DNA from: Dehalococcoidia bacterium
GTDB taxonomy: Bacteria; Chloroflexota; Dehalococcoidia; Lucifugimonadales; Australimonadaceae
Length of the DNA: 64,000 nt
Assembly: GCA_034422795.1 (NCBI GenBank)
Contig: DAOUJK010000022.1
Location: forward strand, 134,556 to 198,555
Reading direction: 5' to 3'
This document shows positions 1 to 64,000 of the stretch, one piece after another. The notes below the pieces were generated by a model. It did not search any database. It was not told where the DNA came from and saw only the letters and a list, made by a program, of their open reading frames with translations. Made by a program: the position numbers and the translations under genes. How positions within the stretch are numbered: the first letter of the stretch is position 1; each line of letters begins with the position of its first letter.

Positions 1-803
1 ACGGAGGCTCTGAGCCGGCCGTGCTCGCGTTCGCTGAGGACGCACGCACGCAGTTGGAGCGCATCGAGACCGCGGACGTACGCCGACAGGAGTTGGAGCG
101 CGCCCTGGCTGAGGCGTCGCGGAGCGCGGGCGCTCTCGCGGGCAAGCTGTCGGACGCGCGTCGGCAGGCAGCGACGGCATTGAAGGAGGCGGTCGGAGTG
201 GAGTTGCGGGAGGTGGGGCTGGAGCGCGCGTCATTCGACGTCACGGTCGAACGGGAGGAGGCGGACGACGGCCTCCCCGCGCCGGATGGCCGCCATTACG
301 TCTTCTGGGGGAGCGGGATCGACCGTGTCACCTTTTCGGCGCGGACGAACCCCGGAGAGGAGTCCCGCCCGCTGGCGCGAGTGGCATCCGGCGGCGAGAC
401 GTCACGGATGATGCTTGCGCTCAACAGCGTGCTGCAGACGGCGTCCGGCGCGCCGTCGCTGGTCTTCGACGAGATAGACGCGGGCGTCGGCGCCCGTGCA
501 GGCGACGTGGTGGGAAGGAAGCTGTGGACGGTGGGAAGGCGGGCACAGGTGCTGTGCGTCACGCATCTGCCGCAGATCGCTGCGTGGGCGGACACGCACT
601 TCCGCGTGGGGAAGTCGGTGCAGGACGGGCGGACGTACTCGGGCGCGGAGCCGTTGAGCAGCGAGGGGCGCGCCGAGGAGATCGCGGGGATGCTGGGCAG
701 TGGAGCGAGCGTCGCACAGGCAGCGCGGGAGATGCTGGAGCACGCCGCCCGGAGGAAGGCGGAGAACCTCCGTCATTCCCGCGAAAGCGGGAATCCAGCG
801 TGA
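1..803 (+). CDS. recN: DNA repair protein RecN, C-terminal part (5' end outside window)
   Basis: The frame is open to the window edge. SMC/RecN C-terminal motifs are present: 'ASGGETSRMMLALNSVL' (signature), 'SLVFDEIDAGVG' (Walker B/D-loop) and 'VLCVTHLPQIAAWAD' (H-loop). The last ~10 codons (RHSRESGNPA*) lie inside a hairpin repeat. Confidence 0.85.
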   Translation, partial: GGSEPAVLAFAEDARTQLERIETADVRRQELERALAEASRSAGALAGKLSDARRQAATALKEAVGVELREVGLERASFDVTVEREEADDGLPAPDGRHYVFWGSGIDRVTFSARTNPGEESRPLARVASGGETSRMMLALNSVLQTASGAPSLVFDEIDAGVGARAGDVVGRKLWTVGRRAQVLCVTHLPQIAAWADTHFRVGKSVQDGRTYSGAEPLSSEGRAEEIAGMLGSGASVAQAAREMLEHAARRKAENLRHSRESGNPA

Positions 804-928
804 CTGTCGGGGCGCTCCGGAAGGCGCGCTATGTCATGTTTGAGCGGAGCGGTACGCGGAGTCGAAGCATCTCTCGGGCAGAACGCTGGCGCGTTGCAGC
901 CCCGCTCATCCTGAGCCTGTCGAAGGAC
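772..928. repeat. Composite of three interspersed-repeat families (B, D, A)
   Basis: Three elements are present. Hairpin 'gtcattcccgcgaaagcgggaatccag' is at 772-798, with a further copy at 13436-13462 and variants at 63096 and 63243. 'gtcatgtttgagcggagcggtacgcggagtcgaagcatctctcggg' is at 833-878, with relatives at 63373 and 63466. 'ccgctcatcctgagcctgtcgaaggac' is at 902-928, with copies at 13068, 13088, 19077(-) and 57567. Confidence 0.8.
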
Positions 929-936
929 CGCCTCGC

Positions 937-1890
937 TCAGCAGCCGCACCCGCGGTGGATGATGAGGGGTGGGGAACTTGCCCCGGCCCCCGCAGCCTCG
1001 GCCTGGGCATCGCCCTCGACGGCCGCGTTCATGGCGGCGATGGCGACCTCGATCTGGCCGTCGTCGGGGGGGCGGGTCGTCATCGACTGCAGGGCAAGGC
1101 TGGGGAGAGTGCTCGCACGCACGAGCGCGTTGCTGGCGTGCGCGGCGTTCATCCGTATCACCTCGTAGGAGACGCCCGCTATCACGGGGATGAGGATGAT
1201 GCGGGAGGCGATGCGGATGGGCAGGTCCGGCGTGCCGAGGAACGCGAACACGATGATGGAGACGATCATGACGGTGAGCAGGAAGGCGGTGCCGCAGCGC
1301 GGGTGCGCCGCCGGGAAGAGCCGCACGTTCTCGTTCTCCAGCGGGAGTCTCGCCTCCTGGGTGTGGACGGCCATGTGCTCTGCGGCGTGGTAGCCGAACA
1401 CGCGCCGGATGCTCGGCATGAGTCCGATGAACGTCAGGTAGAGGAAGAAGACGGCGAGGCGCAGGATGCCCTCCGCCGTGTTGCTCAGGATTGAGTTGTC
1501 GGTGAACCGGTCCACGAACCCATGCGTGATGAGCAGTGGGAGGATGAAGAAGAGGCCGATGCCGAGCACGACGGAGGTCGCCAGGGTGATGGCCATCGCA
1601 ACAGCGGGGATGGGCTGTTCGTCCTCCTCGGTCTCGCCGGAGGAGACCTGTGCCGACCAGGTCAGCGCACGCATGCCGACGATGAGCGATTCGGAGAGAA
1701 CGAGCGTGCCCCGGACGAACGGGATGCGCCGCAGGCGGTTCACGCTCCAGGTCGGCACTGGACGGGTGATGGTCTTGATGACACCGGTTGGGTGTCGCGC
1801 GGCCACGGAGTAGACGTGCCGTCCGCGGATCATCACGCCCTCGATGACCGCCTGGCCTCCGTAGACCGAATACTGTTGCGCCTGCGCCAT
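937..1890 (-). CDS. DUF1385 (YqhQ-like) membrane protein
   Basis: 317-aa ORF. 'YGGQAVIEGVMIRG' and 'YHAAEHMAVH' plus several hydrophobic helices match my recollection of the DUF1385 family. It is adjacent to rpmE, as in many Terrabacteria. Confidence 0.75.
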   Translation of the reverse strand: MAQAQQYSVYGGQAVIEGVMIRGRHVYSVAARHPTGVIKTITRPVPTWSVNRLRRIPFVRGTLVLSESLIVGMRALTWSAQVSSGETEEDEQPIPAVAMAITLATSVVLGIGLFFILPLLITHGFVDRFTDNSILSNTAEGILRLAVFFLYLTFIGLMPSIRRVFGYHAAEHMAVHTQEARLPLENENVRLFPAAHPRCGTAFLLTVMIVSIIVFAFLGTPDLPIRIASRIILIPVIAGVSYEVIRMNAAHASNALVRASTLPSLALQSMTTRPPDDGQIEVAIAAMNAAVEGDAQAEAAGAGASSPPLIIHRGCGC

Positions 1891-1945
1891 GCCCTCACCC
1901 CACCTTCACCCTGACCCTCACCCTGGCAAGGAGAGGGGGTAGTAC
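1891..1945. repeat. Interspersed repeat family C (GEGWGEG-type)
   Basis: 'gccctcaccccaccttcaccctgaccctcaccctggcaaggagaggggg' carries the same ccctcaccc / ctctcc-ggagag modules as copies at 8820-8885, 8978-9030, 10665-10730, 18956-19015, 47830-47892 and 63395-63445. Confidence 0.7.
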
Positions 1946-1971
1946 CGAGGAGAGGAGAACGCGCATGGGTC

Positions 1972-2175
1972 CTACTGGAGGTTGAAGCGCCTCTTGAGGC
2001 GCTCCACGCGGCCTTCGGTGTCGACGATGCGCTGCTCACCCGTGAAGAACGGATGGCAGGTACTGCATATCTCAACCTTGATCTGGGGCTTCGTCGCGCC
2101 GATGGTGAAGGTGTCCCCGCAGGAGCACGTCACGACGGCTTCGGGATAGTAGTCAGGGTGGATCTCTGCCTTCAT
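1972..2175 (-). CDS. rpmE: 50S ribosomal protein bL31
   Basis: 67-aa ORF '[10 protein letters not shown]...CSCG...[28 protein letters not shown]', a canonical zinc-ribbon type bL31. Confidence 0.95.
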
Positions 2176-2193
2176 CGCTCGCGTCTGCTCCCG

Positions 2194-2448
2194 TTACGCC
2201 GGCGACACGTTGGCGCGCTTGCGCAGCTTGTTGGCATGGTCGAAGGCGACGTGGCCGTCCACCAGTGCGTAGAGGGTGAAGTCGCGTCCCATGCCGACGT
2301 TCACGCCGGGGTGGATCTTCGTGCCACGCTGGCGCGCGATGATGGCGCCCGCACGGACGCTCTCGCCCGCGAACCGCTTGACACCGAGGCGCTGCCCGTG
2401 GCTGTCCCTTCCATTCCGGCTGCTGCCGCCCGCTTTCTTGTGCGCCAC
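2194..2448 (-). CDS. rpmA: 50S ribosomal protein bL27
   Basis: '[26 protein letters not shown]' is the canonical bL27 N-terminus. No cleavable N-terminal extension is present. Confidence 0.95.
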
Positions 2449-2459
2449 GAGTGAGCCTC

Positions 2460-2777
2460 CTATCCGGCGACGATCTGCTTGATGGAGAGTTGGGTAACCT
2501 GCTGCCGGTGGCCGTTCTTCACGTGGTAGCGGACCTTGGGCTTGTACTTGAATACGATGACCTTGTCAGCCTTGCCCTGTCGGGCGACTTCAGCAACCAC
2601 TTTCGCGCCGTCCACGCGCGGCTGGCCGACGCTCAGCTTCTCACCCTTCGAGACGAGGAGCACGTTGTCCAACTCGACGGAGTCGCCCTCTTCGCCGGGC
2701 ACCTTCTCCACAGTGATGGAGTCGCCCTCCCGCACGCGGTACTGCTTCCCACCTGTTTGTACGATCGCATAGTCCAT
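2460..2777 (-). CDS. rplU: 50S ribosomal protein bL21
   Basis: '[19 protein letters not shown]' is canonical bL21. ATG at 2777 is preferred over the TTG at 2786 reported in the ORF track. Confidence 0.93.
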
Positions 2778-2789
2778 GGCAACCAATAG

Positions 2790-2818
2790 ATTCTAAGCGA
2801 TGGTTTGCCCCTCGGCAA
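2790..2818 (-). promoter_or_regulatory. Putative sigma70-type promoter of rplU-rpmA (TTGCCG-17-TAGAAT)
   Basis: On the minus strand, 'ttgccg' (2818-2813), a 17-nt spacer and 'tagaat' (2795-2790). The -10 box ends only 12 nt before the ATG, which implies a very short or absent leader. Confidence 0.4.
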
Positions 2819-2981
2819 GTAGAGCGTGATGTCCTTCTGTCCGAGCGCGGCTCTCTCGCAGTGGGGCCGGTGTCACCGGGCCATCGAGCGGTGTGGGGAC
2901 CCATATGCCGCCCTGAGGGAATCCCTCCGTCTTGCGCTGCGCTCGAAGAGACCCCGCCACAACCTGGCGAGGCGCCTTCGT

Positions 2982-3743
2982 CTAGGCGTTGCTGTACTTC
3001 TCCAGCGCCTCGTCGGTGAAGTTGGCGTTGGTGAACACCTGTTGGATGTCGTCCAGTTCCTCGATGTTGTCCAGAAGACGCAGGGTCTGGCCTGCATGCG
3101 CACTGTCGAGATCAATCGTCGCGGTGGGGAGCATCGTGACCGTTGCCTGCGCGGGGTCAACGCCGGCCTCCTTGACCACTGCGGCGATCGGCTCCAGTCC
3201 GTTCGGTGCGCCTGTGATCTCCAGGACGCCGTCCTCCACCTTGAAGTCCTCCGCACCCGCGTCTATCGCGGCGAGCGCGATCTCCTCCGCCTGCTCCTCC
3301 GACACCTCCTCGACGGTGACGACGGCCTTGCTCTCGAACATCCAGGCGACAGAGCCGGCCTCGCCGAGGTTCCCGCCGCTCCGCGAGAACACGGCGCGCA
3401 CGTTGGAGGCTGTGCGATTGCGGTTGTCCGTAAGCGCCTTCACCATGATGGCCGCCCCACCGGGAGCGTAGCCCTCATAGACGATCTCCTCGAATGAGAC
3501 GCCGTCGCCGCCGATGCCGAGTCCCTTCTTCACGGCGCGGTCCACGTTATCCGCGGGCATGTTGGCGGCACGAGCCTTGTCCATCATCAGGCGCAGGCGG
3601 AAGTTCATGTTGGGATCGCCGCTGCCGCCTTCACGCGCCGCGACGGCGATGTCTCGCGCGAGCTTGGTGAAGAGCGCGCCTTTCTTGGCATCCAGTGCAG
3701 CCTTCTTGTGCTTGATGGTTGACCACTTCGAGTGACCGGACAT
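2982..3743 (-). CDS. yebC: YebC/PmpR family DNA-binding transcriptional regulator
   Basis: 'MSGHSKWSTIKHKKAALDAKKGALFTKLARDI' is the canonical N-terminus. ATG at 3743 is preceded by GAGGAG. The 18 upstream codons of the track ORF were ignored. Confidence 0.9.
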   Translation of the reverse strand: MSGHSKWSTIKHKKAALDAKKGALFTKLARDIAVAAREGGSGDPNMNFRLRLMMDKARAANMPADNVDRAVKKGLGIGGDGVSFEEIVYEGYAPGGAAIMVKALTDNRNRTASNVRAVFSRSGGNLGEAGSVAWMFESKAVVTVEEVSEEQAEEIALAAIDAGAEDFKVEDGVLEITGAPNGLEPIAAVVKEAGVDPAQATVTMLPTATIDLDSAHAGQTLRLLDNIEELDDIQQVFTNANFTDEALEKYSNA

Positions 3744-3804
3744 ACCGAGGCTCCTCTGACCGGGATTGGACGCAAGCAGGATAGGACAAAACCGCACCGG
3801 CGTT

Positions 3805-4413
3805 CTACCCGCCTACGGCCGGCCTCGGCCTGCGCGGCGGGCGCCGGCGCGGTTTCGGACCCGTCCGGGGCGGTCGCAGCACGCGCCACGTCAGCCCGTC
3901 CGGCACCGCTACGATCATGCGATTGGTCTCCACTTCCACGCTCACGATCACGTCCCCTACGGCGGGGAGCAGCAGTTCCGCACCTTCCGCGGTGACGACG
4001 TACACATCGTTCGCGCCGGTCGCGATGATCTCGGTGAGCGCGCCCAAGCGCCCTCCAACCTCGTCCAGCACGTCCATACCAACGAGCTGGTAGTGGTAGT
4101 AAGCGCCGGCTGGGGCTTCAGGAGCCTCGTCCGTCAGGACGCAGAGCGTTTCGCCGTGCAGGTCAGCCGCGCCCTGGCGCGTGGCAACCTCCGCGAACCG
4201 CACGATCAGCAGACCACCCGGCGCCCGCTGGACATGGTCGACGTGCAGTTCACGGTCGCCGACGATGAGCCGTGCCCCCCGGCGGAAGCGTTGGGGGTTG
4301 TCAGTCTCCAACTGAACGCGCACCCGGCCGTCGCTTCCGTGCGCGCCGAGCACGAAGCCGACGGTGATGAGATGGTCAGGCTGCTGTGGCGTATTGCCGG
4401 AGGCTGGGGGCAC
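3805..4413 (-). CDS. rimM: Ribosome maturation factor RimM
   Basis: 'ITVGFVLGAHGSDGRVRV' N-domain plus a PRC-barrel-like 'YYHYQLVGMDV'. It follows rpsP and the KH gene as usual. The C-terminus has a basic Pro/Arg tail. Confidence 0.85.
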   Translation of the reverse strand: MPPASGNTPQQPDHLITVGFVLGAHGSDGRVRVQLETDNPQRFRRGARLIVGDRELHVDHVQRAPGGLLIVRFAEVATRQGAADLHGETLCVLTDEAPEAPAGAYYHYQLVGMDVLDEVGGRLGALTEIIATGANDVYVVTAEGAELLLPAVGDVIVSVEVETNRMIVAVPDGLTWRVLRPPRTGPKPRRRPPRRPRPAVGG

Positions 4414-4422
4414 GAGGCGGGA

Positions 4423-4650
4423 TCAGACGATCTCGAGGCTGGTGCGGATGCCTTCCTTGATGGCGGCTACGCGTAGCAGCACACGCATCGCCTGCGCCAC
4501 GCGACCCTGCCGCCCGATCACCTTCCCCTTGTCATCCGGATGGACTTCCAGCTTGATGATGATCTGGCCGTCCTCTTCTTCCTCGGTGACTTTGACGTCG
4601 TCGGGATGAGTGGCGATGGCCCTGGCGATGTATTCCACCAGTTCCTTCAT
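4423..4650 (-). CDS. KH domain RNA-binding protein (YlqC-like)
   Basis: 75 aa with the 'DKGKVIGRQGR' GxxG loop. It occupies the conserved position between rpsP and rimM. Confidence 0.85.
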   Translation of the reverse strand: MKELVEYIARAIATHPDDVKVTEEEEDGQIIIKLEVHPDDKGKVIGRQGRVAQAMRVLLRVAAIKEGIRTSLEIV

Positions 4651-4653
4651 GGA

Positions 4654-4905
4654 TTACCCCGCTTTCTCGACGACTCCTTGCGTCTGGAGGATGCGCTGAA
4701 CGGTATCCGTGGGCTTCGCGCCAACGCCGAGCCAGTGCCGGGTCTTCTCCTCGTTGACCACAACCGTGGGCGGGTCGGTCAGCGGGTTGTAATGTCCAAC
4801 CTGGTCGACGAACCTGCCGTCGCGCGGCGCCCGTACGTCAGCCACGACGATGCGGTAGCTCGGCTGCTTCTTCTTGCCTACTCGGCGCAGACGGATTCGG
4901 AGCAT
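4654..4905 (-). CDS. rpsP: 30S ribosomal protein bS16
   Basis: 'MLRIRLRRVGKKKQPSYRIVVAD' is canonical. ATG at 4905 has GGAGG about 10 nt upstream. Confidence 0.93.
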   Translation of the reverse strand: MLRIRLRRVGKKKQPSYRIVVADVRAPRDGRFVDQVGHYNPLTDPPTVVVNEEKTRHWLGVGAKPTDTVQRILQTQGVVEKAG

Positions 4906-4990
4906 GAGAAGTGTCGCCTCCACGGTCGGACAGTATAAGCGTTGGCATTCTATCACTCAGGCAAAGGCTTACGGAAGGGGGTGCGCAGAA

Positions 4991-5715
4991 TCAACGCCCC
5001 GCACTCAGCCGGGAGATGAGAGGCTCGGGCAACCCGGCCCGTTCCATCGCCCGCTGCGTGGCGGCTATGTCGTATGCAGCCCGGCGCAACGAGAGCGTGT
5101 CCGCACCGCTGTCGTAGACCGCGTAGGCGGCCCGTGGATCATGGTCGCGGGGCTGCCCGACGCTTCCCGGGTTCACGACGAGGCGTCCGCTGTCGCGCGT
5201 CACGGTCAGCCCGGCCGGCCCCGGCAGCCGTGCGCCGAAACCGTCCTCGAACGCGAACTGGTGGTGCGTATGGCCGACGAGTACGTCGCGGGTGCCGACG
5301 CGTTCGAGCGCTTGGACGGCGTCGGCGTAGCCGGTGAGGTACTCCCAGAGCGGGTCTCTCGGCGTGCCGTGAACGAGCGTGAAACCGGCGACGGCCACGG
5401 TGTCGGGAGACCCCTCAGGAAGGAGCGTGCGTCCTCGTCCAGTTGCGCCCCGTTCCACCTGCACGCCTCGCCCGCGGCGTGGTTGAAGGTGTCGAGACTG
5501 ATGCGTCCGACCGCCCCCGCGTCGTGGTTGCCCTGGATGCAGACCGCGTCGAGCGAGCGCAGTCGTTGCACCGTTTCGAGGGGCCACGGCCCGTAGCCGA
5601 CGATGTCGCCAAGGCACCACACGCTGTCCAGCGGCCCGTCCCTCTCGGCTGACGTGATCACGGCATCGAGCGCCGCGAGGTTGCTGTGCACGTCGCTGAC
5701 GATGAGCGTTCGCAT
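4991..5715 (-). pseudogene. Metallophosphoesterase (calcineurin-like) gene split by a frameshift
   Basis: The N-terminal ~104 codons lie in the frame of ORF 5206-5715 ('MRTLIVSDVHSN', 'GDIVGYGP', 'QGNHD'). The C-terminal half continues in the frame of ORF 4991-5830 ('FTLVHGTPRDP', 'VGHTHHQF', 'VNPGSVGQPRD'). The frame switch is near 5400-5410. Confidence 0.75.
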
Positions 5716-5781
5716 GAGCGCATGCTACTACTGCACGAGTGCCATAATGCACACCGCTGGCAGAGCCGGAAGGAGCGTGGA

Positions 5782-7191
5782 ATGACGACACGAGATGCAG
5801 GCGTGGAAGAGTTGACCTCGGTATGGGCAAGGTTCGGCTCGGAGCTCACCTACGAGGACCTGCCCGACAGCGTCCGCCGCACGGTCCGCTCGATCACGCT
5901 GGACACGCTCGCCACCTCCATCGCCGCCAACACCCTCGGCATCGGCATCCCGCAGCTGCTTGCGTGGGCACGGAAGGCCGGTGGCGCGGAGGAAGCGTCG
6001 CTCATCGGCCAGCCGGACAAGCTGCCCGCCGCCGCCGCCGCGATGCTGAACGGCGGCATGGCGCACGCGCTGAACTTCGATGACACCACCGCCGTAGGCT
6101 CCGGCCACCTCGGCCCGGTGACGCTGCCGACCGCGATGGCCGCGGCCGAACTGCTGGGCGGCGCCTCCGGTCGGGAGTTCATGACCGCGCTCGCAGCCGG
6201 GATGGAGCTGATGTCGCGCATCGGCATCGCCATCACGGCCAAAGCGGGCGCGTTCACTGAGTCCCGGCCCCAGCCGACGCAGATGCCGGGCTGCCTCGCT
6301 TCCGCGATGAGCGCGTCGCGCATGCTCGGCTTCTCGCCGCTGGAGACGCACAGCGCGCTCGGGCTCGCATTCATGCAGGCGTCCGGCGGGCGGCAGCCGG
6401 TGCTGGAAGGGCGTCCGGCGAAGGCCATCTACGCCGCGTTCTCCTGCCAGGCCGGGATGCAGAGCGCGCTGCTGGCGCGCGAGGGTCTGCTGGGCGACTG
6501 CGATGCGTTCGAGGGCGACGCGGGCTTCTTCCCCACCTACTACGGCGGCGTATTCGACCGCCCCGCGATGAGCGACGGCCTCGGCGAGGAGTGGCGTCTG
6601 CTGAACGTGGGGATCAAGCCGTGGCCCACCACCGGCGTTGCGCACGTGTTCATCGAGGCAGCCGCGGACCTGCGGGCGACGCGTGTGCCCGACCCGTCGG
6701 CGGTGACGCACGTGCTGCTGCGCGGCGAACCGCACATCCGCACGTTCTGCGAGCCGCTGCAGACGCGTCGCAACCCGCAGGCGCCGGTCGAGGCGGAGGA
6801 CTCGATCATCTTCGCGACGGCCCGCGCGCTCACCACCGGCAGCGTGACGCTGGCCGACCTCCAACCCACGCCGCAGGGACTGTTCGAGGAGGCCGCCTTG
6901 CGCATCGCCAACGTCACCGATTACGAGGTGGACGAATCGCTCGGCAAGTCAGGAGTTGTGGAGGTGACGCTGGCCAGCGGCGAAACGCTCTCTGAGAGGG
7001 TCGACGCTCCGAGAGGCCACCGCGACAACCCGCTCACGGACGAGCAGCGGCACCGGAAGTTCCGCGAGTGCGCGGTCCACGCCGGGACCCCGCTCAGCGA
7101 GGCTACGATAAGCGAGGTCATCGACATGACGGAGCGCCTGGACGACGCGGCGGACGTGACAGACCTTCTCCGCCTGCTGCGGGGCGGGTGA
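5782..7191 (+). CDS. MmgE/PrpD family protein (2-methylcitrate dehydratase-like)
   Basis: 'YEDLPDSVRRTVRSITLDTLATSIAA' and 'AMLNGGMAHALNFDDT' are typical of the family. ATG at 5782 follows GGAAGGAG. Confidence 0.8.
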   Translation: MTTRDAGVEELTSVWARFGSELTYEDLPDSVRRTVRSITLDTLATSIAANTLGIGIPQLLAWARKAGGAEEASLIGQPDKLPAAAAAMLNGGMAHALNFDDTTAVGSGHLGPVTLPTAMAAAELLGGASGREFMTALAAGMELMSRIGIAITAKAGAFTESRPQPTQMPGCLASAMSASRMLGFSPLETHSALGLAFMQASGGRQPVLEGRPAKAIYAAFSCQAGMQSALLAREGLLGDCDAFEGDAGFFPTYYGGVFDRPAMSDGLGEEWRLLNVGIKPWPTTGVAHVFIEAAADLRATRVPDPSAVTHVLLRGEPHIRTFCEPLQTRRNPQAPVEAEDSIIFATARALTTGSVTLADLQPTPQGLFEEAALRIANVTDYEVDESLGKSGVVEVTLASGETLSERVDAPRGHRDNPLTDEQRHRKFRECAVHAGTPLSEATISEVIDMTERLDDAADVTDLLRLLRGG

Positions 7192-7263
7192 GCCCGCGTT
7201 GACAGGTCTACCTGTGCGGGCGTAGAACCATTCAAACGCAACAACCATGCGAGGAAGCCAGCC

Positions 7264-8535
7264 ATGCTTTCGACCCAGGACAACGAACGACTCACCCGGA
7301 TCGGCCCCGGCACGCCGATGGGCGAGGTGATGCGCCGCTACTGGCAGCCCGTCCTCATCTCCCACGAACTGCCTCACCCCGACTGTGACCCGCTGCGCGT
7401 GCGCATCCTCGGCGAAGACCTCGTCGCGTTCCGCGACACGTCCGGCCGCGTGGGCCTGATGAGCGAGTGGTGCCCCCACCGCCTCACGTCCCTGTGGCTG
7501 GGCCGCAACGAGGAGAACGGCATCCGCTGCGTCTACCACGGTTGGAAGTTCGACGTGCACGGCGCATGCGTGGACATGCCGAACGAGCCCGCGGAGTACG
7601 ACTTCAGCCGCAAGGTGCGCGTCACCGCCTACCCCACGGTGGAGTTGGGCGGCGTGATCTGGACGTACATGGGGCCGAAGGAGCAGACCCCGCCGGAGCC
7701 GTCGTTCGAGTTCACGAGGCAGCCGCAGACGCATCGTCACGCGTCCAAGGTGATCGAGGAGTGCAACTGGCTGCAGGCGCTGGAAGGCGGCATCGACTCC
7801 GTGCACTCGTCCTTCCTCCACCGGAAGTTCGGCACCGGCGGCGCGACGGGACTCGACGGACTGCGAGCGAAGGCGACCGCCTCCAGGCTGGAGGTCGAGA
7901 CGACGGACTACGGCTACCGGTACGGGTCGATCCGTCCCATCCCCGGCGAGGACGCGAACTACGTCCGCACCTACCACTTCGTCATGCCCCACATCCAGAT
8001 CCGGGCGGCGCAGCTGAACAACGACGGCTCCTGGTTCAAGTTCAAGATCGCCGGCCACCACTGGGTCCCCATGGACGACGAGACCACGATGGTCTGGAAC
8101 TGGTTCTACACGCTGGACGAGCCGCTCACCCAGGACGAGCGCGACGAACTCGCCAACGGCAACGGCCCGGACTACGTCGACCAGGCAACGTGGCGCAGCA
8201 TCCGCAATCCGCGCAACAACTGGATGATTGACCGGGAACTGCAGCGCACGGACACGTTCACCGGCATCGCAGGCATCAACTCGCAGGACCGGGCCGTGCA
8301 GGAGGCGATGAAGCCCATCGTGGACCGCAGCCAGGAGCACCTCGGCCAGACCGACCGCGCCGTCATCACCGCGCGGAAGATGCTGATGCAGGCGACCCGC
8401 GCCGTCGAAGACGGTGGGATGCCTCTCGGCGCGAACGACTCCTACTACTACATCCGCGCCATCGAGGAGGTGCTGCCGGGTGACGTCCGGTGGCAGGACG
8501 CGCTCATGCAGAAGATGTACGTGGGCGCAGCCTGA
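7264..8535 (+). CDS. Rieske [2Fe-2S] aromatic-ring-hydroxylating oxygenase, alpha subunit (phthalate/KshA-like, no beta subunit adjacent)
   Basis: Rieske motif 'CPHR...17 aa...CVYHGW' and a mononuclear-iron motif 'DSVHSSFLH'. Length 423 aa. Confidence 0.85.
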   Translation: MLSTQDNERLTRIGPGTPMGEVMRRYWQPVLISHELPHPDCDPLRVRILGEDLVAFRDTSGRVGLMSEWCPHRLTSLWLGRNEENGIRCVYHGWKFDVHGACVDMPNEPAEYDFSRKVRVTAYPTVELGGVIWTYMGPKEQTPPEPSFEFTRQPQTHRHASKVIEECNWLQALEGGIDSVHSSFLHRKFGTGGATGLDGLRAKATASRLEVETTDYGYRYGSIRPIPGEDANYVRTYHFVMPHIQIRAAQLNNDGSWFKFKIAGHHWVPMDDETTMVWNWFYTLDEPLTQDERDELANGNGPDYVDQATWRSIRNPRNNWMIDRELQRTDTFTGIAGINSQDRAVQEAMKPIVDRSQEHLGQTDRAVITARKMLMQATRAVEDGGMPLGANDSYYYIRAIEEVLPGDVRWQDALMQKMYVGAA

Positions 8536-8566
8536 GGGCCGGGGCGCCGCAAGCATCAGACCGTCG

Positions 8567-8596
8567 TACGGCTCGCAGAACGTTCTGCGAGCCGTA
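8567..8596. terminator. Perfect 30-nt palindrome downstream of the Rieske gene
   Basis: 'tacggctcgcagaac|gttctgcgagccgta' lies 32 nt after the stop codon. No U-tract follows, so it could be a Rho-independent-like stop, an RNA stabiliser or a protein-binding site. Confidence 0.4.
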
Positions 8597-8819
8597 ACAC
8601 TCTCTTAACGTTCGTGTAACCGGGACGCAACACCCTGCCGGTAGCATGGGTGTTGAAGCGAACACCGGCACGGACATGGGTGGCTCCGCCCTCGATACGC
8701 GAAGGAGCGACGGATAAGAGGTGTGCCGGAAACGCTGGCAAGAGGAATGAAGGGCGGGGAGACCCGCCTTCTTCCTTTTTTTGCGGCTCTTGCACACCTT
8801 GGCGGTGTGCGGCGTGGTG

Positions 8820-9030
8820 TGGGTGTCTGGCCCCCTCTCCTGAGGGAGAGGGCTGGGGTGAGGGCCCTCCGGGGTGGGGCCTGGGCTATCCCCCACCTCG
8901 CCCTCTGGGAGAGAGCCTGCCCTGAGCCTGCCGAACGGGTCGCCACGTAGTGGCGGGTGAGGGCTCTCGGGGCGTCTGAGCCCCTCGCCCTACAGGGGGA
9001 GAGGGACAGGGAGAGGGTACTCCCGGGCGG
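8820..9030. repeat. Two copies of repeat family C
   Basis: 'ccctctcctgagggagagggctggggtgagggccc' (~8831-8868) and 'gcccctcgccctacagggggagagggacagggagaggg' (~8978-9020). The ORFs predicted here (GEGWGEG...) are artefacts of the repeat. Confidence 0.75.
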
Positions 9031-9046
9031 TGCCTGGGGGTCTCCC

Positions 9047-10543
9047 CTAGCCGGCCCCGTAGACGGCCGTGTCCGGGTGGAACGAGAACCACCCGTGCCA
9101 GAACGAGGTTATCGTCGGTATGCGCGCCAGCGTCTCCGTGCCGTCCAACCGGGTCAGCGCGTTCTCGCCGACACTCCACTCGCCGCCCTCTGCGTCCCGC
9201 AACCCGTCCCCGTCCTCCGCGAACGTGCGCCCGTCCCGTTCGTAGACCCTGCCGGTGCCCCACGTGCTCGATCCCATGACGACGATCCCCTGTCCGCCCA
9301 CCACGTCGTTGATGACGGGCTCCCCGGCGAACGCGGAGACCGGGTACGCCTTGTAGTCGCCGTTGATGCCCACGCCGATGACCGTCTCCTTGGCGTGCAG
9401 CGCCTCGTCCCGGTTGAAGACCGGGAACATCGTCCTGGGCGATGCGAAGTAGTCGTAGTAGATGGCGTGCGGCTCCCACTCGTGGGCGTACTGGGTCGGC
9501 GAGTAGACGCCGGTCTCGATGTCGAGGACGGTCGTGTCCGGGTGCTCGGCGAGCCACTCCTCCCATGTCGTCAGCACGGACGGGAAGAAGTCGAGCTTGA
9601 TGCCGCTGGACGCCAGCGGGCCGACGACGGGCTCGCCCGTGAACTGGTTCCATATCGAGTTCGTCGTGCGGTCGTACATCAGCTTGTTGCTCTGGTAGAG
9701 CATGCCGGACGTGCCGAAGGTGGTGGGCTCCCCGTCTATCTTTGCGGAATACACGATCCCGCTGAAGCAGAGCGTTCAGTAGGCGAGCGCTATCGGCTCG
9801 CCTCCCAACACGTCGTTCGCCATCTCGTGCGGGTTCATGATGCGCAGCGGGTAGGCGCGGTGCTCGCCGTTGATGGAGACGCCGAAGACGCGGTCCCGCG
9901 GGTCCAGGTAGTCCGCCTCCTCCGGGGTGAGCGTGGGTGCGAACTGCAGGTCCGGGATGCCGTCCGTGGGCACGCCGCCCCAGACGGCTTCCGTGAGGTC
10001 GATGCGCTCCGAGCCCGGCGCGGAAGTGAAGAATGCCGCCATGCGCGGGTCGATGATCCCGAGGATGTTCACCTTCCAGTCGAGGTAGCCGTCCGGGGGA
10101 GGGAACTCGCCCCTGCGGGGGCCGAGCCACTCCATCGCCGCGTTCCACGCAGGCTGGTTGAGCCAGAAGTCCTGACCGGTGAGGCTCAACAGGGCCTGCC
10201 GGTACTCCTCGTCCAGTACGGGCCCTCCGCCGTACCGCATGATCTCGACGATGATGGGCACCTGGGAGGTGTCGTTCGCCGCAACGGCGTCGGCGAGGGC
10301 GCGTCGCGTTTCGTCGAGCGTCTGGTCGATGTCGCTGAAGATGCCCCACATCGTGTCGTTGGGGTCATAGTCGCCATCCGGCGCGGAGGTTGGAACGGGA
10401 GTGCCCGCCGGAGCCGGCGTAGCCGTGGGGACCGGGGTGGGCGCGGGAGTCGCCGTCGGGGGCTCGGGCGTGTACGCAGTGGAGGTACAGCCCGCCACGA
10501 CGATGGCAGCGGCGAGCAGGATCGTGAGGGAGATTCGTGACAT
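9047..10543 (-). CDS. DUF3179-family lipoprotein interrupted by one in-frame TGA (codon 256): selenocysteine candidate or pseudogene
   Basis: ORFs 9776-10543 and 9047-9754 share one frame and are separated only by the TGA at 9778-9776. The N-terminus has a lipobox signal 'LLAAAIVVAGC' and a PT-rich linker. Read-through gives '...NDVLGGEPIALAY[TGA]TLCFSGIVYSAKIDGEPTTFGTSGMLYQSNKLMYDRTTNSIWNQ', a contiguous DUF3179-like core. Confidence 0.7.
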
Positions 10544-10664
10544 AGCGCCCTGAGTTCAGTATACGCCCTGCTCGTGGGCATTCGATGTGTCCTTGAAGGA
10601 GGTCGTCCGGTCCCTTCCCTCCTGATGAGACCTTCGCGTAACTGTGTGAGGCGCCACTGGGAGG

Positions 10665-10730
10665 GGTGGTGGTGTCTGGTTCCCTCTCCTGAGGGAGAGG
10701 GTTAGGGTGAGGGCCCCCGGTGGGGTGGAT
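10665..10730. repeat. Repeat family C copy
   Basis: 'tctggttccctctcctgagggagagggttagggtgagggcccccgg' is nearly identical to the 8831-8868 copy. Confidence 0.75.
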
Positions 10731-10830
10731 GGGTCACACAAGGTCTCTTGATGAGGGAAGGTCAGGATGGGGGTGAGCGGCCTATAGGCGCCCCCCACCC
10801 ATGCCGGGCCGCTTTTGCGATAATGCCCCC

Positions 10831-11823
10831 ATGACGACGGTTGGAGACTTGGGAGAGACGGCGCTGATCGAACGCATCACCGAGCGCGTGCGCCGGGCCA
10901 GCCCACTGCAGACGATGGGCGGACGGATCATCACCGGCATCGGGGACGACGCCGCCGTGTGGCGCGTCGGAGGGGTGCAGGCTGCCACGACCGACACCAT
11001 GGTGGAGGGAGTCCACTTCCGAACGTCGACCGCGTCCTGGGCAGACGTGGGCTGGAAGGCCTGGGTCTCCAACGTGAGCGACATCACCGCGATGGGAGGC
11101 GTGCCGGTGGCCGGCCTGGTCACGCTTGGTCTGCCCGCTACCCTGAACGTGAGCGACGTCGATGGCTTGTATGACGGCATGCTGGAAGCGTGCGCCTCGT
11201 ACGGGACCGAGCTGATGGGCGGCGACATCGTCGGCTCGCCTGTTCCGTTCGTCACCGTGGCCATGACCGGCGTCTGCAGCGCCACGCCGCTCACGCGCTC
11301 GGCGGCGCAGTCCGGCGACGCGCTCGCGGTGACCGGCCCCCTCGGAGGCTCGCGCGGCGGGCTCCTGCTGCTGGAGGACGGCGCGCCGCTGGACACCCCC
11401 GCGCGGCAGGCGCTGGCGCTGGCGCACCGCAGGCCCAGGGCGCGGACGGACGCTGCCGCCGTGCTCAAGCGCCACGGCGTGCGCTGCGCCATGGACATCT
11501 CCGACGGGCTCGCCGCCGACCTCCCGAAGCTCGCGAAGGCATCCGGGGTCGCCGTGCAGCTCGATGCGGACCAGGTCCCCGTGGCGGACGCGCTCCGGAG
11601 CGAGTTCCGCGCGGAGGCGATGCGGATGGCGCTGAGCGGCGGCGAGGACTACGAGCTGCTCTTCGCAGGCCCGTCCGACATCGTCACAGCCGCCGTTGCC
11701 GAGCTCCGCGGGAGCGCGGCCATCGGGACGATCATGGACGGCGCGCCGGGCAGGGTCGCGTATGTCGCCGGACGAGGCGAGCCGCTCTCGTTCAGCGCTG
11801 AAGGTTGGGAGCATCTGCGATGA
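10831..11823 (+). CDS. thiL: Thiamine-monophosphate kinase
   Basis: 'GETALIERI', 'IGDDAAV', 'ATTDTMVEGVHF' and 'GGDIVGSP' indicate an AIR-synthase-like fold. ATG at 10831 is preferred (10801 is possible). Confidence 0.88.
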   Translation: MTTVGDLGETALIERITERVRRASPLQTMGGRIITGIGDDAAVWRVGGVQAATTDTMVEGVHFRTSTASWADVGWKAWVSNVSDITAMGGVPVAGLVTLGLPATLNVSDVDGLYDGMLEACASYGTELMGGDIVGSPVPFVTVAMTGVCSATPLTRSAAQSGDALAVTGPLGGSRGGLLLLEDGAPLDTPARQALALAHRRPRARTDAAAVLKRHGVRCAMDISDGLAADLPKLAKASGVAVQLDADQVPVADALRSEFRAEAMRMALSGGEDYELLFAGPSDIVTAAVAELRGSAAIGTIMDGAPGRVAYVAGRGEPLSFSAEGWEHLR

Positions 11824-12293
11824 CGGAAGCACGTTTCCGAACGAACAGCGCCGAGGAGACGCAGGCGCTCGGGCGCAGGCTCGGCGCGCTCGCGGAGCCC
11901 GGCGACCTCTACCTGCTGCGCGGGACGCTCGGCGCGGGGAAGACGACGCTGACGCAGGGCGTCGCCTGGGGCGCAGGCGTGACCGGCTACGCGCACAGCC
12001 CCACGTTCGTGCTCGTGCACGAGTACCGGGGACGCATCCCCGTCTACCACGTGGACCTCTTCCGGATGGACGGCGGTGACCTCGAGATAGACGACCTCGC
12101 CTTCGGCGAGATGCTGGAGGAGGGGGCGTGCGTCGTGGAGTGGCCGGAGCAGGCGCAGGCCGTCTTCCCGGACGAGCATCTCGCGGTGGGCATCGCTTTC
12201 GGCGACGGGCCGGACGCCCGGGTGCTGACGCTGGAGCCCCACGGCGAGCGCTACGTCCGGCTGATCGCCGCGTTGCGAGCGGAGGCCGGATGA
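11820..12293 (+). CDS. tsaE: tRNA t6A37 biosynthesis ATPase TsaE
   Basis: P-loop 'GTLGAGKTTLTQG' and 'SPTFVLVHEY'. An ATGA overlaps the thiL stop. Confidence 0.88.
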   Translation: MTEARFRTNSAEETQALGRRLGALAEPGDLYLLRGTLGAGKTTLTQGVAWGAGVTGYAHSPTFVLVHEYRGRIPVYHVDLFRMDGGDLEIDDLAFGEMLEEGACVVEWPEQAQAVFPDEHLAVGIAFGDGPDARVLTLEPHGERYVRLIAALRAEAG

Positions 12294-13054
12294 CCGCGTA
12301 CCTCGTGATAGACACCTCCACGCGCTACGGGGCGGCGGGCCTGTGGCGGAACGGGTTGTCGCGTGTCGTCTCATGGCGCTCGCACAACAACCACACGGCG
12401 GAGCTCATGCCCGCCGTCCGCTCGCTCACGGACGCGGAAGGCATCGCGCCCGACGCGCTGGAGGGCATCGCCGTGAGCGTGGGGCCGGGCGGGTTCAGCG
12501 CGCTGCGGACCGGCATCGGCGTCGCGAAGGGGCTGGCCGTCGCCTGGGGCCTCCCGGTGGCGGGAGTCAGCACGCTGGAAGCGTCGGCCTATCCCTACCG
12601 AACGGCTGCGGAGCGCGTCTGCGCGGTCCTGCCCGCGGGTCGAGGCGTGGTGGCCTGGGCCCTCTACGGCATGAACGACGGCTCGTGGGGCGCGCTGACC
12701 GAGGAGCAGGTCTCCGCCATCCCCGACTTCGCCGCCGCGCAGTCCACCCCCGCGCGATCCGGCGCCGCGCAGTCCGCTGCCGCGCAGCCCGGCGCGACGC
12801 AACCCGCCGCCACGACGCTCTTCTGCGGCGAGTCGGTGGGGGACGTTGCCGACGCCCTCCGCGAGCGCCTGGGCGCGGACGCGCGGTGCGTCACCGAGCC
12901 CGCGCCGCTCGCGCGACTGTCAGGCGTTGCCGAGCTCGGCGCTGCACTGCTGGCGTCCGGCGAGGCGAGCGCGGCGACCTCCATCGCCCCGCGCTACCTG
13001 CGCCCGCCCCGCATCACCCCTCCCCGCCCCCCGAAGCCCGTCGCGGGCGGCTAG
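12290..13054 (+). CDS. tsaB: tRNA t6A37 biosynthesis protein TsaB
   Basis: 'YLVIDTSTRYGAAGL' Kae1-paralog N-terminus and 'GPGGFSALRTGIGVAKGLA'. An ATGA overlaps the tsaE stop. There is a low-complexity Ala/Gln insert. Confidence 0.85.
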   Translation: MTAYLVIDTSTRYGAAGLWRNGLSRVVSWRSHNNHTAELMPAVRSLTDAEGIAPDALEGIAVSVGPGGFSALRTGIGVAKGLAVAWGLPVAGVSTLEASAYPYRTAAERVCAVLPAGRGVVAWALYGMNDGSWGALTEEQVSAIPDFAAAQSTPARSGAAQSAAAQPGATQPAATTLFCGESVGDVADALRERLGADARCVTEPAPLARLSGVAELGAALLASGEASAATSIAPRYLRPPRITPPRPPKPVAGG

Positions 13055-13059
13055 CCGCC

Positions 13060-13516
13060 CAAGGTCCCCGCTCATCCTGCAGACCCCCCGCTCATCCTGA
13101 GCTTGTCGAAGGGTCATGTTGAGCCTGTCGAAACATCTCGCGCCTTCCCCCGTCGTTCCCGCGTTCAACTGTCCACTTCAACCGGCGACTCTCACGAGTG
13201 CACACAGGGCGCATTCCACTCATTGAACGGTTGATCGGCAAGGCCGTGGCCTGCTTCCTCGTTCTTCCGTTCAACTGGAGCACAGATGAGGGGCGTGCAA
13301 CGCCGACCCATAGACCCTGTTTATGGCTGGGCCCCGAGCTATAGACGCGGTCTATGGCTGCTGCACGTACGACGCTCATGCAACCAGCGTACGCGGTGAG
13401 GGGACCATGGCGTAAGGGGCCGGTGTCAGGAATACGTCATTCCCGCGCAGGCGGGAATCCAGCAGCGCGAACAGGGGTACGCAGCCACTCCGTACTCCTG
13501 GCCGAGGCCACCAGCT
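13060..13516. repeat. Non-coding repeat cluster, left flank of the helicase islet
   Basis: Family A occurs three times (13068-13140), family E 'catgcaaccagcgtacgcggtgaggggaccatggcgtaaggggccggtgtcagg' at 13377-13430, and the family B hairpin at 13436-13462. There is also a 9-bp inverted repeat ccatagacc/ggtctatgg (~13309-13358). No credible ORF. Confidence 0.75.
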
Positions 13517-16500
13517 CTACTCAGGCTCAAACACCAGTTCCGGCACCACGACCTCCCACGCTTCACACTGCACACCGCCTTGGTACTCAGAGTCTGATAT
13601 CTCGCGATTCCAAGTGGCAATCGCAAGGACGCTGGCGGCGATGCACCGCATACCGGCGTCGGGCTCGAAGCGATGCGCGAGTCGCCCCACCACTGCGCCT
13701 GCGGAATCCATTAACTCCCAAGGGTGTGACTTAACCCGAACAGTCAACGGGTCGCCCGGCGCAAGCGAGGCAATGGCGTAGTGAATGTGGTCGCCCGGAC
13801 GTTTACGGCCCGCGAAACCCAAGTCAACGTCCCGCAAGCTGAGCCGCCGGTAGGTGCGCGCGAGTTCCAGCGCTGGGGCCAGAAGCGACAAAGGTTCGTC
13901 CCTGCGCAGCACTGCAGGGCTGTCCGGCAAGGCGTCCTGGAAAGGGTGCGCCCCAGGGAAGCGCGCTAGGGTCAGCGTCTGCCGGGCGCGGGTCATCGCA
14001 ACGTAGTACAACCGGCGCGAGGAATCGGCATCCCTACGCTCAACGCGCTCCCAGCCCCCATCCAATACCGCTACGTGGTCGAACTCCAATCCCTTGGCGC
14101 GATGAGCGGTGGTCAGCAGCAGCCCGCGCTGACGGCGGCGTACCTCCCGCACCCATTCCGCCAGCCACTCGATGAAGTGCGCTACCGGTGTTTCCGCGCC
14201 GCCCGTCTCCAGTGCGTACTCACCCACGGCTTCGAGCAGCAGTTCGTTCCAAGAGCCGGGGGGTTGCGTTTCCAGCCAGTCGTTCAGTTCCACGCTCGTT
14301 ATCAAGCGAGAGTCTCGTTCGCGTACCCAGTGCAGAAGGGCCTGTGTTTCCCGCAAGCGCCAAGTGCCTGAGAAGTCCTCGTTCCCCATCTGCACGGGGA
14401 TGCCCTCGATCTCGCAGAGGCTGCGCACCGGGTCCAGGTAACTCCATTCGCGCGCTATCACGGCGCAGGAAGCCCAACTCCAATCCTGTGTCAGGTTGGA
14501 TAGTCGCTGCAATTCGGCGACGACCGCCTGCGCCTGGGAGATGGACGAATCTCCGGCGGGCAATGTCTGAACGCGGCCTTGCGCAACCGCATCGCGTTGA
14601 GCCCACACGCCACCTGGCGGTTCTTTCTTACGCACTTGGCTTATACGAATGGGATGCCCGCTCTTCATCCGTTGCGTCGCCGGTTCAATCACCGCGTTTG
14701 CAGTCGCGATGATATGGCTGCTGGAGCGGTAGTTGTCGGTGAGGAACACCGGTTTGGCTGCGTAGTCCTTCTCGAACTGCCGGATAAACCGCACCGACGC
14801 ACCCTTGAAGGTATAGATGTTCTGGTCGTCGTCGCCCACCGCGAAGAGGCTCAGTTTGTCGTCTTCTTCGGAGAGCGTTCTACCCGCCAGCGCCGAGATC
14901 AGCGCATATTCGTCGGGGCCGATGTCTTGGTACTCGTCAACCAGTATCCAGCGGAAGCCCGCGAGCAACCGCGTCCGCTGTTCGTCCACTTCCTCGGACG
15001 GCAGTCCTTCTCCGCGCAGCAGGGACACCGCTTCCTTGAGTATCTTTTTGAATTCAGCGTCGTCAAGGTCGTTTGCGCGCCCAGTGAAACTCGCGCCAGC
15101 AAGACTCATGGCGAGCGCGTGGCAGGTGAGCACCACCACACCACGGGCATCGTCGCCGATGAGTTCCGCCAAACGGCGGCGGATATCTACGGCGGCATGT
15201 CTGTTGTACGCGAGAGCGAGAATAGAGTGGGGATTCTCGCGCATCGCGCGCACGAGGTAGGCGATGCGGTGCACCAGCACCCGCGTCTTCCCGGAGCCGG
15301 GACCGGCAAGCACTAGCACGTTGGCCTGCTCTCTTTCGTCCGCTACGATGCTGCGCTGCACGGGGTTGTTCAGGCTCTCCACGATGGCCTGCCACGACTC
15401 TGGCGTGGTCTGGCGAGAGAGGTCTTTGTCTCGCTCCGGCAGCCAGCGGCGCAGGAAGTCCTGCTGGCGGAGGCTGAAGTACTCCATGGTCATCTGCACG
15501 GCGTCTGCAATGGCCCCAAGGCCCCGCATTGCGTATTCCGCCATCACGTGAATCTGGAGCGTCTGTTCCTTGTAGTGGAGATTGAGCGGTTCGAAATCGG
15601 TCCGAGCGAAGCCGCGCCTCTCTTGCTTCAGTCGGATAGTCATGGCCGGGCGGAACACGGCAAGACCCTTGTTCAGGCGGACCACCTCCTGCTCGTGCAG
15701 CCACAGCAGCGCGCGGTCCACCAGTTTGCTGGGTTCCCTGACTTCCTGCATCAGCGTCATGTCCGAGGTGATCGCCTTCAGCAGGTCTCCGACGGTTGTC
15801 TTGCTCAGCCGGTCAGTGCCTCTGCTTTCGGCAGGGAGACAAGCGAGCAGGTGGTCCAGCAGCCGCTTGGCCGCTGCCCTACGCAACTCTGCGGTTTTCT
15901 CTAGGAGCCCCCACTCACGTTGCAGCGTTACTTGGATAGCGTCGCGGTTCACCCCGCGTAGGCCGAGGCTGCCACCGCCTCCACCCTCGCCGCGACCGTC
16001 GGCAGCGATGCTCCGAACGATGCGGCGTAAGCGTTCCGGCGGAGCTTTCTTATAGCCGTCGTCCTTCAGTCGCTGGCTCGCAAGGCGGAGGTGAAGCGTG
16101 GTCGTTTCGCTTATCCCCATGTCAGGCGCAGTCTCGCGCAAGAGGTCTATCGTGGCGCGCTCCAACTCCGCCGCCTCATCGAAGCGTTGCCGCGAACTGC
16201 GCTTCACCTTCTCGTGGACGAAGGCGGTCAGGACCGTATCGTTGGCGGCGATGCCCAGCCGCTCAAGGTCATGGAGAGCGCTCCGTACTCCTTCGGGAGT
16301 GAGACCGGATGCGGACATCAATTCGTCGGTTGAGATGCCTTCGTCTGGGTCCGCTTCGAACAGGGTTGCGGCGATTTTCAGCAGTTGACGGCGACCGGTG
16401 CCCCCTATGCTCGCCTTGGCGAGCCTAGCGCTCGCCTCTTGCAGGGAACGCACCCGCAGGGAGGATGGGAACATCTGTACGCGATTCTCCTCGCGTGTCA

Positions 16501-18625
16501 GCAATTTCGCGTCTTCCAGCCATGCCACTGCCGTGCGCACCCGCGTATCGTCAGTTGTTCTATCGCGCTCGAATTCGTGGTCTTCGTCCCCAATGAGTAT
16601 CTCCCCCGGCGTGGCCACCACTTCGCCGTCCGAGCGGTTCCTCTTGTTCAGGTTGCGCAGCGCTTTCAGGACGCCGTGTATCTCTTGTCGTGTGAGGCGC
16701 GAACGGGCTGACAGCCCGAACTGGCGCTCCACGTCGTCCATCGTGTACAGCAGCACGCAGCGCGCTGCCTGCTGGTCACGACCGGCCCTGCCCGCTTCCT
16801 GCAGGTAGTTCTCCAGGGAGCCGGGGATGTCTGCGTGAATCACGAGGCGGATGTCCGGCTTATCGATGCCCATGCCGAAGGCATTGGTGGCGGCGATGAC
16901 GCGGAGGCGGCCCTCGATGAAACTCTCTTGGACGTTTTTCTTGGTCTCCGGCGGCAACTCCCCGTGAAAGTAGTCCGCTTCCATGCCCTTGTCCTGAAGG
17001 AACTCTGCGACTTCCCTCGTCTGCCGCCGCGTTGCGCAGTAGACGATCGCTCCGCCGGTTTCATGTGCTGGCAGGTCGGACTCGATGAACTGGTGGATGT
17101 GTTCGAATTTCTCGCTGGCGCTTGTCCGTACTACCACGAAGTCGAGGTTGGCACGCTCAGTGCCACCGTTGAAAACCTCGAGCGTGATTCCGAGTTCTTT
17201 CTGAAAGTAGTCAACAATATCCGCCTCGACGTCAGGCTTGGCAGTTGCGGTCAGACACAGCACCGGCGGCACAGTCTCGTTTCCGGCTCGCTCGCGGATG
17301 AACCGCCCGACGTAGCGGTAGTCCGGCCGGAAGTCGTGCCCCCACTTGGAGAGGCAGTGCGCCTCGTCCAGCACCCAAGCGCCTATCTCCCTTTGCGCCA
17401 GAACGCGGCGGACGGCGACGCCGCGCAGCTGCTCAGGTGAAATGATGAGGAGACCGGCGTCTCCCAACCGCACACGGTCGAGAGCGTCGGCTCGCTCAGG
17501 CATGGACAAGAGGCTGTTGATAGTGACGCAGGAATCGATGCCCCGTTTCTCCAAGCCCGCCACCTGATCGCCCATGAGCGCCACCAGCGGTGAGATGATT
17601 ACCGTCAGCGCGCCGGTCTTGTCGTAGCGGGACAGCGCTGGAACCTGATAGCAGAGCGATTTCCCCGCGCCGGTCGGCAGGATCGCCAGTGTGTGCTCCC
17701 CCGCCATCGCAGCCTCTACGACGGAGTGTTGTATGGAACGTCCGGCTTTGTCCGCCGGTTTCGATCGGAAATCGCTGAAGCCGAACCAGCGGGCGAGTTC
17801 CTTGCGGGCGTCGTGCCGCTCAGCGCACCACAAGCAGCCAGCGTCGGTGCAGGGCGCATCCCGCAACCGGCGCACTAGTTGGCCTGCTTCGGGGAACTGG
17901 TACCGCACCCAGGGAGGCATAATCGAATTGCCTCCTGATACGGACAGCCAAGCCAGCGCGTAGGCGAGCGCCCAACCCTGTTCGTTAGGACGCGCCGTGA
18001 CCTCGCGTGCCTGTGTCCGGCAGGAGTTCCCTTCCAGTTGCGCTTGTATAACGTCGCGCGCCTCGGCATCTGATGGCCGTGGCAAGCCCCGCAGTGATGC
18101 GAAGACCTTGTCGAACCCCGCGCCGTACTCTGCCGTAGTGAGCCAGTGCCAAGCGGTCAGAAGATTGGGTGGCGCGTCGCGAAATGCTGTCAACTGGTTC
18201 TCGAACACCTGCAGCGTTAGTCTCGCATCCAGTTCGGGGTCGTTGCGGCGTCCCCGTTTGAGTTGCCCATCCTGATAGTGCTTGACCAGGTGGTGATACG
18301 GGTTGCGAGGGAAAGCCAAGGGATTGAGCCTGAGGGTATCGACTGCGGGCTGTCCCAGCAGCCGGAGGCTTGGATCCGCAGTGCGCAGGTGAATCAGATC
18401 GAAAGCGATCAGGTTGTGACCCAGCAGGAAATCCGCCCCATCGGCAAAACGGTCCAGTCTGGCGAACGCATCAGCCCATGAGTGGCCGGCCCCTGAGAAG
18501 GAGAAGGAACGATTGGTGTCCGAGCGCACTGCGGCGAAGGCGCGGATGCGGCTGCCGTCCCTCAGGACTTCGAGGTCCAACGAGAGGCAACGGAACGGGA
18601 GCAGGCTGACGTTGTCGGACGCCAT
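13517..18625 (-). CDS. 1,702-aa multidomain protein: DEDD 3'-5' exonuclease + RecQ-family SF2 helicase + UvrD/PcrA-family SF1 helicase + unassigned C-terminal domain
   Basis: Exonuclease motifs are 'LSLDLEV', 'LLGHNLIAFDL' and 'NDPELDARL' (nt ~18191-18598). RecQ motifs are 'LPTGAGKS', 'DEAH', 'ATNAFGMGIDKPDIRLVIH' and 'QEAGRAGRD' (nt ~16706-17788). UvrD motifs are 'AGPGSGKT', 'LVDEYQD', 'VGDDDQNIY', 'DNYRSS', 'TAHRAKGLEFD' and 'YVAMTRA' (nt ~13961-15373). GAGAGGA lies before the ATG. The gene is visibly AT-richer than its neighbours. Confidence 0.85.
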   Translation of the reverse strand: MASDNVSLLPFRCLSLDLEVLRDGSRIRAFAAVRSDTNRSFSFSGAGHSWADAFARLDRFADGADFLLGHNLIAFDLIHLRTADPSLRLLGQPAVDTLRLNPLAFPRNPYHHLVKHYQDGQLKRGRRNDPELDARLTLQVFENQLTAFRDAPPNLLTAWHWLTTAEYGAGFDKVFASLRGLPRPSDAEARDVIQAQLEGNSCRTQAREVTARPNEQGWALAYALAWLSVSGGNSIMPPWVRYQFPEAGQLVRRLRDAPCTDAGCLWCAERHDARKELARWFGFSDFRSKPADKAGRSIQHSVVEAAMAGEHTLAILPTGAGKSLCYQVPALSRYDKTGALTVIISPLVALMGDQVAGLEKRGIDSCVTINSLLSMPERADALDRVRLGDAGLLIISPEQLRGVAVRRVLAQREIGAWVLDEAHCLSKWGHDFRPDYRYVGRFIRERAGNETVPPVLCLTATAKPDVEADIVDYFQKELGITLEVFNGGTERANLDFVVVRTSASEKFEHIHQFIESDLPAHETGGAIVYCATRRQTREVAEFLQDKGMEADYFHGELPPETKKNVQESFIEGRLRVIAATNAFGMGIDKPDIRLVIHADIPGSLENYLQEAGRAGRDQQAARCVLLYTMDDVERQFGLSARSRLTRQEIHGVLKALRNLNKRNRSDGEVVATPGEILIGDEDHEFERDRTTDDTRVRTAVAWLEDAKLLTREENRVQMFPSSLRVRSLQEASARLAKASIGGTGRRQLLKIAATLFEADPDEGISTDELMSASGLTPEGVRSALHDLERLGIAANDTVLTAFVHEKVKRSSRQRFDEAAELERATIDLLRETAPDMGISETTTLHLRLASQRLKDDGYKKAPPERLRRIVRSIAADGRGEGGGGGSLGLRGVNRDAIQVTLQREWGLLEKTAELRRAAAKRLLDHLLACLPAESRGTDRLSKTTVGDLLKAITSDMTLMQEVREPSKLVDRALLWLHEQEVVRLNKGLAVFRPAMTIRLKQERRGFARTDFEPLNLHYKEQTLQIHVMAEYAMRGLGAIADAVQMTMEYFSLRQQDFLRRWLPERDKDLSRQTTPESWQAIVESLNNPVQRSIVADEREQANVLVLAGPGSGKTRVLVHRIAYLVRAMRENPHSILALAYNRHAAVDIRRRLAELIGDDARGVVVLTCHALAMSLAGASFTGRANDLDDAEFKKILKEAVSLLRGEGLPSEEVDEQRTRLLAGFRWILVDEYQDIGPDEYALISALAGRTLSEEDDKLSLFAVGDDDQNIYTFKGASVRFIRQFEKDYAAKPVFLTDNYRSSSHIIATANAVIEPATQRMKSGHPIRISQVRKKEPPGGVWAQRDAVAQGRVQTLPAGDSSISQAQAVVAELQRLSNLTQDWSWASCAVIAREWSYLDPVRSLCEIEGIPVQMGNEDFSGTWRLRETQALLHWVRERDSRLITSVELNDWLETQPPGSWNELLLEAVGEYALETGGAETPVAHFIEWLAEWVREVRRRQRGLLLTTAHRAKGLEFDHVAVLDGGWERVERRDADSSRRLYYVAMTRARQTLTLARFPGAHPFQDALPDSPAVLRRDEPLSLLAPALELARTYRRLSLRDVDLGFAGRKRPGDHIHYAIASLAPGDPLTVRVKSHPWELMDSAGAVVGRLAHRFEPDAGMRCIAASVLAIATWNREISDSEYQGGVQCEAWEVVVPELVFEPE

Positions 18626-18639
18626 ACTACAATCCTCTC

Positions 18640-19390
18640 AAGTAGTTCCGCGTCGGAGTTGAGGTAACTTCTCACCGATACGGTCGCCCTAGATTAGCAG
18701 CCGTATCGACCACCGGCAGCAAGTCATTGTAGCCCCCCAACCCCGTGACACGTGCCCCTTTCGCGGTCGCGGCAGGGGCGCGTACGCTGGTAGATGACGG
18801 CGGAGCACCGCTCCGGCGGACGGCCCGTCGTCGGTGGACCTGCCCCGGTGCGGGGTGCCGGAGCGCGCCAAGCGCGTGCAGGAGTGGAATGGCCCACAAT
18901 GGCTCACTTTGGCGCACTTTTCGCGATCCCCCCGTGCGGTCCACGCCTGCGTTGGGGGAACCCTCACCCGCCGCTGCACGGCACCCTCTCCCAAGGGGCG
19001 AGGGGTACAAGGTGGCGCGGGAAGGACAACTGAGGACACGGGGCCACGGGAAGCACATCGGGTTGCACCCGGCATGGTCCTTGGACAAGCTCAGGATGAG
19101 CGGGGTGGGGTCGCAGGAGTGGAATGAGAAGAAATAGGACACAATCCTCAGCGATCTGCAGCGGGCCACGCCTGCCAGTCCCATCCGCAGGAGTGAAGCG
19201 GCATGCTCATTCCGGGCTATCCGCGCTCGGAAGCGAGCGTCAGCCGCTCATCTGTGCGCGTCAGCCGCTCATTCGTGGAGCACCCATGGCCGAGCCGTGG
19301 TCCATTCTGGACCCCCGCCGCGCGAAAACGACAGGCGCGCGGGTGTGATAGGCTACGGAATCCGCCGCCGGGTATGGCGGCACGAAGGGA
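18640..19390. repeat. Non-coding repeat cluster, right flank of the helicase islet
   Basis: Family E in inverted orientation (18745-18790), family C (18956-19015), family A in inverted orientation (19077-19103), 'gcaggagtggaatg' twice, and 'cgtcagccgctcat' twice (~19239-19272). The ORFs predicted here are repeat artefacts. Confidence 0.7.
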
Positions 19391-19400
19391 GTAACCAGTC

Positions 19401-19856
19401 TTGTCCGAGCGCTCTCTCGTTCTCCTCAAACCGGATGCCCTGCAGCGTGGCCTCGCAGGCAGGATCATCTCCCGGCTCGAAGACCGCGGGCTGCAGATCG
19501 TCGGCCTGAAGCTGATGCGGATGGACATGCCCACCGCCCAGCGCCACTACGCGGAGCACGTGGAGAAGCCGTTCTTCGCGGGGCTCGCCTCGTTCATGAT
19601 GTCCCGCCCGCTCGTCGCGATGGCGGTGCAGGGAAAGAACGCGGTGGAGGTCGTCCGCAAGACGATGGGGGCCACGAACCCCCAGAACGCGGAGCCCGGC
19701 ACGATACGCGGCGACCTGGCGGTGGACATCGGGCGGAACCTCATCCACGGCTCCGACTCTCCAGAGTCCGCCGAGCGCGAACTCGCCATCTTCTTCGCGG
19801 ACGGCGAACTGCTGGACTACGACCGCGAGGTCGAGCCCTGGGTCACTGAATCCTGA
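19401..19856 (+). CDS. ndk: Nucleoside-diphosphate kinase
   Basis: 'RSLVLLKPDALQRGL', 'YAEHVEKPFF' and 'NLIHGSDS' (active-site His). TTG start. Confidence 0.92.
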   Translation: MSERSLVLLKPDALQRGLAGRIISRLEDRGLQIVGLKLMRMDMPTAQRHYAEHVEKPFFAGLASFMMSRPLVAMAVQGKNAVEVVRKTMGATNPQNAEPGTIRGDLAVDIGRNLIHGSDSPESAERELAIFFADGELLDYDREVEPWVTES

Positions 19857-20211
19857 CGAGCTCTCTGCCCGCCCGCCATACCTGCTCCAGCCGGTAGAAG
19901 TCCCGCTGCTCCTCGCTGAACACGTGCACCACCACGTCGCCGAAGTCGAGCAGCACCCAGCCGGACTCCGCGGAGCCCTCGCGGTGATGGAGACCGAGCC
20001 CCGCCTTCTCCACGGCCTCGACGAGGTCATCGGCCAGCGCGTTCAGCTGGCGGACGCTGCCTGCCGTGAGCACCACCATGTAGTCGGCGAACCCCGAGAC
20101 GCCCCGCACGTCCAGCAGCACGATGTTGGAACCCTGCTTGTCCGACGCGGCGTCCACGGCTGTGCGGGCCGCCGCGCCTGCGTCCGGAGGTGTGCTCTGC
20201 TGCGTCGCCAT
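19843..20211 (-). CDS. rsfS: Ribosome silencing factor RsfS
   Basis: 'IVLLDVRGVSGFADYMVVLTAGSVRQ' and 'WVLLDFGDVVVHVFSEEQRDFYRLE'. The 3' end overlaps ndk convergently by 14 nt. Confidence 0.9.
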   Translation of the reverse strand: MATQQSTPPDAGAAARTAVDAASDKQGSNIVLLDVRGVSGFADYMVVLTAGSVRQLNALADDLVEAVEKAGLGLHHREGSAESGWVLLDFGDVVVHVFSEEQRDFYRLEQVWRAGRELVRIQ

Positions 20212-20381
20212 GCAGGGAGATTATAGGCGGGGCGCACAGCAACCGCGAAAGGGGAGCGCCAGATGTGACACGAGGGCCTTGCGGGAACGGCGGGAGGATG
20301 GAGATTATTGACCGTGCCTCATACGAGGCCTAGTCTGTTGATGAGCCCCGTTCGTATCAGGGGCCGGGAAAGGGTCCAGCG

Positions 20382-20588
20382 ATGCCCAGGCGCAGGGGTG
20401 CGGCGATGCGTAGACGCGAAGAAGACGCGATAACGATGGGAGTCGTGATCTTCTTCGTGGTAGCCTTGGCGTTCGCCGCCGTGGTGACCTACTGGGATAC
20501 TATCCTCCTGTTCCTGTCGTTCGCAGCGCTGGGGGCATTGTTCCTCGTGGCGCTGGTGCTGATGATGAAGTGGTGGGCACGATGGTAG
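20382..20588 (+). CDS. Hypothetical small membrane protein
   Basis: 68-aa ORF with an Arg-rich N-terminus and two hydrophobic helices. No family was recognised, and it may not be expressed. Confidence 0.3.
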   Translation: MPRRRGAAMRRREEDAITMGVVIFFVVALAFAAVVTYWDTILLFLSFAALGALFLVALVLMMKWWARW

Positions 20589-20747
20589 AGCAGGTGGAAA
20601 ACCATCAGTGTCCATCATTGTCTGAGCGGGTCGTACGGGTGGAGGAACAGATCAAGCACCTGCAATGGGAAGTCAGAGCGGTGCTCGTGGTCGTCGGGAC
20701 AGTCATCGTGGGGGCAGCAGGAGTCCAACTCTTCAGTTGAACGGGGC

Positions 20748-21932
20748 ATGGACGGACGCTTCAGCGCAACGGAACGCGGGAAACGGGTCGTCGTCGCCAT
20801 GTCGGGCGGCGTCGATTCGTCGGTCGCGGCGTACCTGCTGCACCGGCAGGGCTACGACGTCGTCGGCGTCACGATGCGGCTCTGGTCCGCGGACGAGGAC
20901 GACGTATCGCCGGACCACCAGGGCTGCTGCTCGATCCAGGACATCGAGGACGCCCGCCGCGTCTGCCAGGTCCTCGGCATCCCGCACTACGTCGTGGACG
21001 CGAGGCGCGAGTTCCGCGAGCACGTCGTCGCCTACTTCGTCAGCGAGTACGAACGCGGGCGCACGCCGCACCCCTGCATCGCCTGCAACGACCGCATCAA
21101 GTTCGACTTCCTGATGCGGCGCGCCGCCATGATGGACGCTGACTACGTCGCCACGGGCCACTACGCCCGCATCGAGCGCGACGCCTCTGACGGCGCGTGG
21201 GCGCTCCGCCAGGGCGTCGACGCGGCGAAGGACCAGTCCTACGTGCTGTTCGGGCTGGGGCAGGAGCAGTTGGGGCGCGTGCTGCTGCCGGTGGGCGGCT
21301 ACGCCAAGGACGAGATCCGGTCGCTGGCGAGCGAGGCCGGCTTCCATCTCGCTGACAAGGCCGACAGCCAGGAGATCTGCTTCATCCCCAGCGGCGACTA
21401 CCGCCGGTTCATGCGCAGGGAGTCGGCGCCGGAGCCGGGCGAGGTCGTGGACGCTTCCGGACGGGTCGTAGGCGAGCACGCCGGCATCGAGTTCTACACC
21501 GTCGGCCAGCGGCGCGGCATCGGCGTCCACCCTTCGGCGCTCGGCCTGCCGGACGGCGAGAAGCTCTTCGTGACGGCGGTCGACCCCGAGACGCGCCGCA
21601 TCACCGTCGGCGGGAGCGGCGACCTGCTCCGGCGCGGCGTGCGCGTGGGGGACGTCCGCTACGTCGCGGACACACGTCCCGCGGACGCCTGCCGCGTGAC
21701 GGCGAAGATACGCTACAACGGGCGATCCGCTCCCGCCGTCCTCCACCACGACGGCGACGGCGCGGTGCTATGGTTCGACGAGCCGCAGCGCGCCGTCACG
21801 CCGGGCCAGGCCGCCGTGTTCTACGACGGCGACCGCGTGCTCGGCGGCGGCTACATCGAGGGTCCCGCGGAAGCAGGGCTGCCGTCCACGAGCGGAGCGA
21901 ACGGCCCGGCCGGAGTACCGGCTGCCGTCTGA
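20748..21932 (+). CDS. mnmA: tRNA 2-thiouridine(34) synthase MnmA
   Basis: PP-loop 'VVVAMSGGVDSSVAA', 'HPCIACN', 'ATGHYAR' and 'KDQSYVL'. A ~25-aa low-complexity tail follows the usual 'GGGYIE' end. Confidence 0.92.
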   Translation: MDGRFSATERGKRVVVAMSGGVDSSVAAYLLHRQGYDVVGVTMRLWSADEDDVSPDHQGCCSIQDIEDARRVCQVLGIPHYVVDARREFREHVVAYFVSEYERGRTPHPCIACNDRIKFDFLMRRAAMMDADYVATGHYARIERDASDGAWALRQGVDAAKDQSYVLFGLGQEQLGRVLLPVGGYAKDEIRSLASEAGFHLADKADSQEICFIPSGDYRRFMRRESAPEPGEVVDASGRVVGEHAGIEFYTVGQRRGIGVHPSALGLPDGEKLFVTAVDPETRRITVGGSGDLLRRGVRVGDVRYVADTRPADACRVTAKIRYNGRSAPAVLHHDGDGAVLWFDEPQRAVTPGQAAVFYDGDRVLGGGYIEGPAEAGLPSTSGANGPAGVPAAV

Positions 21933-22016
21933 GGCCGGACAACGAACGGATACCCCATCCCCACGCAGCACGAGGAGCGCCGCCTCCTGCTGGAGGGCTA
22001 CGCTCGCGTCGCGGGA

Positions 22017-22586
22017 GTGGACGAGGTGGGGCGCGGCCCCATCGCCGGGCCGGTCGTCGCGGGCGCCGTCGTCCTCCCCGACCTGGACGGGTTCGAGCAC
22101 GAGGACCTGCCGCTCCTGCGCGACAGCAAGACGCTGAGGCCCGCCGAGCTGCGCCGCGCAGACCGTCTCGTTCGCGAGATAGCGGTCGCCATCGGCATCG
22201 GCGAGGCGAGCAACGACGAGATCGACCGCGAGGGCATCGCGCCCGCCTCCCGCATGGCGATGCGCCGCGCGCTCGAGCGTTTGGCCGAGCCCCCGGACCA
22301 CGTCCTCGTCGACGCCTTCCCGCTGGACTGGCAACGCAAGCCGTGCACCGCCATCGTCAAGGGTGACGCGCTCTGCACCGCCATCGCCGCCGCCTCCATC
22401 GTGGCGAAGGTCTACCGCGACAGCGTCATGCGGCGGCTGGACCGGCGCTATCCCGGCTACGGCCTCGGCGCGCACAAGGGCTATGCGTCCGCCCGGCACC
22501 TCGCCGCCGTCGCGGAGAAGGGGCCGTCGCCGGTGCACCGGCGCACCTTCTCGCCGTTCAAGCCGGTGCTGTTCACCGATGCCTAG
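22017..22586 (+). CDS. rnhB: Ribonuclease HII (true start probably upstream and non-canonical)
   Basis: 'VDEVGRGPIAGPVVAGAVVL', 'DSKTL' and 'AASIVAKVYRD'. The GTG at 22017 sits on the catalytic DE. The 28 in-frame codons upstream (...PTQHEERRLLLEGYARVAG) look like native RNase HII N-terminus but contain no ATG, GTG or TTG. Confidence 0.85.
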   Translation: MDEVGRGPIAGPVVAGAVVLPDLDGFEHEDLPLLRDSKTLRPAELRRADRLVREIAVAIGIGEASNDEIDREGIAPASRMAMRRALERLAEPPDHVLVDAFPLDWQRKPCTAIVKGDALCTAIAAASIVAKVYRDSVMRRLDRRYPGYGLGAHKGYASARHLAAVAEKGPSPVHRRTFSPFKPVLFTDA

Positions 22587-22953
22587 CGGACGCTCCAAAC
22601 TCGGCGCGCAGGGCGAGCGGATCGCGGCGGCGCACCTGGAGGCGCTCGGCCTCGCCATCGAGACGCGGAACTACCGCACGCGCTTCGGGGAGATCGACCT
22701 CGTCGCGCGGAACGGCGGGGAGACGGTGTTCGTGGAGGTCCGGACGAAGCGCAGCGGCGCCTACGGCACGCCGGAGGAGTCGCTCACGCCGCGCAAGCAA
22801 GCGCGGCTCGTGAAGGCCGCGCAGGAGTACCTCGCCGAGCATGGGCTCGCGGACACCTCGTGGCGGGTGGACCTCGTCGCCATCACCCTGCAGCCGGACG
22901 GCCCCGCGCAGATCACCCACGTCGAGTCCGCCGTGGAGGCTTCGGGGGAGTAG
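22579..22953 (+). CDS. yraN: YraN family (UPF0102) endonuclease-like protein
   Basis: 'GERIAAAHLEALGLAIETRNYRTRFGEIDLVARNGGETVFVEVRTK'. It overlaps the rnhB stop, which is the conserved rnhB-yraN pairing. Confidence 0.85.
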   Translation: MPSGRSKLGAQGERIAAAHLEALGLAIETRNYRTRFGEIDLVARNGGETVFVEVRTKRSGAYGTPEESLTPRKQARLVKAAQEYLAEHGLADTSWRVDLVAITLQPDGPAQITHVESAVEASGE

Positions 22954-22974
22954 GAAGAGGGCTGCGCCCCGCTG

Positions 22975-23808
22975 CTACCCTTCTCTCAGGCCCGCGAAGC
23001 CGATCACGCCCGGACCGGTGTGCGCCCCCACCGACGCCCCCACCGCCGCCGTGAACACGGGGTTGGCGGTGAATGCGGCGAGGTGCTCCGCCATCTCCCT
23101 TGCTTCCTCCTCCGGGACCCGGTGTATCACCGCCGCCTCCCGGTACGGAGCGCCCGCCGCCCCGATATCCCGCAGCCGCTGTACCGCCTTGGCCTTGGTG
23201 CGTACCTTCTCCCGCGGGTGCACTTCACCCTCCACCAGCGTCAGTATCGGTTTCATGGACAGGAGCGAGCCCAGCAGCGCCTGCGCGCTTCCGATGCGCC
23301 CCCCGCGCTTCAGGTACTCCAGGGTGTCCGGCACGAAGAACACCTCCGTGTTCGCCGCCGCGTTCCGCGCGGCCTCGGCTGTGCCGGCGGCGTCGGCGCC
23401 GGCGGCGACAGCGTCGGCGGCCACCTTCGCCACGAGCGTGACGCCTACCGACGCCAACTCCGTATCCACGATCTCCACTGTGGCGCCCGTCAACTCCGCC
23501 GCCGCGAGACGGGCCGAGTTGACCGTCCCGCTCAGCTTGCCCGAGACGTGCACCGACACGATGTCGTGCCCCGCTTCCACCAGCGGTCTGTAGACGTCCA
23601 GGAAGTCCCCAACGGAGGGCTGCGTCGTGGTCGGCATGACGTTGCCCGTGGTGAGCCGTTGGAAGAACTCGTCCTTGGTGATCTCCACGCCGTCCTTGAA
23701 TGCCTCCGACCCGAAGAAGACCGTGCAAGGGACGACCGAGATATCGAGCTCCCCGGCAACTTCTGCGGGAATGTCCGACGCGCTGTCCACTACGATTCTG
23801 ACCGCCAT
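22975..23808 (-). CDS. DegV family fatty-acid-binding protein (FakB-like)
   Basis: 'IVVDSASDIPAEV...VVPCTVFFG...TTQPSVGDF' indicates a DegV fold. It lies downstream of the DAK2/YloV gene. Confidence 0.85.
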   Translation of the reverse strand: MAVRIVVDSASDIPAEVAGELDISVVPCTVFFGSEAFKDGVEITKDEFFQRLTTGNVMPTTTQPSVGDFLDVYRPLVEAGHDIVSVHVSGKLSGTVNSARLAAAELTGATVEIVDTELASVGVTLVAKVAADAVAAGADAAGTAEAARNAAANTEVFFVPDTLEYLKRGGRIGSAQALLGSLLSMKPILTLVEGEVHPREKVRTKAKAVQRLRDIGAAGAPYREAAVIHRVPEEEAREMAEHLAAFTANPVFTAAVGASVGAHTGPGVIGFAGLREG

Positions 23809-23832
23809 ACCGACCTCCGTTGGGCGTCTCTG

Positions 23833-25488
23833 CTACTCGATGGAGACGAGGTAATGATAGTGGGGCTGACCGCCTTCGTGCACTTCCATCTCGATGCCGT
23901 CGAAGCGCTCTGCGATGGCGTCTGCCGCTTCCTGCGCAGCCTCCTCGCTGAGCCCCGCGCCGTAGTAGAGCGTCACCAGCGCCCCTTCCTCCGGCCCGGC
24001 GGACTCCAGCATCGCGGCGAGCGCATCGTTCGGGGTCGCGGCAGCCGCTGCCAGCGCGCCGTCCAGTATCGCGATGGCCTGCCCTTCCTGCACGTCGACC
24101 CCGTCGATCGTGGTCGAGCGCACCGCCGTAGTCACCTCGCCGGAGCGAACGCTGTCGAGCATGCCCCGCATCGCCTCGGCGTTCTCCTCGCCGGTCAGAT
24201 CGGGATTGAACGCCAGCATCGCCGCCATGCCCTGCGGGACGTTGCGGGATGACACGACTGCGATGGGCGACTCGGAGAGCTCGGCCGCCTGTTCCGCCGC
24301 GAGCACGATGTTCTTGTTGTTCGGCAGCACGATGGTGAACGCGGCGTTCGTCTTCTGCACCGCGGCGATGATGTCAGCCGCGCTCGGGTTCATCGTCTGC
24401 CCCCCGGACACGGTCGCCGCCGCGCCGAGGCTGCGGAAGACGCGGGCGATGCCGTCGCCCGGCGCAACCGGTATGACCGCGAGCGCCGCGGCCTCCGCCT
24501 GCTCCGGGGCGTCGCCGCCGTAGCCATGGAGGGACATGAACTCCTCGTGCTGGAGGTCCATGTTCTGGATGTTGATCTGGTCCAGCGCGCCGAGCGCCGC
24601 CCCTATGCTCAGCAGCGGCCCCGGGTCCTCAGCGTGGGCATGCACCCGCACGATGCGGTCGTCCCCGACCACGACCGTCGACGCCGCCATCGCCATCACC
24701 TGATCGCGCACCGCGTCAGGGTCGAGCCCCTCGCCCTGCACGACAAACTGCGTGCAGTAGCCGTACATCTCTTCTTCCGTGTGCTCCAGGAACTCGTGGC
24801 TCACGTTCGCGGCGGCGCTTTCGAGCCCGCCCTCCGGCGCGGTGATGCGCAGGGCGACCGGCTCCTCGCTCACAAAGCTGACCATCCCCGCGAGGAAAGC
24901 CACGACCCCCTGACCGCCCGCGTCCACGACGCCTGCCTGCTTCAGAACGGGCAACTGCTCCGGCGTGTACGCCAACGCGCGCTCGGCGGCCTCGTAGGCG
25001 ACGCGCAGCACGTCCGGCGCGTCCGGCGTTCCATCCGGCGGATGCACTGCCTCCGCCGCCGCCCGCATGACGCTGAGCATCGTTCCCTCCACCGGGTTGC
25101 CGACCGCCTGGTAGCCCGCATCCGCCGCCGCCCGCAGCGCCGCCGCGAATGCCGCGCCGTCCGCGCGCTCGCACTCCGCGAACCCGTTGGCGAGCCCCTT
25201 CATGAACTGGGAGAAGATGACGCCGCTGTTGCCTCGGGCCCCGAGCAGCGCCCCGCGGGCCAGCGCACTGCTCATCGCTCCCACGGTGGCAGATGCCGCG
25301 TCCGGTAGCTCGGCGGACGTCGCGGCGCGCAGCGTCAGCAGCATGTTGATGCCGGTGTCGCCGTCCGGCACGGGGAAGACGTTGAGGGCGTTGATGGCGT
25401 CGACGTTCGCTTCCAGGCACCCCGCGCCGGAGACGACCAGTCGGCGGAAGTCCTGTGCGTTGAAGGTGGAAGATGGCTGTTCGTTCAT
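23833..25488 (-). CDS. DAK2 domain fusion protein YloV (fatty acid kinase FakA-like)
   Basis: N-terminal DhaL/Dak2 motif 'PDGDTGINM'. Length 551 aa, typical of the YloV/FakA family. It is divergent from rpmB, as in Firmicutes. Confidence 0.85.
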   Translation of the reverse strand: MNEQPSSTFNAQDFRRLVVSGAGCLEANVDAINALNVFPVPDGDTGINMLLTLRAATSAELPDAASATVGAMSSALARGALLGARGNSGVIFSQFMKGLANGFAECERADGAAFAAALRAAADAGYQAVGNPVEGTMLSVMRAAAEAVHPPDGTPDAPDVLRVAYEAAERALAYTPEQLPVLKQAGVVDAGGQGVVAFLAGMVSFVSEEPVALRITAPEGGLESAAANVSHEFLEHTEEEMYGYCTQFVVQGEGLDPDAVRDQVMAMAASTVVVGDDRIVRVHAHAEDPGPLLSIGAALGALDQINIQNMDLQHEEFMSLHGYGGDAPEQAEAAALAVIPVAPGDGIARVFRSLGAAATVSGGQTMNPSAADIIAAVQKTNAAFTIVLPNNKNIVLAAEQAAELSESPIAVVSSRNVPQGMAAMLAFNPDLTGEENAEAMRGMLDSVRSGEVTTAVRSTTIDGVDVQEGQAIAILDGALAAAAATPNDALAAMLESAGPEEGALVTLYYGAGLSEEAAQEAADAIAERFDGIEMEVHEGGQPHYHYLVSIE

Positions 25489-25591
25489 GGGTTCGCCAGC
25501 AGCGCGAGAGCGTGCTACACTACATGTCCGCGCCTCTAAGAGGGTGCGCGCATTCTACCCTGCCGGATGGGTTCCGGCGACAGAGAGCATC

Positions 25592-25786
25592 ATGGCCAGT
25601 TGTGAACTCTGCGGCGCTCGCCGCCGCGCGGGCAAGAACGTCAGCCACTCCAATCGGCACACGAACCGCTGGTTCTTCCCGAACATCCAGCGAGCGATGC
25701 TCACCGTCGGCGGCAAGACGAAGCGGATGAGCGTCTGCACCCGCTGCCTCCGCACCGTCCAGAACAAGCGGATGCTCTCGGCCTAG
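25592..25786 (+). CDS. rpmB: 50S ribosomal protein bL28
   Basis: 'CELCGARRRAGKNVSHSNRHTNRWFFPNIQ' is canonical bL28. The start is inside the longer track ORF 25187-25786. Confidence 0.92.
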   Translation: MASCELCGARRRAGKNVSHSNRHTNRWFFPNIQRAMLTVGGKTKRMSVCTRCLRTVQNKRMLSA

Positions 25787-25800
25787 GCCTCCGCCTCGTC

Positions 25801-27045
25801 CTACCCCTCACCCAGTTCGAACGCATCGTGCAGTGTGCGCACGGCGTCGTCCACCTGCGCTTCGTCCACGACGCAGGTGATGCGTATCTGCGACGTCGTG
25901 ATCATCTCGATGTTCACACCCGCCTCCGCGAGTGAGGAGAACATGACGGCGGCAACGCCCGGTGCGTTCTGCATGCCCGTGCCGACGATGCTCACCTGCC
26001 CCAGGTTGTCGTGTGAGACACACTCACCCGCACCGATGGTCCCGGCTACTCCCTGCGTCACCTGCAAGGCCTCCCGCAGGTCGGAGCGGTCAACCGTGAA
26101 TGAGAGGTCGGTCAACCGCTCGGCGCTGGCGTTCTGGACAATGGTGTCCACGCTGATGTTGGACGCCGCCAGCGGCTCGAACACCGCGGCGGCGATGCCA
26201 GGACGGTCCGGCACGGCGCGCAGCGTGATACGCGCGACCCCGCGCTCGTAGGTGACTCCCCGCACTTTGTTGGCGACTTCCATCCCTTCTCCTTCCGGCA
26301 CGCCGGCCCCTGCCAGCCCCACGTCGTGGATCAGTGTGCCCGGCACGTCCCGCGCGCTCGACGCCACCAGCACGGGCGTGTTGTACCACGCCGCCAGCTC
26401 TATCGAGCGCGGGTGCATCTTTGCGCCGTAGCTCGCGAGCTCCAGCATCTCCTCGTAGCCGATCTCCGACAGCTTGCGGGCGTCCGGCACGATGCGCGGG
26501 TCGGCGGTGTAGATACCGTCCACATCCGTGTACACCTCGCACCGCTCGGCCCCCAGCGCCGCAGCCAGCGCGACCGCCGTCGTGTCCGACCCTCCACGTC
26601 CCAGTGTGGTCACGTCCATCTCGTGCGTGACTCCCTGGAAGCCCGCGACGATGACGATGCGCCCTGCGTCCAGCGCCTGCTGCACGCGCTCCGCGTCGAA
26701 CTCAACGATGGAGGCGCTCCCGTGTGCGGTGTCCGTGCGTATGCCCGCCTGTGCCCCGCTCATGCTCACGGCCTCTTCACCGAGCTCTCGCAGCGCCATC
26801 GTCACCAGCGTGCACGAGACAAGCTCCCCTGTGGAGAGCAGCACGTCCAGCTCGCGCGGATCGGGCGCAGAGCTGATGGACTCGGCCAGTTCGATGAGGC
26901 GGTCGGTCGTATCCCCCATCGCCGAGACCACGACTGCGACGCTGTTGCCCGCGCGGTGAGCCGTCGCGATCCGGCCGGCCACGTGGCGTATCTTCTCCGC
27001 GTCGCCGACGGACGTCCCGCCGTACTTCTGGACGAGGACGGCCAT
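25801..27045 (-). CDS. lysC: Aspartate kinase
   Basis: 'VLVQKYGGTSVGD', 'VVSAMGDTTD' and two C-terminal ACT-like repeats. The start abuts the thrB stop. Confidence 0.92.
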   Translation of the reverse strand: MAVLVQKYGGTSVGDAEKIRHVAGRIATAHRAGNSVAVVVSAMGDTTDRLIELAESISSAPDPRELDVLLSTGELVSCTLVTMALRELGEEAVSMSGAQAGIRTDTAHGSASIVEFDAERVQQALDAGRIVIVAGFQGVTHEMDVTTLGRGGSDTTAVALAAALGAERCEVYTDVDGIYTADPRIVPDARKLSEIGYEEMLELASYGAKMHPRSIELAAWYNTPVLVASSARDVPGTLIHDVGLAGAGVPEGEGMEVANKVRGVTYERGVARITLRAVPDRPGIAAAVFEPLAASNISVDTIVQNASAERLTDLSFTVDRSDLREALQVTQGVAGTIGAGECVSHDNLGQVSIVGTGMQNAPGVAAVMFSSLAEAGVNIEMITTSQIRITCVVDEAQVDDAVRTLHDAFELGEG

Positions 27046-27975
27046 CTACTCCAGTCCCTCGGGGTGCGGTATCACTTCCGCGCCGCCTCGCGTCGGTTTG
27101 AGCACCTGGAAGGTGCCGGTGAGGCCGGACTTGTCGCCCGCATCCGCCATCTCGTAGCCGATGGTGAATGCCCGGTTCTCGCCCTGTTTCGTGAACGCGA
27201 CCACGGACGAGCCTGCGCCGGAGAGGAAGACCCCGCGTGCGCCCGCGGCCAGCGCGTGGTCGAAGATCACCTTCATCTGGCGGTACACCTGCTGGCGCTG
27301 CGGCTGGTGCAGCCTGTCCTGCGTCGCAAGCCGGAGGTACTCCGGACGGTCCAGCGCGAGGCTCGCCACGAGCAGGGCGGTGCGCCCCGCGTTGAAGACC
27401 GCGTCCCCGCGCGATACCTCAGGTCCCAGGACACTCCGTGCCTCGTGCGTCGCCATGGGTTTGTCCGGGATGTAGACGACACACTGGAGGTCCCCGGGTA
27501 GGGGAACGGGCGCGGCGTGCACGGTCTCGCCGTCCGCGACCACGATGCTCAAGCCGCCCATGAGCGCGGGCGCGACGTTGTCCGGGTGCCCTTCGATCTC
27601 CGTCGCCAGCTCGAGCAGGCGGTGCGGTGAGAGCGGGTAGCCCAGCAGCGCATTCGCGGCGTAGATGCCGCCCACGATGGCCGCTGAACTGCTGCCGAGC
27701 CCCCTGCTGAGCGGTATCTCCTGCCACGCCTCTATCGAGAGGTTGCTTCCGGCGTTGCCGGTCTCCATCAGCACGCGCTCGGCGGAGCGGTACATCAGGT
27801 TGCCGGAGTCGCGCCGCAGGTGCTCCGCGCCCAGCCCGTGCAGGATGATCGTGGGCTTATCGGCCCAACCTACGCGCATCGTGTTCCACAGCGACAGCGC
27901 CATGCCAAGGCAATCGAAGCCTGGCCCGAGGTTCGCTGTGGTCGCGGGAACGCGGATGGTGAGTACGTCTGACAT
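27046..27975 (-). CDS. thrB: Homoserine kinase
   Basis: GHMP kinase motifs 'ATTANLGPGFDCLG' and 'IPLSRGLGSSSAAIVGG'. ATG at 27975 is preferred over 28011. Confidence 0.9.
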   Translation of the reverse strand: MSDVLTIRVPATTANLGPGFDCLGMALSLWNTMRVGWADKPTIILHGLGAEHLRRDSGNLMYRSAERVLMETGNAGSNLSIEAWQEIPLSRGLGSSSAAIVGGIYAANALLGYPLSPHRLLELATEIEGHPDNVAPALMGGLSIVVADGETVHAAPVPLPGDLQCVVYIPDKPMATHEARSVLGPEVSRGDAVFNAGRTALLVASLALDRPEYLRLATQDRLHQPQRQQVYRQMKVIFDHALAAGARGVFLSGAGSSVVAFTKQGENRAFTIGYEMADAGDKSGLTGTFQVLKPTRGGAEVIPHPEGLE

Positions 27976-28067
27976 GGAAGCGGGGGCACGCCGTCTCCGG
28001 CTGCCCCGCAATTATACGGCACACAGGGAGCCGCGCGTGGTCGGCAGGCATACCCCACGAACAACGA

Positions 28068-30923
28068 CTAAGCGTTGTCTTCTTCCGACTCCTCAGCCTC
28101 CGGGAAGAGGGGCGCCTGCATGGCGTGCCACATCGAGACGGTCATGTCGCTGCCATCATCGCCTGCATCCGCTTCTTCAACTGCGCTGGGCGCTTCTTCG
28201 ACAACTGCTGTCGGTGCTGCGCCACTGGGTGCGTCGTCGCTCTCAGCGTCTTCGCCTGCGTCCCCGGTTTCGACCGCGTCGTCGACTTCGAGGATGTCGT
28301 CGGCCTCGGGAGCGTTGTCGTCGACCGCATCCCCGGCTTCCTCGCTGTCGGGAGCCTCCTCAGCCGCAGCGGCGGCAGCATCGTCGAGCGTCGCGGCTGA
28401 CGCGTGCCCGTTCGTGGACACTGCGCGGGCCTTCTTCGGCTGCACCTTCGGCAGCTTCTCGAAGTCCTCCCACGTGCGCTCGCGGAACGCGCTCATGGAG
28501 ATAACCACGTCGTCATCCGCGAGCTTGGTCATGATCTTCACGCCCTGCGTGTTGCGCCCCAGCGTGCGGATCTCCGCGAGCGACGTGCGGTAGACCATCG
28601 CGTTGCGGGAGCCCACCATGATCTCCTCGTCGTCGGCGCCGGTCACCACCGCCCCGGCGATGGGGCCCGTCTTCTCCGTGATCTTCATGGCGATGACGCC
28701 CTGCGTGTTCCGCCCGGTGGTGCGGAACGTCTCCACCGCAGTGCGCTTCCCGTAGCCGCGTTCGCTCACGATGAGCAGCCGGGCATCCGGGGTGACGACC
28801 TCCATCGACACGACCTCATCGTCGTCCACCAGCCGCATGCCGCCGACTCCGCCCGTGCTTCGTCCCTGCCGTTCGGTCACCGCGTCCAGGCTGAACTGCA
28901 CGCCTTTGCCCTTGCGGGAGATGAGCACCGCGTTCATGCCCTCTTCCGCGAGGCGCGCCGTAAGCAGGCTGTCGTTCGGCTCCAGGTCGAACGCTGCGAG
29001 CCCCACGCGGCGGATATGCTGGAACTTGTCCAGATGCATCTTCTTCACCTTCCCCTTGCGGGTGGCCATGAAGATGAAGAGGTCCGCCAGCGGCTCCGGG
29101 ATGGCGACGACCGCCGTGACGGTCTCCTCGTTCGGGTTGATGGACTCGATCAGGTTCTGGATCGGCGTGCCGCGTGTCTGGCGCGACGAGTCCTCCCCCA
29201 CCTCGAACACGCGCTTGCGGTAGACGCGGCCCTTGTCCGTGAAGAAGAGCAGGTAGTCGTGCGTGTCCGCCACCACCAGCTGCTGCACCGCGTCGCCCTC
29301 GCGCCGCTCCTGCCCCTTCACGCCCTTGCCGCCGCGCTTCTGCAGGCGGTAGAGCGAGATGGGCAGACGCTTGATGTAGCCGCGGTCGCTCAGGGTGATC
29401 ACCACGTCCGCGTGGGGCGTCAGCTCCTCCTGGGACTGGTCACGCGCCTCTTCGTCGGATATCTCGGTGCGGCGGTCGTTGCCGAACGCTTTGCGCAACT
29501 CGGCCGTCTCCGTCTTGATCACCGCCAGCACCTTGGCCGGGTTGGAGAGCAGCGATTGCAGCTCGTCGATGCGCTTCATCAGCTCCTGGTACTCGTTCTC
29601 GATGCGCTCGCGCTCCAGCGCCGCCAAGCGCCGCAACTGCATCTCCAGGATCGCCTGCGCCTGCGCCTCGGTCAGCCCGAACTGCTGCATGAGGCCGTTG
29701 CGCGCCGCCTCGGTGTCGGCGGACGCGCGGATCAGGGCGATGACCTCGTCCAAGTGTTCGAGCGCCACCCGCAGGCCTTCCAGGATGTGCGCACGCTCCC
29801 GCGCCCGCGTCAGGTCGTACTCAGCCCTCCGGCGGACCACTTCCTTGCGGAATTCCAGGAAGCGATTCAGTGCGGAGCGGAGAGTCAATACACGGGGCTG
29901 GCCGTCCACCAGCGCGACCATGTTCACGTGAAAGGCGTTCTGCATGGCCGTGTGCTGGTAGAGGTTGTTCAGCACGACGCCCGCAGCGGCGTTGCGCTGC
30001 AGCTCGATCACCATGCGCATGCCCTCTCGGTCGGACTCGTCGCGCACCTCGGAGATGCCGTCTATCTTCTTCTCCTTGGCGAGCGTGGCGATCTTCTCGA
30101 CGAGCGCCGCCTTGTTCACCTGGTACGGCAGTTCCGTGACCACGATGCGCTGACGCGAGCCGCTCTTGTCTACGTCCTCCACCGCCGCCTTGGCGCGCAC
30201 CATCACGCGCCCGTGGCCGGTCTGGTAGGCATCCTGAATGCCCTCCCGCCCCATGATCGTCGCGGCTGTGGGGAAATCCGGTCCCTGAACGAAGTTCATC
30301 AACTCTTCGGTCGTAGCCTCGGCGTTGTCCACCAGGTAGTCGAGCGCGTCGCAGACCTCCCGCAGGTTGTGGGGAGGGATGTTGGTGGCCATGCCAACCG
30401 CGATGCCAGAGGCGCCGTTGACCAGCAGGTTCGGCAGGCGGGCAGGAAGAACGGTCGGCTCCCGCTGGGAACCGTCGTAGTTGTCGACAAAGTCGATGGT
30501 GTCCCGGTCGATGTCCTGCAGCAACTGCTCGGAGATCGGTGCGAGGCGCGCCTCCGTGTACCGCATCGCCGCGGGGGGGTCGTCGTCGACCGAGCCGAAG
30601 TTGCCCTGACCGTCCACGAGCGTGTGCCGCATGGAAAAGTCCTGCGCCATGCGGACCAGGGCGTCGTACACCGGTGAGTCGCCGTGGGGGTGGTACTTGC
30701 CGAGCACTTCGCCCACGACGGCGGCGCTCTTCTTGTAGGAGGAGCCTGGGCGGAGCCCCATGCCCTGCATCGCGTAGAGGATGCGCCGGTGCACGGGCTT
30801 GAGCCCATCGCGCACGTCGGGCAGCGCACGGGAGACGATGACGCTCATCGCGTAGTCAAGGTACGCGCTGCGCATCTCCTCTTCTATGCGTACGGGTCTG
30901 ACGTTGCCGTTCCCCGTTACCAT
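28068..30923 (-). CDS. gyrA: DNA gyrase subunit A with ~135-aa acidic C-terminal tail
   Basis: '[14 protein letters not shown]', 'GKYHPHGD' and '[10 protein letters not shown]' (catalytic Tyr), followed by beta-pinwheel CTD repeats and then an Asp/Glu/Ala-rich tail (nt 28071-28475). Confidence 0.95.
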
Positions 30924-31023
30924 GCGGCTCCTTTCGCGTTATGCGGGGAGTGGCCGCCAAACAACCACAACATGTGGTGGGCGGGGGACTGCCGCTTCCC
31001 AGATATGTGATGAAAGTCAGTCC

Positions 31024-31052
31024 ATTATAGCAAAAGTATCTGCCGTCCCCAA
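31024..31052 (-). promoter_or_regulatory. Putative sigma70-type promoter of gyrA (TTGGGG-17-TATAAT)
   Basis: On the minus strand, 'ttgggg' (31052-31047), a 17-nt spacer and 'tataat' (31029-31024), about 100 nt upstream of the gyrA ATG. Confidence 0.4.
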
Positions 31053-31092
31053 CACGCAGGTGGCACGCGTTTCACTCCCAAATCCGCGGTCC

Positions 31093-31620
31093 CTACTCAG
31101 CAGGGTGGCCCTTGTAGATGGCTACCGGCAGGCGCGACCAGCGGAGATGCTCGATGAGCAGGGTGTCGCCCTCCTGAAACTTCCGGTAGGTCGCCAGGTC
31201 GATGGGAAAGCGAACGCGCCCCAGCGTCGTGACGTACGGCTTGGGCGGCATCGGGTTGAAAGGATGCCGCCTCGCGACGGGCCCCAGCTTGCCCGGAACA
31301 AAACCGTGCCTCGCGTACAGCTCAAAGCCTCCCAGCAGCGTCCGTGTGAAAAAGAGCACCGCTACCACCAGAAACACGTTCGCGACCAGGGACGAGCCAC
31401 CTAACGGGAAGGCCAGCGCCAGCGCCATCAGGAGCACGGCAACCACCGCGATGATGACGTTACGGGTGGTCGGCCGGATCAGGTCGCTCCGCTCGGACGA
31501 CCAAGCGAGGCGGAACTGCATCCCGCAGTGCACGCACGTCGCGTCGCGGGTCAGGTAGAGATGCCGGCATTCGCCGGAAGCATCCACCTGCTGTTGTGGT
31601 TGACTGGGACGCCTGCTCAT
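31093..31620 (-). CDS. Hypothetical membrane protein with N-terminal Cys-pair (zinc-ribbon-like)
   Basis: 175-aa ORF with 'CRHLYLTRDATCVHCG', then two hydrophobic helices. The start overlaps the stop of the upstream amidotransferase gene (ATGA). No family was recognised. Confidence 0.5.
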   Translation of the reverse strand: MSRRPSQPQQQVDASGECRHLYLTRDATCVHCGMQFRLAWSSERSDLIRPTTRNVIIAVVAVLLMALALAFPLGGSSLVANVFLVVAVLFFTRTLLGGFELYARHGFVPGKLGPVARRHPFNPMPPKPYVTTLGRVRFPIDLATYRKFQEGDTLLIEHLRWSRLPVAIYKGHPAE

Positions 31621-32306
31621 CGCGGCATGTCTCCAGCCTCGTAGCGTTCAGCCCATCCGGCGAGCCACGCGAACAGTCTGCCGAAGCTCTTCGGCACCTC
31701 ATCCTCGCGCTCGGGGTGGCACTGCACCGCAACCAGCCAGGGGTGCTCCGGGCTCTCCAGCGCTTCCACGATGCCGTCCTCCGGGTGGTATGCCGACGCC
31801 ATCAGGCCCGGCGCGCGCTGCGCTTCCTTCAGCCCCTGGTGGTGACGGCTGTTCGTGCGGTAGACCGCCCCAGCGCCGATGATGGCTCCGAGACGGCTCC
31901 CAGGGGACACGTACACCTGGTGCATCGCCGATTTGAACTCCGGCAGCGTGTGCCCCGGCAGATCCTGGATGAGCCTGCCGCCCATCGCCACGTTGATGAG
32001 TTGCATCCCCCGGCATATCCCCAGGGTCGGCATGTCCTCCCGCACCGCGTAGCGGAACAGCGTCATCTCCATCTCGTCGCGCTCGCGGCTGATGCCCATC
32101 GCTCCATCCTGCTCCTCGCCGTAGAGGGCCGGGTCGATGTCGCCGCCGCCACTCAGCAGCAGGCCGGACACGCCGTCCATGGCTTCTTCTACGGACGTGA
32201 ACCGCTCCGGCGTGAGCACCCGGGCCTGCGCACCGCGCGACTCCAGCGAGGCCACGTAGTTCGTTGCCGCACGGTCGCTGGAAGCCGTTACCCCGATCAA
32301 CGCCAC
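31617..32306 (-). CDS. Class I glutamine amidotransferase-like / peptidase C26 (gamma-glutamyl-GABA hydrolase family)
   Basis: Nucleophile elbow 'LGICRGMQLINVAMGG' and 'VAVQCHPE' (His-Glu). Confidence 0.85.
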   Translation of the reverse strand: MALIGVTASSDRAATNYVASLESRGAQARVLTPERFTSVEEAMDGVSGLLLSGGGDIDPALYGEEQDGAMGISRERDEMEMTLFRYAVREDMPTLGICRGMQLINVAMGGRLIQDLPGHTLPEFKSAMHQVYVSPGSRLGAIIGAGAVYRTNSRHHQGLKEAQRAPGLMASAYHPEDGIVEALESPEHPWLVAVQCHPEREDEVPKSFGRLFAWLAGWAERYEAGDMPR

Positions 32307-32309
32307 GCC

Positions 32310-33290
32310 TCAGCCCCCCAGCGCCGCGCTCAGCGCAGACGCGTCGACCCACTCCCGCGCCATCGCTCCGGCGCGCTCCGCCTTCGCAGGGTGGTGGACG
32401 CTCACCGCGTCACCCAGCGACTCCAGCGCCGCTGCCGTGTCTTGCGTGTTCGAGCTCACCGCGATGAGCGGCACGTCCAGTTCATCCGCGCGTTGGTATA
32501 CGTACTGCGACGGGGTCTCGCACCCCGTGAGGAAGAGTGCATTCAGGGGAAAGTTGAGCGCGCTCATCTGGATGTCTATCCGCCCGCCACGTACGACTAC
32601 GGCCTGATTCGGCAGCCGCCCGAAGTAGTTGCCGCCCCACTCCGTGATGAGCCCACCGATGAGGAAATGCTCAATCAGTTCGCTGCCGCCGTCCTCGCAC
32701 GTAAAGTATGTGCCGTACAGATGGTCTGTTACCTGCTGGACCGTCGGAGCAAGCAACAGACGCTCCTCGGGCAGGACGCCGAGCACCGGAAGCCCAGCTT
32801 CCGCAAGCTCGACAGCGAGCCGCGCGGATGCATCGTGCTCTGCATAACGCGTGCGCTTGTTCACGACGCAGCCTGCCAGCGAATCGCCGTAAGCATCTCG
32901 CCACGCTCCGCAGGCCGCCGCGCCCAGAGCGCGTTCGTACTCGAATGCGCCTATCACTACCGCGCCAATGCCCCGCGCCAGTTGTGCCCCAGCTTCACCC
33001 TCCCCCAAGACCGGGCCCTCTACCACGACCACCTCGGCCTCCGCGGCAGCGCCCTGTACAACCTGAACAGCCTGTGCCACCTGCTCCGGCGAGGGTGATC
33101 CTTCGACTACGACCGTCGCCGCAGAGCCACCGAGCGAGGCGAGGAACGCGGGGTCGGCATCGCCGGGGGGCGAGAGCGGCTTCATGAGCGTGACGCGCTT
33201 CCCCTGCGACCGCAGCAGCGACGCGAGCCCGCAGGCGACCGTCGTCGCGCCCGCTCCCGACCGCGCACCTGCAATCTGGACCACACTCAT
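32310..33290 (-). CDS. Phosphotransacetylase-N-terminal-like protein (P-loop CobQ/MinD-like domain + DRTGG domain)
   Basis: 'MSVVQIAGARSGAGATTVACGLASLL' and a C-terminal 'AVVVRGGRIDIQMSALNFPLNALFLTG...LIAVSSNT'. ATG at 33290 is preferred; the 70 upstream codons of the track ORF were ignored. Confidence 0.7.
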   Translation of the reverse strand: MSVVQIAGARSGAGATTVACGLASLLRSQGKRVTLMKPLSPPGDADPAFLASLGGSAATVVVEGSPSPEQVAQAVQVVQGAAAEAEVVVVEGPVLGEGEAGAQLARGIGAVVIGAFEYERALGAAACGAWRDAYGDSLAGCVVNKRTRYAEHDASARLAVELAEAGLPVLGVLPEERLLLAPTVQQVTDHLYGTYFTCEDGGSELIEHFLIGGLITEWGGNYFGRLPNQAVVVRGGRIDIQMSALNFPLNALFLTGCETPSQYVYQRADELDVPLIAVSSNTQDTAAALESLGDAVSVHHPAKAERAGAMAREWVDASALSAALGG

Positions 33291-33569
33291 CCTGGCTTCT
33301 GTCCTCTCGCGAGTTCCAGCCGAGTATACCAGCGCCCAACACCGCTGGTGGCCTGTCGGGCACCGTCCAAGGGTCTGGGGACAATACTCGTGCATGAAAT
33401 CGGGCGCTGTGGCTGTGTCCCGCGTGACGACGTGCGTCTCATCGCCATCGTGCGTGGATACGCGCGCAGCAGCATGGCATACATAGGCTTGATACTGCAA
33501 AGTTAATATGCTAACACAGTACTATCAACTCATCCTCCGTTCGGGTAGACGCAACATCCGCCCGCTGCC

Positions 33570-36323
33570 GTGTGCGACTTGCTATTGCGCCTTCCAGCAT
33601 CGCTCTTCACGTTATGGGTCGGCCTGGCCGTCCTGGTATGCGCATGCGATGCGGCATCCGCATCTCCTTTCGAGCTGGACGCCAGAGCCAAACCGACACC
33701 CACCATTACCCCAACCCCTGCTCCCACATCCACCCCCGCAGTTACGCTCACACCGACGCCAACGCCTTCCCCGTCACCTTCTCCAACTCAACCACCAACA
33801 CCCACGCTGTCTCCAACCCAATCCCCCACTCCTTCGCCGTCACCGTCTCCAACCCCAACGCCCGCGCCTTCTCCCATCCCCACTTCAACCCCCCGTCCAA
33901 CGCCCACGCCTACAGCCACGGTCACGCCCATACCGCCGACCCCGTCCCTTACCCCAACGCCTACGTCCGCGCCTCCGCCCACACCCACGGCATCCCCTAC
34001 TCCGTCTCCGGTTCCTCCTTCGGTGCGGGAAGCGCGTCCTCCACGCCCTCCTACTCCCACCCCTACCCTTTCACCCATACCTACCCCTACCCCCACTCCT
34101 ACGCAGACACCCCAGGCCCCGCTTCCGGGAATGATTCGCGATTCCATCGGCGCGGGCAGCCTACACTCATGCGCCCTCCGCGCCGACGGTTCCCCCGTCT
34201 GCTGGGGGAACGACGAAAAGGGACAATCATCGCCACCCCCTGACCTCACGCTGATCACACTCGATCTGGGCGGAGCCTACTCCTGTGGCCTTGAGACCGA
34301 CGGTTCGCCCGTGTGCTGGGGTGAAGACGACAATGGTCAGGCGTCTGCGCCAACAACGGGAACATTCGCCTCTATCAGCGCAGGTTACCTCCACGCGTGC
34401 GCGCTGGACCTCGAGGGAAAGCCCATATGCTGGGGTGACAACGACAAGCAGCAATCGTCGCCGCCCGACGAGAAGTTGTTCACCGCGATAAGTTCCGGCG
34501 AAGAGCACACGTGCGCCCTGGAAGCAGATGGCACGCCGGTCTGTTGGGGAAGCAACGCCGCCGGACAATCGTCGCCCCCAGCAGACACAACGTTCTCCTC
34601 GGTAAGCGCAGGTTACCTGCATGCCTGTGGAATCAGGTCCAATGGGTCCGCTGTCTGCTGGGGGCGGAACGACCTGGGGCAGGCGTCGGCGCCGCAGAAC
34701 GAAGCATTCCAAGCAATCTCCGGGGGGCGGAGGCACACCTGTGCGCTCACGACGGACGGAGCGCCTGTCTGCTGGGGCTCCGACACGCACGGTCAGTCGA
34801 CGCCACCAGGAGGAGCGGTGTTCTCAGCGATAAGCGCGGGAGAGAGCCACACCTGCGCCATCACACAAGATGGCACACCCGTCTGCTGGGGCGACACGTC
34901 CGACGGAAGGTCCTCACCGCCCTCTCCGGGAACAAGCCCAACTCCGACGCCGACACCTACTCCATCCCTCACCCCCACTCCTACGCCTACCCCTACCCCC
35001 ACTCCTACGCTCACGCCGACCCCGACTGCCACTTCATCCCCCACACCTGCTCAGACGCCTACCCCTACCCCCACTCCTACACCCACACCAACCCCGACTG
35101 CCACTCCATCTCCAACGCCTACCCAGACGCCTACCCCTACCCCCACTCCTACACTCGCACCAACCCCGACCGCCACTCCATCTCCTACGCCTACCCAGAC
35201 GCCTACCCCTACCTCCACCCCTACGCTTACACCAACCCCGACTGCCACCCCATCTCCTACGCCTACTCAGACGCCTACCCCGATTGCGACACGAACGCCC
35301 TCTGCAACCGTGAGCATATCCTCGGATACCGTTGGTGCAGGCGCTTTTCACTCGTGCTCACTCAAGCCGGACGGCACACCCCTTTGTTGGGGAGACGACC
35401 ACAACGGCCAAGCGTCTCCCCCCTCGGACGTAACGTTGACCGCTATCAGCGTCGGTTCTGGACACACGTGCGGGCTGACGGCGGATGGCTCAGCCGTCTG
35501 TTGGGGAGAAGGGGAGTACGGTCGAACCTCCCCTCCCTCCGACAAGACGTTCACCGCTATCACCGCCGGCTACCTTCATACTTGCGCGTTGGAGAGCGAC
35601 GGTTCCCCTATCTGCTGGGGGGATAACGAGAAGAGTCAGTCGTCACCCCCCGAGAACAGTACGTTCACAGCGATAACCGCCGGGGAGACGCACACATGCG
35701 GCCTGCAGGCGAACGGAACCGCCGTCTGCTGGGGAGGCGTGGACAACGACCACGGCCAGGTCTCGCCACCGCCGGACACTACGTTCACAGCAATCAGCGC
35801 GGGCTACCTCCATACCTGTGGGATCAAGTCGGACGGCTCCATCGCCTGCTGGGGCCTGAACAACAAGAACCAGGTGTCCGACGTTCCGACGGGTCAGACC
35901 TTCATGTCGCTCTCATGCGGACGGCGGCACTCCTGTGCACTGACGTCCAACGGCACGCCTGTCTGTTGGGGTGAGGACGACGAAGGCCAGTCCACACCTC
36001 CTGCCGATGCGGAGTTCGCAGCGATCGGCGCAGGAGAGAAACACTCGTGTGCGTTGCAAGCGGATGGCACGCCTGTCTGCTGGGGAAAAGACGAGCATGG
36101 AAGACTGTCGCCGCCGACGGATATGGGTTCTATGAATCCCACACCCAGATACCTACTACTCGCCTTCCTGGGCCTGATGGCAGCTTCTCTCCCGAACAGA
36201 TCGATGACCAGAGCGCGCAAGAAGCTAGCGTCTTACGCGAGGAGGCGCGCACCCGGGCGAGACAATGTCCCTGGTCAGTATGCCGAAGGTCCCTTCCCGG
36301 TCAGTGCAACGGGGACAAGCTGA
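33570..36323 (+). CDS. Membrane-anchored surface protein with two 7-bladed RCC1-like beta-propellers separated by Pro/Thr linkers
   Basis: Hydrophobic N-terminus '[15 protein letters not shown]'. A PT linker spans aa ~40-185. There are 7 repeats of ~38 aa of the form 'G..H[ST]C[AG]L..DG.P.CWG.....GQ..PP' (aa ~190-450). A second PT linker spans aa ~451-585, followed by 7 more repeats. The C-terminus has a hydrophobic helix '[14 protein letters not shown]' and a basic tail. Confidence 0.8.
35025..35294 (+). repeat. Coding tandem repeat, 72-nt unit x ~3.75 ([24 protein letters not shown])
   Basis: The 24-aa units start at aa 486, 510, 534 and 558 of the RCC1-like protein. The copies are near-identical at DNA level. 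Confidence 0.8.
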
Positions 36324-36435
36324 GAGTAAGCTCGCTGTGGGGTCGATGGCGCTGTGTGCCGGGCGAACAGCGGAACGCCCGGCGGTTGTGGCCGTATACG
36401 GCCCGCCCTATGATGCACGCGGCAGGAGGTGTGGC

Positions 36436-37182
36436 ATGGCGCATCGCATCGTCTCACTGCACGCGGGATACGACGGCCCCAACGGGTTCGTTGACGGCTA
36501 CGTCGGCCGGCCAGCGGACAGGGGCCCGTATCCGGGGCTCGTGGTGATCTCCGGCATGGGCGGGCTCAACTGGTTCCAGCGGGAGATCACGCGGACGTTC
36601 GCGCGCGCCGGGTTCGTCGCTCTCTCCCCGGACCTGTTCGACGGTGTGCTGCCCCAGGGGCACGCCACGCAGTTGCGCTACAAGAACTCGCTGGACGTGG
36701 AGCGCACGGTGGAGAACCTGAGCGCGGGCGCAGACTTCCTGCGCTCCCTGCCCTGGACGGCGGACGACGCGCCGGTGGGCGTGGTGGGGTTCTGTCTCGG
36801 CGGCGGGCTGGTCCTGCTGTCGCTGGCGCGTACGAGCACCTTCGGCGCCGGGGTCGTCTACTACCACAGCCTGTTCCCCGACCCCGAGGAACTCGATAAC
36901 ATCCACGCGCCGATGATGTGCCACTACGGCACGCAGGACCACACGACGCCGATCGAAGAGATCGAGGCATTCCGCGAAACGCTCGACCGGTACGAGAAGC
37001 AGTATGAGCTGTTCATGTATGAGGGCGTGGGGCATTCGTTCCTGAACCCGAGGCAGGACTCGTCGGCGCAGCGCGAGGCAGCAGCAACGGAATCGCTGGA
37101 GCGCACGTTCGCCTTCTTCCGGCATCACCTGGGCGTACCCGCGCCCGCAGCAGAGCAGGACGAGACGCTGGGTGAGCCGTGA
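36436..37182 (+). CDS. Dienelactone hydrolase family protein
   Basis: 'PGLVVISGMGGL', nucleophile elbow 'VVGFCLGG' and 'YEGVGHSF'. ATG at 36436 is preceded by AGGAGG. Confidence 0.82.
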   Translation: MAHRIVSLHAGYDGPNGFVDGYVGRPADRGPYPGLVVISGMGGLNWFQREITRTFARAGFVALSPDLFDGVLPQGHATQLRYKNSLDVERTVENLSAGADFLRSLPWTADDAPVGVVGFCLGGGLVLLSLARTSTFGAGVVYYHSLFPDPEELDNIHAPMMCHYGTQDHTTPIEEIEAFRETLDRYEKQYELFMYEGVGHSFLNPRQDSSAQREAAATESLERTFAFFRHHLGVPAPAAEQDETLGEP

Positions 37183-38429
37183 GGCTGTTCGGCGGCCTCT
37201 TCGAGTTCTTCGAGGCGCTGCGTTACCGGGAATTCCGGTTCTTCTGGTTCGGGCTGGTGGCGCAGGTTACCGGCCAGCAGATGACTATCGTCACGCTGGG
37301 ATGGCTGGCCTTCGACCTCACCCAGTCGCCCTTGGCGCTCGGCTTCATCAACCTCGTGACCGCAGCACCCCGCATCGCCGTCAACATCGCAGGCGGGGTG
37401 CTTGCCGACCGTTTCGACCCACGTACGCTCATCACCGCAGCACAGACGATCTCCCTGATCATGCTGGTGGCGCTCGCGGTGCTCACGTTGACCGACCGGG
37501 CGGCGATATGGAACCTGGCGGCGGTGGCGCTCGTGATAGGGCTGGTCCAGTCGTTCGACGAACCCGCGCGGGCGTCGCTCTTTCCGCGCCTGCTTCCTGA
37601 CCGGTCGCTCATCCCGATAGCGGTGCCGCTGACGTCGGTGGCATGGTCATCGACGCGCATCGTGGCGCCGTCCGTCGCTGGATTCGTCATCGCAGCGGCC
37701 GGCGCAGGGCCCAGCTTCCTGGTCGCCGCCGCGGGCGCTGCCGCGATGGCTACGGCGATGCGGCTGGTGCATCCCCAGCCCGGAGCCGGCGGGAGGCGCG
37801 GGACGATGCTGGCCGACCTCAAGGTCGGCGCAGCCTACGTGTGGGCCCACCCGGTCTTCCGACCGCTGCTGCTGATGGCGCTGGCGGTCTCGGCCTTCGG
37901 ACAGGGGTTCATGCTGACCTTCCCGGTGTTCCAGGCAGAGGTCTACGACGTAGGCCCGCGGGAGCTGGGGCTCATGTACTCGTCGGCGGGCGGTGGAGCG
38001 CTGGCGGGGCTATACGCCTACTCGCGCTACTTCAGGAAGCGGGGAGCAGGCCACGTACTGGTGGGAGCGTCAGGCTCGTTCGGGGTGATGCTCGCGGTGT
38101 TCGCGCTGACACCGTGGTTCGAAGCAGCCCTCGTGCTGCTGTTCATCACCGGCGCCATGGGAGTGCTGCAGACCACGACGGGGCAGGTGATCCTGCAGAC
38201 GCTCGTGGACGACAGCTTGCGCGGGCGCGTGCTGGCGCTGCACGGGGTCCACTGGGGGCTGCTCCCGGTTGGCGGTGCGGCGATGAACGCCGTCGCACAG
38301 ATCACCGGGGCGCCCATAGCCGTTGCTGGAGCGGGGGCGCTGCTGGTCGGCTCCGTGGTGATGATCGCGCTACGAGGGGCGGCGCTGCGCAATGTCACGA
38401 TCCCCCAGATCGAGGCCGCGCGGGCCTAG
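37179..38429 (+). CDS. MFS transporter
   Basis: 416 aa with many hydrophobic segments. 'FRFFWFGLVAQVTGQQM' and 'GVLADRFDPR' are typical of the enterobactin-exporter-like MFS_3 type. The GTG start overlaps the upstream stop. Confidence 0.8.
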   Translation: MRLFGGLFEFFEALRYREFRFFWFGLVAQVTGQQMTIVTLGWLAFDLTQSPLALGFINLVTAAPRIAVNIAGGVLADRFDPRTLITAAQTISLIMLVALAVLTLTDRAAIWNLAAVALVIGLVQSFDEPARASLFPRLLPDRSLIPIAVPLTSVAWSSTRIVAPSVAGFVIAAAGAGPSFLVAAAGAAAMATAMRLVHPQPGAGGRRGTMLADLKVGAAYVWAHPVFRPLLLMALAVSAFGQGFMLTFPVFQAEVYDVGPRELGLMYSSAGGGALAGLYAYSRYFRKRGAGHVLVGASGSFGVMLAVFALTPWFEAALVLLFITGAMGVLQTTTGQVILQTLVDDSLRGRVLALHGVHWGLLPVGGAAMNAVAQITGAPIAVAGAGALLVGSVVMIALRGAALRNVTIPQIEAARA

Positions 38430-38496
38430 AGAGAGCCGGACCGCCATAGGTCCTTCACCACGAGGAAGAACTGGCCTTCCTGTTCGTGGGTGTGAA

Positions 38497-38730
38497 TCAG
38501 GGTGCGGGGGCCGCGGCAGGTCGCTTCGCCTTCCTGGACTTCAAGTGCTCGTGCACGGCATCGCGTACTACGTCGGAGAGATACTTCCCTTCCTGGTCCG
38601 CCACGGCGCAAAGAGCATCCATCTCTTCGGCGGATAAGCGGAGGGAAACGACACCAGTCGTGCGGTCTTCGTGGCTGCGGGCCTGCTCCGTGACGTCACG
38701 TCCCAAGACGTAATCGCTACGTTCACCCAT
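38497..38730 (-). CDS. Ribbon-helix-helix antitoxin (BrnA/CopG-like)
   Basis: 'VVSLRLSAEEMDALCAVADQEGKYLSDVVRDAVHEHL' has an RHH pattern. ATG at 38730 is preceded by GGAGAGGGGG and lies 4 nt after the upstream gene's stop. Confidence 0.6.
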   Translation of the reverse strand: MGERSDYVLGRDVTEQARSHEDRTTGVVSLRLSAEEMDALCAVADQEGKYLSDVVRDAVHEHLKSRKAKRPAAAPAP

Positions 38731-38734
38731 CGTG

Positions 38735-39082
38735 TCACCCCCTCTCCGCGTACCGTTGTCTGTGATGTGCATTCGCCTCGAATGCCGTCACCGGACGCCA
38801 AGCTCCCCAGCGGTGTGTTGGCTCCAGCGGAGCAACAACGATTCTACCTGCTCGCGTCGGGCCGAGCATGATGATCGGCGCGCGCCGCTCCCCGATGTTC
38901 TCAAAGAACCGTGGAGTCTCCTTCAATACCTCCCGTATCTCTTGCTCAGAGACTCTGTGCTTCTCGTAGCCACGCTGTTCCACTGCCATGTGCTCTGCAA
39001 AGGCGTCGTCGAAATCGAGCTCCGCCACTCTGCCGTAAGCCTCGAACAGTCCATCCAGCGATTGCCCGCGACCGGTGGCCAT
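38735..39082 (-). CDS. BrnT-like (DUF497-like) toxin candidate
   Basis: 115 aa. 'HRVSEQEIREVL...GPTRAGRIVVAPLEP...WRPVTAFEANAHHRQRYAE' resembles the BrnT layout (H.V..EE.E..., G.T..GR.L.V, R.I.A..A...E...Y). Toxin-first gene order, as in brnTA. Confidence 0.5.
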   Translation of the reverse strand: MATGRGQSLDGLFEAYGRVAELDFDDAFAEHMAVEQRGYEKHRVSEQEIREVLKETPRFFENIGERRAPIIMLGPTRAGRIVVAPLEPTHRWGAWRPVTAFEANAHHRQRYAERG

Positions 39083-39109
39083 AGCGGCGGCTGATCGTCT
39101 CCGGCCCTC

Positions 39110-40279
39110 CTACAGCCCCCGGCCTGCCGTGGCGTCGAGGACGGCGCCCTGCTCCTCCGAGGAGTCGTACTCCCACTTGTAGTGAGGATCCTGGTATGCC
39201 CCCTCCGGCATGAGGCTCTCCAGGCCACGCTTGCCGAGCTCTTCCTCGAACATCTCGCGGATCCAGGACTCCTCGTTGGGGTACTCCACTTGGTCCAGCA
39301 GCGGGTTCATGCGGTTGCTGAGGCCGCGCATCTGGCGGATCGGTGAGAGCGCGAGGTAACGCGCGGGCTCCACGCTTACGTTGAAGTGCTGGTGGAACCA
39401 GCGGTTGGGCGGCACGAACATGCTGGCCTCGTGCCACGGAACGATGATCTTCTCTTCGCCCTCCGGCCACATGATGGAGTAGCCCTCGCCTGCGGGGATG
39501 ATGATGACGACGCCCGGGCCGTGGCGATGCGCCTTCTTGTAGGTGCCCGGCGGGAAGACGGACATGTGCCCGCCCATCTCCGAGTGCGGGAACTGGATGT
39601 CCACGACGTGGCCGCCGCCCCCGCGCTGGCGGTGCGGGACGAGGCCGCTCCACGCAGCGAGATCGGTGAAGAAGTTGCCGAACCAGCTTGCGCCGCGTCC
39701 GCCCGGCGCGCGCTTGGCGACCGAGTACAACTCGTCCTCGGAGGTCTCGAGAAGGCCGGGGTCCTCATAGGTGCTGTTGAAGAAGTACGTGGGGTCGGGG
39801 ACGAGGGACATGGCAACCGGCAGGTATGTGTTGGCGATGAGTCGCGCAGGACGGTCGCCTCGGGCGTTCGCGAACTGGCGCACCGCGCCGCGGGGGATGA
39901 CGAAGAGGCTGCGCGGGCCGAACTCGAACGTCCTGCGTTCGACTCCTTCCGCCCACACCGTGGCGAGCCCCTGGCCCTCGGCCACGTAGAAGACCTCATC
40001 AAGGGCAAAGCGCACAGGGTTGGTGGAACCTCCCGGCGGAATCTCGGTGATGCGGGCATCGGCGACGCCCTCCATGCCCTCGAGCTGGATGAAGGCGGCG
40101 TTGCAGCCCATCTCCGGCCACGGGGCGACATCCAGGTTGCGGACGTCTTCCACGTAGTAGCCCCTGTGGACGGGCAGGTCCAGCGATTCGACCCACTGGT
40201 CGTACGGGAGCTGCTTCGCTCGCGCGTCCGTGTCTATGTCCACTTTCCCGATCGTTGCGACGTCTGTCTGCTGCGCCAT
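39110..40279 (-). CDS. Bicupin protein (gentisate 1,2-dioxygenase-like fold)
   Basis: 389 aa with two cupin modules: 'ITEIPPGGSTNPVRFALDEVFYVAEGQG' and 'MSVFPPGTYKKAHRHGPGVVIIIPAGEGYS'. The substrate cannot be inferred. Confidence 0.6.
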   Translation of the reverse strand: MAQQTDVATIGKVDIDTDARAKQLPYDQWVESLDLPVHRGYYVEDVRNLDVAPWPEMGCNAAFIQLEGMEGVADARITEIPPGGSTNPVRFALDEVFYVAEGQGLATVWAEGVERRTFEFGPRSLFVIPRGAVRQFANARGDRPARLIANTYLPVAMSLVPDPTYFFNSTYEDPGLLETSEDELYSVAKRAPGGRGASWFGNFFTDLAAWSGLVPHRQRGGGGHVVDIQFPHSEMGGHMSVFPPGTYKKAHRHGPGVVIIIPAGEGYSIMWPEGEEKIIVPWHEASMFVPPNRWFHQHFNVSVEPARYLALSPIRQMRGLSNRMNPLLDQVEYPNEESWIREMFEEELGKRGLESLMPEGAYQDPHYKWEYDSSEEQGAVLDATAGRGL

Positions 40280-40630
40280 GGTTCTCCTCCGAGCCTGTCA
40301 GGCTTCCGGTTGGACTCTCGCTCGCTGCGCGCGATTCGTCAAGCGGGGCCGGGCTGCCTCCAGCGAGCCCGACATAACGCGACAGCGATCCGACAGGCAA
40401 CCCGACGTTCTCCAACACAGTTCGACACTATCCGACACCTACTCGACAGCCCGTTCACTCCTGAAGAGGGGTTCTGTCAGGAATGGCATGAGCGTCGACT
40501 TTCTTGAAAGTGTCGGATTGTGTCGATTCCTGCGTAGCGCCTCGCGGACGCGGCGCCGCCAATCACCAGCGTACCGTCCGGGCGGGCGTTCGCGTAAGGG
40601 GCGGATGTCACAGGTTGACAGACCGGGCTG

Positions 40631-40727
40631 TGCGGAGATTAATGGAGCTATTCTCCGCAGAATATACGGAGAATAGCTTGCGCCTGGCGGAGATCAGCGG
40701 CTATAATCTCCGCGTATGGTGCGGAGA
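40631..40727 (+). promoter_or_regulatory. Operator-like array of GCGGAGA half-sites with embedded TATAAT, upstream of and overlapping the fic start
   Basis: Six GCGGAGA/TCTCCGC half-sites are present. They include two perfect inverted repeats: 'ctattctccg-N9-cggagaatag' (40648-40676) and 'gcggagat-N11-atctccgc' (40687-40713). 'tataat' is at 40702-40707, 9 nt before the ATG at 40716. Confidence 0.55.
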
Positions 40728-41828
40728 AAACACACGCGGTACATACACCAGGAGGCGGACTGGCCCAACTTCCGGTGGGAGCCGGAAGGGCTGGTCGAGC
40801 CGCTGGCTGCGATGCGGCACCGGCAGGGACGGCTGGTGGGCCGCATGAGCGCGCTCGGGTTCGACTTCCGCCAGGAGGCCGTGCTCGGCACGCTGACCGA
40901 GGACGTGGTGAAGAGCAGCGAGATCGAGGGCGAGGTGCTGGAAGTCGAGCAGGTGCGGTCGTCGGTCGCACGGCGGCTCGGCATGGACACCGGGGGGCTG
41001 CTGCACGTGGACCGCAACGTCGAAGGCATCGTCGAACTGATGCTGGACGCGACCGAGCACTACGACCAGCCTCTGACCGAGGATCGGCTGTTCGACTGGC
41101 ACGCCTCTCTCTTCCCCACGGGGCGGAACAACACGGGACGGATCGAGGTGGGTTGCTGGCGCACCGGCCCCATGGAGGTCGTCTCCGGAGCTATCGGGCG
41201 GGAGCGGGTGCACTTCGAAGCGCCGTCCGAGAAGCGGGTCGCCGAGGAGATGCAGGCATTCCTGGGCTGGTTCAACGCACCCGCAGACACGGACGAGGTG
41301 CTCAAGGCAGGCCTGGCCCATCTCTGGTTCGTGACGGTACACCCGTTCGACGACGGGAACGGACGTATCGTCAGAGCGATAGCCGACATGGCGCTCGCCC
41401 GCTCCGAGGGCAGCCCGCAACGCTTCTACAGCACGTCGTCCCAGATCATGAAGGAGCGGCACGCCTATTACGACGTGCTGGAGCGGACGCAGCAGGGCAC
41501 GATGGACGTGTCCGAGTGGATGCACTGGTTCGTGGGCTGCCTGGGCCGGGCGATAGACGGCACGGAGACGACCCTGGCGGCCGTGCTCACGAAGGCCCGG
41601 TTCTGGGAGCGGGTCAGGGGTATATCCATCAACGAGCGCCAACGGACCGCGGTCAACCACCTGTTGGACGACTTCGGCAGCAGGCTCACCACGTCCCAGT
41701 GGGCGAGGATGACGCGGTGCTCGCAGGACACCGCGCTGCGCGACATCACCGACCTGATGGAGCGCGGTCTGCTCGTACGCAACCCGGAGGGAGGACGGAG
41801 CACGAGCTACGCGCTTGCAGACGGCTGA
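40716..41828 (+). CDS. Fic family protein (class II, DUF4172 N-terminal domain, C-terminal winged helix)
   Basis: Fic motif 'HPFDDGNGRIVRA'. The N-terminus 'YIHQEADWPNFRW' is DUF4172-like. An inhibitory-helix motif S-x-x-x-E-G is present as 'SSEIEG'. The C-terminal 'DTALRDITDLMERGLLVR' is wHTH-like. Confidence 0.88.
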   Translation: MVRRKHTRYIHQEADWPNFRWEPEGLVEPLAAMRHRQGRLVGRMSALGFDFRQEAVLGTLTEDVVKSSEIEGEVLEVEQVRSSVARRLGMDTGGLLHVDRNVEGIVELMLDATEHYDQPLTEDRLFDWHASLFPTGRNNTGRIEVGCWRTGPMEVVSGAIGRERVHFEAPSEKRVAEEMQAFLGWFNAPADTDEVLKAGLAHLWFVTVHPFDDGNGRIVRAIADMALARSEGSPQRFYSTSSQIMKERHAYYDVLERTQQGTMDVSEWMHWFVGCLGRAIDGTETTLAAVLTKARFWERVRGISINERQRTAVNHLLDDFGSRLTTSQWARMTRCSQDTALRDITDLMERGLLVRNPEGGRSTSYALADG

Positions 41829-41835
41829 ACGCTCC

Positions 41836-42561
41836 TCACCTCTCGTCGGGTTGGACTTGGGGTTGCAGCACCACGACGTCGTAGCCGAGCGCGGCGAGCG
41901 AGGCGTCGTCCGTGTCGAAGAGCTCAGCCTCGAAACGCGGGGCGGGGCGAACGTTGCCGCCGAGTACGGGCAGCGTGCCCGAGAAGACGACGGTGCCGGC
42001 ATCGGGGTCCGGGCCGACGAGTTCGAGGAGCCGCTCGGGGCGGATGAGCTGGGAGAGCGTTCCATGCTGATAGTCCTCGAGTTCGCCGCTCTCGCGTACC
42101 CTGCTCCGGAGGCGCAGGTCGTCCCACCGGGGCATCAGGTCGTCGAGGCGCCAGACCTGCCTGCTGAGAATCTTGGGGTAGACCTGCTTGGACTTCTCGA
42201 TGTCGAGGCTCTCCAGGCCGCGGTCCGTATGGTCGCTGCCGATACAGACGAAGACGTCGTCCCTGCCGATGAGCAGCACGTACTCCGCTTCGCCGGACGA
42301 CGTGCCGTCGTACGCCCAGACCGTCCCGTCCACCTGGAGCACCCGCGGGTCCGCGACGAATATCCACGGCACGTGGGCCGGGCGCGGCACGCCCAGGAGC
42401 GCAAGCTCGGCGATGTGCTCCTCCACGGCCGCCGGGTCGCGGCCCGTGTAGCCTCCGGCCAACAGCCTGCGCGCGGTGAAGCGCATCGGCGTTCCCGTGT
42501 GGTCGAACGTGAGCGTCCGGCTGGGTCTCCTCACCGGTGCTGCCATCCCTTCACCGCTCAT
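41836..42561 (-). CDS. DUF2848 domain-containing protein
   Basis: 'LTFDHTGTPMRFTARRLLAGGYTGRD...VPWIFVADP...SSGEAEYVLL...IGSDHTDR' matches my recollection of DUF2848. ATG at 42561 (GAGGTG RBS) is preferred over 42612. Confidence 0.65.
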   Translation of the reverse strand: MSGEGMAAPVRRPSRTLTFDHTGTPMRFTARRLLAGGYTGRDPAAVEEHIAELALLGVPRPAHVPWIFVADPRVLQVDGTVWAYDGTSSGEAEYVLLIGRDDVFVCIGSDHTDRGLESLDIEKSKQVYPKILSRQVWRLDDLMPRWDDLRLRSRVRESGELEDYQHGTLSQLIRPERLLELVGPDPDAGTVVFSGTLPVLGGNVRPAPRFEAELFDTDDASLAALGYDVVVLQPQVQPDER

Positions 42562-42901
42562 AGTGCCGCACCTCAAACGTCCGACAGCCGTCCGGCGATA
42601 TCCAGGGGCCATGGGGCATGCCGGGCGGCCTGCAGGCGTACATGCCGGCGGTGAACGTCTCGTTCAGCGGGATGTCGTGGATGCTGCCCTCGATGATCCA
42701 GACCTCCTCCCAGAAGTCGTGCACCTGGGGGCCCATGGGCGACGTATCCGTCCCCGGCTCGAAGCGCAGCAGACGGGTGTAGTCGCCGGTCTCCTCGTCG
42801 CGGGACAGTATCTGCTGGCTGAGCCCCTGCACCGGCGGGATCGGCTCGCTGGGGATGCCGGACGGGTCGAAGAACTCCAACTCGGGTTTCGCCACGTTCA
42901 A
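42551..42901 (-). CDS. Cupin domain-containing protein
   Basis: 116 aa. 'HDFWEEVWIIEGSIHD' and 'GMYACRPPGMPHGP' suggest a single cupin barrel. TTG start. Confidence 0.6.
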   Translation of the reverse strand: MNVAKPELEFFDPSGIPSEPIPPVQGLSQQILSRDEETGDYTRLLRFEPGTDTSPMGPQVHDFWEEVWIIEGSIHDIPLNETFTAGMYACRPPGMPHGPWISPDGCRTFEVRHYER

Positions 42902-42919
42902 ACTCCTCTCTTACGTTCC

Positions 42920-43843
42920 TTAAGACGTCCAGAGCCCGGCGAACCGGGTTGCCACCACCTGCTCGTACGACACAGGGCTGTCGAGCAGTCCGATGCTTTG
43001 CGCGAACCGGTCCATCCGCTCGACCGTCTCCTCCGGTATCGACGGTTCGTAGTACGGCAGGTCGCGCTCGATCAGCTCCGCGATGAGGCCCGCCTCCTGG
43101 GCGGGGAAGCGTTTCCGTCCGACCTCCGTTGCCCGAGACGGGTCGGCCTTCAGCATACGCTGCGCGGCTACGATGGCGCGCACCGCCCCGGCGACCTCGC
43201 CGGGCTGTTCAGCGGTCCTGCGGTCGGTGGTCACGAAGGCGGGGAATGTATAGCCGCGCGCCGCCGGAGGACCGTCGCCGCGACGCACGTCGAGCACGAC
43301 GCTGCCCGCGCCGGAGCGTACGGCGACCTCGGTGCCCATGCCGTTCGCCCAGAAGCCGTCTATGGCGCCGTCGGCCAGCGCCCTCGCCGCCTGCACGCCG
43401 AACGAGACGTTGGAGCCGGTCACGCCCGGCACCGGGCCGACCTGCACGGCGTCGCGCTCCGGGTCGATGCCCGCTTCCCGCAGCATCTCTTCAAGGCCGT
43501 CGCGGGGGCCGGGCGCCGCGCCGATACGGAGGCCCTTGACCGCCTCGATGTCGCCGCGCTGCGCTCCGAGGTCGGTCCTGAGCACGAGGAACCAGTACAT
43601 GTGCTGCGCGAGCGCGGCGAGCAGCGACGCGCCCTCCCACCGCGGGAATGCGGTGAGCACGGCGTGCGCCGAGCCCGCCACGTAGTCGAGCTCGCCGTCG
43701 CGGAGCATCTCCATCGCGCGCGTCACGGGGAACACGAGCTCGATCTCGGCGTCGATGCCTTCAGCGCGGAACGCGCCGAGGTCGACCGCAGCGATCGCGG
43801 GGAAGTAGGAGTTGGAGACAAGGTCCGGCACACCGATGCGCAA
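42920..43843 (-). CDS. NMT1/THI5-like (SsuA-type) substrate-binding protein, no signal peptide seen
   Basis: 'LRIGVPDLVSNSYFPAIAAVDLGAFRAEGIDAEIELV'. A TTG start at 43843 is preceded by GGAGGG. The longer track ORF (to 44050) overlaps the ATPase gene and has no supporting features. Confidence 0.55.
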   Translation of the reverse strand: MRIGVPDLVSNSYFPAIAAVDLGAFRAEGIDAEIELVFPVTRAMEMLRDGELDYVAGSAHAVLTAFPRWEGASLLAALAQHMYWFLVLRTDLGAQRGDIEAVKGLRIGAAPGPRDGLEEMLREAGIDPERDAVQVGPVPGVTGSNVSFGVQAARALADGAIDGFWANGMGTEVAVRSGAGSVVLDVRRGDGPPAARGYTFPAFVTTDRRTAEQPGEVAGAVRAIVAAQRMLKADPSRATEVGRKRFPAQEAGLIAELIERDLPYYEPSIPEETVERMDRFAQSIGLLDSPVSYEQVVATRFAGLWTS

Positions 43844-44008
43844 AGGGTCCCTCCATGGCCGTGCTCCCGGCCAGCCGCGAGTGTGCCAAGCTCCGGGGTG
43901 CAGGTCAACCGGCGCGTGCGCGTATGACAGGCCATTCAGTGGTACTTTGGCATCATCCTTAACAGAACTTTCACCCAATGCACCGGGTGTGGGCGTATAC
44001 TCCCGGCT

Positions 44009-46639
44009 ATGCTGGCCCCTGCAGAGGACATCCCCCGGGCATCCTGGCACGATTCTTCGGTTGAGGATGCCCTCAAAGGCTTATCGTCATCGGCCTCCGG
44101 ACTACCCTCCGGGGAGGCGTCGGCCCGCCTCGCCACGTACGGGCCGAACCAGCTGACCGGGGCTCCGCCCGTCTCCGCGCTCAAGCTGCTGCTGGACGAG
44201 TTCCGAAGCCCGCTCGTGCTCGTGCTTATCGGCGCGGCAGTGGTGCTGGTGGGAGTCGCGCTCGTCGCGGAAGAGTCCGACCACTACATAGACGCCGGGC
44301 TCATCGCGCTCATCGTGGTGCTGAACGCGTGCCTCGGCTTCACGCAGAACTACCGCGCGAGCCGGGGCATCGAGTCGCTGAACCGGCTCGCAGCCCCGTC
44401 CGCTACGGTGCTGCGCGACGGCGTGGCAGAGCAGGTGGACGCCAAACTGCTCGTTCCCGGCGACGTGGTGTTGCTGGAAGAAGGCTCGCGCATCCCCGCC
44501 GATGGAAGGGTCATCAGCAGCATCGACCTGAGTGTCGACGAAGCGGCGCTCACCGGCGAGAGCCTGCCGGTCCGCAAGAACATCCAGCCGGTCGCGGCAG
44601 ACGCGTCGCTCGCCGAGCGGTACTGCATGGCATACAGCGGCACGGTCGTGATGCGCGGGCGGGGGCGGATGCTGATAACCGGCACCGGCATGCAGACGGA
44701 GGTCGGCGGCATCGCGGCGGAGGTGCAGACGGCGGAGGACGAGCCGACGGTCTTCCAGCGCGAGATCAGCCGCCTGGCGGTGCGGATCGGCTGGGCGGTC
44801 GCGGTGCTCATCGGCATCGTCGTCGCGCTGCAACTGCTGACCGGCGACCTGAGCCTGCTCGAAACGTTCATCACCGCAGTCGCGCTCGCGGTCGCGGCGG
44901 TGCCGGAAGGGTTGCCCGTGGTACTGACGCTTGCGCTCGCGTTCGGCACGCGGCGGATGCTGGAGCGGAAGGCGCTCGTGCGCTCGCTGCCGGTTGTGGA
45001 GATCGTCGGGGCCGCGGAGGTGATCTGCACCGACAAGACGGGTACGGTCACGGAAGGCCGCATGACGATGCGCCGGGTCGCGACGCTCTCCGAGGAGGTG
45101 GACGCGCACGACGTCACCTCCGGTGCGCACCGGGAACCGCTGGCGGTATCGCTGCTGGTCGCGGGACTGTGCAACAACGCGCACCGGCACCCGGAACACG
45201 GCTACGTGGGAGACCCGACGGAGACGGCGCTGCTGGAATTCGCGGAGCGCGCGGGAGCGCCGTTGGACGAGTACGAGCGGACGGGCGAGGTCCCGTTCTC
45301 CTCCGAGCGGCGGATGATGTCGGTGGCCGTCCAACACCCGATAGCGGCCGACGGTCTGCTGCTGACGAAGGGCGCGCTGGAGGCGGTACTCCCGCTCTGC
45401 ACGAGCATCCGGACGCCGGACGGCGTGTCGCCGCTGAGCGACGAGGAGCGCGATGCGCTGCTGGAGCAGAACACCGGGCTGGCGGGGCAGGCGCTCCGGG
45501 TGCTGGCGTTCGCGTACAAGGAGCAACCCGCCGACGCTCCGATCATCGAGGAGGGGTTGACGTTCGCGGCGCTGGGAGCGATGAGCGACCCGCCAAGGCC
45601 GGAGGCCACGCACGCCATAGAGGCGGCGCACCGGGCCGGGATCCGCGTGGTGATGATCACGGGCGACAACAGTCTCACTGCCGCGGCGATAGGCCGGGAA
45701 GTGGGGCTGGAAGGGGCGGCCATCGAGGCGAAGGAGCTCGACGGGCTGGACGAGGCGGATCTGAAGCGCGTCATCGGCGAGACGAGCATCTTCGCGCGGG
45801 CCGAGCCGCGCCACAAGGTGCTCATCCTGCGGACGCTCAAGGAAGACCACGACGTGGTGCTGATGACGGGCGACGGCGTGAACGACGCCCCCGCCCTGCA
45901 CAACGCGGACGTGGGCGTCGCGATGGGCATCAAGGGCACGGACGTCGCGCGCGACACGTCGGACATGGTGCTGCTCGACGACAACCTGGCGACCATCGTC
46001 GCAGCCGTCGAGGAAGGCCGCCGGATATTCCGCAACATCAAGAAGTTCGTGAACTACATGCTCACGGGCAACCTCGCCGAGGTGCTCGTGATCCTGGTGG
46101 CCACCGTGTTCGGCTACCTGCCGGTGACCGCCGTGCAGATCCTGTGGATCAACCTCGTTACGGACTCCGGGCCTGCGGTGGCGCTGGCGTCCGACCCCGC
46201 GCCGCAGGGAGCGATGCGCGAGCCTCCGCGCCACGGCGCCGTGCTGGGGCGATCAATGGCCGCGCTCGTGGGCAGTGTCGGCGTGGTCATGACGATCATC
46301 CTCATCGCCACGTTCTTCGTGGGGCTGCGGCTGTGGGACCTGGAAACAGCCCGGACGATGACCTTCACCGGCTTCGTCGTACAGGAGTACCTGCGGCTGC
46401 TGGTCATCCGTGTCCAGGAGGGGATGCCCATCTGCACGAACCGTTGGCTCTGGGCGGCGGTGAGCGTGAGCCTGCTCATGCAGGCAGTCATCCTTTACAC
46501 GCCCATAGGCAGCGCGGCGTTCGACACGGTGCCGCTGGGGTTGGAGCAGTGGGGTATCCTGCTGGGAGGGCTGCTGGTGGGCTTCGCCGTGACGACTGTC
46601 ACCGGGAAGCTGGTCGTGCGGCGGTTCGGCCCGCTGTAG
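44009..46639 (+). CDS. Cation-transporting P-type ATPase (type II, Ca2+/Mg2+-like)
   Basis: 'LTGESLPV', phosphorylation site 'CTDKTGTVTEG', 'MITGDN' and 'MTGDGVNDAPAL'. The N-terminal 'GLPSGEASARLATYGPNQL' is also typical. Confidence 0.9.
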   Translation: MLAPAEDIPRASWHDSSVEDALKGLSSSASGLPSGEASARLATYGPNQLTGAPPVSALKLLLDEFRSPLVLVLIGAAVVLVGVALVAEESDHYIDAGLIALIVVLNACLGFTQNYRASRGIESLNRLAAPSATVLRDGVAEQVDAKLLVPGDVVLLEEGSRIPADGRVISSIDLSVDEAALTGESLPVRKNIQPVAADASLAERYCMAYSGTVVMRGRGRMLITGTGMQTEVGGIAAEVQTAEDEPTVFQREISRLAVRIGWAVAVLIGIVVALQLLTGDLSLLETFITAVALAVAAVPEGLPVVLTLALAFGTRRMLERKALVRSLPVVEIVGAAEVICTDKTGTVTEGRMTMRRVATLSEEVDAHDVTSGAHREPLAVSLLVAGLCNNAHRHPEHGYVGDPTETALLEFAERAGAPLDEYERTGEVPFSSERRMMSVAVQHPIAADGLLLTKGALEAVLPLCTSIRTPDGVSPLSDEERDALLEQNTGLAGQALRVLAFAYKEQPADAPIIEEGLTFAALGAMSDPPRPEATHAIEAAHRAGIRVVMITGDNSLTAAAIGREVGLEGAAIEAKELDGLDEADLKRVIGETSIFARAEPRHKVLILRTLKEDHDVVLMTGDGVNDAPALHNADVGVAMGIKGTDVARDTSDMVLLDDNLATIVAAVEEGRRIFRNIKKFVNYMLTGNLAEVLVILVATVFGYLPVTAVQILWINLVTDSGPAVALASDPAPQGAMREPPRHGAVLGRSMAALVGSVGVVMTIILIATFFVGLRLWDLETARTMTFTGFVVQEYLRLLVIRVQEGMPICTNRWLWAAVSVSLLMQAVILYTPIGSAAFDTVPLGLEQWGILLGGLLVGFAVTTVTGKLVVRRFGPL

Positions 46640-46686
46640 AGCACCGGCAGCGGGGCGTCCAGCACCAGCCTGCGAGAGCATGCCCG

Positions 46687-47448
46687 ATGCGCATCAGGGA
46701 GAGCGTCATACACCTGTTCGAGTCGCAGCTGGCCAGGAGCCTGTTCGCGCTGGCCGTGCTGGTCGTCGTGGCCGTCGCGGGGTACATGCTCATCGAGGGG
46801 TGGTCTCTCCTCGATTCGGCCTACATGACCATCGTTACCTTCACGACCGTCGGTTATGAGGAGGTGCGCCCGCTCTCCACGACCGGGCGCGTCTTCACGA
46901 TGTTCCTGATGGTGGCCGGCGTGGGAGCGATGCTCTACGTCCTGACGAGCGTGGTGCATATGATCGTGGCGCAGGAAGTGCTGCGAAGCCTGGTACGGAG
47001 GCGCAGAATGCGAGCGCGGATATCGAAACTGAGCGGCCACTTCATCGTCTGCGGGTTCGGGCGCGTCGGAAGGGCGGTCGCGCTCACGCTCCAGGAGCAG
47101 TCGGCGGAGATGGTCGTGGTCGACAGGGACATGGAGGCGCTGGCCGAAGCCGAGGAGCGTGGGTTGCCGTGGGTGCACGGCGATTCGGCGCAGGACGAGA
47201 ACCTGCTGGCGGCCCACATCAAAGATGCGCGCGGCCTCGTTGCAGCTACGGGCGACGACAGCCAGAACGTCTACGTGTCGCTGACGGCGCGCGGCCTCAA
47301 CCCGGAGTTGTACATCGTCGCGCGGGCCTCGCGCCCGGACGCGGAGGAGAAGCTGCGGAGGGCGGGCGCCGACGAGGTGGTCCTGCCGCACGTCATCGGC
47401 GGGAAGGAGATGGCGCTCTCAGCGATGGCGAGATCGCAGCAGGAGTGA
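46687..47448 (+). CDS. Two-TM K+-channel-like protein with RCK/TrkA-N domain and non-canonical filter TVGYEE
   Basis: TM1, then pore 'YMTIVTFTTVGYEEV', then TM2, then Rossmann 'FIVCGFGRVGRAV'. It is the last 253 codons of the artefactual track ORF 44329-47448. Confidence 0.8.
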   Translation: MRIRESVIHLFESQLARSLFALAVLVVVAVAGYMLIEGWSLLDSAYMTIVTFTTVGYEEVRPLSTTGRVFTMFLMVAGVGAMLYVLTSVVHMIVAQEVLRSLVRRRRMRARISKLSGHFIVCGFGRVGRAVALTLQEQSAEMVVVDRDMEALAEAEERGLPWVHGDSAQDENLLAAHIKDARGLVAATGDDSQNVYVSLTARGLNPELYIVARASRPDAEEKLRRAGADEVVLPHVIGGKEMALSAMARSQQE

Positions 47449-47454
47449 GGCGCG

Positions 47455-48735
47455 CTAACCCTGCACGACGCGGGCGACGCGGCGACTGCCGACGCGGACC
47501 AGCGCGCCGTAAGGGACACGCACGCGCTCCCCATCGGGGCGTTCGCCGTCTATCTGGACCGCGTTCTGCTGCAACAGGCGCCGCGCCTCGCTGCGGCTCG
47601 CGGCCATGTCGAGCGCAGGCAGCAGGTGCGACAGGTCGGCGTCGATGCCGTCGGCGTCGTGGGAGATGACGGCGGGGCCTGTGAGGTCGACGGCGACGGC
47701 CGGGATGTCTTCCGGCGTCTCGCGGCGCTGGAAGACGCGCTCGAACTCGTCGCGTGCGGCGGTCGCGGCCTCCGGTGAGTGGAACGTGGCGGTGAGCTCT
47801 TCGCCAAGGCGCTTCTTGAGGTCCATGGGGCTCAGTTCACCCTCACCCGCACTGCGTGCGACCTCTCCCTTCGAGGGAGAGGTGGAACCGGGGGTCATCG
47901 CGGCGCGGATAGTGCCGAGTTCGTCATCCGGCACATCGGTCAGCAGTTCGAAGTACTGCGGAACGAGGTCGTCGGGGAGCGACATGATCTTGCCGAACAT
48001 GTCGCGCGGCGTGTCATCGAGGGCGATGTAGTTGTCGAGCGACTTACTCATCTTGCGCACGCCGTCCGTGCCGGGGAGGATGGGCATGGTGAAGACGAGC
48101 TGGGGACGCTGCCCCACCTTCTCCTGCAACTCACGCCCGACGAGCAGGTTGAAGAGCTGGTCCGTGCCGCCGAACTCCACGTCGGCCTCGATGGCGACGG
48201 AGTCGTACGCCTGCAACAGCGGGTAGAGCATCTCCGTGACGGCGATGGGGCGCTGTGCGCGATAACGCTTGGCGAAGTCGTCACGGTGCAGGAACTGGTT
48301 GACGGTGAAGTGCGCCGTGAGGCGTATGACGTCGGTGAGGGTGAACTTGCCGAACCATTCGCTCTGGTAGACGGCGCGCGTCTTGTCCGGGTCGACGACC
48401 TTGAAGAACTGGCGCATGTACGTCTCGGCGTTCTCGCGCACGTCCTCCGCGCTGAGCATGGTGCGTGTGTCGGACTGGCCGGAGGGATCGCCGATCTGCG
48501 CCGTCCAGTCGCCGACGATGAGGATGAGCTCGTGGCCGAGGTCCTGCAGCTGGCGCAGCTTCCGCAGACCGACGTAGTGGCCGAGGTGCAGGTCCGGCCT
48601 GCTGGGGTCGAACCCCATCTTGAGGCGGAGGGGCTTGCCTTCCTGCAGGCGGCGGACGAACTCGTCCTCCGGAATGATCTGCGCGACGCCGCGTTTCGTG
48701 ATCCTGTCGATGGTCTGCTGGTCGAGCGTTGGCAT
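47455..48735 (-). CDS. tyrS: Tyrosine--tRNA ligase carrying a ~21-aa in-frame repeat insertion
   Basis: 'HLGH' (HIGH), 'KMSKS', 'GGTDQ' and a C-terminal S4 domain 'SRSEARRLLQQNAVQIDG'. Confidence 0.92.
   Translation of the reverse strand: MPTLDQQTIDRITKRGVAQIIPEDEFVRRLQEGKPLRLKMGFDPSRPDLHLGHYVGLRKLRQLQDLGHELILIVGDWTAQIGDPSGQSDTRTMLSAEDVRENAETYMRQFFKVVDPDKTRAVYQSEWFGKFTLTDVIRLTAHFTVNQFLHRDDFAKRYRAQRPIAVTEMLYPLLQAYDSVAIEADVEFGGTDQLFNLLVGRELQEKVGQRPQLVFTMPILPGTDGVRKMSKSLDNYIALDDTPRDMFGKIMSLPDDLVPQYFELLTDVPDDELGTIRAAMTPGSTSPSKGEVARSAGEGELSPMDLKKRLGEELTATFHSPEAATAARDEFERVFQRRETPEDIPAVAVDLTGPAVISHDADGIDADLSHLLPALDMAASRSEARRLLQQNAVQIDGERPDGERVRVPYGALVRVGSRRVARVVQG
47830..47892. repeat. Repeat family C copy inside the tyrS coding sequence
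   Basis: The plus strand 'gttcaccctcacccgcactgcgtgcgacctctcccttcgagggagaggtggaaccgg' aligns with the intergenic copy at 18956-19015. It contains a perfect 9-bp hairpin cctctccct/agggagagg. It translates in frame as PGSTSPSKGEVARSAGEGELS. Confidence 0.7.
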
Positions 48736-48737
48736 GG

Positions 48738-49682
48738 TCAGGACGCCTCCTGCGGCAGCGCAAGGATACGCCTCGTGCGGGCTACGTCGTCCCGCATCGC
48801 AGCGACGAGGGCATCGACGCCGTCGAACCTCTCCTGGCCGCGCAGGCGTTCCACGAACTCCAGCCGCACCCGCTCACCGTACAGGTTGCCGTCGAAGTCG
48901 AGGACGAACGCCTCGACGACACTGGGGCCGCCCTCGTGGAAGGTGGGCTTATGCCCGATGCTCACGGCAGCCGGCAGCCGGTCCGCGCCATGCCGCAGCC
49001 ACGCAGCGTAGACGCCGTCTGCCGGGACCGCCTGCTGCGGCCCTGCCTCGATGTTGGCCGTGGGGTAGCCGAGCAGCCCGCCGCCCCTGTGCTCACCCTC
49101 GACGACGGGGCCTTCCAGCGCGAACGGACGCCCGAGCATCCGCGCGGCGCGCGCGACGTCGCCTGCGTCCAGGGCCTGCCGTATCGCGGTGCTGCGGGCG
49201 GGCCCCCCATCCAGCGTGAGCTGCTCCACGCTTTCCATGGTGTAGTCGAGCTCATCCCCCAGCGCGACGAGTACGGGCAGCGTGCCCTCCCGGTTGTGGC
49301 CGAGCGTCACGTCCGGCCCCGCGGCGAAGTGCGCCATGCCGAGGCAGTCCCGAAGGCCGGTCATGAACTCGCGTGGGGTGAGCAGCGACACCTCCTTCGT
49401 AAACGTCACGGGCACGACCGCCTCGACGCCGGAGTCCGCAAGGAGGCTGAGCCGTTCCTCCAGCGACGTGAGCATCCGCACCTTCACGTCCGGGCGGAGC
49501 ACGGAGAGAGGATGGTTGGCGAGCGTGACCGCAACGGGCGCGAGCCCGCGCTGCTCCGCGGCGCGTACCACCGTTGCGAGGACGTGCCGGTGCCCGAGGT
49601 GGACGCCGTCGAACACGCCGAACGCGACAGCGGCCGGCCGGTCCGGCCGATGTGCGGTCAGCTCCTCACAGAGGTCGGGCAC
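48738..49682 (-). CDS. ribF: Bifunctional riboflavin kinase / FMN adenylyltransferase
   Basis: 'VAFGVFDGVHLGHRHV' (nucleotidyltransferase), then 'LLGYPTANI' and 'VEAFVLDFDGNLYG' (kinase domain). Confidence 0.92.
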   Translation of the reverse strand: MPDLCEELTAHRPDRPAAVAFGVFDGVHLGHRHVLATVVRAAEQRGLAPVAVTLANHPLSVLRPDVKVRMLTSLEERLSLLADSGVEAVVPVTFTKEVSLLTPREFMTGLRDCLGMAHFAAGPDVTLGHNREGTLPVLVALGDELDYTMESVEQLTLDGGPARSTAIRQALDAGDVARAARMLGRPFALEGPVVEGEHRGGGLLGYPTANIEAGPQQAVPADGVYAAWLRHGADRLPAAVSIGHKPTFHEGGPSVVEAFVLDFDGNLYGERVRLEFVERLRGQERFDGVDALVAAMRDDVARTRRILALPQEAS

Positions 49683-49702
49683 GAGGGCGCTCCGCCGAAC
49701 GG

Positions 49703-50764
49703 TCAGGCCACGGGCTCAGGAGTCAACGCCTGGTGCGCCTCCGTGAGCATCGTGGCGGTCTCTTCCCAGTCCATGCAGGCGTCCGTGATGGAGACGCCGT
49801 AGCGAAGCTGCGACGGGTCGTCGCCGAGGTCCTGACGTCCACCGAAGAGGTGACTCTCCGCCATGAGCCCGACGATGAGGTCGTTGCCCGCGCGGCGCTG
49901 GCGCACCACGTCCCGGAAGGCGATGGGTTGCCGGTTGTGGTCCTTCTCCGAGTTGGCGTGAGAGCAGTCCACCATGATGCGCGGGGGTAGCCCGGCGCCC
50001 TCCAGCTTCGCCTGTACGTCCCGCACGCTGGCCTCCGTGTAGTTGGGGCCGCCGCTTCCGCCGCGCAGGATGAGATGACCGTACGGATTGCCCTTGGTGT
50101 TGACGATGCAGGTGCGGCCCTGCCGGTCTATCCCGAGAAAAGCGTGCGGCGCCCGGGCGGTCTTCATTGCGTCGATCGCTATCTGGGAGTTGCCGTCCGT
50201 GCCGTTCTTGAAGCCGACGGGCATGCTGAGGCCGCTGGCCATCTCCCGGTGGGTCTGGCTCTCGGTAGTGCGCGCGCCGATGGCGGCCCAGGTCACGAGG
50301 TCGGCGAGGTACTGCGGCGTGATGGGGTCCAGCAACTCGGTCCCGGCGAGCACGCCCATCTCTGCGAGCTGCATGAGCAGCCTTCGCGCGCGGTAGAGGC
50401 CGCCCGAGATGTCGAACGAGCCGTCCAGGTTCGGGTCGTTGATCAGGCCCTTCCAACCGAGGCTGGTGCGCGGCTTCTCGAAGTAGACGCGCATGACGAT
50501 GAAAAGCGTGTCGCTGACTTCGTCGGCGAGCCTCTTGAGCCTGCCCGCGTATTCGAGGGCGGCTTTCTCGTCGTGTATGGAGCATGGTCCGACGATCACG
50601 AGCAGCCGGGGGTCCTCGCCGGTCAGGATGTGCTGGACCTGGTCCCGGCCCTCAGCGACGAGTTGGACCATCGCTGGAGTGAGCGGCAGCCTGCGCTGGA
50701 GGTCATCCGGCGACGCAAGCGGTTCTATGGATCCGATGTGCAGGTCGGTAACGGAACGCGCCAT
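49703..50764 (-). CDS. aroG: 3-deoxy-7-phosphoheptulonate (DAHP) synthase, class I
   Basis: 'LLVIVGPCSIHD', 'FEKPRTSLGWKG', 'GARTTESQ' and 'VDCSHANS'. Confidence 0.92.
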   Translation of the reverse strand: MARSVTDLHIGSIEPLASPDDLQRRLPLTPAMVQLVAEGRDQVQHILTGEDPRLLVIVGPCSIHDEKAALEYAGRLKRLADEVSDTLFIVMRVYFEKPRTSLGWKGLINDPNLDGSFDISGGLYRARRLLMQLAEMGVLAGTELLDPITPQYLADLVTWAAIGARTTESQTHREMASGLSMPVGFKNGTDGNSQIAIDAMKTARAPHAFLGIDRQGRTCIVNTKGNPYGHLILRGGSGGPNYTEASVRDVQAKLEGAGLPPRIMVDCSHANSEKDHNRQPIAFRDVVRQRRAGNDLIVGLMAESHLFGGRQDLGDDPSQLRYGVSITDACMDWEETATMLTEAHQALTPEPVA

Positions 50765-50950
50765 GACGCAATCCCCTTTCTGTACTCTGACGATGCGGAA
50801 GGCGGAAAGAACGAACGCGGAGCCTAGCGATAGCTGTCGCTAACGCCGCCCCGCCGCGTAAACAGGAAGAGCCGCCGCGTCCGGTCCGATGCCCGGACGC
50901 CACGGATGCGAGACTCGACTACACGCGTTGTACGCATCTCTCTCCGCGAC

Positions 50951-51319
50951 TCATTCGCTACCCGGCCCCCGCAGATCGCGAGCGCCCTTCAGGTAGACGT
51001 ACCGCAGATCCTCTTTCCGCTTCTCCGTATTGAAGAGCAGGAGCACCCGGATGACGGACTCCGGCGCGCCAGGTACCGGAATCTCGCAACTGTCCATCAG
51101 CGCCGTCTGCTGCCAACCCAGGCGCAAGCGTGCCGCCTTGGCCGGGAACTCCGCGGTGAGGTCTGCGGTTACGGTAAAGAATACCGCGCCGATGTCCTCC
51201 TCGACAAGGTCATTGGCTGTCGCGAGTTCGCGCAACAACTCCTCGGTGGCGTCGAGGATCGCCTCGGGCGTGTTGGCGTCGGCGGTCGTCGCGCCGCGCA
51301 GTCCAAGGGTCCGCATCAT
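50951..51319 (-). CDS. aroH: Chorismate mutase, AroH class
   Basis: 'LRGATTADANT' and 'VFFTVTADL...FPAKAAR...IRVLLL' are typical of a monofunctional AroH-type chorismate mutase. Confidence 0.85.
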   Translation of the reverse strand: MMRTLGLRGATTADANTPEAILDATEELLRELATANDLVEEDIGAVFFTVTADLTAEFPAKAARLRLGWQQTALMDSCEIPVPGAPESVIRVLLLFNTEKRKEDLRYVYLKGARDLRGPGSE

Positions 51320-51374
51320 CGTCTCCGCTCACTCCCAGGCGGCTATGGACAGGTGTCCACCATGTGCGCCAGAG

Positions 51375-52169
51375 TCACCCTGCGGCGGCCAACTCCCGTA
51401 TGAACGCGCCTGCACGGGAAGCCGCTTCGCCGGGCGGGGCGGAATCTATCACGTTGATGAGCGCGCTACCAACGAACGCCACGTCCGCCACCTGCCCCAC
51501 GCGCTCCACGTGCCGCCGCTCGGAGATGCCAAAGCCGATCCCCACGGGCAGCTCCGTGTACCTCCGGACGCGGGCGATGAACTCCGGCAGGTCGTCGGGA
51601 AGGTCGCTCCGCGCGCCGGTCACGCCGGTCACGCTGACGCAGTAGACGACCCCGCGCGCATGAGCGCAACCGAGCGCGATACGCTCCTCGGTGCTGGTTG
51701 GCGCGAGCATGCTCACGAGGCCCAGCCCCCGCTCCTCCAGCGCCTCGCGCAACCCACCTGCCTCGTCCGGCGGGAGGTCGGGGATGATGAGCGCGTCCAC
51801 TCCCGCCTCAGCGCAGTCAGCAGCGTAGGCGGCTATGCCGTACCGGAGGATGGGGTTGTAGTAGCCCATGAAGAGGAGCGGCAGGCCCACCCCGGCGGAG
51901 CGCAGCTTCCGCACCGTCTCGATGCAGGTGCGGCTGTCCACGCCGCCGGTGAGCGCACGGTAGCTCGCCGCCTGCACCGTGGGGCCGTCCGCGAGGGGGT
52001 CGCTGTACGGCACGCCGAGTTCGATGACGTCCGCTCCGGCTCGTTCGATGGCAGGCACGATAGCGAGCGTGTCCTCTACCGTAGGGAACCCGATGGTGAC
52101 GTAGGGGGCTACAGCGGTGCGTCCTTCGTTCCGCGCACGGGCAAGGGCGCTTTCCAGACGGTCCAACAT
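51375..52169 (-). CDS. trpA: Tryptophan synthase alpha chain
   Basis: 'APYVTIGFP', 'IELGVPYSDPLADGPTVQ' and 'GFGIS'. No trpB is adjacent. Confidence 0.92.
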   Translation of the reverse strand: MLDRLESALARARNEGRTAVAPYVTIGFPTVEDTLAIVPAIERAGADVIELGVPYSDPLADGPTVQAASYRALTGGVDSRTCIETVRKLRSAGVGLPLLFMGYYNPILRYGIAAYAADCAEAGVDALIIPDLPPDEAGGLREALEERGLGLVSMLAPTSTEERIALGCAHARGVVYCVSVTGVTGARSDLPDDLPEFIARVRRYTELPVGIGFGISERRHVERVGQVADVAFVGSALINVIDSAPPGEAASRAGAFIRELAAAG

Positions 52170-52281
52170 GCGGACAGTCTACCGCGTCGCGGGTCTCGAC
52201 GCGTGAAGAGCACCACCCACGCTTGAAAGTTGACTTGAGGTAAGACTTTGTACTACCATGTTTCTGCTTCTAACATCCATT

Positions 52282-52525
52282 CCGCTGGGAAGGGAAGTAG
52301 TAGGGGGCAAGCGCATCCCAGAGAGCCGGTCGTTCTGGTGCGAGACCGGCGATGGACAAGCCCCCCTGAACTCGTCCCCGAGCGGCTGGCCTGAACGGAA
52401 CAAGTAGGGCCAGCGGAGCGCGCCGTTACCGCGCAGGTAAAGCTGCCCCGGCCATTCATGGCGCGGGGAAGTAGGGTGGTACCGCGGGTTAACGGCCCGT
52501 CCCTTCATGGGGCGGGTCTTTTTTT
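52282..52525 (+). promoter_or_regulatory. T-box riboswitch leader, specifier CUC (Leu), controlling the ilv-leu operon
   Basis: Stem I carries an 'agta' S-turn, the AG-bulge 'agagag' and the distal loop 'ggtgcga'. The specifier loop reads 'gaa CUC g' (CTC at 52371-52373). The conserved T-box 'gtagggtggtaccgcgg' is at 52471-52487. A terminator hairpin and U-run follow. Confidence 0.8.
52493..52525 (+). terminator. Intrinsic terminator of the T-box leader
   Basis: An 8-bp stem cccgtccc/ggggcggg (52496-52503 and 52509-52516) with loop ttcat, followed by 'tcttttttt'. Confidence 0.8.
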
Positions 52526-52581
52526 ACCTGCGGAAGGGCGCTCCTGTTACGGAACGACAAGCGAAGGAAAGTGAGGGAGTC

Positions 52582-54282
52582 TTGCACCTGACTGGCGCAC
52601 AGATGGTCTGCGAAAGCCTGGCGCGGGAAGGAACGGACATCATGTTCGGCCTTCCCGGCGGCGCGATACTGCCGCTCTACCAGACGCTGCCGGAGTACCC
52701 GCAGTTGCGGCATATCCTCGTGCGGCACGAGCAGAACGCCGGCCATGCGGCGGACGGCTACGCGCGCGCATCCGGCAAGGTGGGCGTCGCCGTCGCGACC
52801 TCGGGGCCGGGGGCGACGAACCTCGTGACGCCGCTCGCCACCGCGATGATGGACTCCGTCCCCATCGTGGCGATCACGGGGCAGGTGCCCCGCGCCGCCA
52901 TCGGGCGCGACGCGTTCCAGGAGACCGACACCACCGGCATCACGCTGCCCATCACCAAGCACAACTACCTGGTCATGGACACGGCGGACATCCCGCGCAT
53001 CATGAGCGAGGCCTTCCACATCGCGCGAACGGGCCGCCCCGGTCCAGTGCTCATCGACCTGCCGCGAGACGTGCTCACGGAGAGCGCGGACTTCGACTAC
53101 CCGGAACACGTCGACCTCCCGTCCTACAAGCCGACGATGGAGGGCCACGGGCAGATGATCAAGCGCGCCGCGCAACTCATCGAGGAGTCGCGCCGGCCGT
53201 TGCTGCTCGTGGGGCACGGAGCGATCATCTCCGGGGCGTTCGCGGAGGTGCGGGAGATAGCGGAAAAGGCCCAGATACCGGTCATCACAACGCTTCTGGG
53301 CATCGGCAGCTTCTCCGGCGAGCACGTCCTGAGCATGGGTATGCCCGGGATGCACGGCCAGGCGTACAACAACTGGGCCATAGACCGCGCGGACCTCATC
53401 ATCGGCGTCGGGATGCGGTTCGACGACCGGGTAACCGGCAGGCTGAGCGCCTTCGCACCCAACGCGAAGGTCATCCACATCGACATCGATCCTGCCGAGG
53501 TCGGCAAGAACGTGCGGGTCACGGTGCCCATCGTCGGCGACGCGAAGCGTGTACTGCATGCGCTCGCCAAGCAGGTGGAGCAGGTCTCCCGTCCCGAGTG
53601 GATCGCGGAACTGGAAGCGCTGCGCACTGACCACCCGCTGGGCGCCGGTCAGGGCACAGGGCTCCGTCCACAGCACGTCGTGCGCGAGCTGTGCGCGGTC
53701 ACGGACGGTCGCGCCATCGTGGTGACCGGAGTGGGGCAGCACCAGATGTGGGCGGCCCAGCACTACGTCTTCAAGGAGGCGGGGTCCTGGATCACGTCCG
53801 GCGGGCTGGGGACGATGGGCTTCGAGGTGCCCGCGGCGATGGGCGCAGCCTTTGCGCAGCCCAACCGGCAGGTGTGGAGCATAGCCGGGGACGGCGGCTT
53901 CCAGATGACGATGTCCGAGCTGGCGACCATCGTGGAGCACAACGTGCCGGTGAAGTTCGCCATCCTCAACAACAACAACCTCGGCCTCGTGCGGCAGTTG
54001 CAGGACCTGTTCTACGGCGGCTCGCGCGTGGCGTCCGGCTACACCGGCAACCCGGACTTCGTGAAGATGGCCGAGGCCTACGGCATCTGGGCGAAGCACG
54101 TGTCGGACGAGCCGCAGGTGCGCGCTGCGATAGAAGAGGCGGTGGCAGTGGATGGGCCCGCCATCATCGACTTCCACGTGGAACCGGAGGAGAACGTGTA
54201 CCCGCACGTTCCGGCGGGGGAGAGCGTGTTCGAGATGATCGAGTCGCCCGCGGGGCAGGAAGCGCTGTCATGGCTGACGTAA
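52582..54282 (+). CDS. ilvB: Acetolactate synthase (AHAS) large subunit
   Basis: 'GAQMVCESLAREGTDIMFGLPGG' and ThDP motif 'GGLGTMGFEVPAAMGA...GDGGFQM...NNNNLG'. The track start 52507 lies inside the terminator. The TTG at 52582 was chosen, but the start is uncertain (ATG 52603 is the alternative). Confidence 0.9.
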   Translation: MHLTGAQMVCESLAREGTDIMFGLPGGAILPLYQTLPEYPQLRHILVRHEQNAGHAADGYARASGKVGVAVATSGPGATNLVTPLATAMMDSVPIVAITGQVPRAAIGRDAFQETDTTGITLPITKHNYLVMDTADIPRIMSEAFHIARTGRPGPVLIDLPRDVLTESADFDYPEHVDLPSYKPTMEGHGQMIKRAAQLIEESRRPLLLVGHGAIISGAFAEVREIAEKAQIPVITTLLGIGSFSGEHVLSMGMPGMHGQAYNNWAIDRADLIIGVGMRFDDRVTGRLSAFAPNAKVIHIDIDPAEVGKNVRVTVPIVGDAKRVLHALAKQVEQVSRPEWIAELEALRTDHPLGAGQGTGLRPQHVVRELCAVTDGRAIVVTGVGQHQMWAAQHYVFKEAGSWITSGGLGTMGFEVPAAMGAAFAQPNRQVWSIAGDGGFQMTMSELATIVEHNVPVKFAILNNNNLGLVRQLQDLFYGGSRVASGYTGNPDFVKMAEAYGIWAKHVSDEPQVRAAIEEAVAVDGPAIIDFHVEPEENVYPHVPAGESVFEMIESPAGQEALSWLT

Positions 54283-54839
54283 GCCTCAACGGGCGCGTCC
54301 ACACGATCACGGCGCTGGTGCATGACCGGCCGGGCGTGCTGGCGCGCGTCGCAGGGCTGTTCTCGCGGCGCGGGTTCAACATCTCCAGCCTGGCGGTCGG
54401 TCACAGCGAGACGGCGGGGCTCTCCCGCATGACGTTCGTCGTGGAGGGCGGGGACTGGGTCGTGGAGCAGGTGACGAAGCAGCTCTACAAGCTGATAGAC
54501 GTGGTGCGGGTAACGAACATCTCGTCGGAGAGCAGTGTCGTCCGGGAGATGGCGCTGCTGAAGGTGAAGTCCAACAAGGACAACCGCGCGGAGATCATGC
54601 AGATAGTGGACATCTTCCGCGCGGGCATCGTGGACGTGAGCAACGACACGGTCATCGTCGAGGTGACAGGCGACGAGGGGAAGATAGACGCGCTCATCAA
54701 GCTCCTTCAGCCCTTCGGCGTCCGCGAGACGATGCGTACAGGACGGATAGCGATGACCCGCGGCGGCGTGGCTGCGGGTACGAAGCAGACGGCTCTCCCT
54801 GCCGCGCGGAGCGCGCCGGACACGGAAGTCGTCCCCTGA
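54270..54839 (+). CDS. ilvN: Acetolactate synthase small (regulatory) subunit
   Basis: ACT domain '[34 protein letters not shown]'. It overlaps the ilvB stop. Confidence 0.92.
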
Positions 54840-54895
54840 GAACGCGCGTCCACGGAAGGACGTACAACGAACCGGAACACGAGGAGGAGACGGAG

Positions 54896-55891
54896 ATGGC
54901 GAAGGTGTACTACAAGGAGGATGCCGACATCGCCCGCTTGCAGGGCAAGCGCATCGGCATCATCGGCTATGGCAGCCAGGGGCACGCGCACGCGCTCAAC
55001 CTGCGCGACAACGGCGTCGACGTGATGGTGGGCCTGTTGCCGACCAGCGCCAGCCGCGCGAAGGCGGAGGCCGAAGGCCTGCGCGTGGACACTCCGGCGG
55101 AGACCGCGAAGGCGAGCGACGTCATCATGGTGCTCGCACCGGACACCGCGCAGCGCGGTATCTACAACGAGTCGATCGAGCCGAACCTGGACAGTTCCAA
55201 GACGCTCATGTTCGCACACGGCTTCAACATCCACTTCGGCGAGATACAGCCTCCCGCCGACGTGGACGTCTCGATGATCGCCCCGAAGGCCCCGGGACAC
55301 CGGGTGCGCGAGGTGTTCGTCGAGGGCCAGGGAGTGCCCTCGCTCGTGGCGATCCACCAGGACGCCTCGGGCAGCGCGCTACCGAACGCGCTGGCATACG
55401 GCGCGGGCATCGGCTCGGACCGGGCCGGCATCGTGGAGACGACGTTCAAGGAAGAGACGGAGACCGACCTCTTCGGCGAGCAGACCGTTCTCTGCGGGGG
55501 CGTGACCAGCCTCATCACGAACGCCTTCGAGGTGCTCGTGGAGGCGGGCTACCAGCCGGAGATCGCCTACTTCGAGGTGATGCACGAGCTCAAGCTCATC
55601 GTCGATCTGCTCTACGAGGGCGGCATGAAGTACATGCGCTACTCCGTGAGCGACACCGCGGAGTACGGCGACTACAGCCGCGGTTCACGCGTGGTGGACG
55701 AGCACGCCCGCGCCGCGATGAAGCGCGTGCTCGACGAGATCCAGGACGGGTCGTTCGCCCGCGAGTGGATCGCCGAGAACCACGAAGGCCAGCCCCGCTT
55801 CAAGGCCATGCGCGAAGCGGCTGCCAAGCACGAGATCGAGACCGTCGGAGCGGAGCTCCGGGGGATGATGACCTTCCTGGGGAAGAAGTAA
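54896..55891 (+). CDS. ilvC: Ketol-acid reductoisomerase
   Basis: '[24 protein letters not shown]' and '[11 protein letters not shown]'. Confidence 0.95.
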
Positions 55892-55906
55892 CCGCCGGCA
55901 CAGCGG

Positions 55907-55927
55907 AGGCCGCGAGCGGCCTGTTTT
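55907..55927 (+). terminator. Weak hairpin + short U-run between ilvC and leuA (possible partial terminator)
   Basis: 'aggccg cgag cggcct gtttt' forms a 6-bp stem. Confidence 0.3.
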
Positions 55928-55940
55928 GCGGAGGGACGAC

Positions 55941-57491
55941 ATGGAAGACAGAGTGCTCATCTTCGACACGACGCTCCGGGACGGAGAGCAGTCCGCCGGG
56001 GCGGGGATGACCGTGGAAGAGAAGGTGGAGATCGCGAAGCAGCTGGAGCGGCTGAACGTCGACATCATCGAGGCGGGCTTCCCCGTCAGTTCGCCCGGCG
56101 ACTTCGAGGCGGTGCAGACGATCGCGCGCGAGGTTCGGAAGCCGATCATCGCGGCGCTCGCGCACGCGAACGAGGCCGCCGTTGACAGGGCCGGCGAGGC
56201 GCTGAAGGACGCGGCGCGCCCGCGCATCCACATCTTCATCTCTTCCTCGGACCAGCACATCCAGCATCAGCTGCGCAAGAACCGGGAAGAGGTGGTGGAG
56301 ATCGCGGTGAAGGCCGTCTCCCGGGCCCGCCAGTACACCGACGACGTCGAGTTTTCTCCCATGGACTCGAGCCGCACGGAGCGGGAGTTCCTCGCGCACA
56401 TGGTCCGGGCCGCCGTGGACGCGGGCGCCACGACCATCAACATCCCCGACACCGTCGGTTACGCGGTACCGGAGCAGTTCGGCGGCCTCATCACCTACCT
56501 GCGCGCGGAGGTGCCGGAGCTTGGCGACAGCGTCCGCATCTCCGTGCACTGCCACGACGACCTCGGCATGTCGGTGGCGAACAGCCTCTCAGCCGTGAAG
56601 GCGGGCGCCCGCCAGGTAGAGGGCTGCATCAACGGCATCGGTGAGCGCGCGGGCAACACGGCGGTCGAGGAAGTCATCATGGCGCTCCGCACCCGCGGCG
56701 ACTACTTCGGCGTCGACACGGAGATCGACACGAAGCAGCTCTACAACACCAGCCGCCTAGTCAGCCAAGTGAGCGGCTTCCCGGTGCAGCCGAACAAGGC
56801 GGTCATCGGGCGCAACGCGTTCCGACACGCCTCCGGCATCCACCAGGACGGCGTGCTGAAAGAGCGCACCACCTACGAGATCCTGAACCCGCTGGACGTG
56901 GGCGTTCCCCGGAGCGAGCTGGTGCTCGGCAAGCTGAGCGGACGCCACGGGCTCCGGTCGCGGCTGGAGGAGTTGGGCTACACGTTGACCAACGAGGAAC
57001 TCGACAAGGTGCACGAGTCGTTCAAGGAGCTCGCGGACAAGAAGCGCGAGGTGACCGACCGCGACCTCATAGCCCTCATGGGCAACGAGCGCACGGCCAT
57101 CGCGGAGACGTACTCGCTGGAACACGTGCAGGTGACGTGCGGCACCGGCGAGATCCCGACCGCGACCGTCCGGCTCTCTCACGAGGACGGGGCCACCTAC
57201 ACCGACGCAGCGACGGGCACCGGTCCGGTCGACGCCGTGTACAAGGCCATCAACCGCATCGTCGGTGTGCCCAACGAGCTGACGGAGTTCAGCGTCAATT
57301 CGGTCACGGAGGGCATCGACGCGATCGGCGAGGTGAGCATCCGCATCGAGCAGGACGGCAAGCCGTACATCGGACGCGGCGCGGACACGGACATCATCGT
57401 TGCGTGCGCCCAGGCCTACATGAACGCGCTCAACCGCCTGATCGCGATGGGCGACACCACCCGCGCGCCGGAAGCCGCCGGCGCTGTCTAG
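55941..57491 (+). CDS. leuA: 2-isopropylmalate synthase
   Basis: 'IFDTTLRDGEQ', 'HCHDDLGM' and a C-terminal LeuA allosteric domain. ATG at 55941 follows GGAGGGA. Confidence 0.95.
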   Translation: MEDRVLIFDTTLRDGEQSAGAGMTVEEKVEIAKQLERLNVDIIEAGFPVSSPGDFEAVQTIAREVRKPIIAALAHANEAAVDRAGEALKDAARPRIHIFISSSDQHIQHQLRKNREEVVEIAVKAVSRARQYTDDVEFSPMDSSRTEREFLAHMVRAAVDAGATTINIPDTVGYAVPEQFGGLITYLRAEVPELGDSVRISVHCHDDLGMSVANSLSAVKAGARQVEGCINGIGERAGNTAVEEVIMALRTRGDYFGVDTEIDTKQLYNTSRLVSQVSGFPVQPNKAVIGRNAFRHASGIHQDGVLKERTTYEILNPLDVGVPRSELVLGKLSGRHGLRSRLEELGYTLTNEELDKVHESFKELADKKREVTDRDLIALMGNERTAIAETYSLEHVQVTCGTGEIPTATVRLSHEDGATYTDAATGTGPVDAVYKAINRIVGVPNELTEFSVNSVTEGIDAIGEVSIRIEQDGKPYIGRGADTDIIVACAQAYMNALNRLIAMGDTTRAPEAAGAV

Positions 57492-57510
57492 GTACGCTCC
57501 CGGCAACTGT

Positions 57511-57593
57511 TCAGGCTTGACGATGCTCAGGCTTGACGATGCTCAGGCCTGATAAGGCCCCCCCCCCCGCTCATCCTGAGCTTGTCGAAGGAC
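57511..57593. repeat. 16-nt direct repeats (x2.6) followed by a repeat family A copy
   Basis: 'tcaggcttgacgatgc' occurs at 57511 and 57527, with a partial copy at 57543. 'ccgctcatcctgagcttgtcgaaggac' is at 57567-57593. Confidence 0.75.
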
Positions 57594-57685
57594 GCTCGCC
57601 CTGGGCCTCGTCACTGGCTTGACCGGCTGCTTGGAAACCTTTACTTTCAAAGGAAGTAAGGAATGCCAAGCAGCCGAGGCTTGCC

Positions 57686-58231
57686 ATGCGCACCGTAACC
57701 GTCAGCAGCAAGAACCAGGTCACCATACCCGTCGCCATCCTCAGGGAGGTGGGCATCAGCCCTGGCGACAGGTTGGCCGCCGCCGTCGTGGACGGCAACA
57801 TCGTGTTGATGAAGGAGCCGGAGAACTGGGTGCTGTATCTCCAGGGAAGCATGAGGGGGACCTACGGCGACACGAAGGAGAGCATCGACCGTTACGTCCA
57901 GCGCGAGCGCGACAGCTGGTACGAGCCGCCGTCCGAGCACGTCAGCGACTCGGACCCGCGCGAGTGGCGCAAGCGGTTCGAGGACCTCTATGCCACGGAC
58001 AGCGGCGTGCGGGCAGTCGCTGACACCCTCATGGACTGCCCGCACCACGTGGCTACTTTCCCTGACCTGGCGTGGCTCATCCCCGAGAATGGCCACCCCA
58101 CCGACCTGGCCCAGACGCTGGAGACGCTCACGTCCAGCCGCTGGGTGCGACGCATCCCGGCGCAGGACGAGGAGCCTGAGCGCTATCGCCTGGACAGCGA
58201 GGTCGCGGCGTCGCTCAAGGCCGGCTCCTGA
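57686..58231 (+). CDS. AbrB/SpoVT-MazE-type DNA-binding (antitoxin-like) domain protein with ~95-aa C-terminal extension
   Basis: 'VTVSSKNQVTIPVAILREVGISPGDRL' is a swapped-hairpin AbrB-type domain. 'SIDRYVQRERDSW' looks like a normal antitoxin end. The extra C-terminal region is unassigned. Confidence 0.65.
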   Translation: MRTVTVSSKNQVTIPVAILREVGISPGDRLAAAVVDGNIVLMKEPENWVLYLQGSMRGTYGDTKESIDRYVQRERDSWYEPPSEHVSDSDPREWRKRFEDLYATDSGVRAVADTLMDCPHHVATFPDLAWLIPENGHPTDLAQTLETLTSSRWVRRIPAQDEEPERYRLDSEVAASLKAGS

Positions 58232-58380
58232 CATCCCCTTCACCAACTCGAAGGCGCCGGATGCTATCATCGCAGCGACCGTCGCGGCCGACCGCTGCGA
58301 CGTCATCATCGGCAACGACCGCGCATTCGCCAGGAACTGTCGCTCTCCCTTACCTGGTCCTGGACGATTTCGCCGTCTGA
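58230..58380 (+). pseudogene. C-terminal remnant of a PIN-domain (VapC-like) toxin gene
   Basis: '[35 protein letters not shown]' matches the last third of PIN domains (the D-A-[LI]-I-A-A-T acidic site). After a frame change it ends '...[11 protein letters not shown]'. No N-terminal PIN part or start codon is present. Confidence 0.5.
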
Positions 58381-58399
58381 AGAGAAAGCGGAGGATCAG

Positions 58400-59803
58400 A
58401 TGGCCCCGAAGACGATGTTCGAGAAGATATGGGACGCCCACGTGGTGCGTGAGGAAGAGGGCAAACCCTCTCTCCTCTATGTCGACCTGCACCTCGTCCA
58501 CGAGGTCACTTCGCCCCAGGCGTTCGACGGCCTGCGCCTCAACAACCGCCGCATCCGGCGGCTCGACAAGACCGTCGCCGTGGCCGACCACAACGTCCCC
58601 ACCAACGACCGCGACAAGCCCCTCACGGACGAGGTCTCGAAGGCCCAACTCGAAGCCATGCAGCGCAACGCGGACGAGTTCGGCCTCGAGTACCACGACA
58701 TGTTCAGCGAGAAGCAGGGCATCGTCCACGTGATCGGGCCGGAGCAGGGACGCACGCAGCCCGGCATGATCATCGTCTGCGGCGACAGCCACACCGCGAC
58801 GCACGGCGCCGTCGGCGCGATGGCCTTCGGCATCGGCACGTCCGAGGTCGAGCACGTCCTGGCGACCCAGTGCATCTGGCAGGCGAAGCCGAAGACGATG
58901 GAGGTCCGCGTGGACGGCACGCTCGGCTACGGCGTGACGCCCAAGGACGTCATCCTCGCCATCATCGGCAAGATCGGCACGTCCGGCGGCATCGGGCATG
59001 CAATCGAGTACACCGGCTCCGTCTTCCGGGAGATGTCCATGGAAGGCCGCATGACCGTCTGCAACATGTCCATCGAGGCCGGCGCGCGCACCGGCATGGT
59101 CGCGCCCGACGAGACGACGTTCGCTTACCTCAAGGGACGCGAGTACGCCCCGAAGGGCGAAGACTGGGACGCCGCCGTCGAGCGCTGGACGGCGCTCCGC
59201 ACCGACCCCGACGCACAGTTCGACGCCGTCGTCGAGTTGAACGCCGCCGACATACAGCCGCAGGTGACGTGGGGCACGAACCCCGCTCAGGTGCTCCCCG
59301 TGGGCGAGCGCGTCCCGAAGCCGGACGAGTTCGAGTCGTCGCAGGAGCAGACCGCGGTCGAGAAGGCGCTCGCCTACATGGGGCTGAACGGTGGCGAGCG
59401 CATCCAGGACATCGCCGTCGACACCGTGTTCATAGGCTCGTGCACGAACTCCCGCATCGAGGACCTGCGGGCCGCTGCCGAGGTCGCCAGGGGCAAGCGC
59501 AAGGCCGACAGCGTCCGCGCGCTCGTTGTCCCCGGTTCGTGGGCTGTCAAGCAACAGGCGGAGGCGGAGGGGCTGGACCGCGTGTTCACGGAGGCCGGGT
59601 TCGAGTGGCGCGACGCCGGATGCTCCATGTGCCTTGCCATGAACCCGGACCGGCTCGCCCCCGGCGAGCGCAGCGCCTCCACCTCCAACCGCAACTTCGA
59701 GGGGCGGCAGGGCCCCGGTGGGCGCACCCACCTCGTCAGCCCGCCCATGGCCGCCGCTGCCGCCATCGCGGGGCACTTCGTGGACGTGCGGGAACTGAAC
59801 TAA
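58400..59803 (+). CDS. leuC: 3-isopropylmalate dehydratase large subunit
   Basis: '[14 protein letters not shown]', 'VCGDSHT', '[11 protein letters not shown]' and 'CSMCLAMN'. Confidence 0.95.
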
Positions 59804-59839
59804 CGAGACCGGACGCGGTTCCGGCCCAGGAGCAGACGG

Positions 59840-60427
59840 ATGGACGCTTTCACGAAACACACCGGCAAGGTCGTTCCCTACGACATGCCGAACGTCGATA
59901 CCGACCAGATCATCCCGGCGCGCTTCCTCAAGAAGATAGACCGCGTCGGCTTCGGCGAGCTGCTCTTCTACGAGCTGCGCTACGAGGAAGACGGCTCCCC
60001 CAGGCCCGGATTCATCCTGAACCAGCCGCAGTACGCCGGAGGCTCCATCCTCGTGAGCGGGCCGCAGTTCGGCATCGGTTCGTCCCGCGAGCACGCGCCG
60101 TGGGCGATCCAGCAGTATGGCTTCCGCGTCGTCATCGCCCCCAGTTTCGGTGACATCTTCCGGAACAACTGCTACCAGAACGGCCTGGTCCCCGTCATGC
60201 TCGACGCCGCAGAGGTCGACACCATCATCGCCCGCGCCCAGGAGATCCAGGGCTACGAGCTGACCGTCGACCTAGAAGCGCAGCAGGTGACCGACGGCCT
60301 CGGCCTCGCCGCGTCGTTCGACATCGACCCCTTCCGCAAGGAGAACCTCGTGCAGGGGCTGGACGACATCGGCCTCACCCTCCAGAACGAGGCGGCGATA
60401 GACGCATTCGAGAGCGCCAACTCCTGA
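59840..60427 (+). CDS. leuD: 3-isopropylmalate dehydratase small subunit
   Basis: 'NVDTDQIIPARFL' and 'GSSREHAPWAIQQYGFRVVIAPSFGDIF'. Confidence 0.95.
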   Translation: MDAFTKHTGKVVPYDMPNVDTDQIIPARFLKKIDRVGFGELLFYELRYEEDGSPRPGFILNQPQYAGGSILVSGPQFGIGSSREHAPWAIQQYGFRVVIAPSFGDIFRNNCYQNGLVPVMLDAAEVDTIIARAQEIQGYELTVDLEAQQVTDGLGLAASFDIDPFRKENLVQGLDDIGLTLQNEAAIDAFESANS

Positions 60428-60476
60428 CCCACCGCCCCTACTCCGCCGCGACACGCCGGCATCCCGAGGTACGCAC

Positions 60477-61577
60477 ATGGCCACTTTCGACATCATGGTT
60501 CTGCCGGGCGACGGCATCGGCCCGGAGGTCACCGGCGCGTCGCAGCAGGTGCTGGACGCCGTCGCGGCGCGCTGGAAGCACAACTTCCGCTACCAGACCG
60601 ACGTGGTCGGCGGCGGGGCGATCGACGCCTACGGCACGCCCTTGCGCGACGAGACCGTCCGCACCGCGAAGCGCGCGAACGCGGTGCTCTTCGGCGCCGT
60701 CGGCGGCCCGAAGTGGGACAACGAGCCCGTCCGCCCGGAGGCCGCCATCCTCGGACTCCGCAAGGCGCTCGGCCTCTACGCCAACATCCGCCCGGTCAAG
60801 GTCTTCCCCGGCATGGAGCCCGCAAGCCCGCTCAAGGACGACCGCGTGCGCGGCGCGGACATGGTCATCCTGCGCGAGCTCACCGGCGGCCTCTACTACG
60901 CCCCGCCCAAGAAGCGTTGGCAGACGAAGGCCGGGCGCAAGGGCGTCGACACGCTCCTCTACACCGAGAAGGAGATCGAGCGCATCCTGCGCGTCGGCTT
61001 CGAGCTCGCCCGATCCCGCCGCAAGAAGCTCACCTCCGTCGACAAGGCGAACGTCCTCCAGTCCTCCCGCCTCTGGCGCGAGATCGCCATCGAGGTATCG
61101 AAGGACTACCCGGACGTCGAGCTGGAGCACCAGCTGGTGGACTCCTGCGCGATGGTCCTCATCACCCGCCCCACGAGCTTCGACGTCATGGTCATGGAGA
61201 ACATGTTCGGCGACATCATCTCGGACGAGGCCGCCGTCCTCTCCGCCTCGCTCGGCATGCTCCCGTCCGCCAGCCTCGCCGGACTCCCCGGCAAGGATGC
61301 CAGGGGCAGGCCCCGCAAGGTGAAGGGCCTCTACGAGCCGAGCCACGGCAGCGCGCCGGACATAGCCGGTCAGGGCAAGGCCAACCCCGTCGGCTCCATC
61401 CTCAGCGCCGCGTTCATGCTGCAGTACTCGTTCGGGCTCGCCGAGGAGGCAGCCGCCGTGAACGCCGCGGTCGAGAGCGCCCTGAACGACGGCCACCGCA
61501 CGGCGGACCTCGCCCCTCCGGGCGCGGAGTTTTCCACCACCCAGCACATGACCGACATGGTCCTCGAGCGGCTGTAG
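60477..61577 (+). CDS. leuB: 3-isopropylmalate dehydrogenase
   Basis: 'IMVLPGDGIGPEV', 'NMFGDIISDEAA' and 'EPSHGSAPDIAGQGKANP'. Confidence 0.95.
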   Translation: MATFDIMVLPGDGIGPEVTGASQQVLDAVAARWKHNFRYQTDVVGGGAIDAYGTPLRDETVRTAKRANAVLFGAVGGPKWDNEPVRPEAAILGLRKALGLYANIRPVKVFPGMEPASPLKDDRVRGADMVILRELTGGLYYAPPKKRWQTKAGRKGVDTLLYTEKEIERILRVGFELARSRRKKLTSVDKANVLQSSRLWREIAIEVSKDYPDVELEHQLVDSCAMVLITRPTSFDVMVMENMFGDIISDEAAVLSASLGMLPSASLAGLPGKDARGRPRKVKGLYEPSHGSAPDIAGQGKANPVGSILSAAFMLQYSFGLAEEAAAVNAAVESALNDGHRTADLAPPGAEFSTTQHMTDMVLERL

Positions 61578-61584
61578 GCCGCCG

Positions 61585-62325
61585 ATGCTGGATGTCGACG
61601 TCAGCGCACCTTTAGCTGCGGCGGTCGTCGCTACGTCTCTGGTCGCCGCGCTCATCGGCGGCGTCACCGGGATAAGCACCGGCATCATCGCCATCCCCAT
61701 CCTCATCTTCGCCTTCGGCATACGTCTCGCCGTCCCCATCGTCACTGTGGCGATGCTGCTCAACACGCTCTCACGTTCCGTCGCGAACCGGGACTACGTG
61801 GACTGGCGCGTCGCCCGCTGGTACAGCCTCGGCGCCGTGCCCGCAGCCGCGCTCGGGGGTGTCGTATTCGCGAACGTCCCCACGGATTGGCTCGCGAGGG
61901 GGCTCGGCGGCTTCCTCCTCGCGCTCGTGGTCTACCGCCACATCCCGCTCTTGGCGGGCCGCGCGATGCCGCTCCGCGCCTTCCTGCCCGTCGGCATCGG
62001 CCAGGGCTTCTTCTCCGCGCTCTTCGGCGGCGCGGGCCCGTTCGGCGCCCACTTCTTCATGGCTTACGGTCTCACGAAGAACGCCTTCGTCGGCACCGTC
62101 GCCGTCGGCACGTTCCTCGTCAGCATCGTCAAGACGGTGGTCTACGGCGGCTTCTCGCTCTTCACGATGGAGACGTTCCTCATCGCGGTCGGCATCGGCC
62201 TCATCATGGCCGTGGGGGCATACGCAGGGGCGCACATCGTCAAGCGTGTGCCGGAGCGGCTCTTCATCTACGCGGTTGAGTTCTTCATGGCCGCTTCCGG
62301 CCTGCTGCTCCTGGTGACGGGATAG
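61585..62325 (+). CDS. TauE/SafE family sulfite-exporter-like membrane protein
   Basis: 246 aa, polytopic, with an internal duplication containing 'GGxGG' motifs ('ALIGGVTGIS', 'ALFGGAGPFGA'). Confidence 0.8.
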   Translation: MLDVDVSAPLAAAVVATSLVAALIGGVTGISTGIIAIPILIFAFGIRLAVPIVTVAMLLNTLSRSVANRDYVDWRVARWYSLGAVPAAALGGVVFANVPTDWLARGLGGFLLALVVYRHIPLLAGRAMPLRAFLPVGIGQGFFSALFGGAGPFGAHFFMAYGLTKNAFVGTVAVGTFLVSIVKTVVYGGFSLFTMETFLIAVGIGLIMAVGAYAGAHIVKRVPERLFIYAVEFFMAASGLLLLVTG

Positions 62326-62327
62326 CC

Positions 62328-63053
62328 GTGGACCCAACGGTCCTCGTTGCACTGGGCATCGTCGCCTTCTTCTCCGCGGTCATCGGCGGGCTGGCAGGCC
62401 TCGGCTCCGCCATCATCATGATTCCCGCGCTCACGTTCGCCGTCGGCATCAGGGAGGCCGTCCCCATCGCCACCATCGCGGTCATGATGCAGACCTGGTC
62501 GCGCATCTGGGTGAACCGCCACCTCATCGACCGCAGCGTGGTCAAGTGGTTCTTCATCGGCGCGCTGCCAATGTCCATCGTCGGCGCGACGGCGTTCGCC
62601 AACCTCCCGGCGGACGTCCTGCAGAAGGCATTCGCCGTCTTCCTGCTGCTCATCGTCGCCTTCCGGCACACCCCGCTGGCGTCCAGAGGGGCGGGGATGA
62701 GCCCCCGGGCGTTCGTCGGCGTCGGCGCGGGACAGGGCTTCCTCTCTTCGCTCTTCGGCGGCGCGGGGCCGTTCGGCGCGTCGTTCTTCCTCGCCTACGG
62801 GCTGCGGCGCGGCGCGTTCGTCGGCACCATGGCCTCCGGCATGACCATCATCAACGTCGTCAAGATCGGCGTCTACGGTTCGTTCGCCCTGGTCGACACG
62901 ACAGCCCTGCTCCTCGCCGTTGTGCTCGGCCTGGTCATGGTCGGCGGCGCCTATGTCGGCGGCATGATCGTCAATCGCGTCTCGGACAAGGCGTTCGTCT
63001 ACATCGTCGAGATCGTCATCGTCGCCGCGGCTATCTCGTTGCTGCTGCGGTAG
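62328..63053 (+). CDS. TauE/SafE family membrane protein (tandem paralog)
   Basis: 241 aa, collinear with the preceding gene ('VIGGLAGLGS', 'SLFGGAGPFGA'). Confidence 0.8.
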   Translation: MDPTVLVALGIVAFFSAVIGGLAGLGSAIIMIPALTFAVGIREAVPIATIAVMMQTWSRIWVNRHLIDRSVVKWFFIGALPMSIVGATAFANLPADVLQKAFAVFLLLIVAFRHTPLASRGAGMSPRAFVGVGAGQGFLSSLFGGAGPFGASFFLAYGLRRGAFVGTMASGMTIINVVKIGVYGSFALVDTTALLLAVVLGLVMVGGAYVGGMIVNRVSDKAFVYIVEIVIVAAAISLLLR

Positions 63054-63056
63054 CTC

Positions 63057-63350
63057 CCCGCTCATGGTGAGCCTGTCGAACCACCGCCCTTTACCGTCAT
63101 TCCAGCACCGGCTGGAATCCAGGGTGCGCGGGCAGCGCACGACGCGTCGCGAAGCGGACGCGCAAGCCCGTCGTTCCTGGGAGGCAGGAACCTCGCACCA
63201 CGTCCCGCTCATGGTGAGCCTGTCGAACCACCGCCCTTTACCGTCATTCCCGCACCGGCGGGAATCCAGAGTGCGCGGGCAGCGCACGACGCGTCGCGAA
63301 GCGGACGCGCAAGCCCGTCGTTCCTGCGCAGGCAGGAACCTCGCAGGGTG
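63057..63350. repeat. Tandem duplication (2 x 147 bp) of a composite multi-hairpin repeat
   Basis: The units start at 63057 and 63204. Each unit has a family A variant 'cccgctcatggtgagcctgtcgaacc', a family B-type hairpin, 'gtgcgcgggcagcgcac' and 'gttcctg...caggaac'. The copies differ by a compensatory pair in the B hairpin (ccAgc/gcTgg versus ccCgc/gcGgg). Confidence 0.85.
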
Positions 63351-63369
63351 AACCAGCGCAGGGAAGGGG

Positions 63370-63615
63370 GTGTCATGCTGAGCGAGCGCAGCATCCTCTC
63401 GGGCTCCCCTCTCCCGCTGGGAGAGGGGCCGGGGGTGAGGGTTGGCGGGGTGTGGAGGTATGGGGTGTCATGCTGAGCGGAGCGGAGTCGAAGCACCGTG
63501 CAGCCCCTGCCCGCCCCGTCCCGCCCCATCCTGCCCATCGATGTTCGTCGTACGTGTGACACGCGCCCCTTCCGCGAACGCCCGCCTCCGCGTACGCTGG
63601 TTGCATGACCGTCGC
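63370..63615. repeat. Cluster of repeat families D, C, D, E
   Basis: 'gtcatgctgagcgagcgcagcatcctctcggg' (63373-), 'cccctctcccgctgggagaggggccgggggtgaggg' (~63395-63445), 'gtcatgctgagcggagcggagtcgaagcacc' (63466-), and family E 'gtgtgacacgcgcccc...cgcgtacgctggttgcatgac' (63554-63609). Confidence 0.7.
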
Positions 63616-63690
63616 GCCGATAGCACACCTGACCCATGCAACGGAATGCAACAGGATGCACACCCCCGCCCGCCCCAGCTTTTGAAAACA

Positions 63691-63795
63691 TTGGCACTCT
63701 TGGCATCCTTAAGACCGGAAGCAGGCCACGGCCTTGTGGACGCCAGCATTAAGAGTGCCAAGAGTGCCAGATTGATGGCCCGTTGGCACTCTTAA
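63691..63795 (+). promoter_or_regulatory. Array of GGCACTCTT motifs including a perfect 14-bp inverted repeat, upstream of rpsT
   Basis: 'tggcactcttggca' (63692-63705) and its exact reverse complement 'tgccaagagtgcca' (63756-63769). A further 'ttggcactcttaat' is at 63782-63795. The array lies 95-195 nt upstream of the rpsT ATG. Function unknown. Confidence 0.3.
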
Positions 63796-63887
63796 TCGCA
63801 CTCCTGCCGACTCCGCCTCTGGCCAAATCCGGCCCAAGTGAGCGATAATAGGCCGTCAGCAACGAGAACAGGTCCCACGGAGCATCA

Positions 63888-64000
63888 ATGCCAGCGAAGA
63901 AAGCAGCGAGAGTCCAGGAGCGACGCCGCATCGTCAACCGGCGCGTCCGGTCCAGCACCCGCACGGCGGTCAAGAAGGCTGTCCGCGCGCTCAACACCAA
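63888..64000 (+). CDS. rpsT: 30S ribosomal protein bS20, N-terminal part (3' end outside window)
   Basis: 'MPAKKAARVQERRRIVNRRVRSSTRTAVKKAVRALNT' is a typical basic bS20 N-terminus. The frame is open to the window edge. Confidence 0.8.
   Translation, partial: MPAKKAARVQERRRIVNRRVRSSTRTAVKKAVRALNT

Follow-up and report, generated by a model that had tools for sequence, protein, structure and literature searches.

The stretch of Dehalococcoidia DNA that was analysed (the window, 64,000 nucleotides) carries on its minus strand two open reading frames that share a frame and are parted only by a TGA (9778-9776), an arrangement pointed out in the initial annotation and confirmed from the sequence and its translation. 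With the TGA read through, they form what is predicted to be one complete selenoprotein gene at 9047-10543 (minus strand) of 498 codons, with an ATG start at 10543 and a terminal TAG at 9049-9047; the TGA is the sole interruption of the frame. It is codon 256 (9776-9778, minus strand), and the peptide across it reads ...IALAY-U-TLCFSGIVYSAK, in which the putative selenocysteine (Sec, U256) is the first residue of a U-T-L-C motif. The fourth residue of the motif is Cys259 (TGC codon, 9767-9769, minus strand), the presumptive resolving or partner Cys of the UxxC, and homologues have Cys at this position. Public gene calls on an ENA scaffold that carries the gene break it into fragments of 255 and 218 amino acids.

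The read-through protein gave a single Pfam match, to DUF3179 (PF11376), which spanned the TGA and covered profile positions 2-292 of 292 with a score of 254.8 bits against a cut-off of 27 (E 1.5e-75). As one DUF3179 match runs across the stop, the two ORFs together make up one domain and are not separate genes. In an alignment of ~24 homologues the column of the TGA codon is occupied by Cys, within the motif 'AY-C-TLC-G', in agreement with the earlier proposal that the TGA falls on the first Cys of the DUF3179 CxxC. The motif had been given there as 'YCPLC'; a CxxC is indeed present at the site, and the letters were wrong, the present branch having CTLC. The position of Cys259 is nearly invariant in the same alignment and was Cys in 59/59 distinct TGA forms and 15/15 Cys forms from the orthologue survey below.

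A putative signal peptide with a lipobox (MSRISLTILLAAAIVVAG followed by C) was read from the sequence at 10487-10543 (minus strand), followed by a Pro/Thr-rich linker, and the aligned homologues have equivalent N-termini ('...A(V/L)ACG/S'). The product is predicted to be a membrane-anchored extracytoplasmic lipoprotein. An AlphaFold2 model generated from a 24-sequence alignment (pLDDT 86.7, pTM 0.82) has residues 1-54 (signal and linker) disordered, residues 61-174 helical and the DUF3179 region beta-rich. The N-terminal all-helical domain (residues 61-174; 10022-10363, minus strand; helices with pLDDT >80) lies outside the Pfam DUF3179 model, is conserved in homologues and had no Pfam family match of its own. 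The DUF3179 domain (residues 194-492; 9068-9964, minus strand) consists of two homologous beta-rich subdomains (27% identity, E 1e-13), the outcome of a duplication within the domain. A ~17-residue insertion that is present in the first subdomain copy only holds the U/CxxC. A profile search of PDB sequences returned no relative of the protein, and Foldseek against the PDB with the AlphaFold2 model returned no match at E ≤ 0.001. Weak local Foldseek matches to Rieske/NirD-type beta-domains had no Pfam support at E up to 10; they are treated as a lead only, and the protein is not assigned to a fold family. NCBIfam, which has no model for the DUF3179 family, gave no match. The gene is flanked by divergent and convergent neighbours, and no conserved operon partners were seen. 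On the outer side of the cytoplasmic membrane, the UxxC on its surface loop would most likely act either as a redox-active selenenylsulfide or as a binding site for soft metals or chalcogens.

When one genome from each bacterial species was scanned at the DNA level, 77 related loci were located, nearly all of them in Dehalococcoidia/SAR202 MAGs, several with sponge-derived bin names. The homologous codon was TGA at 62 of 78 readable sites (window included), TGC or TGT at 15/78 and TGG at 1/78. A search for TGA-containing orthologues had been proposed as a check with the initial annotation; 61 other loci with TGA at the same codon were found, with protein identities to the window of about 49-90%, and the hairpin described below was retained. 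Complete chromosomes such as OY764542.1, OZ220673.1 and OZ242210.1 are among the carriers of TGA orthologues. Genes 86-90% identical to that of the window exist at the DNA level, whereas a search of ~5.8 billion proteins returned >2,000 homologues of which none exceeded 52% identity. Close full-length relatives are missing from the protein search because the TGA orthologues have apparently been split in the same way.

In every TGA locus that is complete, a further 242-267 codons past the TGA were open. In the 16 closest loci (119 pairs) this tail had a dS of about 0.4 and a dN/dS with a median of 0.21 and a maximum of 0.37, values that clearly indicate purifying selection on the tail. The TGA loci differ from one another at dS of about 0.3-0.5. 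The gene was also present on a second assembly, ENA scaffold ERZ23495130 scaffold_36 (447 kb), which is 99.84% identical to the window. The two differ at 32 positions, mainly in two patches of which one is at 9719-9806, and the scaffold keeps both the TGA and the hairpin core.

The hairpin lies at 9744-9762 (minus strand) and is proposed to be a bacterial SECIS core on the basis of comparative conservation, covariation and the bacterial SECIS (bSECIS) criteria. It is made up of a 5' arm at 9762-9756 (GCGGGAU), a loop at 9755-9751 (CGUGU) and a 3' arm at 9750-9744 (AUUCCGC). It begins 13 nt past the UGA, with the loop 20 nt from the UGA (9775-9756), and its region encodes (S)GIVYS(A). The initial annotation had drawn an extended element at 9740-9767 (minus strand), of which the upper stem, the CGUGU loop and the 20-nt spacing were upheld. 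Its lower stem, CUU at 9767-9765 with AAG at 9742-9740, was not conserved; its bases pair in 36-64% of the distinct sequences, and the feature is clade-specific at best, and the minimum free energy (MFE) structure of the 28-nt element (-8.8 kcal/mol) contains the upper stem alone.

A 15-nt core (GGR AUC GUG UAU UCC), located 16 nt past the TGA, was invariant in 58/59 distinct TGA forms, synonymous sites included. Codons +7 to +10 are ATC GTG TAT TCC and their synonymous entropy was approximately zero in the 59 distinct TGA forms, whereas flanking residues that are equally conserved had a synonymous entropy of H = 1-1.7 bits. The Tyr codon of the hairpin was TAT in 58 TGA forms and TAC in 1; elsewhere in the gene TAC is preferred for Tyr. 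At the corresponding residues the 15 Cys forms use variable codons (GGC ATC GCN TAC AGC). The protein reads GIVYS in Sec forms and GIAYS in Cys forms because the hairpin codons are frozen in the former and free in the latter. The core GGRATCGTGTATTCC occurred once per TGA locus at a fixed offset, with one TAC variant and one truncated contig as the exceptions; it was present in 0/15 Cys loci and had no second copy in the window. A SECIS function of the hairpin is supported indirectly, because the core co-occurs strictly with TGA and is missing from the Cys forms.

Pairing was assessed in an alignment of 61 sequences. For the 7-bp stem, 94% of cells were paired in register versus 16-62% when the partner was slid by 1-3 columns, and RNAalifold independently predicted the same stem with 6 bp. 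Compensatory changes were found in the outer pairs, at columns 18-34 (CG 42, UA 4, GC 2) and columns 17-35 (CG 16, GC 15). These stem-base changes alter amino acids (Ser/Thr with Ala/Gly/Arg/Thr) while the pairing stays. The CGUGU loop and the spacing were invariant in all 61 sequences, with no indels. The covariation score exceeded all 500 shuffles, a count that is not a probability, as shuffle statistics on related, non-independent sequences overstate significance. Folding energy in a 57-nt context was unremarkable (z = -0.67); the isolated 19-nt hairpin gave -7.3 kcal/mol (z = -2.3) and two other stem variants that were folded gave -7.7 kcal/mol. We consider the comparative signal (nucleotide invariance and covariation in 60 TGA orthologues), not the energy, to be what decisively lifts the hairpin above chance.

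The hairpin was compared with the bSECIS consensus of the bSECISearch model (Zhang & Gladyshev 2005) in the form given in Fig. 2A of PMC13188914. The apical loop has 5 nt (CGUGU) where 3-9 nt are required, the upper stem 6-7 bp where 4-16 bp are required, and the UGA-to-loop distance is 20 nt in all 61 sequences where 16-37 nt are required. The consensus also has a G as the first or second loop nucleotide, with G or U usually coming next, and the loop is C-G-U-G-U in all 61 sequences. The required MFE of -7.5 kcal/mol or lower is reached by the 28-nt (-8.8) and 45-nt (-11.7) segments and is borderline, with the bare 19-nt hairpin at -7.3 kcal/mol falling short until flanking bases are added. 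The suggestion that the geometry is like that of bacterial SECIS elements was thus borne out on all four published constraints. With both the consensus and the E. coli fdhF SECIS the hairpin shares an in-coding stem-loop just 3' of the UGA and a small apical loop whose second and third nucleotides are G and U; the 20-nt UGA-to-loop distance and the upper stem of 6-7 bp are further features in common. In sequence it is unrelated to the E. coli SECIS elements. The minimal functional fdhF upper stem-loop is close in size to the hairpin's total of 17-19 nt, and the fdhF stem has a bulged U where the DUF3179 hairpin has none. An Rfam scan of the window gave no match at gathering threshold, an uninformative null given that Rfam may lack a bacterial SECIS family; at permissive settings the only match was a chance-level toga_FSE (E 1.9) on the opposite strand at 9716-9743.

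A neighbour-joining tree was built from 76 loci, a sample biased towards relatives of the query. The Cys forms group in a single clade surrounded by several Sec clades, Sec forms occupy the deepest branches, and some genomes have two Sec paralogues. Within this query-biased sample the predicted Sec and its SECIS are retained over deep divergence. The single TGG at the Sec codon belongs to locus L001 (P0100), which nests within a Sec clade, has an intact SECIS core and is otherwise conserved as a protein. The 'W' of P0100 was considered as a code-4 translation of TGA and this was rejected, since the contig has a real TGG. The contig (ERZ25766727 ctg350188) is labelled '2x' and may be of low coverage, so that the TGG may reflect either a genuine replacement of Sec by Trp or an erroneous base. 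A TGG with the hairpin intact could also mean that another residue is tolerated at the Sec position.

Sec machinery was sought in the window and around the related loci. A tRNA scan of the 64-kb window found no tRNA genes and hence no tRNA-Sec, and a scan of 60 related loci found no tRNA-Sec, the only tRNA beside the gene being a tRNA-Ser(GGA) in one clade. A Pfam scan of 20 large ORFs of the window found no SelA, SelB or SelD. The window is ~2% of the genome, so the missing machinery there neither supports nor refutes the Sec reading. The AIRS-domain neighbour at 10801-11823 was considered as SelD and rejected on its N-terminal sequence and its position directly before TsaE and a TsaD-family gene; in our judgement it is probably ThiL. 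One of the TGA orthologues, 88% identical to the window protein, comes from SAR202 bin16 (MPMJ00000000), for which one copy each of SelA, SelB and SelD is listed (Slaby et al. 2017, PMC5649159, Table S4). Selenoproteins and tRNA-Sec have been reported previously in Chloroflexi, and BSepDB (PMC13326102) records 49 and 46 selenoprotein genes for MAGs of Dehalococcoidia.

Taken together, the gene very probably encodes a full-length DUF3179 selenoprotein in which the UGA is a Sec codon served by its own bacterial SECIS. The Sec (UxxC) reading put forward in the initial annotation gains support from the conserved Cys column and from the TGA orthologues that keep the hairpin. It builds on observed features: the position of the codon, the Cys/Sec pairing, the selected intact tail, and the conservation, covariation and strict TGA association of the hairpin. 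A ribosome arriving at the UGA (9778-9776) would meet, 13 nt downstream, a hairpin acting as the bacterial SECIS through its 6-7 bp stem and CGUGU loop with G-U at loop positions 2-3, and the product would gain U-T-L-C where relatives have C-T-L-C. That SelB binds and that Sec is in fact inserted we infer from the way in which bacteria are known to incorporate Sec and from close relatives that possess the machinery.

It is very unlikely that the UGA is decoded without Sec, whether by near-cognate read-through with Trp or Cys or by local or genome-wide reassignment, with the hairpin as a read-through stimulator instead of a SelB site. Such decoding would suit the TGG of L001 with its intact hairpin core and the window in which no Sec machinery was seen; yet that TGG may be a base error on a '2x' contig and is nested in a Sec clade, and the close relative SAR202 bin16 possesses SelA, SelB and SelD. 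At least 10 genes of the window that have Pfam support end in TGA as an ordinary stop, and so do about 14 DUF3179 orthologues; because it terminates genes of both kinds, TGA has not been reassigned. The codon moreover replaces the Cys of a CxxC, a classic Sec/Cys pair in a family catalogued as UxxC/T, and both the G-U of the loop and the geometry of the hairpin agree with the bSECIS model.

The UGA could alternatively be a genuine stop that yields two separate products, the conservation of the hairpin and of 'GIVYS' then reflecting protein constraint or a signal for translational pausing or re-initiation. A GTG at 9754 could restart translation in the same frame, and some nucleotide conservation is expected where the hairpin overlaps conserved amino acids. 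The synonymous sites are nonetheless frozen in TGA forms only, with Cys forms using other codons (TAC, AGC), and the compensatory stem changes alter amino acids and preserve pairing. One Pfam domain and one predicted beta-subdomain also cross the TGA, and the downstream half, although part of an exported lipoprotein, lacks a separate signal peptide. We regard separate products as extremely unlikely. A recent nonsense mutation (pseudogene) or a sequencing or assembly error converting TGC/TGT to TGA, the alternatives named in the initial annotation, would fit the splitting of the gene by public gene callers but has a negligible probability, being excluded by the intact tail of 242-267 open codons under purifying selection (dN/dS ~0.21) and opposed by the same TGA in 61 other loci of distinct species and a second near-identical assembly and by the dedicated conserved hairpin.

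DUF3179 proteins with UxxC/T are already catalogued as a selenoprotein family in Zhang et al. 2022 (PMC9312934) and in a 2026 AEM review (PMC13188914), both of which credit Zhang & Gladyshev 2007 and the Olavius algarvensis symbiont metagenome. The catalogued members and the present protein have in common the Pfam domain, a Sec that is first in a UxxC aligned to the CxxC of Cys homologues, and a hairpin resembling a SECIS shortly after the UGA. The likeness to the published examples MBW1804167.1 and MDJ0986319.1 rests on the motif string UxxC/T in the review tables. The original examples are from deltaproteobacterial worm symbionts, whereas the present host belongs to SAR202/Dehalococcoidia (Chloroflexota). 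The gene is a new, mis-annotated SAR202 member of a known selenoprotein family, and its mechanism is the ordinary bacterial one and not a new one. A two-residue-spaced Sec/Cys pair is shared with the UxxC/CxxC oxidoreductases and metal binders (thioredoxin-fold selenoproteins, DsbA-like, MerT/CopZ-like), and an extracytoplasmic location, predicted for the DUF3179 protein, with Dsb-type proteins. The fold differs from that of thioredoxin: the DUF3179 model combines a helical domain with two duplicated beta-subdomains and matches nothing in the PDB significantly.

A broader proposal, which we put forward tentatively and as somewhat doubtful, is that DUF3179 is an extracytoplasmic lipid-anchored selenoenzyme with no solved fold relative, in which Sec is predominant and apparently ancestral in a deep, often sponge-associated SAR202/Dehalococcoidia radiation. 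If this were true, retention of Sec and an invariant SECIS at protein identities below 50% would suggest that catalysis depends strongly on selenium, and an uncharacterised surface redox or chalcogen/metal-handling reaction would be important to the abundant marine SAR202/Dehalococcoidia. The gene in any case adds a well-supported selenoprotein, predicted to be exported, to a lineage already rich in selenoproteins.

The gene and at least 61 orthologous or paralogous public Dehalococcoidia/SAR202 loci have apparently not been recovered as full-length proteins, and the fixed signature TGA-N16-GGRATCGTGTATTCC could serve to repair the split gene calls. The GIVYS of Sec forms and GIAYS of Cys forms also provide a clear case of an in-coding SECIS constraining protein sequence. 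Four other pairs of same-frame ORFs separated by a TGA in the window (~7189, 21930, 32310 and 58229) were considered and set aside as adjacent, unrelated genes.

The DUF3179 domain of the selenocysteine (Sec)-type gene (window 9068-9964, minus strand) was found to consist of a beta-rich unit duplicated in tandem, the two copies spanning residues ∼216-340 and 383-498 and sharing 27% identity (E 1e-13). Only the first unit has the insertion that forms the CxxC/UxxC loop, and both cysteines are absent from two homologues retrieved from the protein database, P0102 and P0115. At the Sec position of one orthologous locus (L001, ENA ERZ25766727 contig ctg350188_2x_l, positions 10571-10573) the codon is TGG (Trp). 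This locus was placed within a Sec clade and retains the SECIS core GGAATCGTGTATTCC; its product, P0100, is the full-length database protein closest to that of the window (52%). Either Sec has genuinely been replaced by Trp here, or the TGG codon is a base error arising from low coverage.

The window was compared with scaffold_36 of ENA ERZ23495130 (loci L002 and L080), with which it shares 99.84% identity over 20.5 kb. Of 32 differences, 2 were isolated and 30 were clustered in two short patches, at window 9719-9806 and 17360-17627, the SECIS region falling inside one of these. Across the 63 nt following the TGA the scaffold_36 allele has no differences from locus L017, which belongs to another species. 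The patchy distribution, together with this match, suggests either strain-level recombination or a consensus assembled from a mixed population.

Two distinct TGA-type DUF3179 paralogues were found per genome in some Dehalococcoidia (L062 and L065 in OZ253584.1; L061 and L067 in CBDDDS01), and every one of these paralogues carries the same SECIS core. In one Sec-type clade (L037, L047, L054, L058 and L060) a tRNA gene lies shortly 3' of the DUF3179 gene, ∼100 nt past its stop codon and up to ∼270 nt past it in L058. This gene is a tRNA-Ser(GGA) and not a tRNA-Sec.

Four further sites in the window have two coding-like ORFs in the same frame with a single TGA between them: PrpD then a Rieske oxygenase (TGA 7189-7191), MnmA then RNase HII (21930-21932), a DRTGG-type protein then a GATase (32310-32312, minus strand) and an AbrB-like protein then LeuC (58229-58231). 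All four were rejected as single interrupted genes, each pair consisting of adjacent unrelated genes; such neighbours could mislead a screen that bridges TGA codons.

The DUF3179 gene is flanked by two intergenic copies, one on each side, of a 69 nt GC-rich palindromic repeat containing CCCTCTCCTGAGGGAGAGGG (family D10; window 8811-8879 and 10660-10728). The copies are 81% identical and look like a REP/MITE-type element. Short intergenic repeats of two other families (D6, D7, D9, I1, I4 and I7) are dispersed over the window in either orientation. Copies of CCGTCATTCCCGCGAAAGCGGGAATCC, which contains a palindrome, were located at 770-802, 13434-13466, 63094-63126, 63241-63273 and 63315-63347, and copies of CCCCGCTCATCCTGAGCTTGTCGAAGG at 898-926, 13084-13112, 19077-19110 (inverted), 57563-57591, 63054-63082 and 63201-63229.

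A long repetitive coding region (∼33515-36200, plus strand) contains Pro/Thr-rich linkers with a 12-18 nt periodicity and at least 12 copies of a 114 nt (38-residue) unit, which carries the motif DGxPVCWG and which we take to resemble an RCC1-like repeat. ORF 34439-35623 within it gave no Pfam match at 1e-5. Coding is spread over more than one reading frame, so the region may contain a frameshift or have been misassembled.

A T-box leader was identified at 52278-52507 on the plus strand (Rfam RF00230, 102 bits). Immediately 3' of it is a branched-chain amino-acid cluster, in which an acetolactate synthase-type TPP enzyme (frame opening at 52441 and ending at 54282) is followed by ketol-acid reductoisomerase and LeuA, with LeuC further downstream.

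Follow-up and report, generated by a model that had tools for sequence, protein, structure and literature searches.

The helicase gene at 13517..18625 (- strand) of the window, a 64,000-nt stretch of a Dehalococcoidia bacterium contig, is functional, stands alone, and sits on a 6.3-kb segment acquired by lateral transfer. Its product belongs to a widespread but uncharacterised family of DNA-processing enzymes of ~1,700 aa, in which the domain order is fixed. As the original prediction had proposed, the gene is a single unbroken 5,109-nt reading frame (1,702 aa), present and intact, which runs from an ATG start to a stop codon at 13517-13519; a protein reported to be 100% identical to its product is on record, on a 447-kb ENA contig. 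From the N-terminus, the product consists of a DEDD exonuclease, a Cys4 cluster, a RecQ-type SF2 helicase, about four winged-helix modules followed by a helical bundle, a UvrD-type SF1A helicase, and a C-terminal beta-barrel. The predicted fusion of exonuclease, RecQ, and UvrD in one chain holds across Pfam, NCBIfam, a PDB profile search, and the invariant columns of the family alignment, with both motor cores recovered by Pfam, the RecQ core also by NCBIfam, and the exonuclease by the PDB profile search. The dN/dS ratio of the gene, 0.17-0.19 against two relatives, shows that it is under purifying selection. Its architecture, conserved catalytic motifs, purifying selection, insertion, and lateral transfer are all backed by tool results.

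Both motors are complete, as had been claimed from their motifs. The RecQ-family SF2 core (aa ~276-640; 16706..17800, -) is recognized by Pfam DEAD (aa 297-467) and Helicase_C (aa 506-617), and by the subfamily-level NCBIfam model TIGR00614 (recQ_fam) at 298.6 bits against a cut-off of 219.8, which places it within the RecQ family. Conservation covers the Walker A lysine (K322), the DEAH box (420-423), and the RecQ aromatic loop 'CLSKWGHDFRPDY', as well as R616. It is not a canonical bacterial RecQ of the TIGR01389 / PRK11057 equivalogs, as the TIGR01389 score of 334 bits is short of the 640.2-bit cut-off, the alignment spans model positions 4-337 of 591 only, and no RQC, RecQ_Zn_bind, or HRDC domain follows the core in Pfam at E<=0.1. 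The SF1A core of UvrD/PcrA type (aa ~1086-1555; 13961..15370, -) is covered by UvrD-helicase from aa 1087, AAA_19, and UvrD_C to aa 1554, and belongs with UvrD/Rep/PcrA helicases by its scores for PF00580 (130.2 bits), PF13361 (56 bits), and PF13538 (UvrD_C_2; 36.3 bits). Here K1113, the acidic pair 1230-1231 (DEYQD), GDDDQNIY, R1300, and R1546 are conserved, and scores fall below the equivalog cut-offs for pcrA (167 vs 911), uvrD (152 vs 1144), rep (129 vs 951), and helicase IV (134.5 vs 543). Conservation was judged on 43 diverse family members that are only 35-64% identical, and both ATPase sites are invariant among members down to 35% identity.

The N-terminal domain (aa ~10-150; 18176..18598, -) has the predicted fold of a DnaQ/PolC/DinG-type DEDD 3'-5' exonuclease. 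When a profile of 20 diverse family N-termini was searched against the PDB, the best match was the 3'-5' exonuclease of Staphylococcus aureus DinG (8zef, E=2.5e-4), and the weaker matches were DEDD exonucleases only (PolC, T7 polymerase, Pol II, and Cas2-DEDDh). The four carboxylates D17, E19, D76, and D133 are invariant in the 43 members and supply the Exo I DxE, Exo II D, and Exo III D that define DEDD (DnaQ-like) exonucleases at the sequence level. Pfam gave no match to this module even at E<=10, the RNase_T model itself included, and hhalign of the N-terminal profile with single DnaQ and Orn sequences placed the motifs in the correct register at insignificant probability. The DinG match and the invariant carboxylates bear out the proposal of a DnaQ-like exonuclease in which Asn128 replaces the usual His or Tyr: N128 aligns with the DEDDh histidine of DinG and DnaQ, and this position is Asn, Ser, Gln, or Pro across the family, so that the protein has neither a His five residues nor a Tyr four residues before the last Asp and falls into neither the DEDDh nor the DEDDy subclass. 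The exonuclease lacks the canonical general base and may, therefore, be weak or inactive. A helical linker (aa ~151-275; 17801..18175, -) joins it to the RecQ core. The Cys/His cluster noted here in the original prediction does exist, with a ligand set that is Cys4 rather than Cys/His (C202, C259, C264, and C267, invariant in the 43 members); from this pattern, it presumably binds zinc.

Sequence searches left the two remaining regions without a name, with no informative match from Pfam at E<=10 or from a PDB profile search. The family-specific middle region (aa 641-1085; 15371..16705, -), which matches no Pfam family at E<=10, is modelled by AlphaFold2 (mean pLDDT 73.7) as about four winged-helix-like modules and then a long helical bundle, in keeping with the earlier guess of a helical or winged-helix region. 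Its best Foldseek matches, all weak, are tandem winged-helix proteins, namely RPC62/RPC3, the Cdt1 C-terminus, ESCRT-II, ROQ, and MukE/F. The C-terminal domain (aa 1556-1702; 13520..13960, -) is modelled by AlphaFold2 as a beta-barrel with a mean pLDDT of 86.8, exceeding 90 across the folded part. Foldseek matched this barrel to 3k2y (probability 0.93), Rad5, and the HLTF HIRAN domain (4s0n/4xzg) in the PDB, and to 'HIRAN domain protein' entries from Mimiviridae and Myoviridae and Gp253 of Bacillus phage G in BFVD. These matches are weak (E 0.06-1.2, TM 0.3-0.5), and HIRAN is the only named fold that recurs, in two independent structure libraries; at the sequence level, the domain has no Pfam match at E<=10, HIRAN (PF08797) included, and no PDB match. 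Based on the model, we tentatively suggest that the barrel is HIRAN-like and may be a DNA-end-binding domain.

The original prediction could place this architecture in no named repair or defence family. The gene is no rarity, however: its relatives form a large and highly conserved family that keeps synteny within lineages. The family-specific middle region occurs at the same position in 928 representatives (50% clustering), with total lengths of 1,670-1,911 aa, and the design is conserved from ~30% to 90% identity. So constant an architecture is unusual among defence genes and counts against a defence role. Copies from at least 10 phyla are 63-76% identical, whereas those of other Proteobacteria reach only ~43%; this contrast, like the presence of copies on 27 plasmids, argues for lateral mobility. 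Database entries label the members only as "RecQ family ATP-dependent DNA helicase", and a full-text literature search found no paper on the exonuclease-RecQ-UvrD architecture; a paper on polyvalent proteins mentions UvrD and RecQ-like helicases in other contexts only (PMC5512222).

As claimed, the gene stands alone among conserved housekeeping neighbours, with thiL, tsaE, and tsaB to one side of it and ndk, rsfS, and mnmA to the other; its non-coding flanks measure 462 nt and 775 nt. Alignment of the window with two related genomes, L093 and L092, defines an inserted segment of 6,280 bp (13055..19334) that opens immediately past the stop codon of tsaB and closes at the point from which the sequence is again homologous to the native upstream region of ndk. 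In L092, the tsaB-ndk site is empty, with a spacer of 102 nt, and the helicase copy is elsewhere; in L093, the same site is occupied. No target-site duplication was seen at the insert. The dS between the gene and the copy in the empty-site genome is 0.27-0.29 compared with 0.38-0.76 for housekeeping genes, or about half. The suspected AT shift is real, if modest: GC is 0.626 compared with 0.672 +/- 0.013 in other 5.1-kb windows (minimum 0.645; z = -3.6), and GC3 is 0.743 compared with 0.85-0.94 in the clearest host genes. Across 77 loci, the gene stays at ~0.62 GC, with flanks ranging from 0.48 to 0.72. The empty and occupied sites, the dS incongruence, and the compositional deviation together sustain the view of a horizontally acquired islet.

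The repeats reported to bracket the gene are real in both flanks; they are genome-wide dispersed elements, however, and are not specific to it, as members of the same families recur at window positions 905, 57570, 63061, 63208, and ~63545-63600. A ~55-nt unit (TCATGCAACCAGCGTACGCGG...GCGnAAGGGGCnnGTGTCA) lies on the 3' side at 13376..13430 (+) and in inverted orientation on the 5' side at 18745..18797 (-), an arrangement around the helicase gene that is also found in L093 and L002, and a third copy of the unit occupies ~63545-63600. A 33-nt inverted pair, with one arm at 13086..13118 (+) and the other at 19073..19105 (+), is 91% complementary. The possibility that this pair represents transposon ends was rejected: it is a copy of a dispersed repeat (6 copies in the window vs 0.19 expected), is absent from the helicase-gene flanks in L093 (the orthologous occupied site) and in L001 (the copy of a relative), and does not sit at the insertion boundaries. 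A leader block, CTGCTAATCTAGG (18688..18700, -), 63-75 nt upstream of the ATG, is invariant in the window, L093, L001, and L002, although the L001 and L002 copies sit at other genomic sites, and so travels with the gene. It is probably a promoter or operator; a sigma-70 consensus scan gave nothing convincing at the block. Known RNAs and promoters were discarded for the flanks, with nothing in Rfam at E<=1 and sigma-70 and terminator consensus scans at chance level.

Elements of this design are not unprecedented. The protein resembles WRN in carrying a DEDD 3'-5' exonuclease N-terminal to a RecQ-family motor in one chain, with 3'->5' polarity in both; however, the WRN exonuclease is of DEDDy/RNase D type rather than PolC/DinG-like with Asn at the His position, and WRN has the RQC and HRDC domains that were not detected here and lacks a UvrD motor and a HIRAN-like domain. 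Firmicute DinG, a DEDD exonuclease with an XPD-like core (8zef), gives the best N-terminal profile match and likewise places its exonuclease N-terminal to a helicase, but has a single XPD-like 5'->3' motor and retains the DEDDh His. RecBCD, AddAB, and AdnAB likewise combine helicase and nuclease in a large assembly that acts from DNA ends and has two ATPase motors, one or both of which are UvrD-like. Those complexes are multi-subunit with RecB-type PD-(D/E)XK nucleases, whereas the window protein has no such Pfam domain, scores far below the addA and recB equivalog cut-offs, and has no conserved neighbour; moreover, the RecBCD motors are of opposite polarity, in contrast to the single chain here, whose SF2 and SF1A motors nominally share one polarity. 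HLTF and Rad5 may share with the window protein the fusion of a HIRAN-type barrel to DNA motors, but their HIRAN domain is N-terminal and accompanies an SNF2-type motor and a RING domain, and the resemblance here is weak and at fold level only. Nhi and Hna provide single-protein nuclease-helicase immunity, and share with the window protein a stand-alone nuclease and helicase design.

RecQ and UvrD helicases translocate 3'->5', DEDD nucleases digest 3'->5', and HIRAN domains bind free 3'-OH DNA ends. Each enzymatic part would, therefore, act on or from a DNA 3' end, which makes 3'-end unwinding and degradation the most likely mechanism. The protein would capture a free or recessed 3' end, from which one or both motors would unwind the duplex; the winged-helix array would hold the duplex or displaced strand, and the 3'-ended strand would be fed to the exonuclease. 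The outcome would be the destruction of 3' ends that otherwise serve as primers for replication or recombination. Counting against this mechanism, two motors of equal polarity cannot move together on both strands of one DNA end. With confidence that is evenly balanced, we consider the best explanation to be a mobile, stand-alone gene whose enzyme unwinds and degrades DNA from a free 3' end, with a role against foreign or aberrant DNA slightly favoured; an attack on phage or plasmid replication intermediates or linear DNA appears slightly more likely than housekeeping repair. It is tempting to speculate further, although this stronger version is doubtful, that the family is a previously unrecognised single-protein anti-foreign-DNA system, in which a HIRAN-like domain would sense the free 3' ends of phage or plasmid replication intermediates, and RecQ, UvrD, and an atypical DEDD nuclease in one chain would unwind and destroy them; the gene would spread between phyla as a self-contained cassette that brings along its leader and the inverted repeat units on its flanks.

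The anti-phage or anti-plasmid role suggested in the original prediction is not established. Matches in PADLOC-DB v2 cover generic ATPase cores only (DpdF, 382 bits, aa 269-658; PsyrT; GajB, 168 bits). These cores resemble PsyrT/RqlH, DpdF, and GajB well enough to score highly, and some copies lie in defence islands; the matches, however, extend over aa ~270-660 and ~1190-1420 alone, no model for Dpd, PsyrTA, Gabija, or any other listed system spans the whole protein, and the required partners (PsyrA, the dpd cluster, and GajA) are absent, with no conserved partner in 82 loci. When the flanking ORFs of these 82 loci were compared all against all, no family recurred at more than 11 of them or kept a fixed distance, and with no conserved neighbour the gene acts alone. 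In two distant members, a 364-aa ORF lies directly downstream; it was considered as a partner and set aside, the two proteins being unrelated. Defence genes are common nearby, but not dominant. Of 13 annotated contexts, 5 have RM, BREX, CRISPR, or Gabija-like genes no more than 10 kb away; a type I RM system adjoins the gene in Allochromatium, a type I-D CRISPR-Cas system is near it in Thiothrix, BREX and RloB/AAA_21 in Methylomarinum, a methylase and an AAA_15/UvrD pair in Geopsychrobacter, and HsdR and an integrase in one further context. Over 51 independent contexts, the immediate neighbours are mostly ordinary metabolic or housekeeping genes, and PADLOC matches show no distance decay within 10 kb, at ~10% of ORFs both adjacent and >6.5 kb away (a comparison local to these contexts).

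These ordinary neighbours are consistent with a host genome-maintenance enzyme for accessory repair or replication restart, vertically kept where present, which by HLTF/WRN-like logic would act on nascent 3' ends where forks have stalled or reversed, at gaps, or at R-loops. This reading is possible, if less than probable. Strong purifying selection and an architecture constant down to ~30% identity argue for it, and copies at least 80% identical are mostly syntenic (31/56, 8/18, and 8/9 pairs), which indicates long vertical retention. The gene also lies beside mfd, mutY, parC, and an SNF2 helicase in Magnetovirga, and beside ogt and NurA in Caldilineaceae. Exonuclease with RecQ is the WRN arrangement, and HIRAN with a motor that of HLTF/Rad5. 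However, the distribution is patchy, gene and species trees conflict, and lateral transfer occurs even among close relatives; copies reside on plasmids and in integrative elements, defence systems adjoin in several genomes, composition is not adapted to the host, and nothing was seen to tie the gene to recA, lexA, or other repair operons.

Could the gene instead be cargo serving the replication, transfer, stability, or counter-defence of plasmids or ICEs, with chromosomal copies as remnants? Copies occur on 27 plasmid records, conjugative and mobilizable ones among them, one lies inside an integrative element with a large serine recombinase and a Replic_Relax protein, and integrases or resolvases are nearby in some contexts. 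Four of 2.9 million IMG/VR contigs also carry a copy, one beside ParB-methylases; the IMG/VR contig that was inspected has methylases and transporters beside the gene and no phage structural genes. We nevertheless regard this explanation as improbable, as most copies are chromosomal, among ordinary genes without mobility genes, the 6.3-kb insert has no recombinase, and synteny is stable within lineages. The scarcity in IMG/VR and the lack of any match in 50,697 phage records speak against it too, and on the same grounds a phage origin was rejected. Equally unlikely is a translocase or protein-stripping machine that remodels DNA or displaces proteins as a UvrD/Srs2-like anti-recombinase, with a catalytically dead DEDD domain that only binds 3' ends: the family-wide replacement of His/Tyr and the missing RNase_T match would suit it, but four metal-binding carboxylates that are invariant at 35-64% identity are hard to explain without catalysis.

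Repair and anti-phage immunity both depend centrally on helicase-nuclease machines that act at DNA ends. RecQ (SF2) and UvrD (SF1) are normally separate enzymes with overlapping roles; here a single chain unites them with a 3'-5' exonuclease and what is probably a reader of 3' ends. It will be interesting to ask how two motors of the same polarity cooperate, whether a DEDD nuclease can function without His or Tyr, and whether a DNA-end surveillance gene is laterally shared among marine host-associated bacteria. The design is conserved, is found in many phyla and on plasmids, occurs in culturable hosts (Rhizobium, Cereibacter, Paracoccus, Allochromatium, and Geopsychrobacter), and has been the subject of no study that we could find; the family is, therefore, a well-defined and testable target.

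The open reading frame at window 13517..18625 (-) is, as the original prediction had it, a single uninterrupted reading frame of 1,702 codons with an ATG start, and profile searches recovered both a RecQ-type and a UvrD-type core in the one chain. Pfam recognizes DEAD (aa 297-467) and Helicase_C (aa 506-617), followed by UvrD-helicase, AAA_19, UvrD_C and UvrD_C_2 (aa 1087-1554), and has no match at E<=10 in three stretches, of 280 aa at the N-terminus, 445 aa in the middle and 147 aa at the C-terminal end. Among the NCBIfam models, TIGR00614 for the RecQ subfamily is passed with 298.6 bits (cut-off 219.8), the equivalog models recQ, uvrD, pcrA, rep, helicase IV, addA and recB all stay far under their cut-offs, and the match to the recQ equivalog is confined to the helicase core (positions 4-337 of 591). 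From this pattern of matches, the protein is a RecQ-family core without RQC/HRDC joined to a UvrD-type core in a single chain. Across an alignment of 43 full-length family members, which share only 35-64% identity with the window protein, each of the two motors keeps its Walker A lysine, its DE(A/Y) box and its arginine finger without exception.

In the N-terminus, the same 43-member alignment shows no variation at the residues of Exo I (D17, E19), Exo II (H70, D76) and Exo III (D133), or at D96 and K115. A profile of 20 N-terminal sequences, searched against all PDB sequences, matched the 3'-5' exonuclease of Staphylococcus aureus DinG (8zef, E=2.5e-4), and its weaker matches were almost all DEDD exonucleases, including small DEDD-type proteins, PolC, T7 DNA polymerase, Pol II and Cas2-DEDDh. 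In the alignment with 8zef, 'GHN..FD' lies opposite 'AHNV-DFD' and 'NDPxxDA' opposite 'HRADEDA', so that Asn128 falls at the exact position of the DEDDh His, as had been proposed; across the family this position is occupied by Asn, Ser, Gln or Pro, and never by His or Tyr. Single DnaQ and Orn sequences agree in motif register, without significance. We conclude from these sequence comparisons that the N-terminus has the predicted fold and metal site of a PolC/DinG-type DEDD exonuclease, with a non-canonical general base. The Cys/His cluster of the original prediction exists, but is actually a Cys4 set (C202, C259, C264 and C267, all invariant in the 43 members).

What defines the family is the stretch between the two motor cores, aa 641-1085. 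HMMER, run exhaustively over 1.84 billion representatives, recovered this region in 928 proteins, 246 of them at E<=1e-30, with identity down to about 30% and always at about residues 630-1130 of full-length proteins of 1,670-1,911 aa. The AlphaFold2 model of the region, built from 18 family sequences (mean pLDDT 73.7), consists of approximately four helix-helix-helix-strand-strand units and then a long helical bundle. With diffuse whole-chain alignments set aside, its Foldseek matches are tandem winged-helix proteins, all weak (RNA polymerase III RPC62/RPC3, the Cdt1 C-terminus, ESCRT-II, the Roquin ROQ domain and MukE/F), and no enzymatic fold is among them, in keeping with an earlier guess of a helical or winged-helix-like region. 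The C-terminal segment, aa 1556-1702, is modeled with greater confidence (mean pLDDT 86.8, the folded part above 90) as six strands with two or three short helices. Its best PDB fold matches are 3k2y (probability 0.93), Kluyveromyces lactis Rad5 and the HLTF HIRAN domain (4s0n/4xzg), and the named matches in a viral structure library were again 'HIRAN domain protein' entries, together with Bacillus phage G Gp253 and a 454-aa siphovirus protein labelled DNA polymerase III alpha. All of these fold scores are weak (E 1e-3 to 1, TM 0.3-0.5), and neither Pfam at E<=10 nor the PDB profile search gave sequence-level support for HIRAN; a HIRAN-like 3'-end-binding barrel is a lead from modeling and not a finding.

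The idea that the gene lies in an acquired islet is supported by comparison with related genomes, which were chosen via their closest TsaB homologues. In the window, the helicase is flanked by thiL, tsaE and tsaB on one side and by ndk, rsfS and mnmA on the other. One related genome, G92 (ENA ERZ25067264, 3.06-Mb contig), has the order thiL-tsaE-tsaB-ndk-rsfS-mnmA with a tsaB-ndk spacer of 102 nt, which represents the empty site, and carries its own helicase copy (89% identical) about 420 kb away on the same contig, in another context. In a second, G93 (GCA_034423175.1), the helicase occupies the tsaB-ndk interval, with junctions as in the window. Three-way alignment delimits the insert to window 13055-19334 (6,280 bp), with its left end directly after the tsaB stop codon. 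Nei-Gojobori estimates of dS between window and G93 are 0.34 for the helicase and 0.28-0.45 for the neighbouring genes, the helicase and its neighbours having diverged in step since an insertion common to both genomes. For window and G92 the corresponding values are 0.29 and 0.38-0.63, and for G93 and G92 they are 0.27 and 0.43-0.76. Relative to G92, the helicase postdates the divergence of the species, and this calls for lateral transfer among related lineages. By the same method, the dN/dS of the helicase (0.17-0.19) is comparable to that of thiL and tsaB.

The compositional deviation first noted by eye is also real: helicase GC is 0.626 against 0.672 +/- 0.013 in other 5.1-kb windows (z = -3.6), and its GC3 is 0.743 against 0.85-0.94 in host genes. 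Over 77 loci, helicase GC stays near 0.62 while that of the flanks ranges from 0.48 to 0.72, so that the gene exceeds its surroundings in GC where the host is low in GC and falls below them where the host is high in GC. Helicase copies group by phylum; pairs at least 80% identical mostly share flanking genes (31/56, 8/18 and 8/9), and pairs below 80% rarely do. The picture is that transfer between phyla is old, that lineages have long kept the gene by vertical descent, and that it has occasionally moved again in recent times; the window copy is an instance of such a recent move. Separately, rpoC and the helicase are about 5 kb apart both in G92 (L001, 20637-25043) and in a more distant Dehalococcoidia genome (L033, 12522-16565), a hint that the position near rpoC is the older one in this lineage. 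A mnmA homologue adjoins the helicase downstream in four Nitrospirota genomes (L042, L043, L044 and L050), and the window mnmA (20748-21932) is 2 kb from the helicase; this may be coincidence.

Short repeats are abundant in both helicase flanks, as described originally, but such debris is not specific to this gene. A ~0.8-kb intergenic stretch at window 63050-63880, within which ~125-nt units at 63056-63180 and 63203-63330 form a tandem pair, is nearly all short dispersed repeats of the same kinds, and the debris is thus typical of the long spacers of this genome. The window contains six copies, where 0.19 would be expected, of the dispersed repeat family that includes a 33-nt inverted pair (13086-13118 and 19073-19105); this pair is absent from the helicase flanks in G93 and G92. 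A ~55-nt unit with core CCAGCGTACGCG is inverted around the helicase (13376-13430 and 18745-18797), as it is in G93 and at a different locus, L002, whose helicase is 76% identical; a third window copy lies near 63,570 (about 63545-63600). In addition, a 13-nt block, CTGCTAATCTAGG, 63-75 nt upstream of the helicase ATG, is invariant in four loci at three genomic sites. The transferred unit thus brings a leader of its own with it, and may bring terminal repeats as well. The 6,280-bp insert contains no recombinase gene.

Elsewhere in the window, a gene at 33570-36323 (+) encodes a 917-aa protein with 12 RCC1 repeats (PF13540, E=3.7e-106), a eukaryote-like repeat protein of a kind reported from host-associated bacteria, in a stretch of lower GC and strongly negative GC skew (-0.14 to -0.28). 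A T-box leader (Rfam RF00230, 102 bits, over the gathering score) at 52278-52507 (+) lies immediately upstream of an acetolactate-synthase-type thiamine-pyrophosphate enzyme (52441-54279), overlapping its predicted start.

The helicase family is widespread but unstudied. A protein search returned more than 100 full-length clusters at 71-89% identity, the few names among them being 'RecQ family ATP-dependent DNA helicase' from Chloroflexota MAGs. With one genome scanned per GTDB species, there are at least 556 confirmed matching stretches, the best 80 of which are 80 distinct loci with 63-76% identity across the whole protein. Hosts among these 80 include Chloroflexota (Dehalococcoidia, Caldilineaceae), Poribacteria, Latescibacterota, Nitrospirota, Alpha-, Beta- and Gammaproteobacteria, Binatia, Acidobacteriota and Thermodesulfobacteriota, and many of their isolate names belong to marine sponge MAG series. 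Members of ~43% identity were found by profile search in cultured bacteria (Methylomarinum, Geopsychrobacter electrodiphilus, Magnetovirga frankeli, Endothiovibrio and Methylobacter). The helicase is also present in 27 plasmid records, including those of Thiothrix, Rhizobium, Cereibacter, Paracoccus, Croceicoccus, Sulfitobacter and Allochromatium, in only four IMG/VR contigs, and in none of the phage records searched. Full-text literature searches found no description of the exonuclease-RecQ-UvrD architecture. On Nostoc punctiforme pNPUN02, a distant relative (L102, 7784-12802, 5.0 kb, ~21% identical in its middle region) is split by annotation into three successive ORFs, a RecQ family helicase, a UvrD-helicase domain protein and a '3'-5' exonuclease'; it probably represents this architecture in disrupted form, and Calothrix NIES-4105 has an intact 1,668-aa counterpart. 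The helicase on a 5-kb contig labelled Chromatiales (L062) is 94% identical to a Latescibacterota copy (L035), so that either the gene passed between the phyla very recently or the contig was mis-binned.

Several known enzymes share part of this organization. WRN combines an exonuclease with RecQ, firmicute DinG carries the same exonuclease type on a helicase, HLTF/Rad5 join HIRAN to a motor (the HIRAN-like fold here being a weak model match), and RecBCD, AddAB and AdnAB are two-motor end processors. The fusion helicase lacks defining features of each: RQC/HRDC, the exonuclease His or Tyr, a PD-(D/E)XK nuclease and partner subunits are all missing. It is of the helicase-nuclease kind, with known domains in the arrangement of no characterized protein; the original prediction could not place it in any named repair or defence family.

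No conserved neighbour gene was found, and the protein thus acts alone. As for the proposed defence function, PADLOC recognizes the generic helicase cores but nothing beyond them. In thirteen annotated contexts, with notable neighbours counted within 10 kb, the helicase adjoins a Type I RM system on the Allochromatium plasmid, lies 4 kb from Type I-D CRISPR-Cas on the Thiothrix plasmid, and occurs with BREX and RloB/AAA_21 in Methylomarinum, with a methylase and an AAA_15/UvrD pair in Geopsychrobacter, and with HsdR and an integrase on a JGI metagenome contig. Four contexts have toxin-antitoxin pairs, one is an integrative element with a large serine recombinase, Magnetovirga has mfd, mutY and parC, and two, including the window's site, have plain metabolic or housekeeping genes. 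At 51 independent loci of the window's clade, directly adjacent ORFs are mostly ordinary enzymes; about one in ten has a strong PADLOC match (SoFic, Zorya ZacC, MADS, RM, PARIS AriA), a fraction equaled by ORFs more than 6.5 kb away. Seen without a genome-wide background, defence genes near the helicase are suggestive at most. Small separate genes annotated '3'-5' exonuclease' lie within 10 kb of the helicase on Thiothrix pTfr153 (L082, 16774-17355) and Allochromatium pALVIN01 (L084, 23727-24344).

The analysis shows the domain order, the conservation of both motors and of the metal site, and the independence from partner genes. RecQ and UvrD translocate 3'->5' on ssDNA, DEDD nucleases take nucleotides off 3' ends, and HIRAN domains bind 3'-OH ends. 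Because all four families act on or from 3' ends, we propose, at roughly even chances, that the enzyme would engage a free or recessed 3' end, unwind inward and then degrade the 3'-ended strand, with the winged-helix array perhaps holding the duplex or displaced strand. The outcome would be loss of the very ends on which strand invasion and rolling-circle or recombination-dependent replication rely. Given that biochemical picture, defence against foreign DNA is the role that we tentatively favor, at somewhat less than even chances. Processing of host forks or gaps is somewhat less likely, and element-serving or non-nucleolytic roles would take up the remainder.
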